Of a stretch of DNA of 64,000 nt, positions 1 through 64,000 are shown one piece after another. Positions within the stretch are counted from its first letter, which is position 1. Each line of letters starts with the position of its first letter. Below the pieces are notes generated by a model. It saw only the letters and a program-made list of their open reading frames with translations, did not search any database and was not told the DNA's origin. Source of the DNA: Lytechinus pictus (taxonomy: Eukaryota); NCBI RefSeq assembly GCF_037042905.1, contig NC_087251.1, forward strand, positions 12,772,001-12,836,000. The letters run 5' to 3'. The translations under genes were made by a program, and so were the position numbers.

Positions 1-1327
1 GAGCTGGAGGCACTGTATCACTCTTTATAAAAGGCTTCGATTCAGTTGGTGAAGAAGGCACTCTTTGTTCCTCTGTACAAGTGGCACTTGAAAGGGGTTT
101 TTCATCCCCATCTTGGTCGAGAATCCCTTGTTCTGAGAAGCGTCGACTGAGACCGGGGATGGTCTCATGTATTCGGGTTGGCAGAGGACTACCAGGGGGG
201 TTCAGGCGAACTCTGAGTTCTGTCCTTTTGATATCAGCATGAGCAGGACTAAGGGGAGGTGGAGGATGAGATGTAGGCACACTAGATGAAGGTTGTTCAA
301 GGGGGAGCCGAAGATCCTGGAAGCCCTCATCTGGTGACAAAATCTCAGGCTGAACAGTCGCATTGGTTGGGCTACCAGGGGGATAGAGATGAAATACTGG
401 CTTGGTTTTGACCAACTGCGGTCGCACAGGTTTGGGGACCTGTATTGTAAAGTTTCCTCCACAATGAGAATGCATACTCCTAACTTTGCTGCGGCTTTCA
501 GGACAAGGCTCCTCTTCACTTGATGAACGCCCTATACAGGAGGGTGATTCAACAGAGAGTCTTGAAACGCCACTATCATGACTGATGCTCCTACGAGTCC
601 TTGTTTGCTCCTGAGGTACAACAGACAAAGACGATTTCTCATCACTAGGTTCTCTCTGCAGCTGGGAGTCCAGAGTTGGCGAATGACTACGGGGGCTCAT
701 GCAGACGGGACTACTTGAATTGAACCCACTACCATAACCGCTACTTGGACTTGTACTTGGTGATAAGAGTTGTTTAGGGAACAGGCCTCCACTCTCCGGA
801 TCTATAGAGTATATTTCAGGGGGAGCAAGGTTGATCTTTAGTGGCTTCGGACTGCTAGAACGTCTAATAAACAATGATGAGAGCTGTTCAGGGGACTTTT
901 GGTCATCAGAGATTGAGGCAAGAGTGAAGGACTTTGATCGAGCTCTTGAGTTGTGGATGGTAAGCTGATCCTTTGAGTCAGTCGATAACTCATTGTTATC
1001 ACTAGAGCTTACAAACTTGCTGCATAGACTGAAGATTTTTGGCGAGACCGGACGCACTGTGACCGAATCAAGAGATGTATTCCAAGACCCCACCCTGTGC
1101 TGGTTGGATAGAAAGTGTTGTGACGACCAATCCTCCTCGCTTACGGACGCTTTCCTCCTGGCCGTGTTCACCTCCAAACTCTCTGGCATGATTGGTTTGC
1201 CTACCAACAGTTTTCCTGCAGCAACGCTGCACTTCAATGAGTTGTCACTGGTTGCTGTTGATATGTCAGGCAGACTGAGTGAAGGCAATCTGAAACCCGA
1301 CAAAGATTTCCCTTCAGTTCTCCTCAT
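1..1327 (-). CDS. First coding exon of an unidentified Ser/Pro-rich, probably disordered protein N-terminus (MRRTEGKSLSGFRLPSLSLPDIST...); runs off the left edge
   Basis: Manual translation gives 442 open codons from ATG at 1327 to position 1, with an in-frame upstream TGA. A strong acceptor (ctaatcattttgtttttgtgtgtctttgcag) places the exon start at 1454. Many SP and basophilic motifs (RRKAS, RARSKS, RRSS, RTRRSIS, RRFS). Absent from the ORF track because there is no stop in the window. Confidence 0.85.
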   Translation of the reverse strand, partial: MRRTEGKSLSGFRLPSLSLPDISTATSDNSLKCSVAAGKLLVGKPIMPESLEVNTARRKASVSEEDWSSQHFLSNQHRVGSWNTSLDSVTVRPVSPKIFSLCSKFVSSSDNNELSTDSKDQLTIHNSRARSKSFTLASISDDQKSPEQLSSLFIRRSSSPKPLKINLAPPEIYSIDPESGGLFPKQLLSPSTSPSSGYGSGFNSSSPVCMSPRSHSPTLDSQLQREPSDEKSSLSVVPQEQTRTRRSISHDSGVSRLSVESPSCIGRSSSEEEPCPESRSKVRSMHSHCGGNFTIQVPKPVRPQLVKTKPVFHLYPPGSPTNATVQPEILSPDEGFQDLRLPLEQPSSSVPTSHPPPPLSPAHADIKRTELRVRLNPPGSPLPTRIHETIPGLSRRFSEQGILDQDGDEKPLSSATCTEEQRVPSSPTESKPFIKSDTVPPA

Positions 1328-1454
1328 AATAAAAGGTCTCGCTCTGTGGGGAAAGTCCCTCACTGTTCATTTACTGTTATGACATATCTGTAGATGTATA
1401 ATCCAAGCTCATCCTTGAATCGCTTCTGTCATTTGAGCCAGGATACAAACTTAT
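1314..1454 (-). promoter_or_regulatory. 5'UTR segment with three uORFs (1432-1409, 1412-1377, 1370-1314)
   Basis: uORFs encode MTEAIQG*, MSLDYTSTDMS* and MNSEGLSPQSETFYYEEN*; the last overlaps the main ATG out of frame. Confidence 0.6.
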
Positions 1455-4400
1455 CTGCAAAGACACACAAAAACAAAATGATTAGATGTGTAAGGTATTA
1501 GGCTTTGAATACACCTATTAACCTATTTATTAATTTAATATGTAATTCCCATAGTCTACAGCAGCTACAGTACATGTATAAGGTTGAAGAAGGAAACAAG
1601 TTAACAGTGAACAAGATAAACCACATAAAGCATATGATGGGATTCTCTGATTTGCTTCGGATTGGGGTATTACACTGAAGCCACCAAAACATGTATTAAT
1701 TATGAAGGTCATTTCATCGAAAAAGTTATCCAATTTACATAGAGGACACATTCATAAAAATAAAAAATATGCACTGGAAAATAGTTGGAGGTAACGTATT
1801 CGTACCTTGAGTAAACATGAAATTTACTATGTAGGTAACACAAACATCAAAGTTAGTGATTTTCGGCCCTAATGCATACCCAATAATCAATATTTTTGTG
1901 AAACGGTGACCATTCAAAAAATATTGTCTGTACTTTATCAGGAGTGTATGTTAGCACGAAGTCTCTCGGGTCCTTTTAGTAGAAAGTCAACAAGTAGAAT
2001 CTGATTATTTCTGGTAGCTGATAACAGTGTGAACACTTTACAGGAAATAGTTACAGTACATCATCAATAGAGCAGAGAAGGATACACAGGTCTCCAAAAC
2101 ACAATTTCCTAAAACCTAAAATATCACTGTTTTTACCATTTACTACCATAGAAAAGAGCAAGTTCCAACTTGGTAATCTACATTCGCAATTCACAAATAT
2201 GTTTAGTCCATGCTTGCATCACAAAGGTTGATTGTTTATTTAGGGTCAAGTCATGCAATACACACAAAATGTCACATGTGCAAACCTTTCTCTCAGCCAA
2301 CAACTCACCACATTTAAATATCCAACGTACATCTATAGAAATTATTCCAAAAAGCCATCCTACACAATCTCCCTGACATGCACCACAATTACATGAGTTT
2401 ATCAAGGGAATAAGGCAATTCAAATGACACTTACTCCTACTTGTAGTAAAGCGTTTTCATCAGCATTACAAAGCTACCTGTCATTGTTACTCACTCTCTA
2501 CTATGTGATCTTCCACTCAAATAGTCGCAACTTCCATTGATACCATCAGTGTATACAGAACTCACCACAAACATCTCAGCACGCAAACAGTGCAACTGCA
2601 AACAGACGATATAATAGGTTTCAATATATCTAGGCACTTTGCGAGATGACAACTTTCCAAATCATGATTTCCTGTTTTTGCTTGAGAGATTACACAAGCA
2701 TTATGGCATTGATTAGTCTGATCATTAAACATGTCAAAAACTTCCCTGGGAAAAAGGTGGATTCACACAATGCAATAATGCGGTTAAACGGTACACATTT
2801 TCCTTCAAGCACTCTTATAGTATGTCAGCAGAGTATTTTCAAATTTGGCCAACATTTCACATTTTTTGTAAGTAAAAGTTCAATCTGATCTCGGACCCAT
2901 TACAAAAAATGTAGCATTTGATCTTGCAACTGATTTTTACAACTGAATGCACATATAAAGTACATGTAATCAGCAAAAAGAATCGGTCAGTCTCACAGTG
3001 ACATACAGCACTCTGGTTAGGATACATGCAGAGCATCAATGGCAAAGTTTGTATCTTTCTTTTTTATTTTTTTACTTCTTGGTACTATTTGATGTCTGGT
3101 GATTTAGATCATTTTATTCATTAGCAATAATTAGCTTTAGTTGGTGACTATAAAGTGAATGGTTATTGAATACATTCATTTTCCCTGCTCAATCCATTGC
3201 TTGAACAATTTCAAGCTGAATGTAATTCAAGAGCTCTATCCCTCTATAGTCTAAAACAAAGGCCAAACATTGAAACTAGCTGATTATTTTACAAATCCTA
3301 TGGAAATTACAAATTTCAGTCGGCAATGGGTTATAAAAGTTCTCAATATTCTTGCAACGCATATACGAACATTTTTTTTCTTCTTCATCTGGGAAGCAAC
3401 CTGTTTTTTTATATATATATATTTATCTTGGCAAACAATATATACATAGTGTGGATTGTGATTATACAGTACATGTAGTTATTAGGATATGATACAAATC
3501 TCCCAAAACGTTTATTTACTGCAGTGTGAATGGCAGATCGAAAGCAACCAAATAGACAGTCGCAGTTCAGGGAGGAATATGATAAGATTATGAATGCAGA
3601 CAGATATGATCATATCCTGCAAAAGAGATGTTAAACGTATGCATATCCTCAATGAAACGTTGTTAAAGCCACTGTAAGAACACCAAAAATGAGATAAGAT
3701 GTGCACCATGAGCATTTCAGATAGGCAGTTAGCTTTCAAAGCTTCAAAGTTGGCAACAAAAGTTTATCTGAAAATAATTAGGCATTGCATCAAATATTCA
3801 ACATAAAATATTAATTTATTTAAACAAGATCATTCCTTCTTATACATGTAACTCATGATTTCTGTAAAATTTAAGTTTACTTCTGAAATGAGTGTGATTT
3901 GTAATTTTAGACCTATCTCAGGGAAATTGATTAGGCCTTTAGCCATTCCAAGTGTAGCTGCTTATTGCTCTTTATGAAAGATGTCTTTATATAAAAAGAT
4001 ATCAAATATCACACTTGGTGGTTAAGTAAACACAACTGTAAGAACATCTAGCTAAAACACTCAAACTGGCTTAGACTAACATGAATATCTTTGAACTACA
4101 TCAACTAACCAATATTCGGAAGTTTACAGCTGTTTTCCCCTAAATGTATGGCTTAAGTGCTTCTTTGAAAATAATTATGTATCATTATTGGTTTGCATTT
4201 ATGTGATCTAAGTTTCATATAAACAATATTTCATCTTCCCCAAATATAATTTAAAAAAGGCAGGATTCCAGGGATATGAATTTTAAATTTTCCTGGAAAT
4301 ACAGTAATATTAATCTAAATCATATTGTGCATGGCGGTTATGGAAAATGATGCATGTAGATCTGACCATTCTTGGTAGGGTTCATGATCTGACACAGAAA

Positions 4401-5985
4401 AAATGCATATTTCTGGTCTGGTCCATCCCACAATGTATTGATTCATGACTGATCAGCTAACCATTCAACCACTTCCACGTTTACTAAAAGAAGTAGCTTT
4501 AATATGAAACATAAGAAGAGAACCTATAAATACATGACTGTATTAGGGTGACAGGAAGTACCCACATGAAAAAGAGGAACTTGTGAACTCCAAACAGGAT
4601 ATAGAAATACATGCATCACAAAACAGGGAGACATTAATGCAATATAAAAATTGGTATATTAGCATTTACATGTAGTATCTCTGTCAGTGGGATCTACATT
4701 GTACATTTTAAACAATCCATTCTTTTTTGGGGTAGTATAAAAATACACTTTTTTAAATACCGATTTCATACAGGCAGATTTTAAAAAAATTGAAGTTATC
4801 AGAGCAGATGTCAGATATTTCATTTTAAGATAGCATATGATTTACATGTATTATCAAACACTTTTGAATATACATGTATACAGAAGTATATTGTATTATA
4901 GCTATTGAACAAATAATGTTAGAAATGTTTCAATCGTTGGATAGCAGATATAAAATCTCATTTTGTTATAACATTTATGACCATGTCCTATTGAAGGTTT
5001 TTGTTGATTTTTTTTAATGCCAATTATGATTATGGTATATCAAGTTATAATTTGTTTGCATGGTAAGTTGGATGTATTATCCAAAGGTGAATAGATAAAA
5101 AAAAGTAAATACAAAATTGCTCTTTCAATAATACGGTAATCATTACACTTTTTAAGTGCTTTTTCTTAGAAAGGTACAAATCGCATTACATGGAGAGGAG
5201 AAAGTATTTACAATGAAACAAAACTATATGTATAAATGCAATGATTGATCTCAAAATTAACTTTGGTAAATCTTTTTCTTAAAAGACGGGAGTTGAGACC
5301 CTGTCAACATGTCACTCAATGACACAGGCCTCGAAAGAAAGGAACATTGTTAGTTCAATGATTTTTCATTCAAGGGGGTTTTAATGAATTTTGTCACCAT
5401 GGAGAATTGACACACCTGCAAATGTATACAATTGTATGAGTCAGAACACTTCCATCATATGAATTGAAACGGGCAAGGCCTGAGGCTCTAATTGCAATAA
5501 AAAAAATCATGTTTCATTTCATGAGCAGAACAATGAGATTCAACCAATGTAAATAGATGGCACAACTGAAGCACAGACTTTAACAGTTCATGATAATTGT
5601 TAGAGATGAACAGTTTGATTGTTAACTATTATCTGAAGTATTACTACTGTAAAATTATGCAACATGTATCTAAAACTATAATACAGAAAATATTCAAGTC
5701 TTGGGCAATTCCATGATTTCACTTGATGGTCATTGTGAGTCTAAGATTGGCTTCAATTCAGAGATGCTTTCATATATTTTTCTATCTTGAAGGTGCTGAT
5801 ATAAACTCTAGAGTCTAGACAAAGCCAACTTCACACTATCAAATCAAATCTCGAAGAAAAGTGGTAAGGGATGATAAGAACTTTAATTTTGGTCAATTAC
5901 AAAAGGAGGACATAAAAACTTGAGACGTGATTGTTCCAAAATTTTCTGAAAACTAGGTTTTCTGACAGAAACAAGAGGAATGCCT

Positions 5986-6078
5986 CTTGTTGTTGATGAT
6001 GTTGTTGTTATTGATAATGATGATGATGAAGATGCTGCTGCTGCTGTTTATGATGATGATAAGGATGATGATGATGAT
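5986..6078. repeat. Compound (GTT)/(GAT)/(GCT) trinucleotide microsatellite
   Basis: Runs of gttgtt, gatgatgat and gctgctgct are directly visible. Confidence 0.85.
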
Positions 6079-6812
6079 AGTAAATCATTTATCAAAATTC
6101 ATATCACTACAATATAATTTTGAAGTAGGGCCTTCATGTACTTAAATTCAAATTCATGATAAAAACCTAGCTTAAATTTGAGATTTTGGAGGATAAATTT
6201 TTATAAATGCATGATTCATTACTTTATATGTCAGCCATGAAATGTTTGTCAAATAATTGGGCTCTTTGTGGCAATCAAAACCATTATGCAATAGTGGCTA
6301 AATGTGAGTCAGTATAGGTTCAGATGATGTATGCAGTAATGTAATCAATCATACGCACTTGTATGTAGACAAACAAATCAGAGTAGTTTCTATTTTAGGG
6401 TAAATTGGAGATTGTTCAAACTGACAGTCATTATTTGCATAGCAGTATAGTAATAAGTGTCATTCAAACACAAAAAGGATAATTCCTTAATAGAAAATGA
6501 CTGCTTGGGAAATCAAAGCTGCATATCTTCATTTCTGTTGAAAAATGTTTTCCAAAAGTAACACTTTTCATAAAATCATCTAATTTGTGTAACAAGATTT
6601 AGCCCTCACTATGCATCTGTATATTTTATAAAAAGTTGTTCATACAACCCCCCCATCCTTCCATGCACATATCTATTCAGAAGGAAACATGCAACTAGAC
6701 ATTATGGATTGCGCCTGTAATCAACGCTATGTCGTGAAAATTAAAAATTGATGAAGAGAATTCAGGTTCAAGCTCCGATCACATTAAAGGCCTGTCCCAG
6801 ACGTAAATAATC

Positions 6813-7403
6813 ATATCGTCGGCGGTCATCCGAGCCGTCGTATCCGCATAGGACGGTGAAAACCCATTTCAGAGAAAATCGACTTCAAAGTTTACTATAA
6901 TTTTCACACTTAGTTCTTGAGCCTTACAACATATTCATTGCTAGAAAAATACATGGTTGGAAAGACCAAGACAATTGCTTGACAATGGTATCCTTATTTT
7001 CACACAAAACCAAGGATTATAGAAAATATCGCAAAAGAGCTCCGTGCTTGTAATCTCAGTTTGAGCGGTTTAGATTTCCCCTGTACAAAAACGCCATAGG
7101 GAATACAACAACCCTGAGCGCGATTTCAATGCGCGCAGTCAGTCAAAACGTTGTATCGCTTTTCACATGCAAAGTCAATGGAGTGCAGATGGCCGATACG
7201 ACAGTTTGGTTGACCGCGCAAATTGAAATCGCAGTCAGTCAAAATGTTGTATCGCTCTGCTACAGTACACGTTTCCAATGGGATTTGCGCATTTTATTAA
7301 AAAGTTGTCTGGCATCGCCATGAAAATCCCCTCATATGATCTCAGAAACTAAAATAAATTGCTGCCTACAAAAATTAAGTTATGAATAAAATAGGACTTG
7401 TAC
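6813..7403 (+). mobile_element. 3'-truncated copy of the TA-flanked MITE at 17001-17737
   Basis: Colinear, high similarity to 17003-17590, starting with the same left TIR (atatcgtcggcggtcatccg); right TIR absent. Confidence 0.85.
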
Positions 7404-7728
7404 ATTTATCTATATTTATATCTAATGTGCACATCTCAAAAAACAACTCAATTACACCCAGGAATACACACACCCACACAGCCTCTCACACACACGCACC
7501 CTCACACACATGCCAAACAATCATTTTCCTTATTGTCATTTCTTTTCTTCGAAATGTTGATGTTGGAATCAAAGATGAAAATGAACACCATGGAAGGTAA
7601 CATGATGCATACTAGAACTTGAATGAAAATATTATTCTTGACAACTATCCTCAAGGCTATACACCATTGAACTAATATCACAGAACTAAATAATGCAGTA
7701 AGGCAGCATTTATGATATATGATTTTTA

Positions 7729-9025
7729 AACAAGTGGAGCGCCTCTGGCAGTCTCACCTGCATCACATGGTTCAATATAGCAGCAGTGCTGACTTTGAAA
7801 ACTACTATAAAATAATTATTCACAAAAAACACCATTCATTGACAATAAATTACATTTGACCTTGATCATGTGACCTAAGACTTATCAGTGATACCTGATT
7901 ACCCCTATATCCATATTTCATAAACTATATCTATAAACTTTGAAAGTTATGACAGTAATCTAATAATTACCTCCAAAATAGCCAAAGTTCAATGACCTTA
8001 AATGACCTTTGACTTTGGTCATGTGACCTGAAACTTGCATGAGATGTTCAGTGATACTTGATTACTAATTATGTCCAAGTTTTATAAACTAGATCCATAC
8101 ACTTTCAGAGTTATGATGGTTAATCAACAAATACACCAACATGGCCAAAGTCCATTGACCTTTGTCATGTGACCTGAAACTCGCACAGGATGTTTAGTGA
8201 TACTTGATTACTCTTATGTCCAAGTTTTATGAGCTAGACCAATAAACTTTCAAAGTTATGATGGTAATTCAACAAATACCCCCAACGTGGCCAAAGTTCA
8301 TTGACCTTAAATGACCTTTGACCTTAATCATGTGACCTACAACTCGCACAGGATGTTTAGTGATACTTGATTACTCTTAGGTCCCAGTTTCATGAATAAG
8401 ATCCATAAACTTTCAAAGTTATGATGGTAATTCAACAGATACCCAAACATGGCCAAAGGTCATTGACCTTTGACCTTGGTCATATGACCTGAAATTCACA
8501 CAGGATGTTCAGTGATACTTGATTACTCGTATAGCCAAGTTTTATGAACTATACCAATAAACTTTCAAAGTTATGGTGGTAATTCATCAAATACCACCAA
8601 CTTGGCCAAAGTTCATTGACCTTAAATGACCTTTGACCTTGATCATGTGACTTGAAACTCACACAGGGTGTTCAGTGATACTTGATTAACCTTATGTTTA
8701 AGTTTCATGAACTAGGTCAATATATTTTTTTAAGTTATGACATTTTAAAAACTTAACCTTAGGTTAAGATTTTGATGTTGATTCCCCCAACATGGTCTAA
8801 GTTCATTGACCCTTAATGACCTTTGACCTTGGTCATGTGACCTGAAACTCAGGCAGGTTGTTCAGTTATACTTGTTTAACCTTTCATATGAACAAGGTCC
8901 ATATACTTTCTAAGTTATGCTGTCATTTCAAAAACTTAACCTTTTGTTAAGATTTGGTGTTGACGCCGCCGCCGTCGGAAAAGCGGCGCCTTTACGCTCA
9001 CTCTTTTATGCGGGTGAGACAAAAA
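7729..9025 (-). mobile_element. Non-autonomous Helentron/HINE (DINE-1-like) element with ~7 internal 150-190 bp tandem repeats
   Basis: Subterminal inverted repeats tctcacctgcat / atgcgggtgaga, (GCC)n microsatellite near one end, central repeats (tgacctttgaccttggtcatgtgacctgaaac...gtgatacttgatta), A/T-run ends. Homologous in reverse to 51303-54426. Confidence 0.7.
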
Positions 9026-9559
9026 TGGGAATGATACATTTCAATATTGGGAGTGAAGTTCTTTCCTAAAAGAGAAAAGGAATAGTTTTCAAACTGGTTT
9101 CAAGCAAAGGATGGCTATGGGAATTCCCTGAAATCTACAACTTCGTTCAAAACAGCCACAAACCAAGTCAATTTAGGCCTAAGGCCAGGGACTATACATG
9201 TAGGCCTTGGTTTTCATTTGGCCAGAGGCATTTGCTGGATGACAGTCTCTACTTTGCAGGCATAACTTCTTTAACTAGTAATCTAAACTGTTGCATGAAA
9301 AAACTGTGTCTTGACCTCCGAGGCTATAGGTAAATTTGGGTCTGGATCATTTTGAATGGAGCGGGGAGCTTCAAGTAAGCCTAAAAAAGATAATTCTATG
9401 GCAAAATTTAATAATACACCTTGCTCATTACATCACCAATTGAAAGTGCTTTTATATTTCTTTGGAAGCCCCCATCATGGCTGTAATGAACGCAACACTG
9501 GAGAAACGTGTTCCTAGATCGGCGTTTGTTCGAAAATCAAATGCTCATTTCTAACTTAA

Positions 9560-10140
9560 AGGAGAAGTAAACCTATGGAACAAGATAGCTTGTGTGAAAC
9601 AGAAAAATCAAAGAAACAGATCAACAAAAGTTTGAGAAAAATCGGACAAATAATGAGAAAGTTATGAGCATTTGAATATTGCGATCACTAATGCTATGGA
9701 GATCCTCAAATTGGCAATGCGACAAAGATGTGTGATGTCACTTGTGAACAACTCTCCCCATTACTTTAGTATATATTTCACTTAAATTGCCTCTTTTGTC
9801 ATATCTATCAGTAGATCGTCTTTTCTTTCTATAGGAGGGCATGTAATACAGATTTTTAAAGAATACATCATGGAAAAAGAGTTTGTATCACCATAAGAAA
9901 AAGCAAAAAGAGACATTTTGAGGGTATTTATAGTCCATCAAAGGGAAAGTTTTTCACATGTGACATCACACATCCTTGTCGCATTGCCAATGGAGGGTCT
10001 CCATAGCATTAGTGATTGGAATATTCAAATGCTCATAACTTTCTCATTATTTGTCCGATTTTTCTCAAACTTTCTTTGTTCTTATTTTTTAATTCTCTGT
10101 TCCGACACAAGCCTACTTGTTCCAAAGGTTTCATTCCCCT
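9560..10140. mobile_element. Foldback MITE with TTAA TSD (Kolobok/piggyBac-type)
   Basis: ttaa|aggagaag...ttcccct|ttaa; the first ~200 bp are an inverted repeat of the last ~200 bp. Confidence 0.85.
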
Positions 10141-13100
10141 TTAAAATGCAACAACACTTTGGCCACATAAAAATCCAACTACCAAACCAACTATTCTCCC
10201 TGGGATTATCCTAAACCACTAATTATAATCATCCTTTATGTCTTTTCAAATAACCTCATTAACTGAAATTTTGGGGAATTTAAAAAAAAAACCTGAAACA
10301 TGAGTTATAATGAGACATCGCCAGATGCCCCAGTAGCATTTTATTATGTATACTTTAATATTCTTTATTTTTTCTAACTATTATCCTCACCATGGTGGAA
10401 ATTATATGGCTATGTCAAGTAGCTCCATGCAATGACTAAAATATCAGAAATTGTTCGTAAATAAAAGTCGACGTACCTTCCTCATAACAACACTCTGAAA
10501 AAAAACTTTCGAAAAAGGGCGCGCCCAATTTGACCTCGCTTTCCTCAACGAAAATTATGATGCGAAGCCAGCTGGAGATTGTGATTTTGCCTCTAAAAAA
10601 TTAAGCATAAACAGCACTCCCAGAACCAAGTTTACGATCGGCAATCTGAAATGTTTCAAAACGCTGATTCTGTCTTCGCAATGGAAGCATAAACACACCC
10701 TTAATGACAGTTATATAAACCATGTTATCACATGATTATATTTGAACCAAAAAGAAGAGCTTTTGTATTGTCTTCTAACTCTGAAGGTGTTGGTGTTTTC
10801 TTTATCTTCTCCCATGATTCATTGTATTTTGAAGTAGCAGGGCGATTATTTTTTTTTCTTTTGTACAGATAGAATCCCGTGGTAACATTAGTCAAAGGAG
10901 AAAGGACAAAAATAATGGATGACATTTGTGGATGAACAATGTAAAACCAAGATAGAAAGACAAAAATAGATTGAGAGAATCTGACCAGTCACGTCTGTAT
11001 TAGAATACAGTAGATACAATAGTCAAAGCGCAAAGGGCATTATAGGATTTCACTAAAAGGTCAAAATCTATTAAGATTTTCTTTGAATGTCATGTTTTGA
11101 TCAAATTATATGAACATGTATCTATGTTCTTAATTTTCTATAACCAGATATTTAGTATTTGGTAACTTCAAAAAACAGCATTATATCATCAGATACATTC
11201 TCTCATTTCATATCTTAATAAGAAATAAACTATTCTCTTAGAGTTCTGCTTTTATGACAATGTACATGTACCATTCAGCCTGATGAATTTATAGTTCAAA
11301 AACTAGGTCTTGTAAATTTTGTAGGAGAGAAGAAAAAAATGAAGAGTCCATGTTTACAGAATACCTTACAAGCCATATTTCAAGCATTGACAGGAAAAAA
11401 TATTCTTTTGAAAATATATCCAATTTCCAATATCAAAATCTGAATGTTTTAAATATAAATCTAATATTGAATTTCTTTTCTTGTAACTGCACTATTGTTT
11501 ATCCACTTATATGATACTGTTCAACCTAATTCTATAATAATATTTTTCCTTCTGACCCGCAGCTTTAAAAAGCATATTGTACTTCATATTCATGACAAAT
11601 GCATGCATATTGATCATTTCTTTCACAGATACTGTTTCCATGGTAATTTCAATACGTCAGCAATAACATCACATTCTTGCAAGTGTTATTTTATATGACA
11701 GATAATAGTTTTCCCTGAGTGGTGAGCAATGGTTTTATATGCTGGATGGTCTCTAGAACTGTAGAATTTATAATCTGCATAGAATTGAAGAGGACTTTTT
11801 TTTACTCTATGGTACTTTAAATGCATTGAAAAACATAAATGTCATAATTTCAGATACTAAGAAAACAACCAGAATAATCTTTTTCACAGTAAACCTAAAA
11901 ATAGAGTTAGGATGATGATGAACGCAAGTGACTGAAAACTGAAAAAAGACAGACGGACAGATGGATGGATGGATGGATAGAGAGAGACAGAGGAAGAGAG
12001 GGATAAACTGAGGAATAGATATACATATAGGCAAGCAAACAGTTTGTAAACAAGAATCTATTAAAGTTTATGAAGAAAATTTAAAGACAAAAATCAATAA
12101 ACCTTTCTAGATTAAATTCTGAAAAATTCCTCTTTTAAATATACTTTAAAAATCAAATTTTATTTTGAGATTACAGGAAGCCCAACAGAAAATGAAAGGG
12201 AAAACAAAAACATCTTGAGGATGATTTTCAAATAAAATCCTTAGTTTTTATCTTTTCAAAATGGTTCCTAGCTTTTATAGATATATACTTGTCTGCAGAA
12301 TATAATTTTTGAAAGTCATAATTTAACATCTGCTTTCTATACAGTGTATGTAATGCTAATCATACATAAAAAAATTCACAAAGTCATATCTCTATTCAGT
12401 ATAAGAAACTTTGGAAAAATCAACATTATATCACTTTCACATTAAAATAGTAACTATTCTAATAAAACATTGTTGAACATACAGTGTACAATATAAACAA
12501 GATTTTATGTATAATTTTTTTGGGGTTGAGAGTTTGGGCCACTCTTCAATATAATACATTATATTGTTTAGCCTTTCTTTATACTTTTATTGCAAAGACA
12601 GAATCAGCATTTTGAAACGCTGTTTAAAAACACTGATCACAGATGACTCTAGGAGTGCTATTATTCGATTGATTCGGGAGAAACGACCGTAAATGCACCT
12701 TTTTGCAAGTACACAATCTGCATTTTGAAACATTAAAGAAATGATGCAACCATATTTTGAAATTGATGTGTATAAAACACTGATTCTGGCTTGAAAATTA
12801 GAAGCATAAAACCCGCCCTTATTTCTAAAAGTGTGATCTCGGAAAATAGACTAAGTGAGGGTATGCGTAACACAAAATGACCATCATTTTATCACTGGAA
12901 CAGAAGGTGTGTATTATCTCAGCTGATCGGGCACGCTATGCGGAAATATAACAAGCAATAGCCTCGGGAATAGCCTCGTCATTATAATCCTGCTAGATAC
13001 ATAATAGCTCTTCAAGGAAATATAAGGTAATTAATAATGTCCTTTTTTCCTCTGCTTCGCATATATCTGGATTTCTTTTTCTCTTTGTATTCTTGTAATC

Positions 13101-13831
13101 TCTCTATCTTTCTCACGACAATAGTAACCTTGATTTCTTTTAAATATTTTGTTGCTGTACATCTCTCATCTTCAATTTTGATTCCCTCATATCTTACGAT
13201 TCCCCCTTTCTCTCCCCTCTCCTACCTCCATCCCCCCCCCCCCCCGCGTCCACTTACTCTCATTCTCCTACATTTCATGTGTTCTGATTTTTCCCACTTT
13301 CTTTTTTTACACTACACCATTATCTAGAAGAATTTATAAAGTTCATCAACTGGGCATGAACTTGTGAGACTTCATGTTCCCCTTATCTCACGTTGTTAAT
13401 GGCAACTGGAGCTCCTGGCAAGCCAAGGTTTTGATTAATCATATTTCCTCATACTGAGCATAAATGATGCAGACTTTGCAGGAATGTTCACTCCCCGGAA
13501 ATTATGTGTTACAAAAATAAGAAAGGTGTGAAAAAGTGAGAGTTTGTTTGATAAGGAATGTGGCATGTACAAAACTATGGCTTTATAATGGGAGTCTATA
13601 TTTCCTACTTGCTCATACAAATGATGTTCAAGTCAAACAGCAAGTCAAAATAGCAGCTTACATGTCTCACAGGGCTATCAAAATTACCAAAGCCAGAGAA
13701 AAGTTAAAGACTCCAACATAAATAGAAGTTCCTCTTTTTATAAGAACCCTTTGTTTAATTTTTATTTGATTTATTTCTAGAAATTAAATCCTAAATGTAG
13801 TATCCTTAAAATGACCCCCATTCTCACATAA

Positions 13832-14672
13832 GGTGGTTTCAGACCACCTCGAAGTTTGTCAGTTCCAGGTATTTTGGTAATGTGAAAGCAAACTATGCAT
13901 AATTTCCCCGAAAGAAAATACCCGCTAAATAGTAGGTACGAAATTACGAGAACTTTCGCAGGGATTTTTCCAAGGTTGTGGGTATTTTGGCAATCTGAAA
14001 GCAAAGTATGATAACTTGTATCCCATCGATCACCGCGATAAGTTAATTTCCGGTGCATAGCGCGCGCTGTTCGATATGCATGGATATGCAAGGCCTGCCG
14101 AGCGAGCAAGCCGGCGCGGCCGGCCGGCCAGCGCCAGTGCATGCAGCGATAAACATACGTACACTTTTCATGCGACGTGACTCGGGGTTCGACTTTGACT
14201 CGGCAGTTGATTCTTCTTCTTCAAAAATTAGTTTTACGAATTAAGGGTTCTATTTACCGGTATTCTACAATTTCATACCAGATGACATCGCACTAGAGTG
14301 AGGAGGCCACCAAGGCCTTAATTTCAATGTGGAGAGAAATCTAGTGCAATTGCAGATAATGATCAAGGGAACAAATGATTTGCACATACGATCAAGTATA
14401 GTTAGTACGTGCTAGAGCTAGACCGGCCGCAGGCGGATCTCCCGCCCCGGCTGGCCGTCCCACGATCGCGATACGTACCGCTGTTGAAAAGCGCAAGCTT
14501 CTTTGTCTGCTACCAGACAGTACTGCGCATGCTCATAACTTCGAGAAATTTCCCCGAAGAGTGTGTTTCGAGGCGGTCTGAATGCAGAAATAATTATCTG
14601 GTATTTTTTTAGCATGAAAAAGTTCTCGTAATTTAACGGGGATTCTTGAGATCGAGGAGGTTTGAAACCACC
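13832..14672. mobile_element. PIF/Harbinger-like MITE, GC-rich core
   Basis: TIR ggtggtttcagaccacctcga / tcgaggaggtttgaaaccacc; flanks TAA / TAT; related partial copy at 28338-28701. Confidence 0.75.
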
Positions 14673-14696
14673 TATAATGTACAGGACAAATACTAA

Positions 14697-15101
14697 AAGG
14701 AACTCTAGATGTTCAAATACTACCCCGTAACCTTACAGATAAATGCCAGTTTTGCCAGAGTTCGAACAGAATTCCATAAAAGTGTTTGTATGTAGAATTT
14801 AAAAAAAATTGTGCCAAATGGCTCTGAAAGAAATGTGTAATTGCTGAGAAATTAGCAAAACAAGCACGGAATTCTGTAAATTTTTCTAAGCAATATAAAT
14901 ACACTGTCCCACATACATGTATACTTTTCTGTGTTAGTGATCACCAGAATTGTCGGTTTGGAGGTAAGATTTCATGATTTCACAAAGATAAATTAATGTA
15001 CCAGATCTAGATCTATGATAATATGGTGACAATTAACCTTGAATTAAAAGACTTTCTCATGAAATAATTAGTTTGCTGCAACTACTTTCTTTTACCTTTA
15101 A
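14697..15101. mobile_element. Probable TTAA-type MITE (degenerate)
   Basis: Begins (t)aaaaggaactc and ends ttttacctttaa, the same terminal style as the other AAAGG...CCTTTAA elements here. Confidence 0.35.
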
Positions 15102-15754
15102 TATCAACTATTTGTTCTCTCCAAATGAATACTGTCTTCCACAAACTCATGTATCCCTGGAGTCCAGACTGTTGATAAGTCTGCAAAGTTCTGCAGGATC
15201 CTGGTTCCCCTGGACCCAAAATACACATCACCCACTACCTTTGTTTACCTCTGCTTTAGAAACTTCAGAAGTTGGGCATACCCCTGTATGGATATCAATA
15301 TTGATATAAGGGCCAGAAAGGCGCTATGCTTCTCTATGGTACCCATGCCATGCCAGACATGCTCGTGTTTTAATACCGGAAAGGAATAGGAAGTGCGTAC
15401 ATTCCGCAAGAATTTTACAACGCAGGAGGAAATGATGATGGTGGTAGTTGTTTTGTCACCTTGCAAAAGATATCAATGTGACATATGATGTATGTAGCAG
15501 AATATGCAATGATAAAAATAAGTATATGAGTACTACTCTCTAATAATTTCACAAAATCCACAACTAATGTTTTATCAGGCAATAAGCCTTTTTGCAGTTG
15601 CATCTGCACATGAGCAATATGATAAATGGTCATTTTAGTTAAACCATCCAAGTGGTTTTCAAATTCACTGACATATCAAACATTTGTAATTTAATGATTA
15701 TTCAAGTATTCCTTTTAAAATATTTTTTTTATCACATCCATTGAAGAGTACATG

Positions 15755-16569
15755 GGCAGTTCCATAAAATATGTACGTCCGACCCCCTTTATGTGGGAAC
15801 TTCATGAAATTTTCTATCTCTGATTTCTTGTTCTTTTGAAAGTCTGTAATGTTTTCAAAGGACCATGACTTAGACCCCTGTTACATCTGAAAGTTTCCTA
15901 CCCGAGACCCGACCGAGTCCACTTGCAACCTTGACTGGATAATTGGTGGATTAGCTTCGCGAACGGACCGAGTCCGAAATGTGGTCTGTTTACATCACAG
16001 CGTTCATTCCCTCCCCTATCGGTACGGTTTCGAGCGGTATCCGATTGCTGACACCAAAGGGCGCTCTCGATCTAGGCTCTGAATAATTTGCGCGCGCTAA
16101 TTGAAGTTGTTTGATCATTTCCAGAGAGAGTCGAAACGACTCTTTACCTTTACCTTTACCCAAGATTCTGGAAGAATGCTGATGATCCCAGCAGTCGTTG
16201 AAGATATGATTGACTTGAAAAGGATCCGTTTAAAATGCTTCCTTCTTTCCACTCAAATCAAAGACTTTATCAATCACAATTCACATGTCGCATGCCGCAA
16301 AACATTCGAAGAACGACGGGGCTGGGGAGGGGATAGCACGCGCTATGACGTAATTTGACAGCTGGCGAACGGACCGAGATAGGTTCGAAAGCTTGTGTGC
16401 GTTTACATCTATGAATCGGTGGACCGGGGCCAGTTCGCTAAAAGGTGGCCCGAGGTAGGTTTGGGATGTTTACATCTGATTTCTTTCCGACCCGAGGTAG
16501 GCCCGGGCCGGCCCGAGGTAGGGAATCTCTCAGATGTAACAGGGGTCTTGATCATTTTATGGAATTGCC
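15755..16569. mobile_element. Small MITE (TIR ggcagttccataaaat / attttatggaattgcc) hosting a nested insertion
   Basis: 16-bp inverted repeats with one mismatch bracket the 15873-16547 element. Confidence 0.55.
15873..16547. mobile_element. Harbinger-like MITE nested in the previous MITE
   Basis: Perfect TIR gacccctgttacatctga / tcagatgtaacaggggtc; flanks TTA / TTG; internal repeated gtttacatc and ccgag motifs. Confidence 0.8.
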
Positions 16570-17000
16570 TACATGTAACAATAAGTGTTCATAATAAATG
16601 TTTGATGGTAGTATAAATAATTGTCAATGTGTCAAAAGTTGACAATACAAAAAAAAATACAAACTTGATCACTGACATACTATTCTAGTCACCTGGTCTA
16701 TGCTTTGTCTGTTCCTTACATGATGCTAAGTTGGGAAAATTACACATCTTCACTTTGAAAGTATTAGTGCTTATCCTAAGAAAAAAATGCAAGTACAGTG
16801 TAGGTAATTTGGGGGTACTTAGTAATTAACTTACCTTCATGAGGTGAAGACAAAGTTTCTAATTAGGGTGGAATTACAAGAAACTGTTCAGTAGGTCAAA
16901 ATACAATCTATTTTAAATGTGTAGGCCTATATGAATACATAGGCCTACTATTTATAACACTTTTTTGTGATCCTACCATGTATATAGGCCAATATATATA

Positions 17001-17616
17001 TATATCGACGGCGGTCTTCCGAACCGTCGTATCACACATACGACGGTGCAAACCCATTTCAGAGAAAATCGACTTCAAAGTTTACTATAATTTTCACATC
17101 TAGATCCCCAGCTGTAAAACATATTGATTGCTCGAAAAATACATGGTTTGAAAGACCAAGACAATTACTAGACAATGGTATCCTTATTTTTACACAAAAG
17201 CAAGGATCAGAGAAAATATCGCAAAAGAGCTACATGCTTGTAATTTCGGTTTGAGCGGTTTAGATTTCCCTCGTACAAAAACGCCATAGGGAATTCAACA
17301 ACCCTGACCGCTATTTCAATGCGCGCGGTCAGTCAAAACGTCGTATCGCTTTTCACGTGCAAAGTCAATACAGTGCAGGTGGCCGATACGACAGTTTGGC
17401 TGACCGCGCGCATTGAAATCGCGGTCAGTCAAAACGTCGTATCGCTCTGTTACGGTACACGTTTCCAATGGGATTTCCGCATTTTATTTTAAAAATGTAT
17501 GACATCGCCGTAAAAATCCTGTCATATCTCAGAAAATAAAATAAATTGCTGCCTAGAAATTTAGTTATGAATAGAGTAGGACTTGTACTTTAATTTTCTG
17601 CAGAAATCTCAAAATC

Positions 17617-17692
<76 letters not shown>

Positions 17693-17737
17693 CAAAGTTT
17701 GACTGATACGACGGTTCGGATGACCGCCGACGATATA
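17001..17737 (+). mobile_element. Full-length TA-flanked MITE (~34-bp TIR) with an internal ~70-nt poly(T)
   Basis: tatatcgacggcggtcttccgaaccgtcgtatca / tgatacgacggttcggatgaccgccgacgatata; internal direct repeat cgcggtcagtcaaaacgtcgtatcgct; second copy at 6813. Confidence 0.9.
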
Positions 17738-18524
17738 TGCATTGTACATTTTTAACACATGGACCGTGCAGAATCAATGTGATCATTTCTCAAATTGAGC
17801 TTTGCAGTTTATACATGGCCATCAACATGCCAATTCTGTTTTTTCCTACTACTAATTATTGAAGGTGAATATTGCCAAAGTTAAACCATCTTTTTAGTAT
17901 AGTTTGCAGTCTGGACACTTGTATAAACTATTTCATTACTAAATTGAATCCTGTCCAAATAGAAACGAACAAAATACTATGCTTTAGAGATAAAAATGAT
18001 AAACCCATCCAGACTTTTTCCTTTCCAAACTGATGAATTGCCCATATATTCCAAACATCTGCAGGTATTCAATATCATTTATTATGCATGGAATAGGCTT
18101 ATACAGGTCAAAACTTTAATGAATAGTAATCTTCGGAAGTGCAGGGAATGTCTTAAGTTTCATCTCTCAGTGTCATTAAAGAGCAAAGCTTTTAAAATTG
18201 ATTGAGTTTTATCAAAATTGTATCCATCTAGATAGATGGAAGGCTGAATAGATCGTCAAATATAAACCTAAAATGTAATTGACCACCATACCATATTTCA
18301 TATGGGAAAAATTCTGTATCAATTTGACATTTAGAAGCAACCATAACAAGTAAACTGATACTCGAGACTTGCTCAATGTAGAATTTAAAAATGTTTTGTC
18401 CTCCCTTTCTTTTCAAATAATAAAAAGTGGCATGTACACTTAAGTATAATTCATATTTTCATTTCATACAGGCCAAAGAAAGTGTAAATTCTTTTTTAAC
18501 AATCAATCCCCCTCCCCATCTACA

Positions 18525-19947
18525 GACAAGTCCACCCCAACAAAAAGTTAATTTTAATAAAAAGAGGAAAATCCAACAAGCATACACTGAAAATTTCATC
18601 AAAATTTGATGTAAAATAAGAAAGTTATGACATTTTAAAGTTTTGCTTAAATTCACAAAACAGTTATTTGCACATCCTGGTCGGTATGCAAATGAGGAGA
18701 CCAACCAAAAAATTACTTTTTTTCTTTCCAGGGCTCTTTTTGGAGAAACTTAAAAATTTTCCAGGGCTACTTTTTCCTTTTCCAGGGCTCTTTTTCCACT
18801 TTCCAGGGCTACAATTTCTGGAGCTATTTCGCGGCTTTTTTGCGTTTGTGTGTGTGTGTCTGTGTGTGTGTATGTGTGTGTGTATATATATACACGGTAG
18901 CTAGCATATACGGTGTAATCATACGCGTGTACTGTACATGCGATCGCGACGAAGCTTCGAAGCAGCGCAGCGCGAGCTAGCGAGAAGTACGTACCGGTAC
19001 CATCTCGAATTCATAGGCACATGTACCACATGCACTATTCACGCCCGTAAACAGAGATTCACAGGTAAGTTCTCTTAGCTGACACGATCCTATGATGGAC
19101 TCGCGTGCGCTGAAATGAGCAATGTTATTGTGCCACTGTATCTTGTATTTGCTTGTGTGACTCTGCGGGCAGCTCCGCAGTGATTTACGTACATATATAC
19201 GTGATGTTCGCAACTGCAGTCGGGCAATGAGTTTGGGATTTTGTAGCACAATTGGTGTGTGCGTAGGAAACAGCTCAAGATTGTAATATAAGCGGTCACA
19301 CGCAAATGCAAACAAGTACACATTTAAATGCAATATAATGTATAATTTAAATGCAATCACGTACGTATGCATGAAATGCTACATAAATATACAGTGTTGA
19401 CGGGGGCGATTATGAGTTTTGCAGTCGCCCTCGTGTGAATGTTTTTAGCCCTTTTCCTGGGCTCTTTTTGGACTTTCCGGGGCGAATTCGCCCGCCGCCC
19501 CCGTGTAATTTTTTGGTTGGAGGAGACTGATGATGTCATCCACTCACTTTCTTTTGTATTTTATTTTGAGAAATATGAAATATTCTAATTTTCTCCTCAT
19601 CGTCAACTGAAACAACATTTAATTCCTCCATGAACATGTGGAATTAGCATCGTTTAATACTATATGGTTCAGTCAACTTGATCCATATTGTCAAATCTGT
19701 AAAAAATGAAATATTGTATAATTCAAACAATAAAAAACAAAAGTAAAAGTGAGTGAAGGAAATCATGGACTGTCTCATTTACATGTCGCTGAGTTGTGCA
19801 TATCACTGTTTTGTGAAAAATAAGCAAAACTTTAAAATATCATAACTTTCTTATTTTACATCAAATTTTGATGAAATTTTCAGCGTTGTGTTATTTTTAT
19901 TTTCTCTATTAATTCAAATCAACATTTTTCTGGGGTGGACTTGACCT
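18525..19947 (+). mobile_element. TTAA-type foldback MITE, family 'aggacaagtccacccc', interrupted by an 818-bp insertion
   Basis: Colinear with the intact copy at 33293-33891 once 18702-19527 is removed; ends ggggtggacttgacct|ttaa. Confidence 0.85.
18702..19519. mobile_element. Non-autonomous DNA transposon, 15-bp TIR, 8-bp TSD (hAT- or P-like)
   Basis: Perfect TIR caaccaaaaaattac / gtaattttttggttg; perfect TSD GAGGAGAC at 18694-18701 and 19520-19527; subterminal tttccagggct repeats. Confidence 0.9.
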
Positions 19948-20069
19948 TTAAGATTGAATTTTGCAACATCTTGTAACTTGCCAATTGCCATGATACAATG
20001 AATCTGTTAATAGTGTTTGGTATGAAGAATAAAAATTAAGAGAAATAATTATTTTTATCTCATTATCAA

Positions 20070-20666
20070 AGGACAAGTCCACCTCAGTAAAAAGTTGATT
20101 TAAATAAAAAGATAAAATTCCAACAAGCATAACACTGAAAATTTCATCAAAATCGGACGTAAAATAAGAAAGTTATGACATTTTAAAGTTTCGCTTATTT
20201 TTCTTAAAATAGTTATATGCACAATTTAGTCAAATGCAAGTGAAAGAATCGATGATGTCCCTCACTCACTATTTTATTTAATTTTTTAATGATTATAATA
20301 TTTCAATTTTTACAGATTTGACAATAAGGACCAACTTGACTGAACCATATAATGTTAAACAATGGTAATTCCACATGTTCAGGGAGAAATAAAACTTTGT
20401 TTCACAGGACAATGAGGAGAAAATTAGAATATTTCATATTACATATAATAAAATACAAAAGAAAAAGTGAGTGAGTGATGTCATCAGTTCCCTCATTTGC
20501 ATACAGATCAGGATGTGCATATAACTATTATGTGAAATTAAGTGAAAATTAAAAATGTCATAACTTTCTTATTTTACATCCGATTTTGATGAAATTTTCA
20601 GTGTTATTCTTGTTGGATTTTTATCTTTTTATTCAAATCATCTTTTTGTTGGGGTGGACTTGTCCT
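20070..20666 (-). mobile_element. TTAA-type foldback MITE, same family as 18525 and 33293, opposite orientation
   Basis: aggacaagtccacc...ggggtggacttgtcct|ttaa with long inverted arms. Confidence 0.9.
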
Positions 20667-23186
20667 TTAAAATGAAAAATTCAACCCAGATATACATTAA
20701 ACTCTCAATTTTCATGTAATCAATACATCAAAACATGTAAAAATATTGTAATTTTTGGTTAGCATTTATTACTCTAATATCATTGATTGAAAGTACAAGT
20801 AACTGTAGCTCTACCTCCATGCTAGAACTAATATAATTTGAAACAGATAATTTTCAAGTATTTTACAAATTTTTTTTATTTGTGAATATTTCCTAGATAT
20901 TAAAATATACAGCGTTTAGATTGTATCATTCAAGTACAAAAATTTACGATTTTTTAAAAACAAATCCTGAAAGATCAGTATTATGAAACAGTACAACAGT
21001 GTATGTATAATGTGCCTTAAACATGTAATCACAAACCGACTGTACAATACATGTACCAGTAGGTCCATGGTAATAATTAATTGATCCATTGTTTATAATC
21101 AACTTAACCTTCAACTTGCCTTCAACTTAGCCTTAAATTTAACCTTCTAAATACAATATAGGCCTACAAGTATATGTAAATGTACCTTTCATCATCTCAG
21201 TAATGGACTAATGGAGTGTATTGTATAAATGTATGTAGGCCTATATACATAAAAATAATTAACTCTTTCAATCACTTCAATTATAAAATAGTGAGCGACT
21301 ATATTTGAAATATTTGAAACTATAGTTCTATTTAAAAAAAAACACTTCCACAAGTTTCACTCTAAAAAAAAATAATGTAAACCACTCTGGGATATTAAGA
21401 AAAAAAAAATCACACAATTTTTGCAGTGTAATTATTTAAGTTCGCTCTTGAAACAAGTACAGCTGTAATAAAAGAAATTTTTTTTATCCCTTGACACGAT
21501 CACTTTTCTACATGTATAAAAAAAATTCAAGATCAGTTACAATTACGATTTATTAAAATTATTACTGCAAATTCAACAAAATATTGCATCATACTGTACA
21601 TCCTATTCTATTCAAATCAATATGTTATATGTCCTACATAAATCGCTATAATATATAACAGTTAAACAGGTATGTACATGTAGTTCAAACCCCTGAACAG
21701 CCATCATTACCAAGAGGTCACTATTCTTGCATTTGTATGAGTACATGTACCATTATCAGAAGGAAATTTGAACAGCCAAGTTTAATGAAGCAAATAGCGA
21801 TGTACATGTATATAATCAATAATGTTGGCATAATGCAAATTTTTTCGCGTGACTCCATAACGTATGGCATTAATTAAGTACATGTGAACTTGCACATGTT
21901 GAGTCTTACTCAAGAGAGTGCGAAAAGGTGCAGTTCACTACACAAATAGGCCTAAACGTTGTAAATAATGCTAATGTGGTCTACTCACGTACAGTGAAAA
22001 TAACTTCCTTGTTATGATGTACTTTCATTTGTATTAGCATTTATAAGAAAAAAAACCTGATATTGAATCCAGTACTATATATTCTGAGAAAAACATGAGG
22101 CTAGTACACATCAATTTTTTATACGTATACACAGAAACTAAATTTTTCCCCTGAGCTAAAAATGTAGATTATACACGAAGGTCTTTTTTTTATAAAAGAG
22201 AGAGTGAACTATTTATTTCTTAATATGTAATGCACATTGTCTAAGCTTCAATGCAAAATAAAGCCAGCTATTCTGAAATGTACAATTAATCCCTTCACCA
22301 ACATTTCAATGGTGAATATACAAAATGGCCAGAACAGAATTTGTTATGTACAGTATCAATAGCAGGTGTCAATGTCAATGTACACAAGTAAAAGCTGGAG
22401 TATGAGAGCAATGGAATTGTAATGAACAAGAAAAACACTTGTGGCATGTTCAGTCTATTAAAACAAACACTTGAGCAATGTACATTACACACAACGTTCT
22501 CGCCAGGTTCATTCTGACGCTTGGCGGCGCGAAGCGATGATACGCAAGCCGCGCAGCGGCCTTGGTGCGTGCGAAGCACGCACGGGGGGAGGGTCGCGGG
22601 AGGGGGGTGTCCCCCCTCCCGCGCGGAGCGCGGTAGCTATCGAAAATATCAATATCGACGAGCTTAGATTGCTGCTAAATGCACCACATTTTATGTCTAT
22701 TTAATGCTTCTCCGGCCACACAGCCGTAACGGTTGCGCGAATTGCGATCGATTGAAGCAGAAAGGCAAGTACTGATGAAAAAGGTCAAAAGAAAAGATTT
22801 AAATTCAATCTCATTTTATACTTACAGTTTATAGATTTATTCACATCAATGACATCGATAATGTACTCCATACTTTCCAATGTCTAGATCGCTACGTCCT
22901 TAGAAAGTGCGATTCATTTTGTGAATGCGTGTCAATGACCGACTACATCTACGGACCGCATGCGCGCCGCGCCACGCCCTTACTCAATCCAAAGATTGTT
23001 CCGACTTTGTTTGGAAGCCTCGGAAGAAAACTTCCGAGGCTTCCAAATAATGGGCATCGGTATTCATGAGACGATATAATTTGCATGTTTGTTTTGTTTT
23101 CAGATACTCACTGAAACTATGACTCTCATAATTAAGACTTCTGCTGATGATGTTTATACTAATAATATCCAATCAAGATTCGTTTA

Positions 23187-23584
23187 TCACTGTCAATTAT
23201 TGCTATGTTCATTTGTATTGTTCTATACTCGCCTATAAAATAATGAATGTGTCCATCACGAGCGGGAGAAATATTTTTAGTCATTCATCATACTTTAATA
23301 TTACGATTTTGTTCTTATTATAATTAATTGCGATTTAAAATGTTTTAAAAGTAAAGCTTAATTGACAGGAAAGTAGATTTATACTCACTGTCAATTATTC
23401 CTATATGTTCATTTGTATTGTTCTATACTCGCCTATAAAATAATGAATGTGTCCATCACGAGCGGGAGAAATATTTTTAGTCATTCATCATACTTTAATA
23501 TTACGATTTTGTTCTTATTATAATTAATTGTGATTTAAAATGTTTTGAAAGTAAAGCTTAATTGACAGGAAAGCAGATTTGTAT
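23187..23584. repeat. Near-identical 198-bp tandem duplication
   Basis: tcactgtcaattatt... starts at both 23187 and 23385. Confidence 0.9.
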
Positions 23585-24461
23585 TTTTAAATAATGCACT
23601 ATGTAGGCCTACAAATACAGCGTGTGTGAAAGAGAGGAAGAGGGGGGGGGGGGTTGTAGCTAGGATGGTCGAAGGGGGAGCGCGAAAGGGGAGGGGTCGT
23701 GGCGTGGACAATGACAAGGGGATGTTGAGATCGTACGTGTGTGTGGGATTGGTGAAGAAGTCAATATTCGAAGCGAATGCATATTTATAGACATGTCTAT
23801 ACTACTACTGATGATGACGGCTGAATAATCTTTCTTTACATGTATATTTTGGCGATTTTAAATTTTTTTAATATTTTCTTGCACCATGAGTGGGAAGATC
23901 GAGGTACGTGATTCAATAAATTGCATCAGTTTTCAAGTTACAGAAATTCACGAACAGATTATTAAAATTGAAAAAAAAAAGAGTCAGAAAGATCTTTTTA
24001 TAGCCCCCATCCAGCGTATAAACAACATGAAGAATATTTGAGGTCACGAAACCAGCTGATTCGCATTCATACAACAGGTTAACAGGTCACGCACATGGTA
24101 CACAGTCATTCCAAGGGCGGGAATTCGGGGAAACCCGTTTTCAAGCACAATGATTGGCTCAACCCAGAAAGTGAATACTAATTAGATCACGTGCCATCGG
24201 CTTTGGGGCGTCTCGTTCACATTCCAACTCATTTCATAAATATAATCCACTCGCAGTAATTAGGCTAACGACGTTGTAAAGATAACTCTATATATAAAAC
24301 ACAATTCCGATATAAAACATATATAACGACATAAGTGAAATTGAAAAATTCATCCAGCGATATTCAAATTATACTAGCGACTCATGTGGGCGTGGGCAAA
24401 CGAAATACATATCCTCTAAAACGTTCACACATATCAACTTCAATAATTCGTACTTGAAATG

Positions 24462-24776
24462 CAGGGGCCGCGGAAAGGTCTTGAAAGTGGGGGGGGGGGG
24501 GCTGACCACCATGCAAAAAACGCAATCAGGGGAGCGTATATGTAAGGACCTGTCGGACGTTTTATCCGACAAGTCCCATTTCATCCGACAGTTACCATAG
24601 TAACAATGCTTCTTAGCCAATCAACATCAAGAAAAGTTGTCAGGTCTGACAACTTGTCGGACAAAAATGATGATGAAACGGGCCCCCGGTGGTCCTGTTT
24701 TTGTACATGGTTTTGGAAAAAAAAGTGGGGGAGCTGAAGCCCACCCAGCCCCCCCCCCCCTGTTTCCGCGGCCCTG
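24462..24776. mobile_element. hAT-like MITE nested in the 3.8-kb element
   Basis: caggggccgcggaaa / tttccgcggccctg with AAATG on both sides; G and C runs inside; contains a fragment of another gggccc-ended repeat. Confidence 0.7.
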
Positions 24777-27700
24777 AAATGAATATCTGTGAATGAATTG
24801 TCAATTCCACTTTGTTGAATGTGTACTTTTATTGAAATCTATTGAATCACGTACCCCTCCCGACCAAGTCCAAGGGTTGATTTTCCACTCGCCATAAAGA
24901 TTATGCAGCCACAATCACAGTAGACACATCCATAAAAGAATATTAATTTAATTCGCTCCGAACATTGACTTCTTTTCGCCAATCCCCTCCCCCACAAAGT
25001 CACAAACATCCCATCATTTTCATTTACATTGCCCACGACCACCTCCCATTATTCTCTTTCTCCTTTACACAAATTAATTTCAAATAATATTTTATTTTAA
25101 ATCGTAGTTGTTACCGGGAGTTGTTAAGCAATTGTACAACAAATTCATGAAGCATTCACTGTAATGACTAATTGGCAGGCAAAGAGTAATAAAGAACAAT
25201 ACAAATGAAAATACACTGTACGTATAACTCACATTAAAAAATGAGTCGTAATATGATAAAAAGCGTGAATAAAATTAATAAAGATTATTACTTATGAAAA
25301 TTATAACAGATTCAATGAATATCTGAAGAAAAAAAAAACATTCAAATCGGTTTTGGATCCCATCTAATTTTGGAAGACTCGGATAGATTTTGATGCCATG
25401 TGCGATTTGTATTATGTATATGTGGCCATGGCGAGCGCTAGTGCAGTGACACAGAACTTGGTAGACACACCGTCGCGAAATTAATCAACACTTTCAAAAG
25501 ATCGATGTAGAGATCAAGACTTTGGAAATTATGGAGTAAAATTGGAATATAAATGTGAATAATCATTTTGCTGTGAGTAAATGAGTTGGACATTATATCA
25601 ATCCATTCATGTGGCTGTGGCTTTGTCATTATTAACGTGATCTTTTAATAATTTTCTCAATTCGTTCTACGGCAGTGTCATCAGAAATGCATTCAATGAA
25701 TTCATGTAGATGTAGCTATAATAAGGCTGGGGCCTGGGACGAGATGAAACTAAATTTCGATCGAATTTTTATATTATTTTTTGACACACTTTACTTTTGA
25801 CAAAATAAATGACAATATCAACTGAAATTCGTAACATCTAAATTACATTGCCCAACCCAGTAACCCACGGTACCCCTCTCTTCTCACTTTATTTTTGAGC
25901 GTATTTTACTACCATTTTAAAGACGTAAATAATGAGAGCAATGCGATATCGATACGCAAATGCGAGGTTAACATCTTCGCACTTCCCACATAAGAGAGAG
26001 AGAGTTAAATTGGGCCTCGAGTCAAGGTCGTATCGTATACAGCATAGTAGCGAAGCAAAGAAATCCCGGGAAGAAATCGTGGAAGAAATAATCGACAAGT
26101 TTATTTTAGGATCTGAAAAGCAGATTGTTTTTATTTTAAATATATTATTCAGTTTTGTGTGTGGATCTAGGCCTGTTTTACAGTTGTCGGCCACGGTTGT
26201 CGGGGAAGTTCACGGTTGGCGGATTTGCCCTGAAAATTTTCAGGGTTGTCGGCGCCCGCCAACCGTGACGCGTGGTAGCGAGAACGTAGATTACACATTA
26301 TGACAAACATAGGGCTAGTCTGAAAAGATATTTTGAAGCTTCTGTTTAAAGACGACTAAAGTCTACACTAGGTGGTTTACATGGTTATTTCAAACCTCTT
26401 TCCTATCGAGATCAAACTAAGAATGGCTTAAGAAAGCACTTTGGCCCAGCCAAATTTTGGATTAGGGAAAGAGGCATTACAGATCCACTCAGGAGTGAAG
26501 ATAGCCTGACCAAGATCCAAGGTTTTCTGAACACATATTAAAGGGCTGAAGAACTTGACAACATGATTTCTGATCTTCATGTTGAAAATACTGGACACCT
26601 GAAAAACTTACAAGTGCTCTGGCCCCTGTGAAATAGAGACAGACAACTATATTTAGGTTCTCTTCTAAAGTAATTTCAAGTGGAGGTTCAACTATATTTC
26701 GACTAACGACACTCTGACATAGCAACATACCAGATTCATTAATTCCACTTTTTGTATCAAAACAGGATCCTCGCTGTAAGGTCCATCAGAGAGAACTCAA
26801 AGCTGTATGGTACATGTATGTTTGGATAGTTCCAAGTAGTCATGCTTTCTTCTCATAGCCATGCAAAACAAGTGAATGAATTGTACTGTGTTCTATAACA
26901 TCAAACGCAAAGAAGCCATCAAAGTATTCATGTGGCTTACTTAAAATAGCTTTCTGTCATGAAATAAATGCATGACTGGGCTATAATAATTGTAAAAAGC
27001 TATCAAAATACCAGTATATCTTTCAACAAAAAAACAAACAAACAGACAAGCTCTATTGAATCAAAGGAAGGCCTACATGTATGCTTAAGCATGGACCTAC
27101 TACTCTGACAAGGTCCGTGGCGTAAGGATAATAGTTTCTCCACATACATGTAGAACTGGAAGCACATTACACAACAGATCCTACTTTCTACAAACTACAA
27201 AGATGTCTGAGTAACATGTTGTTTGTAGAGGAAGTCTATATAGGCCTAAACTGTAAAAAAAAATTATCAGTCAAGAAAGTGATCTTATTGAAAAAATCAA
27301 AATTAATCATAAACTCATATTAAGCATGAATCATGAATGTTTTATTTTGTATTCCAAAACATAAACCTTAACATTACTCAATTAAATGAATGCACACGAG
27401 TGCCCTGAGACAGTTATGAATATGGGTACAAACAGTTAAGGGTACAAAATAAAAATGTGTTTTATTGGATGAATGTGGCAATTTTGCAGGAAAAATTATT
27501 TTGGTTTATAGGTGCCTGATCATATCTCTGACAAACAGCAACATGGATAAGCAGACGTTGGCACAAACTGTACAAAGACTTGTCCAAAGGCAGAATACCC
27601 GGTAGTTTGTGTGTTTTTCCAATAACTGAGCAGTGAGCAATTGCACCTTTTGAATCAGAATCATTTGGCATTTGATGGTAATTTTGTTTTAAATTGAATT

Positions 27701-28337
27701 ATTAAATTATAATTCATTGTGGTTTTCACCTTACTACAGACTGTAGTAGTTTTAAATGTAATACACATACCAATTGTTGCTATATTTGGAGTAAGGCACA
27801 TGCTTCTAAGGACTTTCAGGTACTTGACTAAATTGTAATTCTGAGTAATCAGGATGTGAGAGGGAGAAGACAACCAAATCTATATATTTGTAGGCTTACA
27901 TTGTAGGCAATGTTTCTATTTAAGAAAACATTGAAAAAAAAAATGAATTGAAGAGTACGACAGACTTCCTGTATGTGCAGAAGCTTTTACATTTCATTTT
28001 CATTCTAAAACAGAAGTACTTTGTTCACCAGATTTGTGATAGTTTTTAACAGTTAGAATTTCATTTTTAACAGTTTGAAATTCTACTGTGTGTATCAGTT
28101 CTTCATGATATCCAAATGAATTTATCCTTTCCATTTTTTGTCAAGGTGATACAATTCACCAAATATATAATAAAAATACTTTAATGGATGAATATATATA
28201 CAGCAGCGGATATTAGCTCTGTCATATCTTTCTAATTAGTTCGCGCTTCCTAGAGTACCAAAGGAACAATAACCTTCTGGCTCTAAACAGATAATTACAT
28301 GGAAATAGAAAGCAGGGTGCATCCTATGAAATCACTA

Positions 28338-28701
28338 GGTGGTTTCAAACCGCCTCAATCACAAGAATCCCTGTTAAATTACGGTAATTTTTCAGGCTAA
28401 AAAATACCCATTAATTATTTCTGGTTTCACACCACCCCGAAACGTACATGTACCCTTCGGGACAACATGGTCTGATACATGTAAGCAAGCAAGGCACGAG
28501 ATTCAAAATCGCTAGCTCAGCAGCCACCCACAGCGCCCGCGCCCACCTACACGCTGGGCTAAACGTTCCCGTAATTTGCTTTCACACTGCCAAAATACCT
28601 GCAACATTGGAAAAAAGTTCTCGTAATTTTGACAAGTACCTACGTGTATGTACTATTTAGTGGGTATTTTCTTTTGGAGAGATTACACATAATTTGCTTT
28701 C
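28338..28701. mobile_element. Partial, internally deleted relative of the 13832-14672 Harbinger-like MITE
   Basis: ggtggtttcaaaccgcctc...aagaatccctgttaaattacg matches the reverse complement of 14630-14672; the distal part matches 13885-13980 in reverse. Confidence 0.7.
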
Positions 28702-29563
28702 TAAGGAAAGCTCTTAACACATAGAAATGCTGTAAGCAAAATACAGACCGAGCCAACAGTTTTTCAAGAGTGGGCTATGTGCATTGAAATTTTCTGGTGC
28801 GCTGACAATGCCAACTGATTTCTTAATCAATGCTTACCATCGACCTGGTAATCAAATCACAGATAGGCTATAATCTAATAACGATGTATCTAAAAAAAGG
28901 TCTTTCATTTGAAGGGTCCCTGTCTATACTGACTTCTATTTTTATTCCATTATATTTCCATGAATGGGATGCACATAAAGCAATAACAAAAGGCAAATAA
29001 CTTCAATTTTCTTTTCTTTTTCTTTTTAAATGACACTTTAAAAAATCCATGTACAGAGTAGGTTTTGTAAAATAATTTAAGTTAACAAGTTAGATAAATG
29101 AGATCAGCTCTTTTCATTTACTTTTGACAAATGTTAACAAAATAAATATTAACAAATACATTATTTTTTATAGTGACCAGCTTTTTCTTAAAGTTTCGTT
29201 TTTTTTATTTTAGGGATGGGGTAGGTACGAATATGTCTTGATAAGTCAAAGTATACATCAGAGAACACAATGGGAAAATGCAATTTACACATGTTTAAAC
29301 TTAATATTTGCAGTCATTTTATAGCCTACACTACATGTTCAGTACATGCATTTTTTATGAGACAAAAATCAAATATTTTGTGTAAGTTTTTATCAAATTT
29401 TATATCCTTTGAAACATATCTGGGATTTTGATGCATGATAAAGATATCCCTGATGTTAACAATTAAGGTTCATAATCAGCAATCACATGTAAACAAAAAG
29501 AAAGGAAATTGTTTTAGGGTCAATTACATTACAGTCTATCTTCGCTGCCAGTCTATACTCCTA

Positions 29564-29802
29564 CACTCAAAATTCCACGGATTTAATTAAATCCAAATCG
29601 GCTGTGGATAGTGATTTAGTGACCAGCCAAATGTTTGATTTATTTTAAATCTGTAGGATTAACTTTCAAATCTCAAAAGATTTAAATTCAAATCTTTCAG
29701 ATTTATATTTAAATCTACAAGGTTTAAAACTAAATCTAGCATTCAGCTGGTCACCATTCACAGCTGATCTGGATTTATTTTAAATCGTTGGAATTTAGAG
29801 TG
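29564..29802. mobile_element. Small MITE with CACT...AGTG termini and TA flanks
   Basis: ta|cactcaaaattcca...tggaatttagagtg|ta; internal gattta/taaatc repeats. Confidence 0.65.
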
Positions 29803-30631
29803 TACCATGTACAATATAGAGCTGATGTTAAAACTGAACTAAGCATCAAGTAAAAACCAACAGCACTAAATTCATATGTTTCACACAGTATCAGTTTATT
29901 CATTGCCCCTACCCACCATCAAATCTTATTTGATTGATATTGTGAATAACCTACATTGTAGTGGTCTGCAAATTAGATTTCCTGCAATCTATATCAATCA
30001 TCACAAGTAAATAGAGGTTTAACAAATGATTTAATTGTTCCTAATCTAAAAATGTGTACAAAGTAAGATGTGTGTAGTAAATTCAATTCATATGATTTTC
30101 CCCCATTGAAACACACTAAAATTAGAATAAGTATTTTTCCCTCAGAGTTAAAAACCATGAATCTTTCCAAAACATCAAAAATTGAGTGTTGACTACTGAA
30201 GTCATGGGGAATGGTATTATTTCAATTTTAATAGCTAACATAATCTTTGACTTTGAGGTTAATATATATAATTGAAGTAAACAAATTTATATTGCAATTT
30301 GCATGGCAGAGTTTAGCTGGTAGGCCAAGATCCCAGAGAGTACAGGATCAACATTTTTAGAGCATTTCTTTGAAACTTTTTAATCAGAATGGGCAATTTG
30401 AAATGCATTTAACAAAAAGGGTTTATATGTTTTTTGTGATATACATGTACATGTAAACGTATGTAAAATCAACAATGCATCATCATAAATATTCATACAT
30501 ATTTAATGTAAACAATTTACCTTTAGGTGCATCCTTGTAATTTCAAAATAAATTAATTTTTTATGTTTTTGTTTAACTTTTTGCTGTTTGTTTAATTGTT
30601 TAATTGTCTTATAATGTAGATTTAACACTTA

Positions 30632-30943
30632 GGCCCGTATTCTGACGTCAGGTTTAAGTTAAACTCAGGTTTAAAGTTGTGGTTTAAGTATGGACAGCCA
30701 AAAGTATCAATTTTGTTTATTAAGTTGTACGTTTCTTATGTTTGCTGTGCTCTTTCCTGATTCATCGATGGTGAAGACAATAATCTATATATACTCCCTA
30801 GACAATTATGAATGATTTGAGAGCCAAATGAGCTGAAATATTATATCCCTACTGTTAGTGATTTATGTAACAATTGGCTGTCCATACTTAAACCACAACT
30901 TTAAAGCTGAGTTTAAGTTAAACCCGACTTCAGAATACGGGCC
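30632..30943. mobile_element. MITE with ~70-bp TIRs (Harbinger-like)
   Basis: ggcccgtattctga...gtatggacagcca / tggctgtccatac...tcagaatacgggcc. Confidence 0.85.
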
Positions 30944-30944
30944 A

Positions 30945-31173
30945 TATTGTTTAAGTTGTACATACTGTACATGTACCATTGATTTCCTGTTTTATGTAAT
31001 TATTTTCCATTGTATCATACATGTATGCTTGTTTTGGGCTCCTACTGATAAGCTCTTTGCTTCTTAAGGGGTCCGCGGCTTATGTATAAATTCCTAATTT
31101 TATTGTACACATTAAATTGTAAATATTCTTTTAAGGTTTTACACATGAAGGTGAAATAAAATGAAATGAAATG
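30945..31173 (+). mobile_element. LINE 3'-end fragment (CR1/L2-group type)
   Basis: Small GC stem-loop followed by aataaa and a (AAATG)n tail, like the 3' end of the 42275 LINE. Confidence 0.45.
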
Positions 31174-31634
31174 TATAAAAGGTATATTTTAATAAAATGC
31201 ATCACACTATGTGAACACTGGACTTCTTGCTTTTTTTTTTATTTGTTTGCAACCACAATGATTAATCTTTTTTGATCCAAGACATAATTTGAATTCAAAC
31301 TCCATTTCTAAGGAAGAACATGTACATCATGCATAGAGATACAAATATGCATGTAAATGTACAGAACGGTTCATTTAATTTTACACAACCTTTTGATAAA
31401 TACACAAGTATTCACCTTGTTAGGTGCTCAAGGAGCTTCTACATTTGTATATTATCCAGGGTCTCAACGATTAACTCTCTTCTTTGTTCTGAAAAAAATT
31501 GTATGTACATGGATAGAGTTTTGCTGAGAATTGAGTTTTCACCTGCAATTATCATGTGTGCTTCAAAAAACTTATTCTGCCAAATAATCAAGCATGTATT
31601 TGAATTCATTCTTAGTCTTGAATTAATGCAAAAT

Positions 31635-31844
31635 TGATGCAGCCATTACCCAGGGTAGGCTTTCAGCAGGCAATGCATAATGTGATGTTAAGTTGTTAAC
31701 ATTACCCCTCTCCATTCTCAAAAGCACCAGACAAGAAGGCAGAAGGTCAAAATTTTTAAGTCTCTGGTATAACTCAGCCGGGAACGAACCGACGACCTCT
31801 CGTTCATGAGGCGGGCACTCTACCACTGAGCCACCAGGTTCGGT
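31635..31844 (-). mobile_element. tRNA-derived SINE
   Basis: Minus strand shows A box TGGCTCAGTGG and B box GGTTCGTTCCC followed by a non-tRNA body (gagttataccagagacttaaaaa...). Stems are imperfect, so it is not a functional tRNA. Confidence 0.75.
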
Positions 31845-33292
31845 ATGTCACGTTTTTGTAACTTGCTGCAAAAAAAACCCCTCCAAAATAGCTCATCTCA
31901 GACATTAGCCTTATCTTCATCAGCCAAAATCATTGAATTTAATAATTCTCCTGCTCAGGCTGATAGAGTCATGGTGTCCTGATTCTTGAGATTAGTAAAC
32001 TCAACAGAGAACTAACAAACCTGCTAACAATAGCAACATATGAACACTTATCACTAGACAGTGCAATCATTGTAGAAACAAACAAATGTGAAAAGAGTGG
32101 AAATAAAAAAATAATAAAAAACTTATGAGCCAACCTTTAGTGAATCCTCATTGTCTGAAAAACACTGAATTATTAATCAATCTTGGAGGGTGTTCACGAA
32201 TTGCGGGTTCAAATTATCTTTTTAAAGCTAGAATCACAAACATGTATCAAAGCAATACAAAACATGGTTATTGCAAGAAAATAAAAGCTTTCAAGCTTTT
32301 TAAGCTTTTTACAAATCTCTGATTCTCCCGTAATTCAAACCAGTTTGAGATCCAAAAAAAAGTGTAGGCCTGTGTGGCGACATGTAAATGTGCAGGACAA
32401 CACTGACTCTTCTATTCAAGTCTTTGCCAAAGCAATCCCAAACCAAATGTATGTCACTGTAATAACATCATAGAATCATAATTAACGTCTACACAGCATT
32501 AAACAGTCTTTGCAACTACAATTCTGCAGAATCACGATAGAAATTAGGAAAAAAAAACTTGTAGTATGCCTTTACTAGCTTTTCAGGTTTGCATTTTGAC
32601 AGAACTTTTATTTTCATGACTGATGAAAAAACCCTATAATGCAACAAGTTGTTGAATTTCGAACTTAGATTGATTACAAAAGAATACCAAATACTGTACT
32701 TTCAGTACTATTGAATCCAATCTTGAGGCCCATTTTTTATGTGTGAGTGTTAAGCCCTGGGGGTAATCTGGAATCCGCTTCACTGTAATTAAATGTGCAA
32801 CACAGATCAAAGTTTATCATATCAATTTGCAAACTCTATTTGCAAAGTAGTTGCATTTCTTTGAGAAAGATATGGGGATTCATGTTACCAAATGATTAAA
32901 AATGTGGGATTCCCCATTTTGTAACAAGGAATTTAATCCACATACATGTACATAATCCCAATTTTAAATTACAAGCAAAATACATCCAATTATCCATTTT
33001 AATTACCTATCTGAAATAGGAGCGTTACTTGAAAGGACTTTTTGTCTATAGATCAAAATGTGTTTTCTCTGACAGTTACCATAGAAGCAGTCCTCCTAAG
33101 CCAATCAAAATCAATAAAAGTTGTCAGAAAACAAGGGTTGAAGAAACATTCATCAGGAATACATTAATTTCCAGCATAATGCAGATTTTTGGAACATCTA
33201 CGTGTATGTATTTCACTTGTGTTTGCTACGCCCCCCCAAAAAAAAAAAAAAAAATCTGAATGTTTTCAGAAAATATCAGTCCACTTCTTTAA

Positions 33293-33891
33293 AGGACAAG
33301 TCCACCCCAACAAAAAATTTATTTGAATAAAAAGAGAAAAATCCAACAAGCATAACACTGAAAATTTCATCAAAATCAGATGTAAAATAAGAAAGCTATG
33401 ACATTTTTAAGTTTCGCTTAATTTCACAAAACAGTTATATGCACATCCTGGTTATTATGCAAATGAGGGGACTAATGACATCATCCACTCACTATTTCTT
33501 TTGTATTTCATTATATGAAATATAAAATATTCTAATTTTCTCCTCATTGTCCAGTAAAACAACGATTAATTCCTCCATGAACATGTGGACTTAGCATTGT
33601 TTAATATCATATGGTTCAGTCAAGTTGGTCCTTATTGTCAAATCTGTAAAAAATGAAATATTGTATAATTCAAACAATAGAAAACAAAAGAAATAGTGAG
33701 TGAGGGATATCATCAACCATCTCATTTGCATGTCACTGAGTTGTGCATATTACTGTTTTTAAATAAGCGAAACTTTAAAATGTCATAACTTTCTTATTTT
33801 ACATCTGATTTTGATGAAATTTTCAGGGTTATTCTAGTTTGATTTTTCTCTATGTGTTCAAATCAACATTTTTCTGGGGTGGACTTGACCT
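33293..33891 (+). mobile_element. Intact TTAA-type foldback MITE (family of 18525 and 20070)
   Basis: ttaa|aggacaagtccacccc...ggggtggacttgacct|ttaa. Confidence 0.9.
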
Positions 33892-36800
33892 TTAAATAAA
33901 CAAGTAGACCACATAAGTCAAATTTGTATAGTATTCCGAAGTCTTTGGAAACTTAGCCAGCTCTATTTTTGGTACAGTCATCACACTAAAAATATGAGGT
34001 TTTCACCTTTTTTTCCTTTGGAGATTGTTTCTTGTCCCTTTAGATTGCAAGCATCATATTTCTATTTCCCAATGTACAATGATATGACCTCATAATGCAG
34101 TAGATCAACAGCACCCTTGGTTATTCTCTTTTTGTGGGCTTTGATTTATTCCATTTAGTCTCACAAAACATGACTCTACAAATTGACCTGACCTGGCCTT
34201 CATTACAAATAGAGTTCTAAAATACATTGAACTGTAAAGTGGATAATGGCATGATTACTTCTTTTACTGTGTATTTGTATTGTCTGTTTGGTTTATCTAT
34301 TTTGATAATTGCTTTCTGTAAATACAAAGTTTTTTTTGAAGGCTCAGTGATTTTCACTCCAATTTCTCAATGCCCATCAAAATCAGCATTTTGGGGGGTA
34401 AATCACGAATATGACACGAATATCTTCTGTCTGTCATTTATTTCATTATTACTTCTTCTATGTAAATTAAAAGCTGCCCTCATTTCTATAATTTGTTCAG
34501 ACTACAATTTATACAAAGTACCAACAAAACATCTGAAGCAAATCTCTATTAAACAAAAAAGCGAGATTCAATATTAAAAAAAATCATTTTCATTAGTTCT
34601 TCACTATTTTCTTTCAGAATTTCTCTTCTGTTTTATGAAAATTGCGGGACTTCAGATTAATCATAAAAACTACTACTGAAAGGAAGCCCCCATATTTTGG
34701 GAAAAGTATATAAATGTCATGGAGAAGTATTACTTCCCACAATACTGTACAACCAGACAATAGACATCAACCTTATAGGAAATATAAATGTTGTTTTGTA
34801 TTCATGTACATCAATACAAAATTTTCAATAGTGCTCAAGAATAGTTGTGTCTTGTGAATATTAAAAATGCAATCAGGGAATTTAATCTAAAATGCAACGT
34901 GAACCAGGAAACAAGGAACGAACAGATAATGTAGTTTTCAATTTCATTCTCAAGTTAGTTACTTCATACAATAGTTTCCATGGAAAATGCTTGATTACAT
35001 CATATCCAGTTTTAACACACAGCCTAGACAACATCATTGCAATCACGTAAACCAAGGAGGAAATATACACTGAGCACGGCCTCACTTTGTATTATTCAGA
35101 CTATTCAAGAGATATTCAGAGATAAAATCCGTTGAGAAACAAAAAGGTGTAACTTTTACACTTTAACAAAGAATTAATGCCCATTCATCCCTCAAAGGAG
35201 ATATGATCTACCCGTATCCAATCAAGATTCCACATCACACATGCAGCAGAAGTTCTACAGAACAGCATTAATATGCATGTTAAATTCTGATCGTTTGATA
35301 GCCGTAACTTGATAGCATCTTGCACCTACCATGTTTGTTGGTATATTCAAGCATGGAGGTAGAAAGTGCTTCTCGTAAACTAGAATCACAAATCAAAATG
35401 GGAATGCAAAACAACAAAACACACTTACTGCACGAAGCGTTTAATCATTTTTTTTTCATTGAAGCTGATTCTCCCTCATTTCAAGACGTGACACTGAACA
35501 CCACTCCACAAAGTTTCACAAGTAAAGATGGTACCATAAAATCATATTAACGGTATAAGCCAATTTTCAATGTTTCATGTTACATTTTGAAAGAAATGTC
35601 ATTTTGCAGGAAATCAAAAGGGTGTTGTTGCATCAAATTAATCAATTTTCAAATAAATCACTCAACTTGCTTATAACGGTCCTGCCCCGCTCCCTTTGTC
35701 AAATGTCAATACATACTTCTCATTTAGAAAATAATATATTTGATTACACAAAGAACCCTAAGAATAATCATATTTCAAATAATATCAAAGACTCAAATGA
35801 GCTTGGAAAGTGGAATTTTGATGACTGTACTGCACTGCACTCAAGGAAATACTATTAGGCTATTAATGTCAGGATTAAACCACATTTCACTTTTATGGTT
35901 ACTTGTGAACTTTTTATAGAGCCTAGAAGCATATTTGTAAATTTTTCATTAGGATTTTATAAATGATAATCAAGTACATCTACAAAATTAACAAACAAAA
36001 TCATCTTCTTTTCATCTCAAGGCAAATGTGAATCAGTACAATGACTTGAATGGACGCAAATAAAGTCATGACTGAGACTTGAGATTTTGAACAGCCCAAC
36101 AATGTTTTTTTTTCTCATTAAATAAGCCCTTCCCCTTAAAAATAAATATCTCAAATGATCTTTCATACAATTGTACACTGAATTTTTATTATTATTAATT
36201 TGAAAAGATCAGCTTCGATAGGATTCATTCTGGAATGTTACTGATCAGCTCCACATTGGGGGTATGGGTGTTTCATAAAGCTTTTACAAACAAAATTATA
36301 AACAACATTTACAGATGACTAGAATATGGAAAAATAGTCATTTCAATTGCTCCACAAGCAGATGAAGTTATAAAACTGATTGACCATGGTCATGTACATG
36401 TAGGGGCCAACATCCTATGAATTCTGCAACAAATATGGCATGTGACACATATTTATTAATTCAAAACAAATATAGTTGATTTTTTATGAATCTAGATGTT
36501 CACTAGTCTTTAATTCACTTATAACTATATTAACAATTTTGTTTCTCATGAAGTGCACCCCCCACACATTTACATTAATGAAAAGTATATCATTGGCCTA
36601 CTTGGAATAAAAGAGATTGATTGAAATCCTGGTTTTTTTTTAATCTCCAATATTTTAATTGTTATGGTAAGTTTTTACACCGTATTTCAGATTTAGCTTG
36701 ATTTTTAAAGAATTTTCTGGAAACCATTGCCCACAACAGGACTTGAGTTTGGCTTTCATCTCTTTTAAGAATGTGTATCATATTCATATTTAAAGTATGC

Positions 36801-37854
36801 TACACGGATGTAAATACAAATTTCTAGATTGAAATCAAAACTACATGTTTACCATTCAAACAGGATTATAATGTATTTTCAAAAACATCTGCAGGCTGTT
36901 TTCAAAATTGTCTGTGTCCTACTAGAATGTAAATATGTGGGTATATGAGATCATATTCAACTCTCAGGATCTTATGTTGAAATTTTAAAGGGGATTGACC
37001 TCTCCTATTTCCATGAGCAAAGACCTGTAAAAATGTGTCATGTACACTAAATACTTTATAATGCTTACCGGACATAACATTATTAACTTTTTTTAACATT
37101 ACATGCATAACATACATGTATAAACAGCATGTTCCATCCCTCCAACAAGTTATTTCCATATATCTATGCATTACACTGATTCTTTTGTCATTATCAGATG
37201 TAAAATATAAAAGTTATTGCATTTCATTGTTTTGATTATTTCAATCATTAAAACTATATAAGGAAACCAATGTCATTCATTTTCTTTTGCTTTTCTACAT
37301 GTATAGTGCTGGCATTGCGATGTACCTACTGATGTGAAATTCCTTGAAGATTTAGTTGAATCTTTCGTGAATTTACAATTATTGAAAGGCCCGTTACAAA
37401 CATGTGCAAATAATCTTATTTAAGAACAATATTACTCACCTAATTCTGGTTTGGCTGGTAAAGAGACTAGGTATGAATTTGTATTAAGTTCTAACACCAA
37501 ACATGTACATATGCAGAGGTGTTGGTCATTACTAATGAAGATTAGGTTCAGAAGATTTGGGCCTACTAACCTATTTTATGCACTCAGCCTCTTGAAAATG
37601 AAGCTATTATTAGATCCAACCACAACATTGTCAAACTATGTTAAGAGATTGACCTATTGTGTCTATCACATACACATGGGCGCTCATCAAGACAAGAATG
37701 ATTTGGCCTTTGTAGAGTCTTGGTGTAGTCAGGGATAAGGTCAATGGGCTACTGACTGTACATACATGTATACATTATAATTCAATCTGAACCTGGACCC
37801 GATATGTAAATTTACATGGATGACACCAGACCAACATTGATCAGTTCTGAGCAT

Positions 37855-38783
37855 CAGGGGCCCGTTTTTTTCCCAACACCTGGACAAGTTAGTCGCATCT
37901 TTATCAACCAACCACGGAGTTAGTTCCAATCTTACTAAACCCGTTTCACGAAATGCTTCCTAACTAGAATCCCTTGATTTCGATACTATCGGTAGAAAGA
38001 GCAGACAAGACGTAGCCTTAGTCACAAAATAGCATAATTTTTAACAAGCAAAAATATGATAAAACTGCAATTATTGATGAATTTGGAAATGCATCTAATC
38101 AAAATAATAGCAGAGGCAAAATATGTACCATGCATACTTATACCATGAAGACTGGGGCATTCAATTGCTGAGAAAATGAAATTATGAATAATTAATTTCA
38201 TGACTAAAAAATCACATGTGGACGTTGAGATGGGTACCCCAGGGAGAGTAAATTTTAATAGTTTACGAAAGTAAACCACAATGATTTTCGCAATTCTTTG
38301 CATAAATTAGAGATAGAGTTTACCAAAGTGTTGATAAGGGTCTGAAAACAACGAATACGAGTCCAGTTATGGATGACCTGACGTGGTAGAATCTTTATCG
38401 ATTCAATTATTTACTATTTCAAATTAATGGTTTTGTTGTGTTTTACCAACAGTTTTTATAGTTTTTGTGCATTATAATTATTATTGAATGATTTATCACA
38501 TCTGTTTTGCAATGTAATTTCAACTTCTATGATTGATTCCGTAAGATTATCATTTTCAAATTTCGAGGCACTTTTGCATGTCATAGTCTACCCACGTGAT
38601 GCCACTACGTCATTAAGAAAGAAGTTATAACAGGTTCGGTGTCATGTCATAAATATTTAGTCAGGTCATTGTCCCCGATCTTGGCAAAGAGGGCTTCGTG
38701 AAACGGTTAGCGCACAAGTAGCTCACTATCTCCGATTTAGTCAAGAAGTTAGACTTATGACGGTGTCGAGAAACGGGCCCCTG
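37855..38783. mobile_element. Non-autonomous TIR element (caggggcccgttt / aaacgggcccctg)
   Basis: 13-bp perfect terminal inverted repeat extending imperfectly; inner second pair ccgtttcacgaa / ttcgtgaaacgg. Confidence 0.75.
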
Positions 38784-39309
38784 GTTCCTAGATACATTAG
38801 AATTATCTACCATGCATTACCAAGTCTGAAATACCTTACTTCTCTGCTTCCTTCAAACCTGAAGATTCTTGCAGAACTACCTTGCAAACTACGGTATTCA
38901 TGACATACATGGTGGATCATAAATATAAATATCATATAATTTCATTTGTTTCTAAAATGCCTTTATCTTAGGTTTTAACTATACCGGTAATTAATCAAAG
39001 AATTTCTAGTGGTTGGTATGAAAATCATCAGCTGTCATCCATCTATTATTAGGCTACATAGTAAACCCTACCTCAAACTTTCTAAACTTTGAGACCTAGA
39101 TCTACTTTTCCTGAGAAAAAAATTGGAAGAAATATGAATTCCCAGAGGGATCATCAAATGTTCTTTTGTTTTCAGCATAAATGTACAGTGTACATGTATT
39201 ACCAGTTCCCTAGAATTAACTTTCCTGTTTTGAGAGAGAGTTGGTTCGCCAACCTATGTCAGGATTCCATGTCCAAGTAATACATGTAGGAGTAGTAGGA
39301 ATTGAAATT

Positions 39310-39730
39310 GAGATTTTAAGTCTTGTTTAGTTAGTCCCCGACAATGAGGGTGGCCGGATCACCTTGCACTCACACAGATCATCTTCACTCCCCCTCCACT
39401 GTTCAGTGCATCCTCCTCCCTCAACCTAACCCTCCTCCTTCCCTCCACCACTTGCTTCTTCCATGTCCACTTGTTGTCCCCTTCCCTCTAACCAGCCACC
39501 TCAAAGCTCAAACTTAAGTACCCTTCTCAAAACATGATCAACATCTCCTCAAGTCCTCAACACATGCCCCTATCAACATACTCTGTTTGCCTTGGCCATC
39601 TGATCCACATTTCTTCCAAACCCTATGTCATTAAAACCCCAGTGTTCTTCCAGTCTCTCAGGCTTACACTTCACATCACTCTCACCAATGTTCTCTTTCC
39701 CCATCTGGCAGAAGTCACTTCCACCTTATG
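39310..39730 (-). mobile_element. Degraded RTE-clade LINE 3' fragment
   Basis: Minus-strand translation with stops and frameshifts gives ..QMAKANRV..GHVLR..DHVLRRVLKFE..RGRG..TWKKQV, typical of RTE ORF C-termini. Confidence 0.6.
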
Positions 39731-40528
39731 AGATTTTTTTTGGTCATTGATGTTTTGGAGTCCATAATTAGCGAGGGTCATAAGAATCTCTGGAAGTCAA
39801 CATCATGGATTTAACCCCTGGAATATTTTTTTAGCAGCAACTTGGATCTACAGTGTGTGTAGTTCAATAGCAGGTTTGTTCATGTATCTTATGCATGCAA
39901 GTCCCCTGCCAGTGCAGGTCCCTGTATTTATGGGGAGGGAGTTGAACTTCAAATTGAAGTCATTTTCGTCCGATATTTGGAACCGTCCGATGTTTGGGGA
40001 CTTTACTCTTATTTTGAATCTTCTCCATATTTTTATTTTCAATTTTGGGTGGCTGTCGCAACAGGAACTCTTCCCAAAATAGGATAGCAATGGCCTCCTC
40101 CAAATCCAAAACAAAATTGTGCAAACCCCCCCCCCCCCCCCCCCGATCATCGTCATGCTGCAACCCACCCACATGCCGCTGTGTGAGTGGCTGCAAATTG
40201 CACATATTTTTACACGTCTTTTTACATCAGGACACTCAGATCTTAATAGTTCTCTACTAGTACTACTAGTTTTGTGATTCTTAAAAAAAAACATTCAACT
40301 CAAGCAAAACCTTGTGTTGCATGGGATTTTATCATTTCACTTTATAACACAAATATGAACGAATAAGCCACCCATTCACCATTTAACAATAACAGTAACA
40401 CATCTCATTCTCAGCCCTGCACAAACGTCGCACTCGCAAAACAACAAGCACGGAAGCCAACTGTCCACCGGTGGGAGTGTGCAGGCTTGGCTGTTCGCAA
40501 TCCTCGGTTCAATGTCAGAAATACTTAC

Positions 40529-40790
40529 GTGCAATCATTACTGTTCCACGATCATTCTCAAAGAAAATGTCCTATTTTACTGATACACCTTTGTTGAGTA
40601 TGTTCTTCAGTATCTATTTTCGGTGATAAAAAGAATTAATAACTGGAACATGGAGTAGATATCCGTACTACAATAGTCTGGTCTACAGAGTTGTTTTTCA
40701 GTGGTAGATGATACCACTTGTTACTTCCGTCATAGTTGAGATCACGATAATACTTGTATGAACGCAAAATTATCAACAGAGGGCACTTAT
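40529..40790 (-). promoter_or_regulatory. Candidate promoter and non-coding first exon of the minus-strand gene
   Basis: Donor CAC|GTAAGT at 40529/40528; ETS-like CGGAAGT near 40723-40729; CTCF-like TCAACAGAGGGCAC at 40773-40786; locally CpG-richer, non-repetitive sequence. Confidence 0.45.
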
Positions 40791-41339
40791 ATTAGTACAC
40801 ATGCATAAGATAGAGGCCAGAGGAGACTCCAGCCCCTGACCACAGTTTGTTTTCACCTGAACTGAGAAATTATCATTCTGTCCGATAATTTTTTTATTTA
40901 CCAAAATTTACTCTTGCAAGAATAAAGAAAGGTGACATTAGAACCTTGAATAAATCATCACAACTGCATTTGTGAGAGTTCTTATTTGTAGCGTGTATAG
41001 CCAGAGGGGGTGGGGGTATTATTATTATTCCAGTGACACCCGGGCAGTGACATCAACATTTACAAACAGCAATGAAATACATCTACAATCATAAACTGAC
41101 AAATCGCTTTATACATATATGACGGTACCGATAAAATGGGTAAAATCACAGAATAGATAATAAAAAACATGTACATAATCATTTATGAATCACTTTAACT
41201 AGTTATTGCTATTTATTGGCATGCTCTATTGCATTTTTGTGCACAGAGCTTATTATCCAGAAGTTTCTTAAATTCTGTTGGATGGCAGCTGCTAACTTTA
41301 TTTCTTTTGTTCTTTTATTTCTTCGTTTCTTTCTTTCTT

Positions 41340-41676
41340 TGTTTTTTGTCACGATGATGTGTTGTGTTGTTTTTGTGTATGTAATTTAATTGATAAAATG
41401 TATTATTACTAAGTAGGCTAAGTAGTTATATCAAAAGTAATGTATAAAAAAGGGAACCTTATCTACAAGCATTCTGCTTCTAAGGTTTCCTCCACTTTTC
41501 CGTTTTTTATGTACTTAAACATGTATTAATATGTAGTGATTAAGAATGCTTGCTATTTATACTTATATAGTCTACGTGTGTAATGGTTGCTCAGCTTAGT
41601 TATGTAAGCTAAGTTATCAAAGTTTTGTAACATATAACGGATTTGTGGAAATAAAACCTAAATGAAATAAAATGAA
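41340..41676 (+). mobile_element. LINE 3'UTR fragment
   Basis: Stem-loop gggaacctta...taaggtttcc, aataaa and an aaatga-type tail. Confidence 0.4.
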
Positions 41677-42274
41677 CTAGAGTCCATTCTTACACAAAAA
41701 AAATTGCCTTTCTATGCAAAAATCTAATTTTGTGATAGATTTTGACATGATAGGCCCTATTAAAAACATTCACATCATTTTCCTTTACTTTCTTTACTCC
41801 TAATTCTTTCTTGATCGTGACACCTTTTTTTTTTTGGGGGGGGCCACATATCTTGATACCAGCTGAGGGGGGGAGGTACCAGTTCTCAAAGACTGTTAAC
41901 TTTATTTTTACAAGACGAAAACAAGATCACTGCGAGCGAGAGCTGAAATTTAAGAGAAAAAAAATGACCTGAAAATAAACCAATTTGAGGTTTTTTGTTG
42001 GTTTTCATGGTTATTTCTCATATTTCAAATTATAATTTTTAATTATTTCTTTATCATGTTCTCAACATCATTAATGGGATAAAGGATACTTTAAAAATGA
42101 AGCAAGGGGTGGTAATAAACGGGGCACACCCAATGCGCTTGGTTGCGGGGGTCGGTGTAATTTAAAAAAAAGATAAAGTCATGTTCGAGAGACGAGAGAC
42201 GAGATAAGCAGACAGAGAGTTTTCGGCTATAGAAATACATCCTTAATTTTCATTCTGACGAACATTGTATACTG

Positions 42275-43375
42275 ATGCTAGAATCTTGCCATGTAGATAA
42301 CATAACAATAAATCACTATATTTTATTACGGAAGTTGCAATTTTATGGGTCTAGAGGAATTTCTTTAGCATGGATACAGAGTTATTTATATAATAGAAAA
42401 CAATTTGTATGTATAGATGGTATTAATTCTAGATTGCTAACACTTAATGCAGGTGTTCCGCAAGGATCCATTTTAGGCCCGTTATTTTTTCTATTATATG
42501 TTAACGATATGCAATATGTAACCCCAAACTTTCGTCCAATCACATTCGCAGATGACACAAACCTTTTTGTATCGGGTAAAAATGTCCATGAAATATCTAA
42601 TATAATTACTTCGGAACTACCAAAATTGGAGATGTGGTTTTTGGCTAATAAATTACTTGTTAATTCTAAAAAAACTAATTATATGATATTCAAACCAAAA
42701 AATAAAAAACTCTCTGAACAAATCTGCGATGTTGCAATCAATAATTTTAATATACAACAGGTATCAAACACCACATTTCTTGGAGTGACAATCGATGAAA
42801 ATCTTTCTTGGACTCCACATATTAATATCATCCTGCGGAAGATCTCGTGTGCAATTGGTATATTATACAAAATAAGACACTTTGTTCCTTTGAAAATATT
42901 GATTAATATATATAATGCTATTATCCTTCCCCATTTGTCTTACTGTACTGTGACTTGGGGGCATTGTGCCAAAATTCTTCTAAATAAATTGTATGTTTTA
43001 CAAAAAAGAGCACTACGTGCAATTACAAATTCTCATCCGAGAACTCCATCTGGACCTCTTTTCAGAAAATTTAATATGCTAACTATATTTCAAATACATG
43101 AACTGCAAGTTGGATCATTTATGTACATGTATAATAAACACTTGCTTCCTCAAATTTTTGATGATATGTTTAAAATGACAAAGGATGTTCATACACTTAA
43201 TACAAGACATGCTAATAATATGTATATTCCTCTGTTGAAATATCAAACTTCACGTAAATCGGTAAAATATTCTGGAGTAATTACTTGGAATGCAATACCT
43301 GTTAATATAAAAATGTCCCCATCTATTGCCTCATTTAAACGAAAGTATAAAATGCATCTCATGAAGGAATCTTAA
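42275..43375 (+). CDS. Reverse transcriptase C-terminal part of a 5'-truncated CR1/L2-group (Crack-like) LINE ORF2
   Basis: 366-aa ORF with GVPQGSILGPLFFLLYVND, FADDT, FLGVTID and HTLNTR motifs. Confidence 0.9.
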   Translation: MLESCHVDNITINHYILLRKLQFYGSRGISLAWIQSYLYNRKQFVCIDGINSRLLTLNAGVPQGSILGPLFFLLYVNDMQYVTPNFRPITFADDTNLFVSGKNVHEISNIITSELPKLEMWFLANKLLVNSKKTNYMIFKPKNKKLSEQICDVAINNFNIQQVSNTTFLGVTIDENLSWTPHINIILRKISCAIGILYKIRHFVPLKILINIYNAIILPHLSYCTVTWGHCAKILLNKLYVLQKRALRAITNSHPRTPSGPLFRKFNMLTIFQIHELQVGSFMYMYNKHLLPQIFDDMFKMTKDVHTLNTRHANNMYIPLLKYQTSRKSVKYSGVITWNAIPVNIKMSPSIASFKRKYKMHLMKES

Positions 43376-43612
43376 GTACTTTATAATTTACCCATCACAA
43401 TCCAGACATAAATGTACCCCCCCTTCTCTCTCTATATTATGTATGTTTCAATATGGCATTGGAGCCCAGCCTTTGAAAGGCCAATGGCCTCTGCTGGCTC
43501 CCCCATATTCTTGGTATTTGTATTCATATGTTTTCTTTTGTAAATATTTGATTGTATTTGAATGTTTTTTACCAGAAATGGAAATAAATAAAATGAAAAT
43601 GAAAAATGAAAT
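42296..43612 (+). mobile_element. 5'-truncated, young LINE insertion including its 3'UTR
   Basis: Uninterrupted RT frame; 3'UTR stem-loop at 43461-43504; aataaa plus (AAATGA)n tail. Confidence 0.85.
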
Positions 43613-44043
43613 GTAAATGCATATGCTATTTTATTTCATCCAAAAATAAGTTCCAGTGATATATGGAATCTTTTCCCACGCGGAGAAATCATATTTGTAC
43701 TGTATATATTGATGTAAAATAAAATTGTATATAACGTTTGGTTAATTTACCGATTTCTGATGTGTAACATTACACTTTTATTTTATTTTGCACTTCCGGA
43801 ATTATTATTTTTGTTGGGGGGAGCAAAACGTTCTGCTTGCCTCCCCCTCATATTGTAATTATATTGGACGGTCGCTCCTGCCCCCAGGATCGATGCCTCT
43901 GCATGCCAATCATGCAAAGTTTAAAACATTAGTATTTCAACATGATACACCATCAGATTAAAATCATATTAAAAAATCTACAGGTATAGGCCTCTATTAT
44001 ATAATCTTTGTTTCATTTCAAATGTGCGGACCACGGTGCAGAC

Positions 44044-44312
44044 TAAGAGAGAAGAAGAAAGCAAGATCCTTATTCCTTTTGAAGAGAATAAGGAGTCTGA
44101 GAGAAAGGAAACTGAGAAGAAGAAAATAAGATAAGATGAGAAGAGGAGGAGAGAAGAGAAGAAGGTGAAAAGGAGTATAAAAGGAGAAAATGCGGAGAAG
44201 ATCAGTAGAAGAGAAGATAAGAGGAGAATAAGAAGAAGAAACGAAAAGTATGAGGAGCCTGGACGAAACAAGAAGAGGAAGACAAAATGAAAAAAAAGTA
44301 AAAGAATGAAGA
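44044..44312. repeat. GA-rich low-complexity tract
   Basis: Polypurine aga/gag/gaa runs; explains the spurious F/L/S-rich minus-strand ORFs. Confidence 0.85.
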
Positions 44313-46546
44313 ACAGTGCATGGTGGCACCAAGGAGGCACGGGGGGGGGGGGCATTAATTTTTCCCATTCAGGATCGTTCCCTCCCCTCCCCCGAAATTT
44401 TTCACTCGTCAAATTTTGAAAAATTTCTCATCCGGTCACTATAAACTCCCAATCAATTATATTAGTCACTATTAACACAAATCTTTCAGGTCATTTTTTA
44501 ATAAGATTAAAAATAAAATTTTTTTCATTAGGATAACATGGGGCTTAAAAGTTCAGTTTTCTAGTCAGTATGAACAAATTATTCTTTTCGTGATTCGAGT
44601 TTTTATTATTTGTTTTAGGAGATACGTATAGACCTATACTGTTATGTTCCTTATTTTAAAAAGAATTGAATGTTAAAAAATTTCAGCTCGCGCTACGCGC
44701 TCACATCAATTTAGTTAGATACCCATGCATTCTGTTCATGGATGGTACTTATCAATCCTTTCAAGTGAGTATAGGGACTATACTGAAAATTTTAGTTCGC
44801 GCCGCGCTCGAATATGTGACACAGGAAAAAATTGCGTGTCCGCCTTTACCCCATGCCTCCCTAGTTTGATAATCCTGGTGCAGCGACTGATGCAGAAGAA
44901 TGAAAAAGGGGAAAATAAAGAATAGGAATAATGAAGAATAAAGAAAATGAAGGAGCGAGGAATTGGCATAGGCCTATAGAAAAAAAATTATCAAAAGTTT
45001 ATGCGACTTTTTCGAAGTAAAAAAAAATGCGAGTGCGGGGGGGTCTAATTTCATTTAGTAATTCAATTTCAGCCTTGCCTGTCAGTCTCCCTTAATAACA
45101 CACACTTCAATCGATAAAGTTTAATCAACGAAATTTCTTGGTTAATTCATAACAAACTTTCGTGAAAGCAACATTACACAATTGAGCAAATCTTTATCTA
45201 GAAACGTTGGTGTCATCATAAACTAAAAATTCCTTAGTTCTATTTTACTTAGATTATACAATCATACTCTCAATTTTGAACTATGGGATATTAACTTGAG
45301 GTATACTCCTCTACTTTTGGACAGACTATTGGCAATTAAGCGTGTAAAAGGAATTATGAGTCACAAAGAGATTAGCTCGCACAAACGAACTTTTTATTAT
45401 TCTAATAACATTTTGAAAATAAATGACCTATACATGTAATACCTTCGTCTTGGCTGTTCTATGTACCAATTAAATCGCGGCGAAATGCTAACTCTATTAT
45501 TTACAAAAAAATGATCATTTCCTATATAGCTACCACACCAGACACTCTTTCGTCATCATATCACCTCCCTTTGTTGAGAACATTATTTAAACAGAAAACT
45601 CACATTCCACTGGTCCTCATTTTATTCTTTGGATGAGTCTTACTTTATACAGACTCATCCAAAGAATTGAATAAAATTTTCTATTCATATCACTAACTTA
45701 ATCAAATTAATCGTTAGAATGATGTTTTCTTTGTCTTTCTTAAGTGTTGTCCTATTCCATGTTGTTTTGTATAGTGTATCTTTGGTTATCATTCTTTATA
45801 TGTTATTATGAACAATGTCATGATACCATTTTACATATGCTAAAGGGAACCTGTTTAACATCTAAAGTGGTTAAGTGATTTGTGATGACAGTCTGTTGTG
45901 ATTCTCCCAAAATTTCGCAAATAATGCAGCGCTATACCTTCTTTTTACTGAATTGAATTGATTTAAGTACAGATAAAGTTATATAAAAATTACTGCAAAT
46001 TATGCTGGCGCAAATATTCACTACTGAAAGATACGCGCCGTAGGCTATAAGACAACAACAACAACAACACAAGCTGTGCTTTCAAAAGGTTTCCTCCACA
46101 TGACAGCTTTTATTTTAAGTTAATCATTAAGTTTTATTATTCAACTGCTTTCACGAAGGTATTTTAATGTTTTATTTCAAAGTAGTGTGAATTGTATTTT
46201 TTCCATAATGATTGCTGTTATTTATAAATGAGAAATGAAATTCATGCAGTTAGTGATTAGTCTGCAGAAACAGACCCTATCTGAAAACTTTGATTAACAT
46301 TTGGGTATTGGGAATGAGCGAGATGGCACACATAATATCTTCTTCCTGTTACTGCAGGCGTCATACTCTTTAGTTTGCATATTCAGATCACTATTTGAGC
46401 AAATGTTCGCCAGCACATAACAAATTAATATTTATTTATTAAATTACGTCTCGAATAAGCAGACTAATTCCCATGTGCTACATAAATAATGTTTTGGCAT
46501 TTTTGCTGGGCATGCCGCTGTAGCTGTATTACAATTTTCATTAGAA

Positions 46547-46636
46547 ATGGAATTAAACCATCAAAATGAATTCCAAGTGCTGAAGGAGGAGAATTCTCGA
46601 CTGAGGCTACAACTTGAAAAATATGAATTGGAATCG
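46547..46636 (+). CDS. MOCS3: MOCS3 exon 1 (MELNHQNEFQVLKEENSRLRLQLEKYELES)
   Basis: ATG, coiled-coil-like peptide resembling Uba4/MOCS3 N-termini, phase-0 GTAAA donor compatible with exon 2. Confidence 0.7.
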
Positions 46637-47125
46637 GTAAAATATGATTGAAGTAGGCCTAGTTCCAAAAAATTAAGTTTTTCCGTAACTTTTTAGTCTT
46701 ACTCTTAGTCCCATGTGTTGAAATATACGCAGGGTATGGTATGAAGAAGATGGCCCTCGGCCTCGTCTGAGCTGAGTCCTGAGTAGACAGGAATAACCGT
46801 CGTTTCTGGGGATTTATTCAACAATTTCTGACATTTTACTATAATCCCCATTCACCGACGGTAGTGTGTTAGTGCGAGCCTGCATGTGTAATCTGGTCGG
46901 CAATTCGGAGGACGGGTTTTGTCCAGATTCTAAAAATGACATTTTTAAAAATTATTACTAATTAGGCCTATCTTGAACGCGAAGGCCCACTATTTTTGTT
47001 AGACTCTAATCTTTCTTTTGATACTATGTAAGTTCTATAAAATATCGAAAATATACGTTACCGATGAGTTATTCCCCGGGTTATTCCTTATTTTTTGAAT
47101 TTTCTGCCGGAGAGGGAAAAATGGC

Positions 47126-47374
47126 GTGTGTGTGTGTGTGTATTTGAGTTTTGTCAGACGTGTATCAATCAGATATGATTATTTACGTCTGGGACCGACC
47201 TTTTACGTCACCATCCGAAAGACGTGACCAGGGCTCGTACCTCGAACCTCTGCATCAATTTGCAGCCGTCAACGAGTTGTGCTTTTATCAAGGCTTTCCG
47301 ATTAAATTTTCGATATCCTGGCCAATCAATGCGAGCGACAAGCTCCGAACGCACGCACATCTACAAGCGCAAAG
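47126..47374 (-). mobile_element. SINE-like repeat with (CA)n tail
   Basis: Minus strand: ggttcgagg..cgagccc (B-box-like), cgtctttcggatggtgacgtaaaa core, (CA)n end; shares tcccagacgtaaataatcatatc with 6796-6818. Confidence 0.5.
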
Positions 47375-47920
47375 CCCGGGGGGGCACTTGACCAAAAAAG
47401 TAGTGGGTATGTTCCGCAGGCGAGACAAAAAACGGGGGCCTGGCTTGGAGCGGGCTTATTGTGAAAAGGAGGGTCCTCGGAACGGGCTTCGGAACGACAA
47501 ATGTTTGTGAAAACGGGGGTTCTTGGAACGGGTCACTTGCGTGTGCATCCCTATGGAACGGGCATACGTGTATATGCAGCTAGCCCAGCGGCATGGGCGC
47601 TGGGTGCGCTCGCGCAGAGGCGATGGTCGGACAGCGCTCAGCGGCCGCCTTTCACCAAAATTGCAGCTCGTTGTGGCGGATCAATGCGACCGGAACGGCA
47701 TAACGAAAAACATGCGAAGCTTTGCCTTTGGAGCGGATTTCTTCTTTTCTCTCGATAAGAAGAAAATGCTATGCTTCGGAGCGGCTTTCTTAGTTCTTTT
47801 TCTTAATAAGATGAAAATGCTATGCCCTGGAACAGAAATTTGAGTGTAAAAATGGGGGTCCCCTCCGCGGCACACACCCACTATGCATTATATACTGAGT
47901 GCCCCCCCCCCCCCCCCGGG
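47375..47920. mobile_element. CCCGGGGGG-ended MITE with a 7-9 bp TSD
   Basis: cccggggggggcact / agtgcccc...cccggg; CGCAAAG (extendable to GCGCAAAGC) on both sides. Confidence 0.85.
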
Positions 47921-47949
47921 CGCAAAGCAGCGGCATAAATCGCGATATA

Positions 47950-48936
47950 CAGTGCGTATAAAAAAAAAGTTTACACTTTGAAAAAGCCCTGGGAATTAAA
48001 AAATGTACAACATGTGGGTAATTTTTTCACATAAGATCTTGGGTTTGGGTCTCATCTATCCAATGAAAGTAAAAGTTTTGACAAAATGTTACACCTGAGT
48101 GAGCACTGTCCATTTTTGTAAAGCTTGCAGAAATCTGTTTGCGCAGAAATGCTCGTTTTCATGCTGTGTCAAGGGGAAAGGGCGAAATCAAACTTACCCT
48201 GCGAACCATTTCTCATACATTTCCCACTGCACTTTTTGTCAATTGTAATAAATGGATACATTCAAGCATTTTGTAACAATTTTGCCACCCAAATTGAAAT
48301 TTCAACACTTAGTAAGCACAACCTCTACCCTTTTTGTGCCAGCTGGATCTGAGGACATAGCAAAATCTGAACAAAAGTTTATATCAGACATCTCCAGCAT
48401 TTTTTCACTAAGTTTTTATCATTTAAAGTGGGTTTACATTTTATTTATCATTTAATACTTGTTTCTCCATACTTTTTCCAAGCTTGACAATGATTAACAA
48501 ATTGAAAATCAAGCCTAAGCCATTTTATGTAAATCACAGCTCAGTGTAAAGCAAATATCGTCACGATGGCCTCGGTGTGTGGGGGAGTGGGGTGGGGCGC
48601 AATGCACTCTTCGAAGTGTTTTGGGCAAGGAAACAAGTTAAAAAGGTAAAAGATATCTTCAAATCAATTTTACTAGCTAAATTCAACGTGTTCTTCACGA
48701 TTAAGGTCTACTTTTATTCGCATAACTATTTCAAAGTTCTGCGCAAATCATTTTTCACTAACTTTTCAAAAGTAAGTGGTGCTCACTCAAGCGGAAATAT
48801 TTTTCGACAGTTACATCGTCATTTGCTTAAATGGATCTGTACCAATGTTAAAATGTGGAAAAATCTTCAGGATATTACAAATGTATAATTTTACAGGATT
48901 TTTTCTAAGTGTAAACTTTTTTTTTGATACGCACTG
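47950..48936. mobile_element. Non-autonomous Tc1/mariner element
   Basis: TA|cagtgcgtat(a)naagtttacactt...aagtgtaaac(t)ngatacgcactg|TA. Confidence 0.9.
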
Positions 48937-49247
48937 TATAGCGACTGGTAAATACGTCTGTAAGGATGATGACGTCATCAAAGATGACAACCTATGTTGA
49001 CCAACGAAAGGATCGAAGATGACGATGTTTCGATCATCATTTGAAAGGAATTAGCGGTAACTGCGGTCTAAGGTACGATATTTCTGAATTTTTAACATTT
49101 TTTCGTAAATATGCATGTGATTTCTTTTTCATAATGTGACATTTTATGTACAAAAAAACAATAGGAAAATCGGGTTTCCGCCGAATGTTAGATCTAACGT
49201 TACTGCTAATACGTTGTCTGTACGTACGGGCCTCCAAGCTCTTCAGT

Positions 49248-50900
49248 CTATGTATTGGTGAGTGAGCCAACGCAGTTCAGCGGAACAACCAAAATACAGA
49301 GACTGAAGCTTTTGGTCTTAAGTCCTGAGTAACCCAGGGAGCTCCCGCCCGCTCTGCGGGCCAGAGCCCATGACTCATCCGTGTAATACGAGGTGGACAT
49401 ATGCTCTCCAAAATGGTGTAGAATGGGGTCGCAATAGCACTCAAAAATAATAAAGGGGAAAATATAAATTATGTACTTGCTTCGATTATATGGATGGTCT
49501 ATCGTGAGACACCTGACATCGAGGCACAAACTGGACCCTAAAAAATCAGAATTCAGACAAAAAAGGAAAAGTTCTGTCTTGTTTGTTCTCCTGTCAATAT
49601 TGAAAAAAAAATGGCTGATCGAGAGCGAACACGACAGAGGTCTAACTTTTCCCTTTTTTGAGGGTCCAGTTTGTGCCTCGATGTCAGGATTCTGTGTCTA
49701 CTCTTACACGATCACTCACACATGCATGCGAGGTTAGCTACTAGTACTACTACTAACCTCGCACAACGCATATGATTTGACAACGAATTTTTACGTTTTC
49801 ATTCACACGAATATGAGTGAATAAAACGCGCCAAAACCTACATTTATTCACTACATAACTTTCATCTATCAACTAAATTTTAAAAATATATTTGAAATTA
49901 TTTATAAAAATGATTTGTTAACGCTTACCAACAAATTTCAGCCAAGATACTCCGTCCGTCCGAATACTGCGTTGGAAATTACGCAAACAACAATCAAAAT
50001 GCGAATTTTTCCTATCAGTCTCAATTAAAGTCGTCGGCGCATAATAGGATATTGTACAAAAAAAAATCTGCATCTCGTGTATACTTATGAAGTTCGCCAT
50101 CTTTTGACAAGATGATGATGAAAGTGGACTGAATGAGCAAGTAAATAATGCTGAGCGCCTAGAATGCAGCTAGCAGTACAAGCTTCAAACAAACAAACAC
50201 ACCGGCAAAATATCGCGCGCCATCTTCAGGCCAAAATTAATTTTGTCGCTGATCAAAGGGCATCTACGTGAAGATCAAGAAAATATACATTATTTTTTTT
50301 AACAAACTGCTAAGAGAAGTCACCAAAGGATCCATATGGTTCGGGAAGTGTCATAGCACAATGCACAATGTGAAATTCTAACTTTAGTGTTATAATCTTT
50401 TATTTGGGCAAAAGCCCATGAAAGATTTGCATGTGTCGCATGCATTTGATATTCCTTCGCACGCGAGATGAAATGAACCCATGGGTGTCTCACGATAGAC
50501 CTTCATCCATATAATCGAGGTAAGTGCATAATTTATCTTTTCCCCTTTTATTTGGAGTTCTATTGCGACCCCATTCTACCCCATTTTGGAGAGCATATGT
50601 TCGCCTAGTATTACACGGACAAGTCCTGGGCTCCGGCCCGCAAAGCGGGCCAAAGCTCCTTGGGTTAAGGCCTGAACTGAGCTGCACACCTAAAGAATTC
50701 GGCGCTAGGCCTAAAGCAGTTTCTCACCGGCAGACTTCAGGCAAATTTCCCAGCAGTAATTATTCGTGAATGTCATAACGGAAACAGCAAATCCCACAAT
50801 CACATTAAAATTCAAGGTCAATGCTAGATCACCAAAAGCTTCAGTCACTGTATTTTGGTTGTTCCGCAAATCTGCATTGGCTCCACTCACCAATACATTG
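49248..50900. mobile_element. Non-autonomous element with ~70-bp TIRs
   Basis: ctatgtattggtgagtgagccaa...gactgaagcttttggt / accaaaagcttcagtc...ttggctccactcaccaatacattg; flanks do not form a TSD. Confidence 0.8.
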
Positions 50901-51670
50901 GGATGATAGTAAAATTAAAAAAATTGTTAAATAAATCCCCAGAAACGACGGTTATTCCTGTCTAGGTCAATGCCTACCGATAGCTTTCTGAATATTCGCA
51001 ATCAGGAAACGGGTTAAGAATCATGAAAACTTGGTGCTAAATCTCACACACTATAGACAGGCTTGTTGAAGCGGGCTTTTTAGCATTGATCTTGATATTG
51101 ATTTTCGTGGAAAGAGTAGTTGATTGCCTCCAAGGGGGGGAATCAAGTTGTAGCCCATTTACATAACTTCATTAACTTAGGGCTAGATCTAGAAGATGGG
51201 ATTTTGAGGAGGCTTTTAATTATGTGGGAATAACGACGATGTGTGTACATGAATGGGACGCAATCCCTGGCTCCGTGGAGAGTAAGCACACGTAGTGAAT
51301 GATTTTTGTATCACCTGCATAGTAGAGTGAGACTATATAGGCACCTCTTTTCCGGCGACGGCGGCAGCGGCGTCAACATCAAATCTTAACCATAGCTTAA
51401 GTTTTTGAAATGACAGCATAACTTAGAAAGTATAGTATGGACATGGTTCATGAAACTTGGACATATGGTTAATCAAGTATTACTGAAAATCCTGCCCGAG
51501 TTTTAGGTCACATGACCAAGGTCAGGTCATTTAGGGTCAATGAACTAAAACCATGTTGGATGAGTCAATATCGAAATCTTAACGTAAGGTTAAGTTTTTG
51601 AAATGTCATCATAACATAGCTTAGAAAGTATATGGACCTAGTTCATGAAACTTGGCCGTAGGGTAATCAA

Positions 51671-53330
51671 ATATGATTATTATTTAGATGCAGGGTTTCA
51701 GAGGTGCATATATTTTTTGACGTCTTGCGAGGTTGTTTCAAAGAGACAAAATATTAAAACTGATTTCTAACGTATGCCTATGTTGGACGAAATGAATATT
51801 TTGCTCCGCCCACAATCATCGTCATCTGTATGGGAGGGTAGGTAGTCCTGTAGATCTGCGGTCATAAACACTTGATGCATAATAAGAAGTCTAACAAGAA
51901 CAGTGCAAGCGTGGATGTCGAGACAATTTCAAAATGTTTGCTTCACCTTGACCAAAAAGAATCTAATCTGTTTTTAAATGAGTTGATGCTGGAGGACATA
52001 CAGGCAAACTATTCCAAGATTGGATCACTCTTTTACTGAAAAATCTGCTGCGGGTGTTCAACCGACAGTGAGTCATGAAAAGTTTGAAGGGATGACCTCT
52101 TGTTCCCTGGTACTGGGACCTCATGAAGAGGGATTCTGGGTCGACTCTGTCTATACCATGCAATATTTCAAATACTTGTATCATGTCCCCTTGTTCTCTG
52201 CGGTAATGTAAGGAGTACAGATTCAGTTTAACAAGATATACTGTAAGGAGCTAAATCCTGGAAATAGTCTTGTTGCTCTACTTTGAACAGATTCAATCCT
52301 TTTATCATCAGTGATGAATCTAGGACTCCACACAACACTACAATACTTCCAAGTGTGGTCGAACAAGAGCCTTGTAAAGAGGCAGAAATATATCCGGTTT
52401 AATGTTCACAAATGCACGTTTGATGATGCCCAACATTGGTTAGCTTTCTGGATAGATGCAGATACATGTTGATGAAATGTGAGTTCACTATCAAGAGGAA
52501 CACCAAGATCCCTTTCACAGTTGACATCAACCAGTGAATGATTCTCCATAGAGTATGAAGGATGCATATTGTTATTTCCTATATGAGGAGTCTTACATTT
52601 ATCAGAGGCAGCTGCCATGAGAGTGACCATTTCTCAATGCCATTCAAATCGTCTTGCAGTGATTGACTACAGTCAGAGTTTCGTACTCTGGCATAAATCT
52701 TAGCGTTGTCAGTATAAAATAGTGTAGAGCTTGAAGTAACGTCTGCAGATCATTTACATACATAACAAAGAGGGTTGGCCAGAGCACACTACCCTGCAGT
52801 ATGCCACTAAGTACTTGTGTCCAATCTGATTTAAGATCGTCAAAAACAATACACTGTACACGATGAGAAAGGAAGGCCTTGACCCATGTTAAAAAGCGGA
52901 TCACGTATTCCAAACGATTCATTTTTTCTTATAATTCTGGTGTGTGGAACAGAGTCAAAGGCTTTTCTGAAGTCCAAGTATATCACGTCAACAGGATCAC
53001 CACAATCAATACTTTTGGTCCGATCTTCAAGCTGGCAAATCAATTGTGTTGTACATGAACGGCCAGGTACAAATCCATGTTGAGCTTCACAAAATAGCTG
53101 CTGAATAACTCCTGTGCTTGACAAAGTCATCTCTCAGAATGGATTCCACAACTTTCACCACCACAGACATGAGACTAATGGGCCGGTGGTTACTAGCATC
53201 CTTCCTGCTACCTTTCTTGAAGATAGCAGTATATATTCCAAGTGCAAATTTAGAAGATTTTTCAAATATATCTCAAGAGCCAAAAAGATAAGTCCGACAT
53301 CCACACACGCATGCATCCAGACTCTTCAAT
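51671..53330 (-). mobile_element. Degraded CR1-clade LINE fragment (RT pseudogene)
   Basis: Frameshifted ORFs with QHGFVPGRSCTTQL, DVIYLDFRKAFDSVPH, SGILQGSVLWPTLF, ERDLGV and TRGHPFKL. Confidence 0.9.
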
Positions 53331-53656
53331 GAACATCCTGTGCGAGTTTCAGGTCACATGACAAGATTATCATTGGTTACTGAATGATTGCGCGCATGAA
53401 GCTATTGTTACGTCACATTAAAATTGCATTGCGTATTAGTTGCCAGGTGTGGCAAAGGAACGAGATTGCGTCAGTTTATTGAATTCAAACGCACTTGCAC
53501 TATATGCAAGCGCATCTTTACAGAGATTTCTTTTTAAAAACATGACAATACTCAGTCGCCATGCTCATGATTTACAGGATTGATATAAAATGGTAAATAT
53601 ATATATTTTTTTTGCTTTATTTATGTTTAGCTCTGTGGGGGTAGCTAAATGATAAT

Positions 53657-53801
53657 AATATTGGATGACCAATTTTTGTGGGATGCGTACGAATATTGAT
53701 ACTCGCTGAAGAACAATATTAGATTTGTCTTCGACTCATTTAATATTGTTCTTCAGCTTGTACAATATTTGTATGCATCCCACTCAAGGCCATCCAATAT
53801 T
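53657..53801. mobile_element. 145-bp palindromic mini-MITE
   Basis: aatattggatg..gtgggatgc..gctgaagaacaatatta / taatattgttcttcagc..gcatcccac..catccaatatt. Confidence 0.75.
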
Positions 53802-55611
53802 CCCTAAACATCCTGCCTGAGTTTCAAGTCTCATGACCAAGGTCAAAGGTCATTTAGGGTCAATGAACTTTGGCCAGGTTGGGAATATTTGTTGAATTAC
53901 CATCATAACTTTATGATTTTATGGATCTGATTATAAAACTTGGACATAAGAGTAATCAAGTATCACTGAACATCCTGTGCGAGTTTCAGGTCACATGTCC
54001 AAGGTCATTTAAGGTCAATGAACTTTGGCCATTTTGGGGTATTTGTTGAATTACCATCATAACTCTGAAATTGTATTGGTCTAGTTCTTAAAACTTGGAC
54101 ATAAGTGTAATAAAGTATCACTGAACATCCTGTGCAAGTTTCAGGTCACATGACCAAGGTCAAACTTTGGCCATGTTGGGGGTAATTATTAAGTTGCTGT
54201 CACAACTTTCAAAGTTTATAGATATAGTTTATGAATTATGGACATCAAGTATCACTAACAAGTCTTAGATCACATGATCAAGGTCAAATGTCATTTATGG
54301 TCAATGAATGTCGTATTGTGTCTTTATATGAATGGTGTTTTTTGTGAATAATTATTTGATAGTAGTTTTTAAAGTCAGCACTGCTGCTATATTGAATCAT
54401 GTAATGCAGGTGAGACTGCCAGAGGCAATCTCTTGGCGAATCTAGGAGCCTCCGGCTAATCTAGTCCTAGATCTACATCCATTCCCAATTGTGATATTCG
54501 GAAAAGCGGTGGGTGTATTATTTTATTATTACCAGGCCTAGACCCTATTAACCTTGAAATGTAATTGAGAGACGTGCTCTGACATTTGCAACCAATTACT
54601 GGTGGCAACAATTGTCTGGTTGAATTTTTTGTTACGATAAACCAGCAGTGAATCCTAGTCATATAAACAACAAAAACTGTAAACACAAGACCAAAGGCAA
54701 AGTGAATTGTCAGTGGCTGCTTTGCTGCTAATTGCAGCCTCTCTGCAAGTGTGCATAGTCTTCTGCATCAGACGTATTGCTCACATTTTTTTTACAAGCA
54801 TCAGACTTGTAAAGGCAAAGACAAAAGCTGCTGTATTAATATAAATTCAGTCTTTATTGACACTACAGTGAAGACAAAGTCTAAGTCTAACTGTTAAATG
54901 ATGACATCAAGATTGAAGTTGAAATAGAGCTGTCCCTGATATCCATTAACTTGTGGCCGAGTTTTAGCTGATTGAGCTCAATTTAGTTCTCTGAAAATAA
55001 GCAAAATTAACCTAAAGATTTTGACATTTTTATGATTTGAACTTGCTATGAAAGTTAATTAGTCTTCAAGGAACTGACCATGAAGTGTAAAATGCAGGTC
55101 TTGAGAACTAGTATTGGAAGTAGTGGCAGTGATCAGGCAGAGACCTCGAGACAGAGGCATTGTGGCATCCAACCATACAGATTTTGCTCACAGCGCAATG
55201 AGAATAGGATGCAGAAAAAGTATCTAATTGAAAAAGGGGGCATTGTCGCCAATGTATGTGAGTGCCCCTATAGTTTGTGCTTGTATCAAGTACTTTTTTG
55301 ACAACATTTACCGTCTGTTCTGGGTAATCATTTTATCAATACTGATAGTTTTCATTATTTCCCATTACGGTACTGTAAAATGGCTGGTCCAGCGCTAACA
55401 GTAACCATACACAATGATAGATCGCAAAAGTGGAAGCCAATGCCTGATTTTGGTAGTAGAATTATGCATGCTTTTTAATACCAGACAGATTGCATACACA
55501 AAAAATGAATGATTTACAAAAGGGTCTTGCTATGAAAAAATAGATTAATTTGTAGCAATTGAACATTGTATTTGTTATTTTGGGTTTGTAAATGTTGTTT
55601 TTATTATCTAG

Positions 55612-55744
55612 ATGAAAGCTAAGACAGAGCATGATTCAAGCAATGGCATGTTGGCTGAAAAGAGTTCAAACGTCTCCAATCTGGATAATGCTAGCATCAA
55701 GAGATACAGCAGACAACTCATACTACCAGAACTAGGAGTCAAAG
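55612..55744 (+). CDS. MOCS3: MOCS3 exon 2 (...SIKRYSRQLILPELGVK)
   Basis: AG/GT boundaries; RYSRQ motif; 133 nt. Confidence 0.92.
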
Positions 55745-56605
55745 GTTAGATATCTAAAAATCTTTTGAAACAACATCAGCTATATGAAAACAGAAAAAAA
55801 AATCAGAACAAGTTGGATGTTATTGTAAGATTTGTAACACAAAGCAGATATTCCAGCTTGTACAGTGTATATACCAATTTCAGTGGCAGGTCCAGGCAAA
55901 TGCACAAGGGACACATACAGCATTTATATTTTGAGAATCATCCTTTGAACATCCATTTGATGTAGCTAAATCTTTATCATCTGCACCCCCTATATTTAAA
56001 AATATAATGTAATGCAATTGCTATCAAGAGGCAAGAGGACAATGAAATGACTAGCTACATAAAATTTCATTACCATTTTAGAAAGAATGTTATTGCTGTG
56101 AAAACTGAAATTTCAAACCTGTTAAAAACCAGCAGATATGTAGGAAGAAAAAGTTGTCCTGTACATGAAGAAGTAATCCCAAAGCCCTTTTTGTTTTGTC
56201 CAAATTATTTTCATCTAATAAAGTTCACATTTTTTTTCTAGTAACCTTCATGGTTTATTAAGCAGATTCTCAATAATTTTTTATTCCCATCAGCTAAAGT
56301 TTATAGATTAAACTTTTTTTTTTTCACAAGCATATGAATTGAAAATTCAAAATTTTTGCAAGTTTGATCAGGATTGACAGAAAATGCACTCACATTGTGT
56401 TAAATCAGAAAAAGTGTGGATTTCTCATTAGCATAAGAAAGGGTCACCGTTCGTGCTAGCCAATACTGGAATTCATGTCTTCCTCTCTCAAATACATAAT
56501 GGATTTTTATTTGTGAAAATTTATAATTTTACATTTTTTTGTATGAATTTCACAGAGATGTACACAGTCTTTTACTCATTTTATATTTTTCTATTCAACC
56601 TCCAG

Positions 56606-56698
56606 GTCAGCTGCAGATTGCTAATTCTTCAGCATTGATCATTGGTGCTGGTGGTCTTGGATGCCCAGCTGCTGTCTATCTTGCTGCTGCTGGTATTG
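56606..56698 (+). CDS. MOCS3: MOCS3 exon 3 ([31 protein letters not shown])
   Basis: GxGxxG nucleotide-binding loop; AG/GT; 93 nt. Confidence 0.95.
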
Positions 56699-56903
56699 GT
56701 ATGTATCAGTCAAGTCATGTAAAATAAGGTTTGAATGATGAAAACAAGTTCCTTGATATTTTTCCCCTCATTTTTCTTTCTTCTTCAAACATTTGACTAT
56801 CAGTCTTGTTTGGAATGGTCTCGGTTACAATTAAAGTTATGGTATGAATGATATTCATTAATTATTAGTATCATTGAATACTGAATTGACTTTTAAATTC
56901 CAG

Positions 56904-57024
56904 GTCGACTCGGAGTTGTGGACTACGATGATGTAGAACTGAGTAACCTTCACAGACAGATCCTCCATACAGAGCAGAGAGTAGGATGGTCCAAGTCAGA
57001 ATCTATCAAGTCTAGTGTTAAAAA
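56904..57024 (+). CDS. MOCS3: MOCS3 exon 4 ([22 protein letters not shown]...)
   Basis: SNLHRQ motif; AG/GT; 121 nt. Confidence 0.95.
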
Positions 57025-57067
57025 GTAGGTGTAAAGATCACTTTGTAGACACTAGTAAGGTGTGTTG

Positions 57068-57159
57068 CAGTGTTGTATTCAAGGCCCAAACCCTCAAGGC
57101 CAAGGCATGGTAAAAATAAGCCGGAGGCCAAGGCCGAGTATCAAGGCACTACACCACTG
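57068..57159. mobile_element. 92-bp hAT-type mini-MITE in MOCS3 intron 4
   Basis: cagtgttgta / tacaccactg termini; perfect 8-bp TSD GTGTGTTG; internal aaggcc repeats. Confidence 0.85.
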
Positions 57160-57609
57160 GTGTGTTGGTCTCTGGACTGGATAGTTCCAATCTGCAATGA
57201 TGTACTTTGGTAAGGAAGGAAGGGTGGTCTCTCAAATATTACAAGGTACGTCTGAAAGGTGTGTCTGAAATCTTTTGAATCACTCTGTAAAGGGAATGAG
57301 GTCTAGTATTTTGTTCTTTGAATTAAACCAGATACTACAGGTTTCAGATCCCTGCCACATTACCATTATCATCAGTTAGATGAGTGGATTGGTCCTATTC
57401 AGACTTTATAACAATATGTCAGAAGGGATGTTAGAAAAATGGCTCTGAAATCCATTTTCCGTACCAGATTTTCTTGTTGATCTTGGGTGCAAGTTTAATC
57501 ACAGCTAGCTTGTAGGATTAACATTACTTTTTGTATTTCTAACTGCCCCAAATAAGAATATAGGAAGTGAGAAATGATTGAACATCATTTTTATTCTTAA
57601 TATCCCCAG

Positions 57610-57684
57610 CCTCAATTCATCGGTGCAATGTCAAGCCTACCAAGTGCAGCTAGACAGAAACAATGCTATGGACATCATCAGACA
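57610..57684 (+). CDS. MOCS3: MOCS3 exon 5 (NLNSSVQCQAYQVQLDRNNAMDIIRQ)
   Basis: LNS motif; 75 nt; ends at a U12 AT donor. Confidence 0.92.
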
Positions 57685-58419
57685 ATATCCTTTTCATGAG
57701 ACACCCCAGAGCTTGTTCAGACATACTGTACCTTAAAGCTCACCAACAACACTCTGTACCATTCATTATACTAAGTCACAGTAAAAATAAATGTTACGGG
57801 GGAAAACTAGACCAAAGTATTGAAAAGCTTACTGCCAAATACCATGTCACAAGTTTTAGGACCCATCCCCCCCAAATAAATTTTAAGAAAATATCTTTTT
57901 GACAAGTGGTGATGCATGTTTATTGAAATTATTCAAGTTTTTTTTATAAAGTCCAAACACTATAATATTACAGAAGTTTTTGTTTAGCTTTGTTACACTG
58001 TGTCTCGAACAAAGATGAATAAGATGAATAGAAATATTCTATTGCAAATGTGTGCCATACAAAAATTATGTAATGTTTTCAAAGTGTAATTAAATTGTAA
58101 ACACTTAGAAGATAAAGCTAATCTCACAGTAATTACTGTTATACCAATAATATAATGTAAAGAATGAGGTTTTAAGTGACAAATTCCTTCAATATTTTTA
58201 TAGTATACAAATATGCCAGGGTATTTTGGAGAAAGTATAGTGACAGATTATTCAGCAGAGGTAGAGCTGTGCATGCTCATTGCAAATATTGATAATGCCT
58301 TTTGAAATATAATGAAAATTTATCTTTTATCACATGAGCACCGTTTCATAGAAAGGATACTATATATAGTAAGTAATGGCAATGAGAAGATTATTATTCC
58401 TTGACTGTCTTTGTTACAC
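57685..58419 (+). other. U12-type AT-AC intron (MOCS3 intron 5)
   Basis: 5'ss ATATCCTTT; branch site TTCCTTGAC at 58397-58405; terminal AC at 58418-58419; splicing restores [14 protein letters not shown]. Confidence 0.93.
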
Positions 58420-58537
58420 ATATGATATGGTATTGGACTGTACAGACAATGTTGCTACAAGGTATCTACTGAATGATGCATGTGTGCTGTCAGGGAAGCC
58501 ATTGATCTCCGGAAGTGCTCTCAGGTTTGAGGGACAG
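58420..58537 (+). CDS. MOCS3: MOCS3 exon 6 ([39 protein letters not shown])
   Basis: Highly conserved MoeB-family segment; GTAAG donor; 118 nt. Confidence 0.95.
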
Positions 58538-58721
58538 GTAAGCTTTAAAAGGAAGAGATACTTTAACTTTCTTGGAAGGTGGATTGTATTTTTGTTGACA
58601 CTAGGTTTTTGATTAAAGTTCTGGAAATACCTGTAATTTATAACAATACATCTTGTCCAGATTAATTAGCTGTCTCGGCATTCAAAATTGGTGGATTGTT
58701 GCAGACATTATTAGCCAAGGA

Positions 58722-59186
58722 CAGGGTTGGGCTCAATTATAAGGTAATTGATCAATTACGTAATTAATTACATTTTTTGAGTAAATTTAATTGTAATTGT
58801 ATTTGAAAAAAAATGTAATTCACTTCAATTATTGCCAATTACTTTTAATTAAATTCAATTACTTTTACACTGTACAATAAACTTACTTAATTTATGATGG
58901 AATTTCATGACCTTTTTCATGTCAACTGCTGCAGCATCAAAGAGTGTAACAAAAAACAGAATCCGTGCTCTTTAACATAAACCTTCATCTTGTCAGTTTC
59001 TCTGTAACTTAGAATTATGTTGAAATAGGTGGTACTAACGTTAGTACATTTATACAAGATACAAATTAATTTCATTTATTACTTTTGTAGAAAGTAATTG
59101 AAATTTTAATTGTAATTGAATTAAAGTAATTGGTAATTGTAATTGAAAAAAAAAGTAGTTTAATCGAAAAGTAATTGTAATTGTAC
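58722..59186. mobile_element. hAT-like MITE relic with AATTAC/GTAATT subterminal repeats
   Basis: Starts cagggttggg; many aattac/gtaatt hexamers; right TIR not seen. Confidence 0.55.
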
Positions 59187-59456
59187 ATTATTGTACATCA
59201 TTTTTAGATCATGAATTTAGTGATAGAAATTATAGGAGAAAGAGGAAGGGGAAGGGGAAACGAAGAAAAAGAACCACTTGCAATTTCAATTTTTCTTCTT
59301 GTTTACAATACAAAGTGGTTGCAATACAAAGTATTGCAAATATAAAGCACTATGAAGGAATGTTCCTTGTAAAAGTAATTCCATTATGGGTTAAATTTCC
59401 CATGATTGCTGACAAGTATCTGACTTTAATGATGATTGTCTCTTTCCCCTTTCCAG

Positions 59457-59565
59457 CTCACTGTATATAACCATGAAGGGGGTCCATGTTACCGTTGTTT
59501 GTACCCCAAACCTCCCCCAGCGGAGACGGTCACCAACTGCTCTGAAGGTGGTGTATTAGGAGTAG
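59457..59565 (+). CDS. MOCS3: MOCS3 exon 7 ([36 protein letters not shown])
   Basis: First Zn-binding CxxC and conserved active-site-loop Cys; AG/GTGAGT; 109 nt. Confidence 0.95.
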
Positions 59566-60021
59566 GTGAGTTATAACCCCCTCCTCTTCTGTTTTCTCAA
59601 AATGTCAATTTACATTGATGAACTCTTGTATATTAAATTTTTGCATATTTTGAAGCTTAACATGGATTGACATGAACTTGGTCTGGATGGAACCAACAAC
59701 CAAAAAATTAATAAGATAAAAGTAAAAAATAGAGAGGGGAAATTGTTCGAAGATTTGATGACACATTATTGCCAAATTATGACTTTTTATTCCATTACCC
59801 TTGACAAATGGAGTAAATAGTACATGACTTAAAATATACAATCAGCAAGGAGATTTGTGACTTAGGCAATGTTAAGGCACCATTGAGTCAACCTTATATT
59901 TACCCCTTAGAATTGGTAATGTAATATATAATTCAGAAGGTAAATTGTATTTCATTGTGAAATTCGTAGAGGAATGAAAATCAATATTACATTATTTCTT
60001 TCTTCCCTTTATTCATTTCAG

Positions 60022-60084
60022 TTCCTGGAATCATTGGTTGTATACAAGCATTAGAAGCCATTAAATTGGCTGCTGATATTGGCA
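60022..60084 (+). CDS. MOCS3: MOCS3 exon 8 (VPGIIGCIQALEAIKLAADIG)
   Basis: QALEAIK motif; 63 nt; ends at a U12 GT donor. Confidence 0.93.
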
Positions 60085-60502
60085 GTATCCTTTTCCAATG
60101 AACTTGGTTAAGCCATTGGGTACTTTAACCAAATGAGAATTTCAGAATTCAGTCTTCAACTTGTTTACATATTCTCTTGTGGGTCAGAGACTCAGGAGAA
60201 ATCTGGGTACCTGAACACTGTCTCCAGAGACCAAAAAGGCAGTGTAAGTCAAGAAATGAATTTTTGAAAATCAAAACGATGCTCTTTGAAATCAACTATG
60301 ATTAAATTTGTTTTGATTTATAGAAAAAAGGAGGAAAAGAGTTATTGTTGAATTTGTTTTTTAGGATGATAAAAGAAATTTCAGAAGTGATGATATTCAA
60401 TGTCATGCAGAGACAGGTAAGGAGAGTTAATCATTGCGAGAGGGAAACACTTTCTCATATATATTGCATGGTAAAATCATGTTCCTTGACTGAATTCACC
60501 AG
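60085..60502 (+). other. U12-type GT-AG intron (MOCS3 intron 8)
   Basis: 5'ss GTATCCTTT; branch site TTCCTTGAC at 60482-60490; CAG ending at 60502 with no polypyrimidine tract. Confidence 0.93.
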
Positions 60503-60666
60503 CGTCATACTCTCAGAAGCTATTGGTATTTGATGGTTTAGATGGTACATACAGGACTATCAAACTAAGACCTAAAAAACCAACATGTGTTTTGTGTGGT
60601 GACAATCCATCGGTGACACAGCTCATCGACTATGAAGAATTCTGTGGTGCCAGCGCAACCGATAAG
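60503..60666 (+). CDS. MOCS3: MOCS3 exon 9 (TSYSQKLLVFDG...CVLCGDNPSVTQLIDYEEFCGASATDK)
   Basis: Second CxxC and DYExFCG motif; 164 nt; AAG|GT donor. Confidence 0.95.
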
Positions 60667-61150
60667 GTATTCGATTAGATTTGTTCAGCATTCATTGTAA
60701 GAGCTTTTAGTCTAGGAGATTGGGGGCTTTATTCAGAATTTTTGGTGGGGAAGGTTTGACAAGCTTATCCGGGGTAAAATTGTGCGCTGATTCCAAAAAT
60801 GTCACTCTTATTGACCGTACTCACGCCATTTTGGCCATTTTGGCAAATTTTTGACCAAAAATGACAATTTTGACCACTCTTTGAAAAATTGTCCCTAAAC
60901 AGAATGCTTTTGTAGCCACATGCAATCAGAAGGGTCTGTCTTAAGTAAAAATGCACCCAGATTCCAGATAAAGTGGTTTCATTTGCCAAATCACAAGAGA
61001 AGTGGTCATGACAATTTTCATGATTTTTTTGTCCGTAATGTGTTACAAATATTTATCAGAGCTACGACTGGATGTTTTTAGAAATCCACATTTATTTTCA
61101 AAATATGCGCTGGATCATAACCATCAACCCCATGTAATTTATTCTGTCAG

Positions 61151-62740
61151 TTTTGACCTATGAGGGTCATTTTGGGTACTTTAGACATAACTGAACATTC
61201 GCGCAGTTTGCATTACTAACTGTTCAAATAGGCAGGAAATTGAGGACTTCAGCGTGTTTTATCTTCTTCCCTTATATAATGAGAATGCATTTAAATGTCT
61301 TTCTGGTGTAGAATTTTATGCTGATTCCAAATATATCAGTCATAATAACCCTATTTAATAGCTTGTGGTCATTTTGACCACTTATGGCCCTTAAAATGGC
61401 CAATGACATCAGTTCATTTTACCCCCAAATACTTTGAACGTTACCAGAACCATTACAAGGTGTGCTGCGACACCTAATATTGGTGTGTTAATCCTTTAAA
61501 TTGAACATCTCACAAAGTGTTTTGACCTTTTGTAATTTATTCCATCAGTTTTGAGTTTTGACCTATGAGGGCCATTGGGGGTACTTTATACATAACTGAC
61601 CATTCACGCAGTTATGCATAATAAAGTGCACATATACATGTAGGCAGGAATTTGAGGACTTATAGCGTGTTTTATCTTCTTCCCATATAAAATGCAAATG
61701 CGTACAACAATCCATCTTGTGTAGAATTTTATGCTGATTCCAAATATATGAGTCTTAATGACACTATTCAATAGCTTATGGTTATTTTGGCCACTTATGG
61801 TCCTTAAAATGACCAATGACATCGTTCATTTTACCCCCAAATACTTCGAACGTTACCAGAATCGTTACAAGGGTGTGTTGCGACACCTAACATTGGTGTG
61901 TGTTAATCCTTTTGAACATCTCAAAATTATTTTGACCTCATGTAATTTATTCCATCAGTTTTGAACTATGAGGGTCATTTGGGGTACTTTAGACATAACT
62001 GACCATTCACGCAGTTTTGCATATAATAAACTGCACATAGGCAGGAATTTGAGATCTTCAGCGTGTTTTATCTCCTTCCCTTATAAAATGGGAATGCATT
62101 GAAAGGTCCAATTTGTATAGAATATTATGCTGATTCTAAATATATCAGTCTTAATGACCCTATTGAACACCTTATGGTCATTTTGGCCACTTATGGCCTT
62201 AAAAATGACCAATAACATCAGTTCAATTTATCCAAAAATACCTCAATGTTACCAGAATCGTTACCAGGGTGTGCTGTGACATCTAACATTGGTGTATTAA
62301 TCCTTTAAAATGAACATTTCAAAAGTATTTTGACCTCATGTAATTTATATCATTAGTTTTGACTTTTGACCTATGAGGGTCATTTTGGGTAACTGACAAT
62401 TCGTGCAATTTTGCATAATAAATGTGCTAATCGGCAGGAGTTTGAGGTCTTCAGTGTGCTTTATCTTCCTCCTTTATCAAATGGGAATGATGCATAGGTC
62501 GTTCTTGTGTAGAATTTCATGCTGATTCCCAATATGTCAGTCTTAATGACCCCATTTAACAGATTATGGTCATTTTGGCCACTTTTGGCCCCCCAAATGA
62601 CCAATACCATCTGTTCAATACTTCAATTTATCCAAAAATACTTTGAATGTTAATATAATCGTTACAAGGGTGTGCTGTGACACCTAACACTGGTATATTT
62701 ATCATTTAAATTGAGTGTCCCAAAAATATTTTGACCACCT
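61151..62740. repeat. Tandem array of ~4 units of ~405 bp in MOCS3 intron 9
   Basis: ttttgacctatgagggtcatt... recurs near 61151, 61557, 61959 and 62365; sub-motifs (tgctgattccaa, ggtcattttg) extend over about 60765-63900. Confidence 0.85.
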
Positions 62741-64000
62741 TGGTCATTTTGGCCACATTGTCCCTGCCCAATGTGTATACTAAATCAGCCTATAGTGAAC
62801 ATTGTTAGGAGACAATTCAGGATTGTGTTAATATTAGCATCAAATAATTGTTAAATGGGAAAAGTTTGAAAGTTTTTGGGTGAAAATCAATGCAATGATT
62901 CCATATAAACGAGTGTTATTGGCCGAACTATTGGACTTCGTGGTCATTTTGATCACTTTTCCTCAATAATTTCTAGTGACCACACATTATTTGATTTAAA
63001 AAGGGCTCAAATGTTGCTTAATATTATTTTCAGCGTGAGCTACTACACCAATAATCAAGAGTTTAATGAATGTGATAAAAACCTTTACATCAAGTATACA
63101 TAAGGTTGTTTTACCATTCACTTTGGTCATTTTCATGATTTAGGCACATTGACCATTTTGTAATTCATGGAAAGGAATTCAAGAATGAGATATTGTTAGC
63201 ATCATTTAATGTTAGATAGGATATATTACAAAAACTTTCTGAACCAGATTAATACAATGATTTCAAATATATCAGTCTTAATGACTACTAAGTGGTCATT
63301 TTGGTCACTTTTGGTCCCTACAATTAGCAATGACAATTACATGTATCAAAAGTATTCCAATGTTGTTGCTCTATATTTTTGTAAGATTTGTTGTATCAAT
63401 CATAATCAGTGACAAATTATTTAATTCAATATGATATTACTAATAGTACATAATCAAAATGTGACAATTTTGGCTACTTTGACCGTTTATCCAATGTGTG
63501 AATTTATAAACATGACTTAGCAGCAATTGTAGGTCTATGAACATGATGAAATGCGTTCAATCCCTTTTGATGGGAAATATCAAAGGCTCACCTTGAGTAA
63601 AAATTGTGCCAAATATCTTATGACTGTCTACTGTGGCCCCTTTGATCACTGTATGTTCCTAAATAGCCAGCATTGTTTTCCTTCTTTAAAGTCAAATTGT
63701 ACTGAGAATCATTGCAAAGCAAAATGGTTCACAAACATCACATTGGCATGATTGGTGAGCAGCAAATTTACCCTTAATTCTTTTGAAGACGTACTGGGTA
63801 ATAAAACAGATTCTCTATTTGAAATTATTCTCTGTGCCGATTTTCGGTCACTCTTTAACAATTTAGGGCAAGTTCTCCAATTTCAACTTTACCAATCATG
63901 CCAATGTGAGGTTTGTGGAACATTATACAAAATGAAAAAGGTAATAAATATGCATCATGGTCACATCTATTCGTGAAATTCACTTTGACCAATAGCTTTG

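What the first reader, a model, noticed from the sequence alone, without database searches (positions are those of the whole stretch)
57685..60502. MOCS3/UBA4 carries two minor-spliceosome introns of different subtypes (AT-AC and GT-AG)
Seen: intron 5 reads ATATCCTTT...TTCCTTGAC-14nt-AC-end, and intron 8 reads GTATCCTTT...TTCCTTGAC-12nt-AG-end. Both restore the conserved reading frame. Established: U12 introns are well under 1% of introns, genes with two or more are uncommon, and human MOCS3 is intronless. Inference: in this lineage the shared activator for Moco synthesis (MOCS2A) and Urm1-dependent tRNA thiolation depends twice on the minor spliceosome, a potentially rate-limiting control absent from the mammalian gene. 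Standard gene finders would probably mis-model exons 5 and 6.
Basis: partly seen in the sequence, partly recalled or inferred. Interest (0 to 1): 0.8.

Follow-up and report, generated by a model that had tools for sequence, protein, structure and literature searches.

The report
Sea-urchin MOCS3 has three minor introns

Summary
Confirmed and extended. The window comes from Lytechinus pictus. It holds exons 1-9 of the 12-exon MOCS3/UBA4 gene on the + strand.

- **The two introns.** Intron 5 (57685-58419, AT-AC) and intron 8 (60085-60502, GT-AG) both have a perfect U12-type 5' splice site (RTATCCTTT). Both carry the branch box TTCCTTGAC 12-14 nt before the 3' end.
- **RNA support.** Stranded RNA-seq reads and a transcript contig join exactly 57684^58420 and 60084^60503.
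- **Splicing machinery.** The genome encodes U11, U12, U4atac and U6atac.
- **A third intron.** Intron 10 (GTATCCTTT...ACCTTGAC, 14 nt from branch A to the AG) lies about 3 kb beyond the window end.
- **Conservation.** All three positions hold U12-type introns in another urchin, an acorn worm, a shark, a scallop and a coral. A starfish has a U2-type intron at one of them. A sponge and a chytrid fungus have U2-type introns at all three. A crab has lost these introns, and human MOCS3 is listed as an orphan retrogene.
- **What is already known.** RefSeq already models the gene exactly this way. Zebrafish mocs3 intron 5-6 is already typed U12 and is retained in zrsr2 knockouts.

The scan holds only this same first-stage note for the stretch, plus notes on two other AT-AC introns elsewhere in this genome.

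The "lineage-specific" and "mis-modelled" claims are not, and rate-limiting control remains untested here. Interest is moderate, because genes with three minor introns are rare.

The parts
46547..46636 (+). MOCS3 coding exon 1 (N-terminal coiled-coil part, aa 1-30)
   Evidence: tblastn of L. variegatus P0001; splice mapping; full model identical to XP_063958024.1
46637..55611 (+). Intron 1, U2-type GT-AG, 8975 nt; holds a reverse-transcriptase fragment on the minus strand (52840-53130)
55612..55744 (+). Exon 2
   Evidence: contig and reads join 55744^56606
56606..56698 (+). Exon 3 (GAGGLG nucleotide-binding loop of the ThiF domain)
56904..57024 (+). Exon 4
57610..57684 (+). Exon 5, ends ...AGACA
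57685..58419 (+). Intron 5 (position A, phase 2): U12-type, AT-AC subtype, 735 nt. 5' splice site ATATCCTTT at 57685-57693. Branch box TTCCTTGAC at 58397-58405, with the branch A 15 nt from the intron end.
   Evidence: Sequence. RNA joint 57684^58420 in 1 contig + 12 reads. U12-type at the same position in 6 other species.
58420..58537 (+). Exon 6
58538..59456 (+). Intron 6, U2-type GT-AG with a long pyrimidine tract; holds a foldback/MITE-like repeat at about 58700-59200
59457..59565 (+). Exon 7 (first CxxC zinc motif, GGPCYRC)
60022..60084 (+). Exon 8, ends ...TTGGCA
60085..60502 (+). Intron 8 (position B, phase 1): U12-type, GT-AG subtype, 418 nt. 5' splice site GTATCCTTT at 60085-60093. 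Branch box TTCCTTGAC at 60482-60490, with the branch A 13 nt from the intron end.
   Evidence: Sequence. RNA joint 60084^60503 in 1 contig + 3 reads, plus 6 reads carrying a synonymous SNP at 60504. U12-type in 5 other species, U2-type in starfish.
60503..60666 (+). Exon 9 (second CxxC motif, end of the ThiF domain)
60667..64000 (+). In-window part of intron 9 (U2-type, 6140 nt in all, ends at extrapolated 66806). Exons 10-12 (rhodanese domain) follow outside the window. The third U12-type intron, intron 10, is at extrapolated 66958-67666 (= L002:6958-7666 = G000:C7:12838958-12839666). It reads GTATCCTTTGCC...ACCTTGAC, with 14 nt from the branch A to the terminal AG.

Best explanation
The stretch is the middle of the Lytechinus pictus MOCS3/UBA4 gene. 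This gene encodes the ThiF-rhodanese enzyme that activates URM1 and MOCS2A.

Introns 5 and 8, and intron 10 just beyond the window, are genuine U12-type introns removed by the minor spliceosome (U11/U12 and U4atac/U6atac.U5). U11 and then U6atac pair with the rigid RTATCCTTT 5' splice site. U12 pairs with the TCCTTRAC branch box, which sits 13-15 nt from the 3' end in place of a pyrimidine tract.

The three introns are an inherited state. It dates at least to the common ancestor of cnidarians and bilaterians. Later changes include subtype switching at position A (AT-AC, AT-AA or GT-AG), U2-type introns at these positions in some lineages, and loss of these introns in a crab and in mammals.

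Shown: exact junctions in RNA for introns 5 and 8; the sequence signals; the presence of all four minor snRNA genes; positional and type conservation.

Inferred: actual dependence on the minor spliceosome in the urchin, and any rate-limiting effect on expression.
For: - Sequence signals. All three introns match TATCCTT 7/7 at +2..+8 and TCCTTRAY 7-8/8, with the branch A 13-15 nt from the 3' end. The eight other introns in the gene are ordinary GT-AG.
- Phases are 2, 1 and 1. From my own knowledge, U12-type introns tend to avoid phase 0.
- RNA joints.
- Minor snRNAs in the genome, all above the Rfam cut-off: U12 114.6 bits, U6atac 134.8, U11 112, U4atac 91.8.
- Predicted U6atac pairing with the 5' splice site is -6.5 to -8.7 kcal/mol for the three introns, against +0.8 to -2.4 for three control introns.
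- Orthologous positions are U12-type in S. purpuratus, Ptychodera, Heptranchias, Pecten and Porites. In Asterias two of the three are.
- The model is identical to RefSeq XP_063958024.1.
- Zebrafish mocs3 intron 5-6 is typed U12 and retained in zrsr2 knockouts (IRchange 0.39, p 6.7e-5). The mRNA falls, log2FC -1.37 (PMC9501576 supplement).
Against: - No perturbation of the minor spliceosome has been done in an urchin.
- Read support is thin, at 9-12 reads per junction.
It rests on three things: identity with the RefSeq model, a colinear transcript-derived ORF from another echinoid (P0003), and the sequence signals.
- No intronic reads were seen in introns 5 or 8 in rRNA-depleted libraries, so slow splicing is not evident at this depth.
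- ZRSR2 also acts on some U2-type introns, so the zebrafish result is suggestive rather than proof.
Confidence: 0.92

Rival explanations
1. The introns are removed by the major (U2-dependent) spliceosome despite their U12-like look. A U2-type AT-AC class exists, and GT-AG U12-like sites can be used by U1/U2.
For: Terminal dinucleotides do not define the intron type (PMC3584512). At the same three positions, a sponge and a chytrid have plain U2-type introns, and a starfish has one at position B, so these positions can be handled by the major spliceosome.
Against: [quoted passage not shown] These motifs have been kept in seven species spanning coral to shark, while the rest of each intron differs in length and sequence. 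The exon ends lack the U2-type -1 G, reading ACA, GCA and TCA. Pyrimidine runs before the acceptor are short. Zebrafish intron 5-6 is typed U12 and is retained when ZRSR2 is lost.
Confidence: 0.04
2. The pair or trio of minor introns is a lineage-specific, echinoid acquisition that adds a new control layer.
For: The human gene is intronless, so a comparison with human alone makes the urchin look special.
Against: The same three positions and phases hold U12-type introns in an acorn worm, shark, scallop and coral. All eleven intron positions of a chytrid fungus's gene coincide with animal intron positions.
Confidence: 0.02
3. The three U12-type introns are real but neutral relics with no regulatory meaning. 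They persist only because conversion or loss is slow.
For: A starfish carries a U2-type intron at position B, and a sponge and a chytrid carry U2-type introns at all three positions. A crab lacks these introns, and human MOCS3 is an intronless retrogene (PMC3548309). MOCS3 evidently still works in all of them. The title and abstract of the pan-eukaryotic survey say neutral processes may explain much of minor-intron evolution (PMC10639083, listed). No retention was seen in urchin RNA.
Against: All three are retained together in most sampled lineages from coral to shark. Multi-U12 genes are more frequent than a random model predicts (PMC1557818). Zebrafish mocs3 mRNA falls when minor splicing is impaired.
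Confidence: 0.6

Closest known systems
Zebrafish mocs3 intron 5-6 (typed U12 in the IAOD database; retained in zrsr2 knockout embryos, PMC9501576 Suppl. Table S4)
   Same: Orthologous gene and the same intron number as the urchin AT-AC intron. It is typed U12 and comes with experimental retention and lower mRNA when a minor-spliceosome factor is lost.
   Different: Only one mocs3 intron is listed there, and it is 101 nt against 735 nt here. The zebrafish locus could not be fetched, so positional identity and the state of positions B and C in zebrafish were not checked.
Human and mouse SLC9 (Na+/H+ exchanger) genes with three U12-type introns (Sheth et al. 2006, PMC1557818)
   Same: A single gene with three minor introns. 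That survey found two such genes in human and three in mouse.
   Different: An unrelated protein family of membrane transporters. MOCS3 is a cytosolic sulfur-relay enzyme. U12-type introns are described as almost absent from biosynthetic-pathway genes (PMC3584512).
[quoted passage not shown]
   Same: The review names this superfamily as the commonest case of two or three U12-type introns in one gene. From my own knowledge, not checked here, these genes include cases with AT-AC and GT-AG subtypes side by side, conserved across animals.
   Different: A different gene family. In MOCS3 the subtype at position A switches between lineages: AT-AC in echinoderms and coral, AT-AA in shark, GT-AG in acorn worm and scallop.
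Human MOCS3, an intronless 'orphan retrogene' (PMC3548309)
   Same: The same enzyme, with ThiF and rhodanese domains.
   Different: It has no introns at all. The intron-bearing parent gene, which by inference carried the three U12-type introns, has been lost, so the mammalian gene is independent of the minor spliceosome.

Membership tests
U12-type (minor-spliceosome) introns | Rigid 5' splice site [A/G]TATCCTT starting at intron position +1 | tested here: met
   ATATCCTTT at 57685, GTATCCTTT at 60085, and GTATCCTTT at L002:6958. Each matches 7/7 at +2..+8.
U12-type (minor-spliceosome) introns | Branch box TCCTTRAY close to the 3' splice site (about 10-20 nt), in place of a long pyrimidine tract | tested here: met
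   TCCTTGAC 8/8 with the branch A 15 nt and 13 nt from the intron end in introns 5 and 8; ACCTTGAC 7/8 at 14 nt in intron 10. The longest pyrimidine run in the last 20 nt is 4-6, against 10-16 in U2-type introns 6, 7 and 11 but only 3-7 in introns 1-4 and 9, so this measure separates the classes only partly.
U12-type (minor-spliceosome) introns | AT-AC or GT-AG termini actually used in RNA | tested here: met
   Joints 57684^58420 (AT..AC) and 60084^60503 (GT..AG) appear in a contig and in stranded reads.
U12-type (minor-spliceosome) introns | The host genome encodes the minor-spliceosome snRNAs | tested here: met
   U12, U6atac, U11 and U4atac are all found above the Rfam gathering scores in G000. 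The recognition sequences are present: AAGGAA in U12, AAGGAGAGA in U6atac, and AAAAAGGGC at the 5' end of U11.
U12-type (minor-spliceosome) introns | Orthologous introns at the same position are also U12-type | tested here: met
   Alignment columns 203 (phase 2), 300 (phase 1) and 409 (phase 1). Positions A and C are U12-type in all 7 echinoderm, acorn-worm, shark, scallop and coral genes, with a weak branch box in the shark at C. Position B is U12-type in 6 of those 7.
U12-type (minor-spliceosome) introns | Excision depends on U11/U12/U4atac/U6atac | not testable with these tools
   Only indirect evidence: zebrafish mocs3 intron 5-6 is retained in zrsr2 knockouts (PMC9501576).
MOCS3/UBA4 adenylyltransferase-sulfurtransferase | N-terminal ThiF/E1-like adenylation domain with a GxGxxG loop and two CxxC zinc motifs | tested here: met
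   PF00899, E 6.1e-84, residues 32-266 of the partial model. GAGGLG, CYRC and CVLC are visible in the translation.
MOCS3/UBA4 adenylyltransferase-sulfurtransferase | C-terminal rhodanese domain with an active-site cysteine loop | tested here: met
   Exons 10-12 were found by tblastn. The CRRGNDS loop is present in the full translation. The near-identical protein P0001, representative of the same 90%-identity cluster, carries PF00581. The model is identical to a RefSeq 'MOCS3-like' protein.
MOCS3/UBA4 adenylyltransferase-sulfurtransferase | Orthology (best hits are MOCS3 across animals) | tested here: met
   The named hits among the top 120 are annotated MOCS3/UBA4-type (adenylyltransferase/sulfurtransferase); some are unnamed or 'hypothetical protein'. 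Identity is 62-97%.

The most novel reading that the evidence does not exclude
MOCS3 may be one of very few genes that has kept three minor-spliceosome introns since before cnidarians and bilaterians split. If so, in most non-mammalian animals the single E1-like enzyme feeding both URM1-dependent tRNA wobble thiolation and molybdenum-cofactor synthesis would be a conserved, selected target of minor-spliceosome activity. Three slow splicing steps in series would make its mRNA output unusually sensitive to minor-spliceosome levels. Mammals and some arthropods would have escaped this coupling by retroposition or intron loss.
Probability: 0.2. Interest if true: 0.6.

Novelty: new member of a known kind. 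Interest (0 to 1): 0.4.

Why it matters
U12-type introns are a well-understood class, and RefSeq already models these junctions, so nothing here is new in kind. What the work adds is a clean, checkable case.

- **Rarity.** A housekeeping sulfur-relay enzyme carries three minor introns at positions kept from coral to shark. Only two human genes were found with three U12-type introns (PMC1557818). U12-type introns are described as almost absent from biosynthetic-pathway genes (PMC3584512).
- **Evolutionary fates in one gene.** MOCS3 shows all the known outcomes for minor introns: subtype switching (AT-AC, AT-AA, GT-AG), U2-type introns at the same positions in other lineages, and intron loss (near-total in a crab, complete in the mammalian retrogene).
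- **A testable question.** It gives a natural system for asking whether several minor introns in series make a gene's output sensitive to minor-spliceosome dose. Two of the readouts are easy to measure: tRNA mcm5s2U and Moco-enzyme activity.
- **Experimental access.** Sea-urchin embryos allow morpholino knock-down of U12 or U6atac.

Tried and rejected
- **Literature.** Full-text searches for MOCS3, CNX5, AT5G55130 or 'molybdenum cofactor' together with U12 or minor intron found nothing. The only mention was in a zebrafish supplement.
- **Plant orthologue.** This was the test of whether the three introns predate opisthokonts, and it could not be done. AT5G55130/CNX5 is absent from the held supplements of two Arabidopsis U12 papers. 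Two other sources had no held text.
- **Failed locus look-ups.** Amphioxus (P0026), Acropora (P0102) and lizard (P0098) were not on record.
- **Other zebrafish papers.** Two further minor-splicing papers gave nothing on mocs3.
- **Raw motif counts.** These are not significant by themselves. The argument rests on exact placement.
- **Other RTATCCTT sites in the window.** Sites at 6988, 13800, 17178 and 29402 on the + strand, and at 58360, 42089 and 2085 on the - strand, had no credible partner branch box and acceptor. I rejected them as further U12-type introns.
- **U12 and U11 duplex energies.** These did not separate U12-type from control introns, because pyrimidine tracts also pair with the purine-rich U12 segment. 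Only U6atac pairing did.
- **Cross-species RNA.** The run from organism B (X11) put no reads on the exons at 92% or more likeness, so it gave no cross-species support.
- **First splice mapper.** The tblastn-based mapper missed short exons. I replaced it with an exact-match chainer (then 31).
Full report
**What is in the window.** The + strand from 46547 to the window end holds exons 1-9 of a 12-exon gene. Exons 10-12 lie 2.8-4.4 kb beyond the end; they were fetched as L002, which equals window 60001-70000. The spliced product is 455 aa. Its in-window part matches Pfam ThiF at E 6e-84. The top 120 hits of a protein search are MOCS3/UBA4 orthologues from across animals, plus a few chytrid fungi, wherever they carry an informative name. 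The best is Lytechinus variegatus at 97% identity. My model is identical, residue for residue, to RefSeq XP_063958024.1 of Lytechinus pictus. That protein sits on a contig of 49,738,939 nt, the same length as G000:C7. The organism is therefore L. pictus, and the public annotation already uses every junction described below.

**Checking the observation.** Intron 5 spans 57685-58419. It begins ATATCCTTTT, carries TTCCTTGAC at 58397-58405, and ends in AC 14 nt later. Intron 8 spans 60085-60502. It begins GTATCCTTTT, carries TTCCTTGAC at 60482-60490, and ends in AG 12 nt later. Both restore the frame.

By themselves the motif counts in the window are unremarkable: RTATCCTTT occurs 5 times against 2.15 expected, and TTCCTTGAC twice against 0.62. 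The placement is the point. The only two copies of the branch box in 64 kb sit 12-14 nt before the acceptors of exactly the two introns that start with the U12 donor motif. Each of those donors lies at the first base after a frame-preserving exon end.

**RNA evidence.** I laid one transcript-contig run and two stranded rRNA-depleted RNA-seq runs of the same species label on 55400-61200.
- All eight in-window junctions after exon 2 were recovered. The signal comes from first-mate-minus reads, which means + strand RNA in the usual stranded libraries.
- Junction 57684^58420 (AT..AC) is in the 1517-nt contig and in 4 + 8 reads.
- Junction 60084^60503 (GT..AG) is in the contig and in 3 reads.
- The tool reports 5 + 1 further reads as 60084^60505 with 'CA' between. 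This is the same joint carrying a synonymous G>A at 60504 (ACG to ACA). S. purpuratus has ACA at that codon.
- No alternative joints were reported at either intron.
- No reads fell inside either intron, so retention is not detectable at this low depth.
- The AT-AC joint can slide by 4 nt because ATAT occurs on both sides. Only the AT-AC reading corresponds to a known intron class.

**A third minor intron.** Mapping the full protein onto window plus L002 shows that intron 10 is also U12-type. It lies at L002:6958-7666, or extrapolated window 66958-67666. It begins GTATCCTTTGCC and carries ACCTTGAC, with the branch A 14 nt from the terminal AG. It sits in phase 1 inside the rhodanese domain. Its junction is supported in two ways: identity with the RefSeq model, and a transcript-derived ORF from another echinoid (P0003, from a 1687-nt contig) that is colinear across all three junctions.

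**Are they U12-type?**
- All three introns match TATCCTT 7/7 at +2..+8 and TCCTTRAY 7-8/8, with the branch A 13-15 nt from the 3' end. The eight other introns in the gene have ordinary GTRAGT-like or degenerate GT donors.
- The upstream exons end in ACA, GCA and TCA. Six of the eight U2-type donors follow a -1 G instead.
- The phases are 2, 1 and 1. From my own knowledge, U12-type introns tend to avoid phase 0.
- The genome encodes U12 (114.6 bits), U6atac (134.8), U11 (112) and U4atac (91.8), all above the Rfam cut-offs. Their recognition segments are intact.
- Predicted pairing of the urchin's own U6atac with the three donors is -6.5 to -8.7 kcal/mol, against +0.8 to -2.4 for three control donors. 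U12 and U11 duplex energies did not discriminate.

**Conservation.** I fetched the genomic loci of nine orthologues and mapped their exons exactly (mapping; aligned table). The three positions are alignment column 203 phase 2 (A), column 300 phase 1 (B) and column 409 phase 1 (C).

| Species | A | B | C |
|---|---|---|---|
| L. pictus (window) | U12, AT-AC | U12, GT-AG | U12, GT-AG |
| S. purpuratus (urchin) | U12, AT-AC | U12 | U12 |
| Asterias (starfish) | U12, AT-AC | U2 (GTTTGG) | U12 |
| Ptychodera (acorn worm) | U12, GT-AG | U12 | U12 |
| Heptranchias (shark) | U12, AT-AA, 72 nt | U12 (GTATCTTTT donor, TCCTTAAC box) | U12-type donor, weak branch box |
| Pecten (scallop) | U12, GT-AG | U12 | U12 |
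| Porites (coral) | U12, AT-AC | U12 | U12 |
| Oscarella (sponge) | U2, 48-56 nt | U2 | U2 |
| Spizellomyces (chytrid) | U2 | U2 | U2 |

- The positions shared by most species outside A, B and C hold U2-type introns in every species. One shark intron at column 371 (GTAAGC donor) was flagged 'U12?' by my crude score, and I judge that a false flag.
- All eleven of the chytrid's intron positions coincide with animal intron positions.
- The crab Portunus keeps a single N-terminal intron.
- Human MOCS3 is listed among orphan retrogenes (PMC3548309).

The three U12-type introns are therefore at least as old as the cnidarian-bilaterian ancestor. The intron positions themselves go back to the opisthokont ancestor. 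The review says U2-to-U12 conversion is unlikely (PMC3584512), so U12-to-U2 conversion in the sponge, chytrid and starfish is the more likely direction. That point is inference.

**What is already known.**
- A zebrafish study typed introns with the IAOD database. It lists mocs3 'Intron 5-6, 101 nt, U12' as significantly more retained in zrsr2 knockout embryos (IRchange 0.39, p 6.7e-5).
- The same study lists mocs3 among the down-regulated genes (log2FC -1.37, padj 1.2e-5) (PMC9501576, Suppl. Tables S3/S4).
- No paper in the searchable library discusses U12-type introns of MOCS3, UBA4 or CNX5 in its text.
- U12-type introns are described as almost absent from biosynthetic-pathway genes.

**Mechanism and its status.**
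- Shown: the junctions, the signals, the machinery genes and the conservation.
- Inferred from established knowledge of the minor spliceosome (PMC3584512): U11/U12 di-snRNP recognises the donor and branch box together, U4atac/U6atac.U5 completes the spliceosome, and removal tends to be slower than for U2-type introns. Three such introns in series could make MOCS3 output sensitive to minor-spliceosome activity.
- For that idea: the zebrafish data.
- Against any strong requirement: a sponge, a chytrid and a starfish have U2-type introns at these positions, and a crab and mammals lack these introns, yet the enzyme evidently persists in all of them.
- My estimates: about 0.92 that the three are genuine U12-dependent introns, and about 0.2 that their retention reflects selected regulatory coupling rather than slow neutral decay.

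**Verdict.** It is wrong about lineage specificity and gene-model failure, and it is untested on rate limitation. The finding is a new, well-documented member of a known kind, and its interest is moderate.

Noticed in passing
L002:6958-7666 (extrapolated window 66958-67666; G000:C7:12838958-12839666): A third U12-type (GT-AG) intron in the same gene, outside the window, within the rhodanese domain. It is conserved as U12-type from coral to shark.
   Followed up: yes
window 58700-59200 (inside intron 6): An AT-rich foldback or MITE-like repeat, with 31-nt inverted arms at 58831-58861 and 59107-59137. In RNA contigs and reads of both species labels it is 50-100 times deeper than the exons. It appears on both strands, with many loose ends and strand-switch joints. 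These are clearly reads from other genomic copies.
   Followed up: partly
window 61127-62694 (inside intron 9): A tandem array of a 396-nt unit, 3.9 copies, 80% matches.
   Followed up: partly
window 52840-53130, minus strand (inside intron 1): A 96-aa ORF matching reverse transcriptase RVT_1 (E 7.6e-8). It is a retrotransposon fragment antisense to MOCS3.
   Followed up: partly
window 57060-57160 (inside intron 4): A short dispersed repeat covered by RNA reads of all four runs. The reads show fixed differences (T57139C, C57154A) and loose ends on both sides, so they come from other copies and are not retention of intron 4.
   Followed up: no
window 60504: A synonymous G/A polymorphism at a CpG, in the first codon after the intron 8 junction (ACG/ACA, Thr). 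A is seen in 5 of 5 junction reads in run X8 and 1 of 4 in X9.
   Followed up: partly
L018 (Spizellomyces punctatus) against the animal loci: All 11 intron positions of the chytrid MOCS3 gene coincide in column and phase with animal intron positions. This is unusually complete conservation of gene structure across opisthokonts.
   Followed up: partly
L019 (Portunus trituberculatus): The crab orthologue has lost every intron except one near the N-terminus. This parallels the intronless mammalian retrogene and looks independent of it.
   Followed up: no
L006:13325-13396 (Heptranchias perlo): The shark intron at position A is only 72 nt. By the U12 donor register it has AT-AA termini, a rare non-canonical U12 subtype. 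The joint is ambiguous by a few nt.
   Followed up: no
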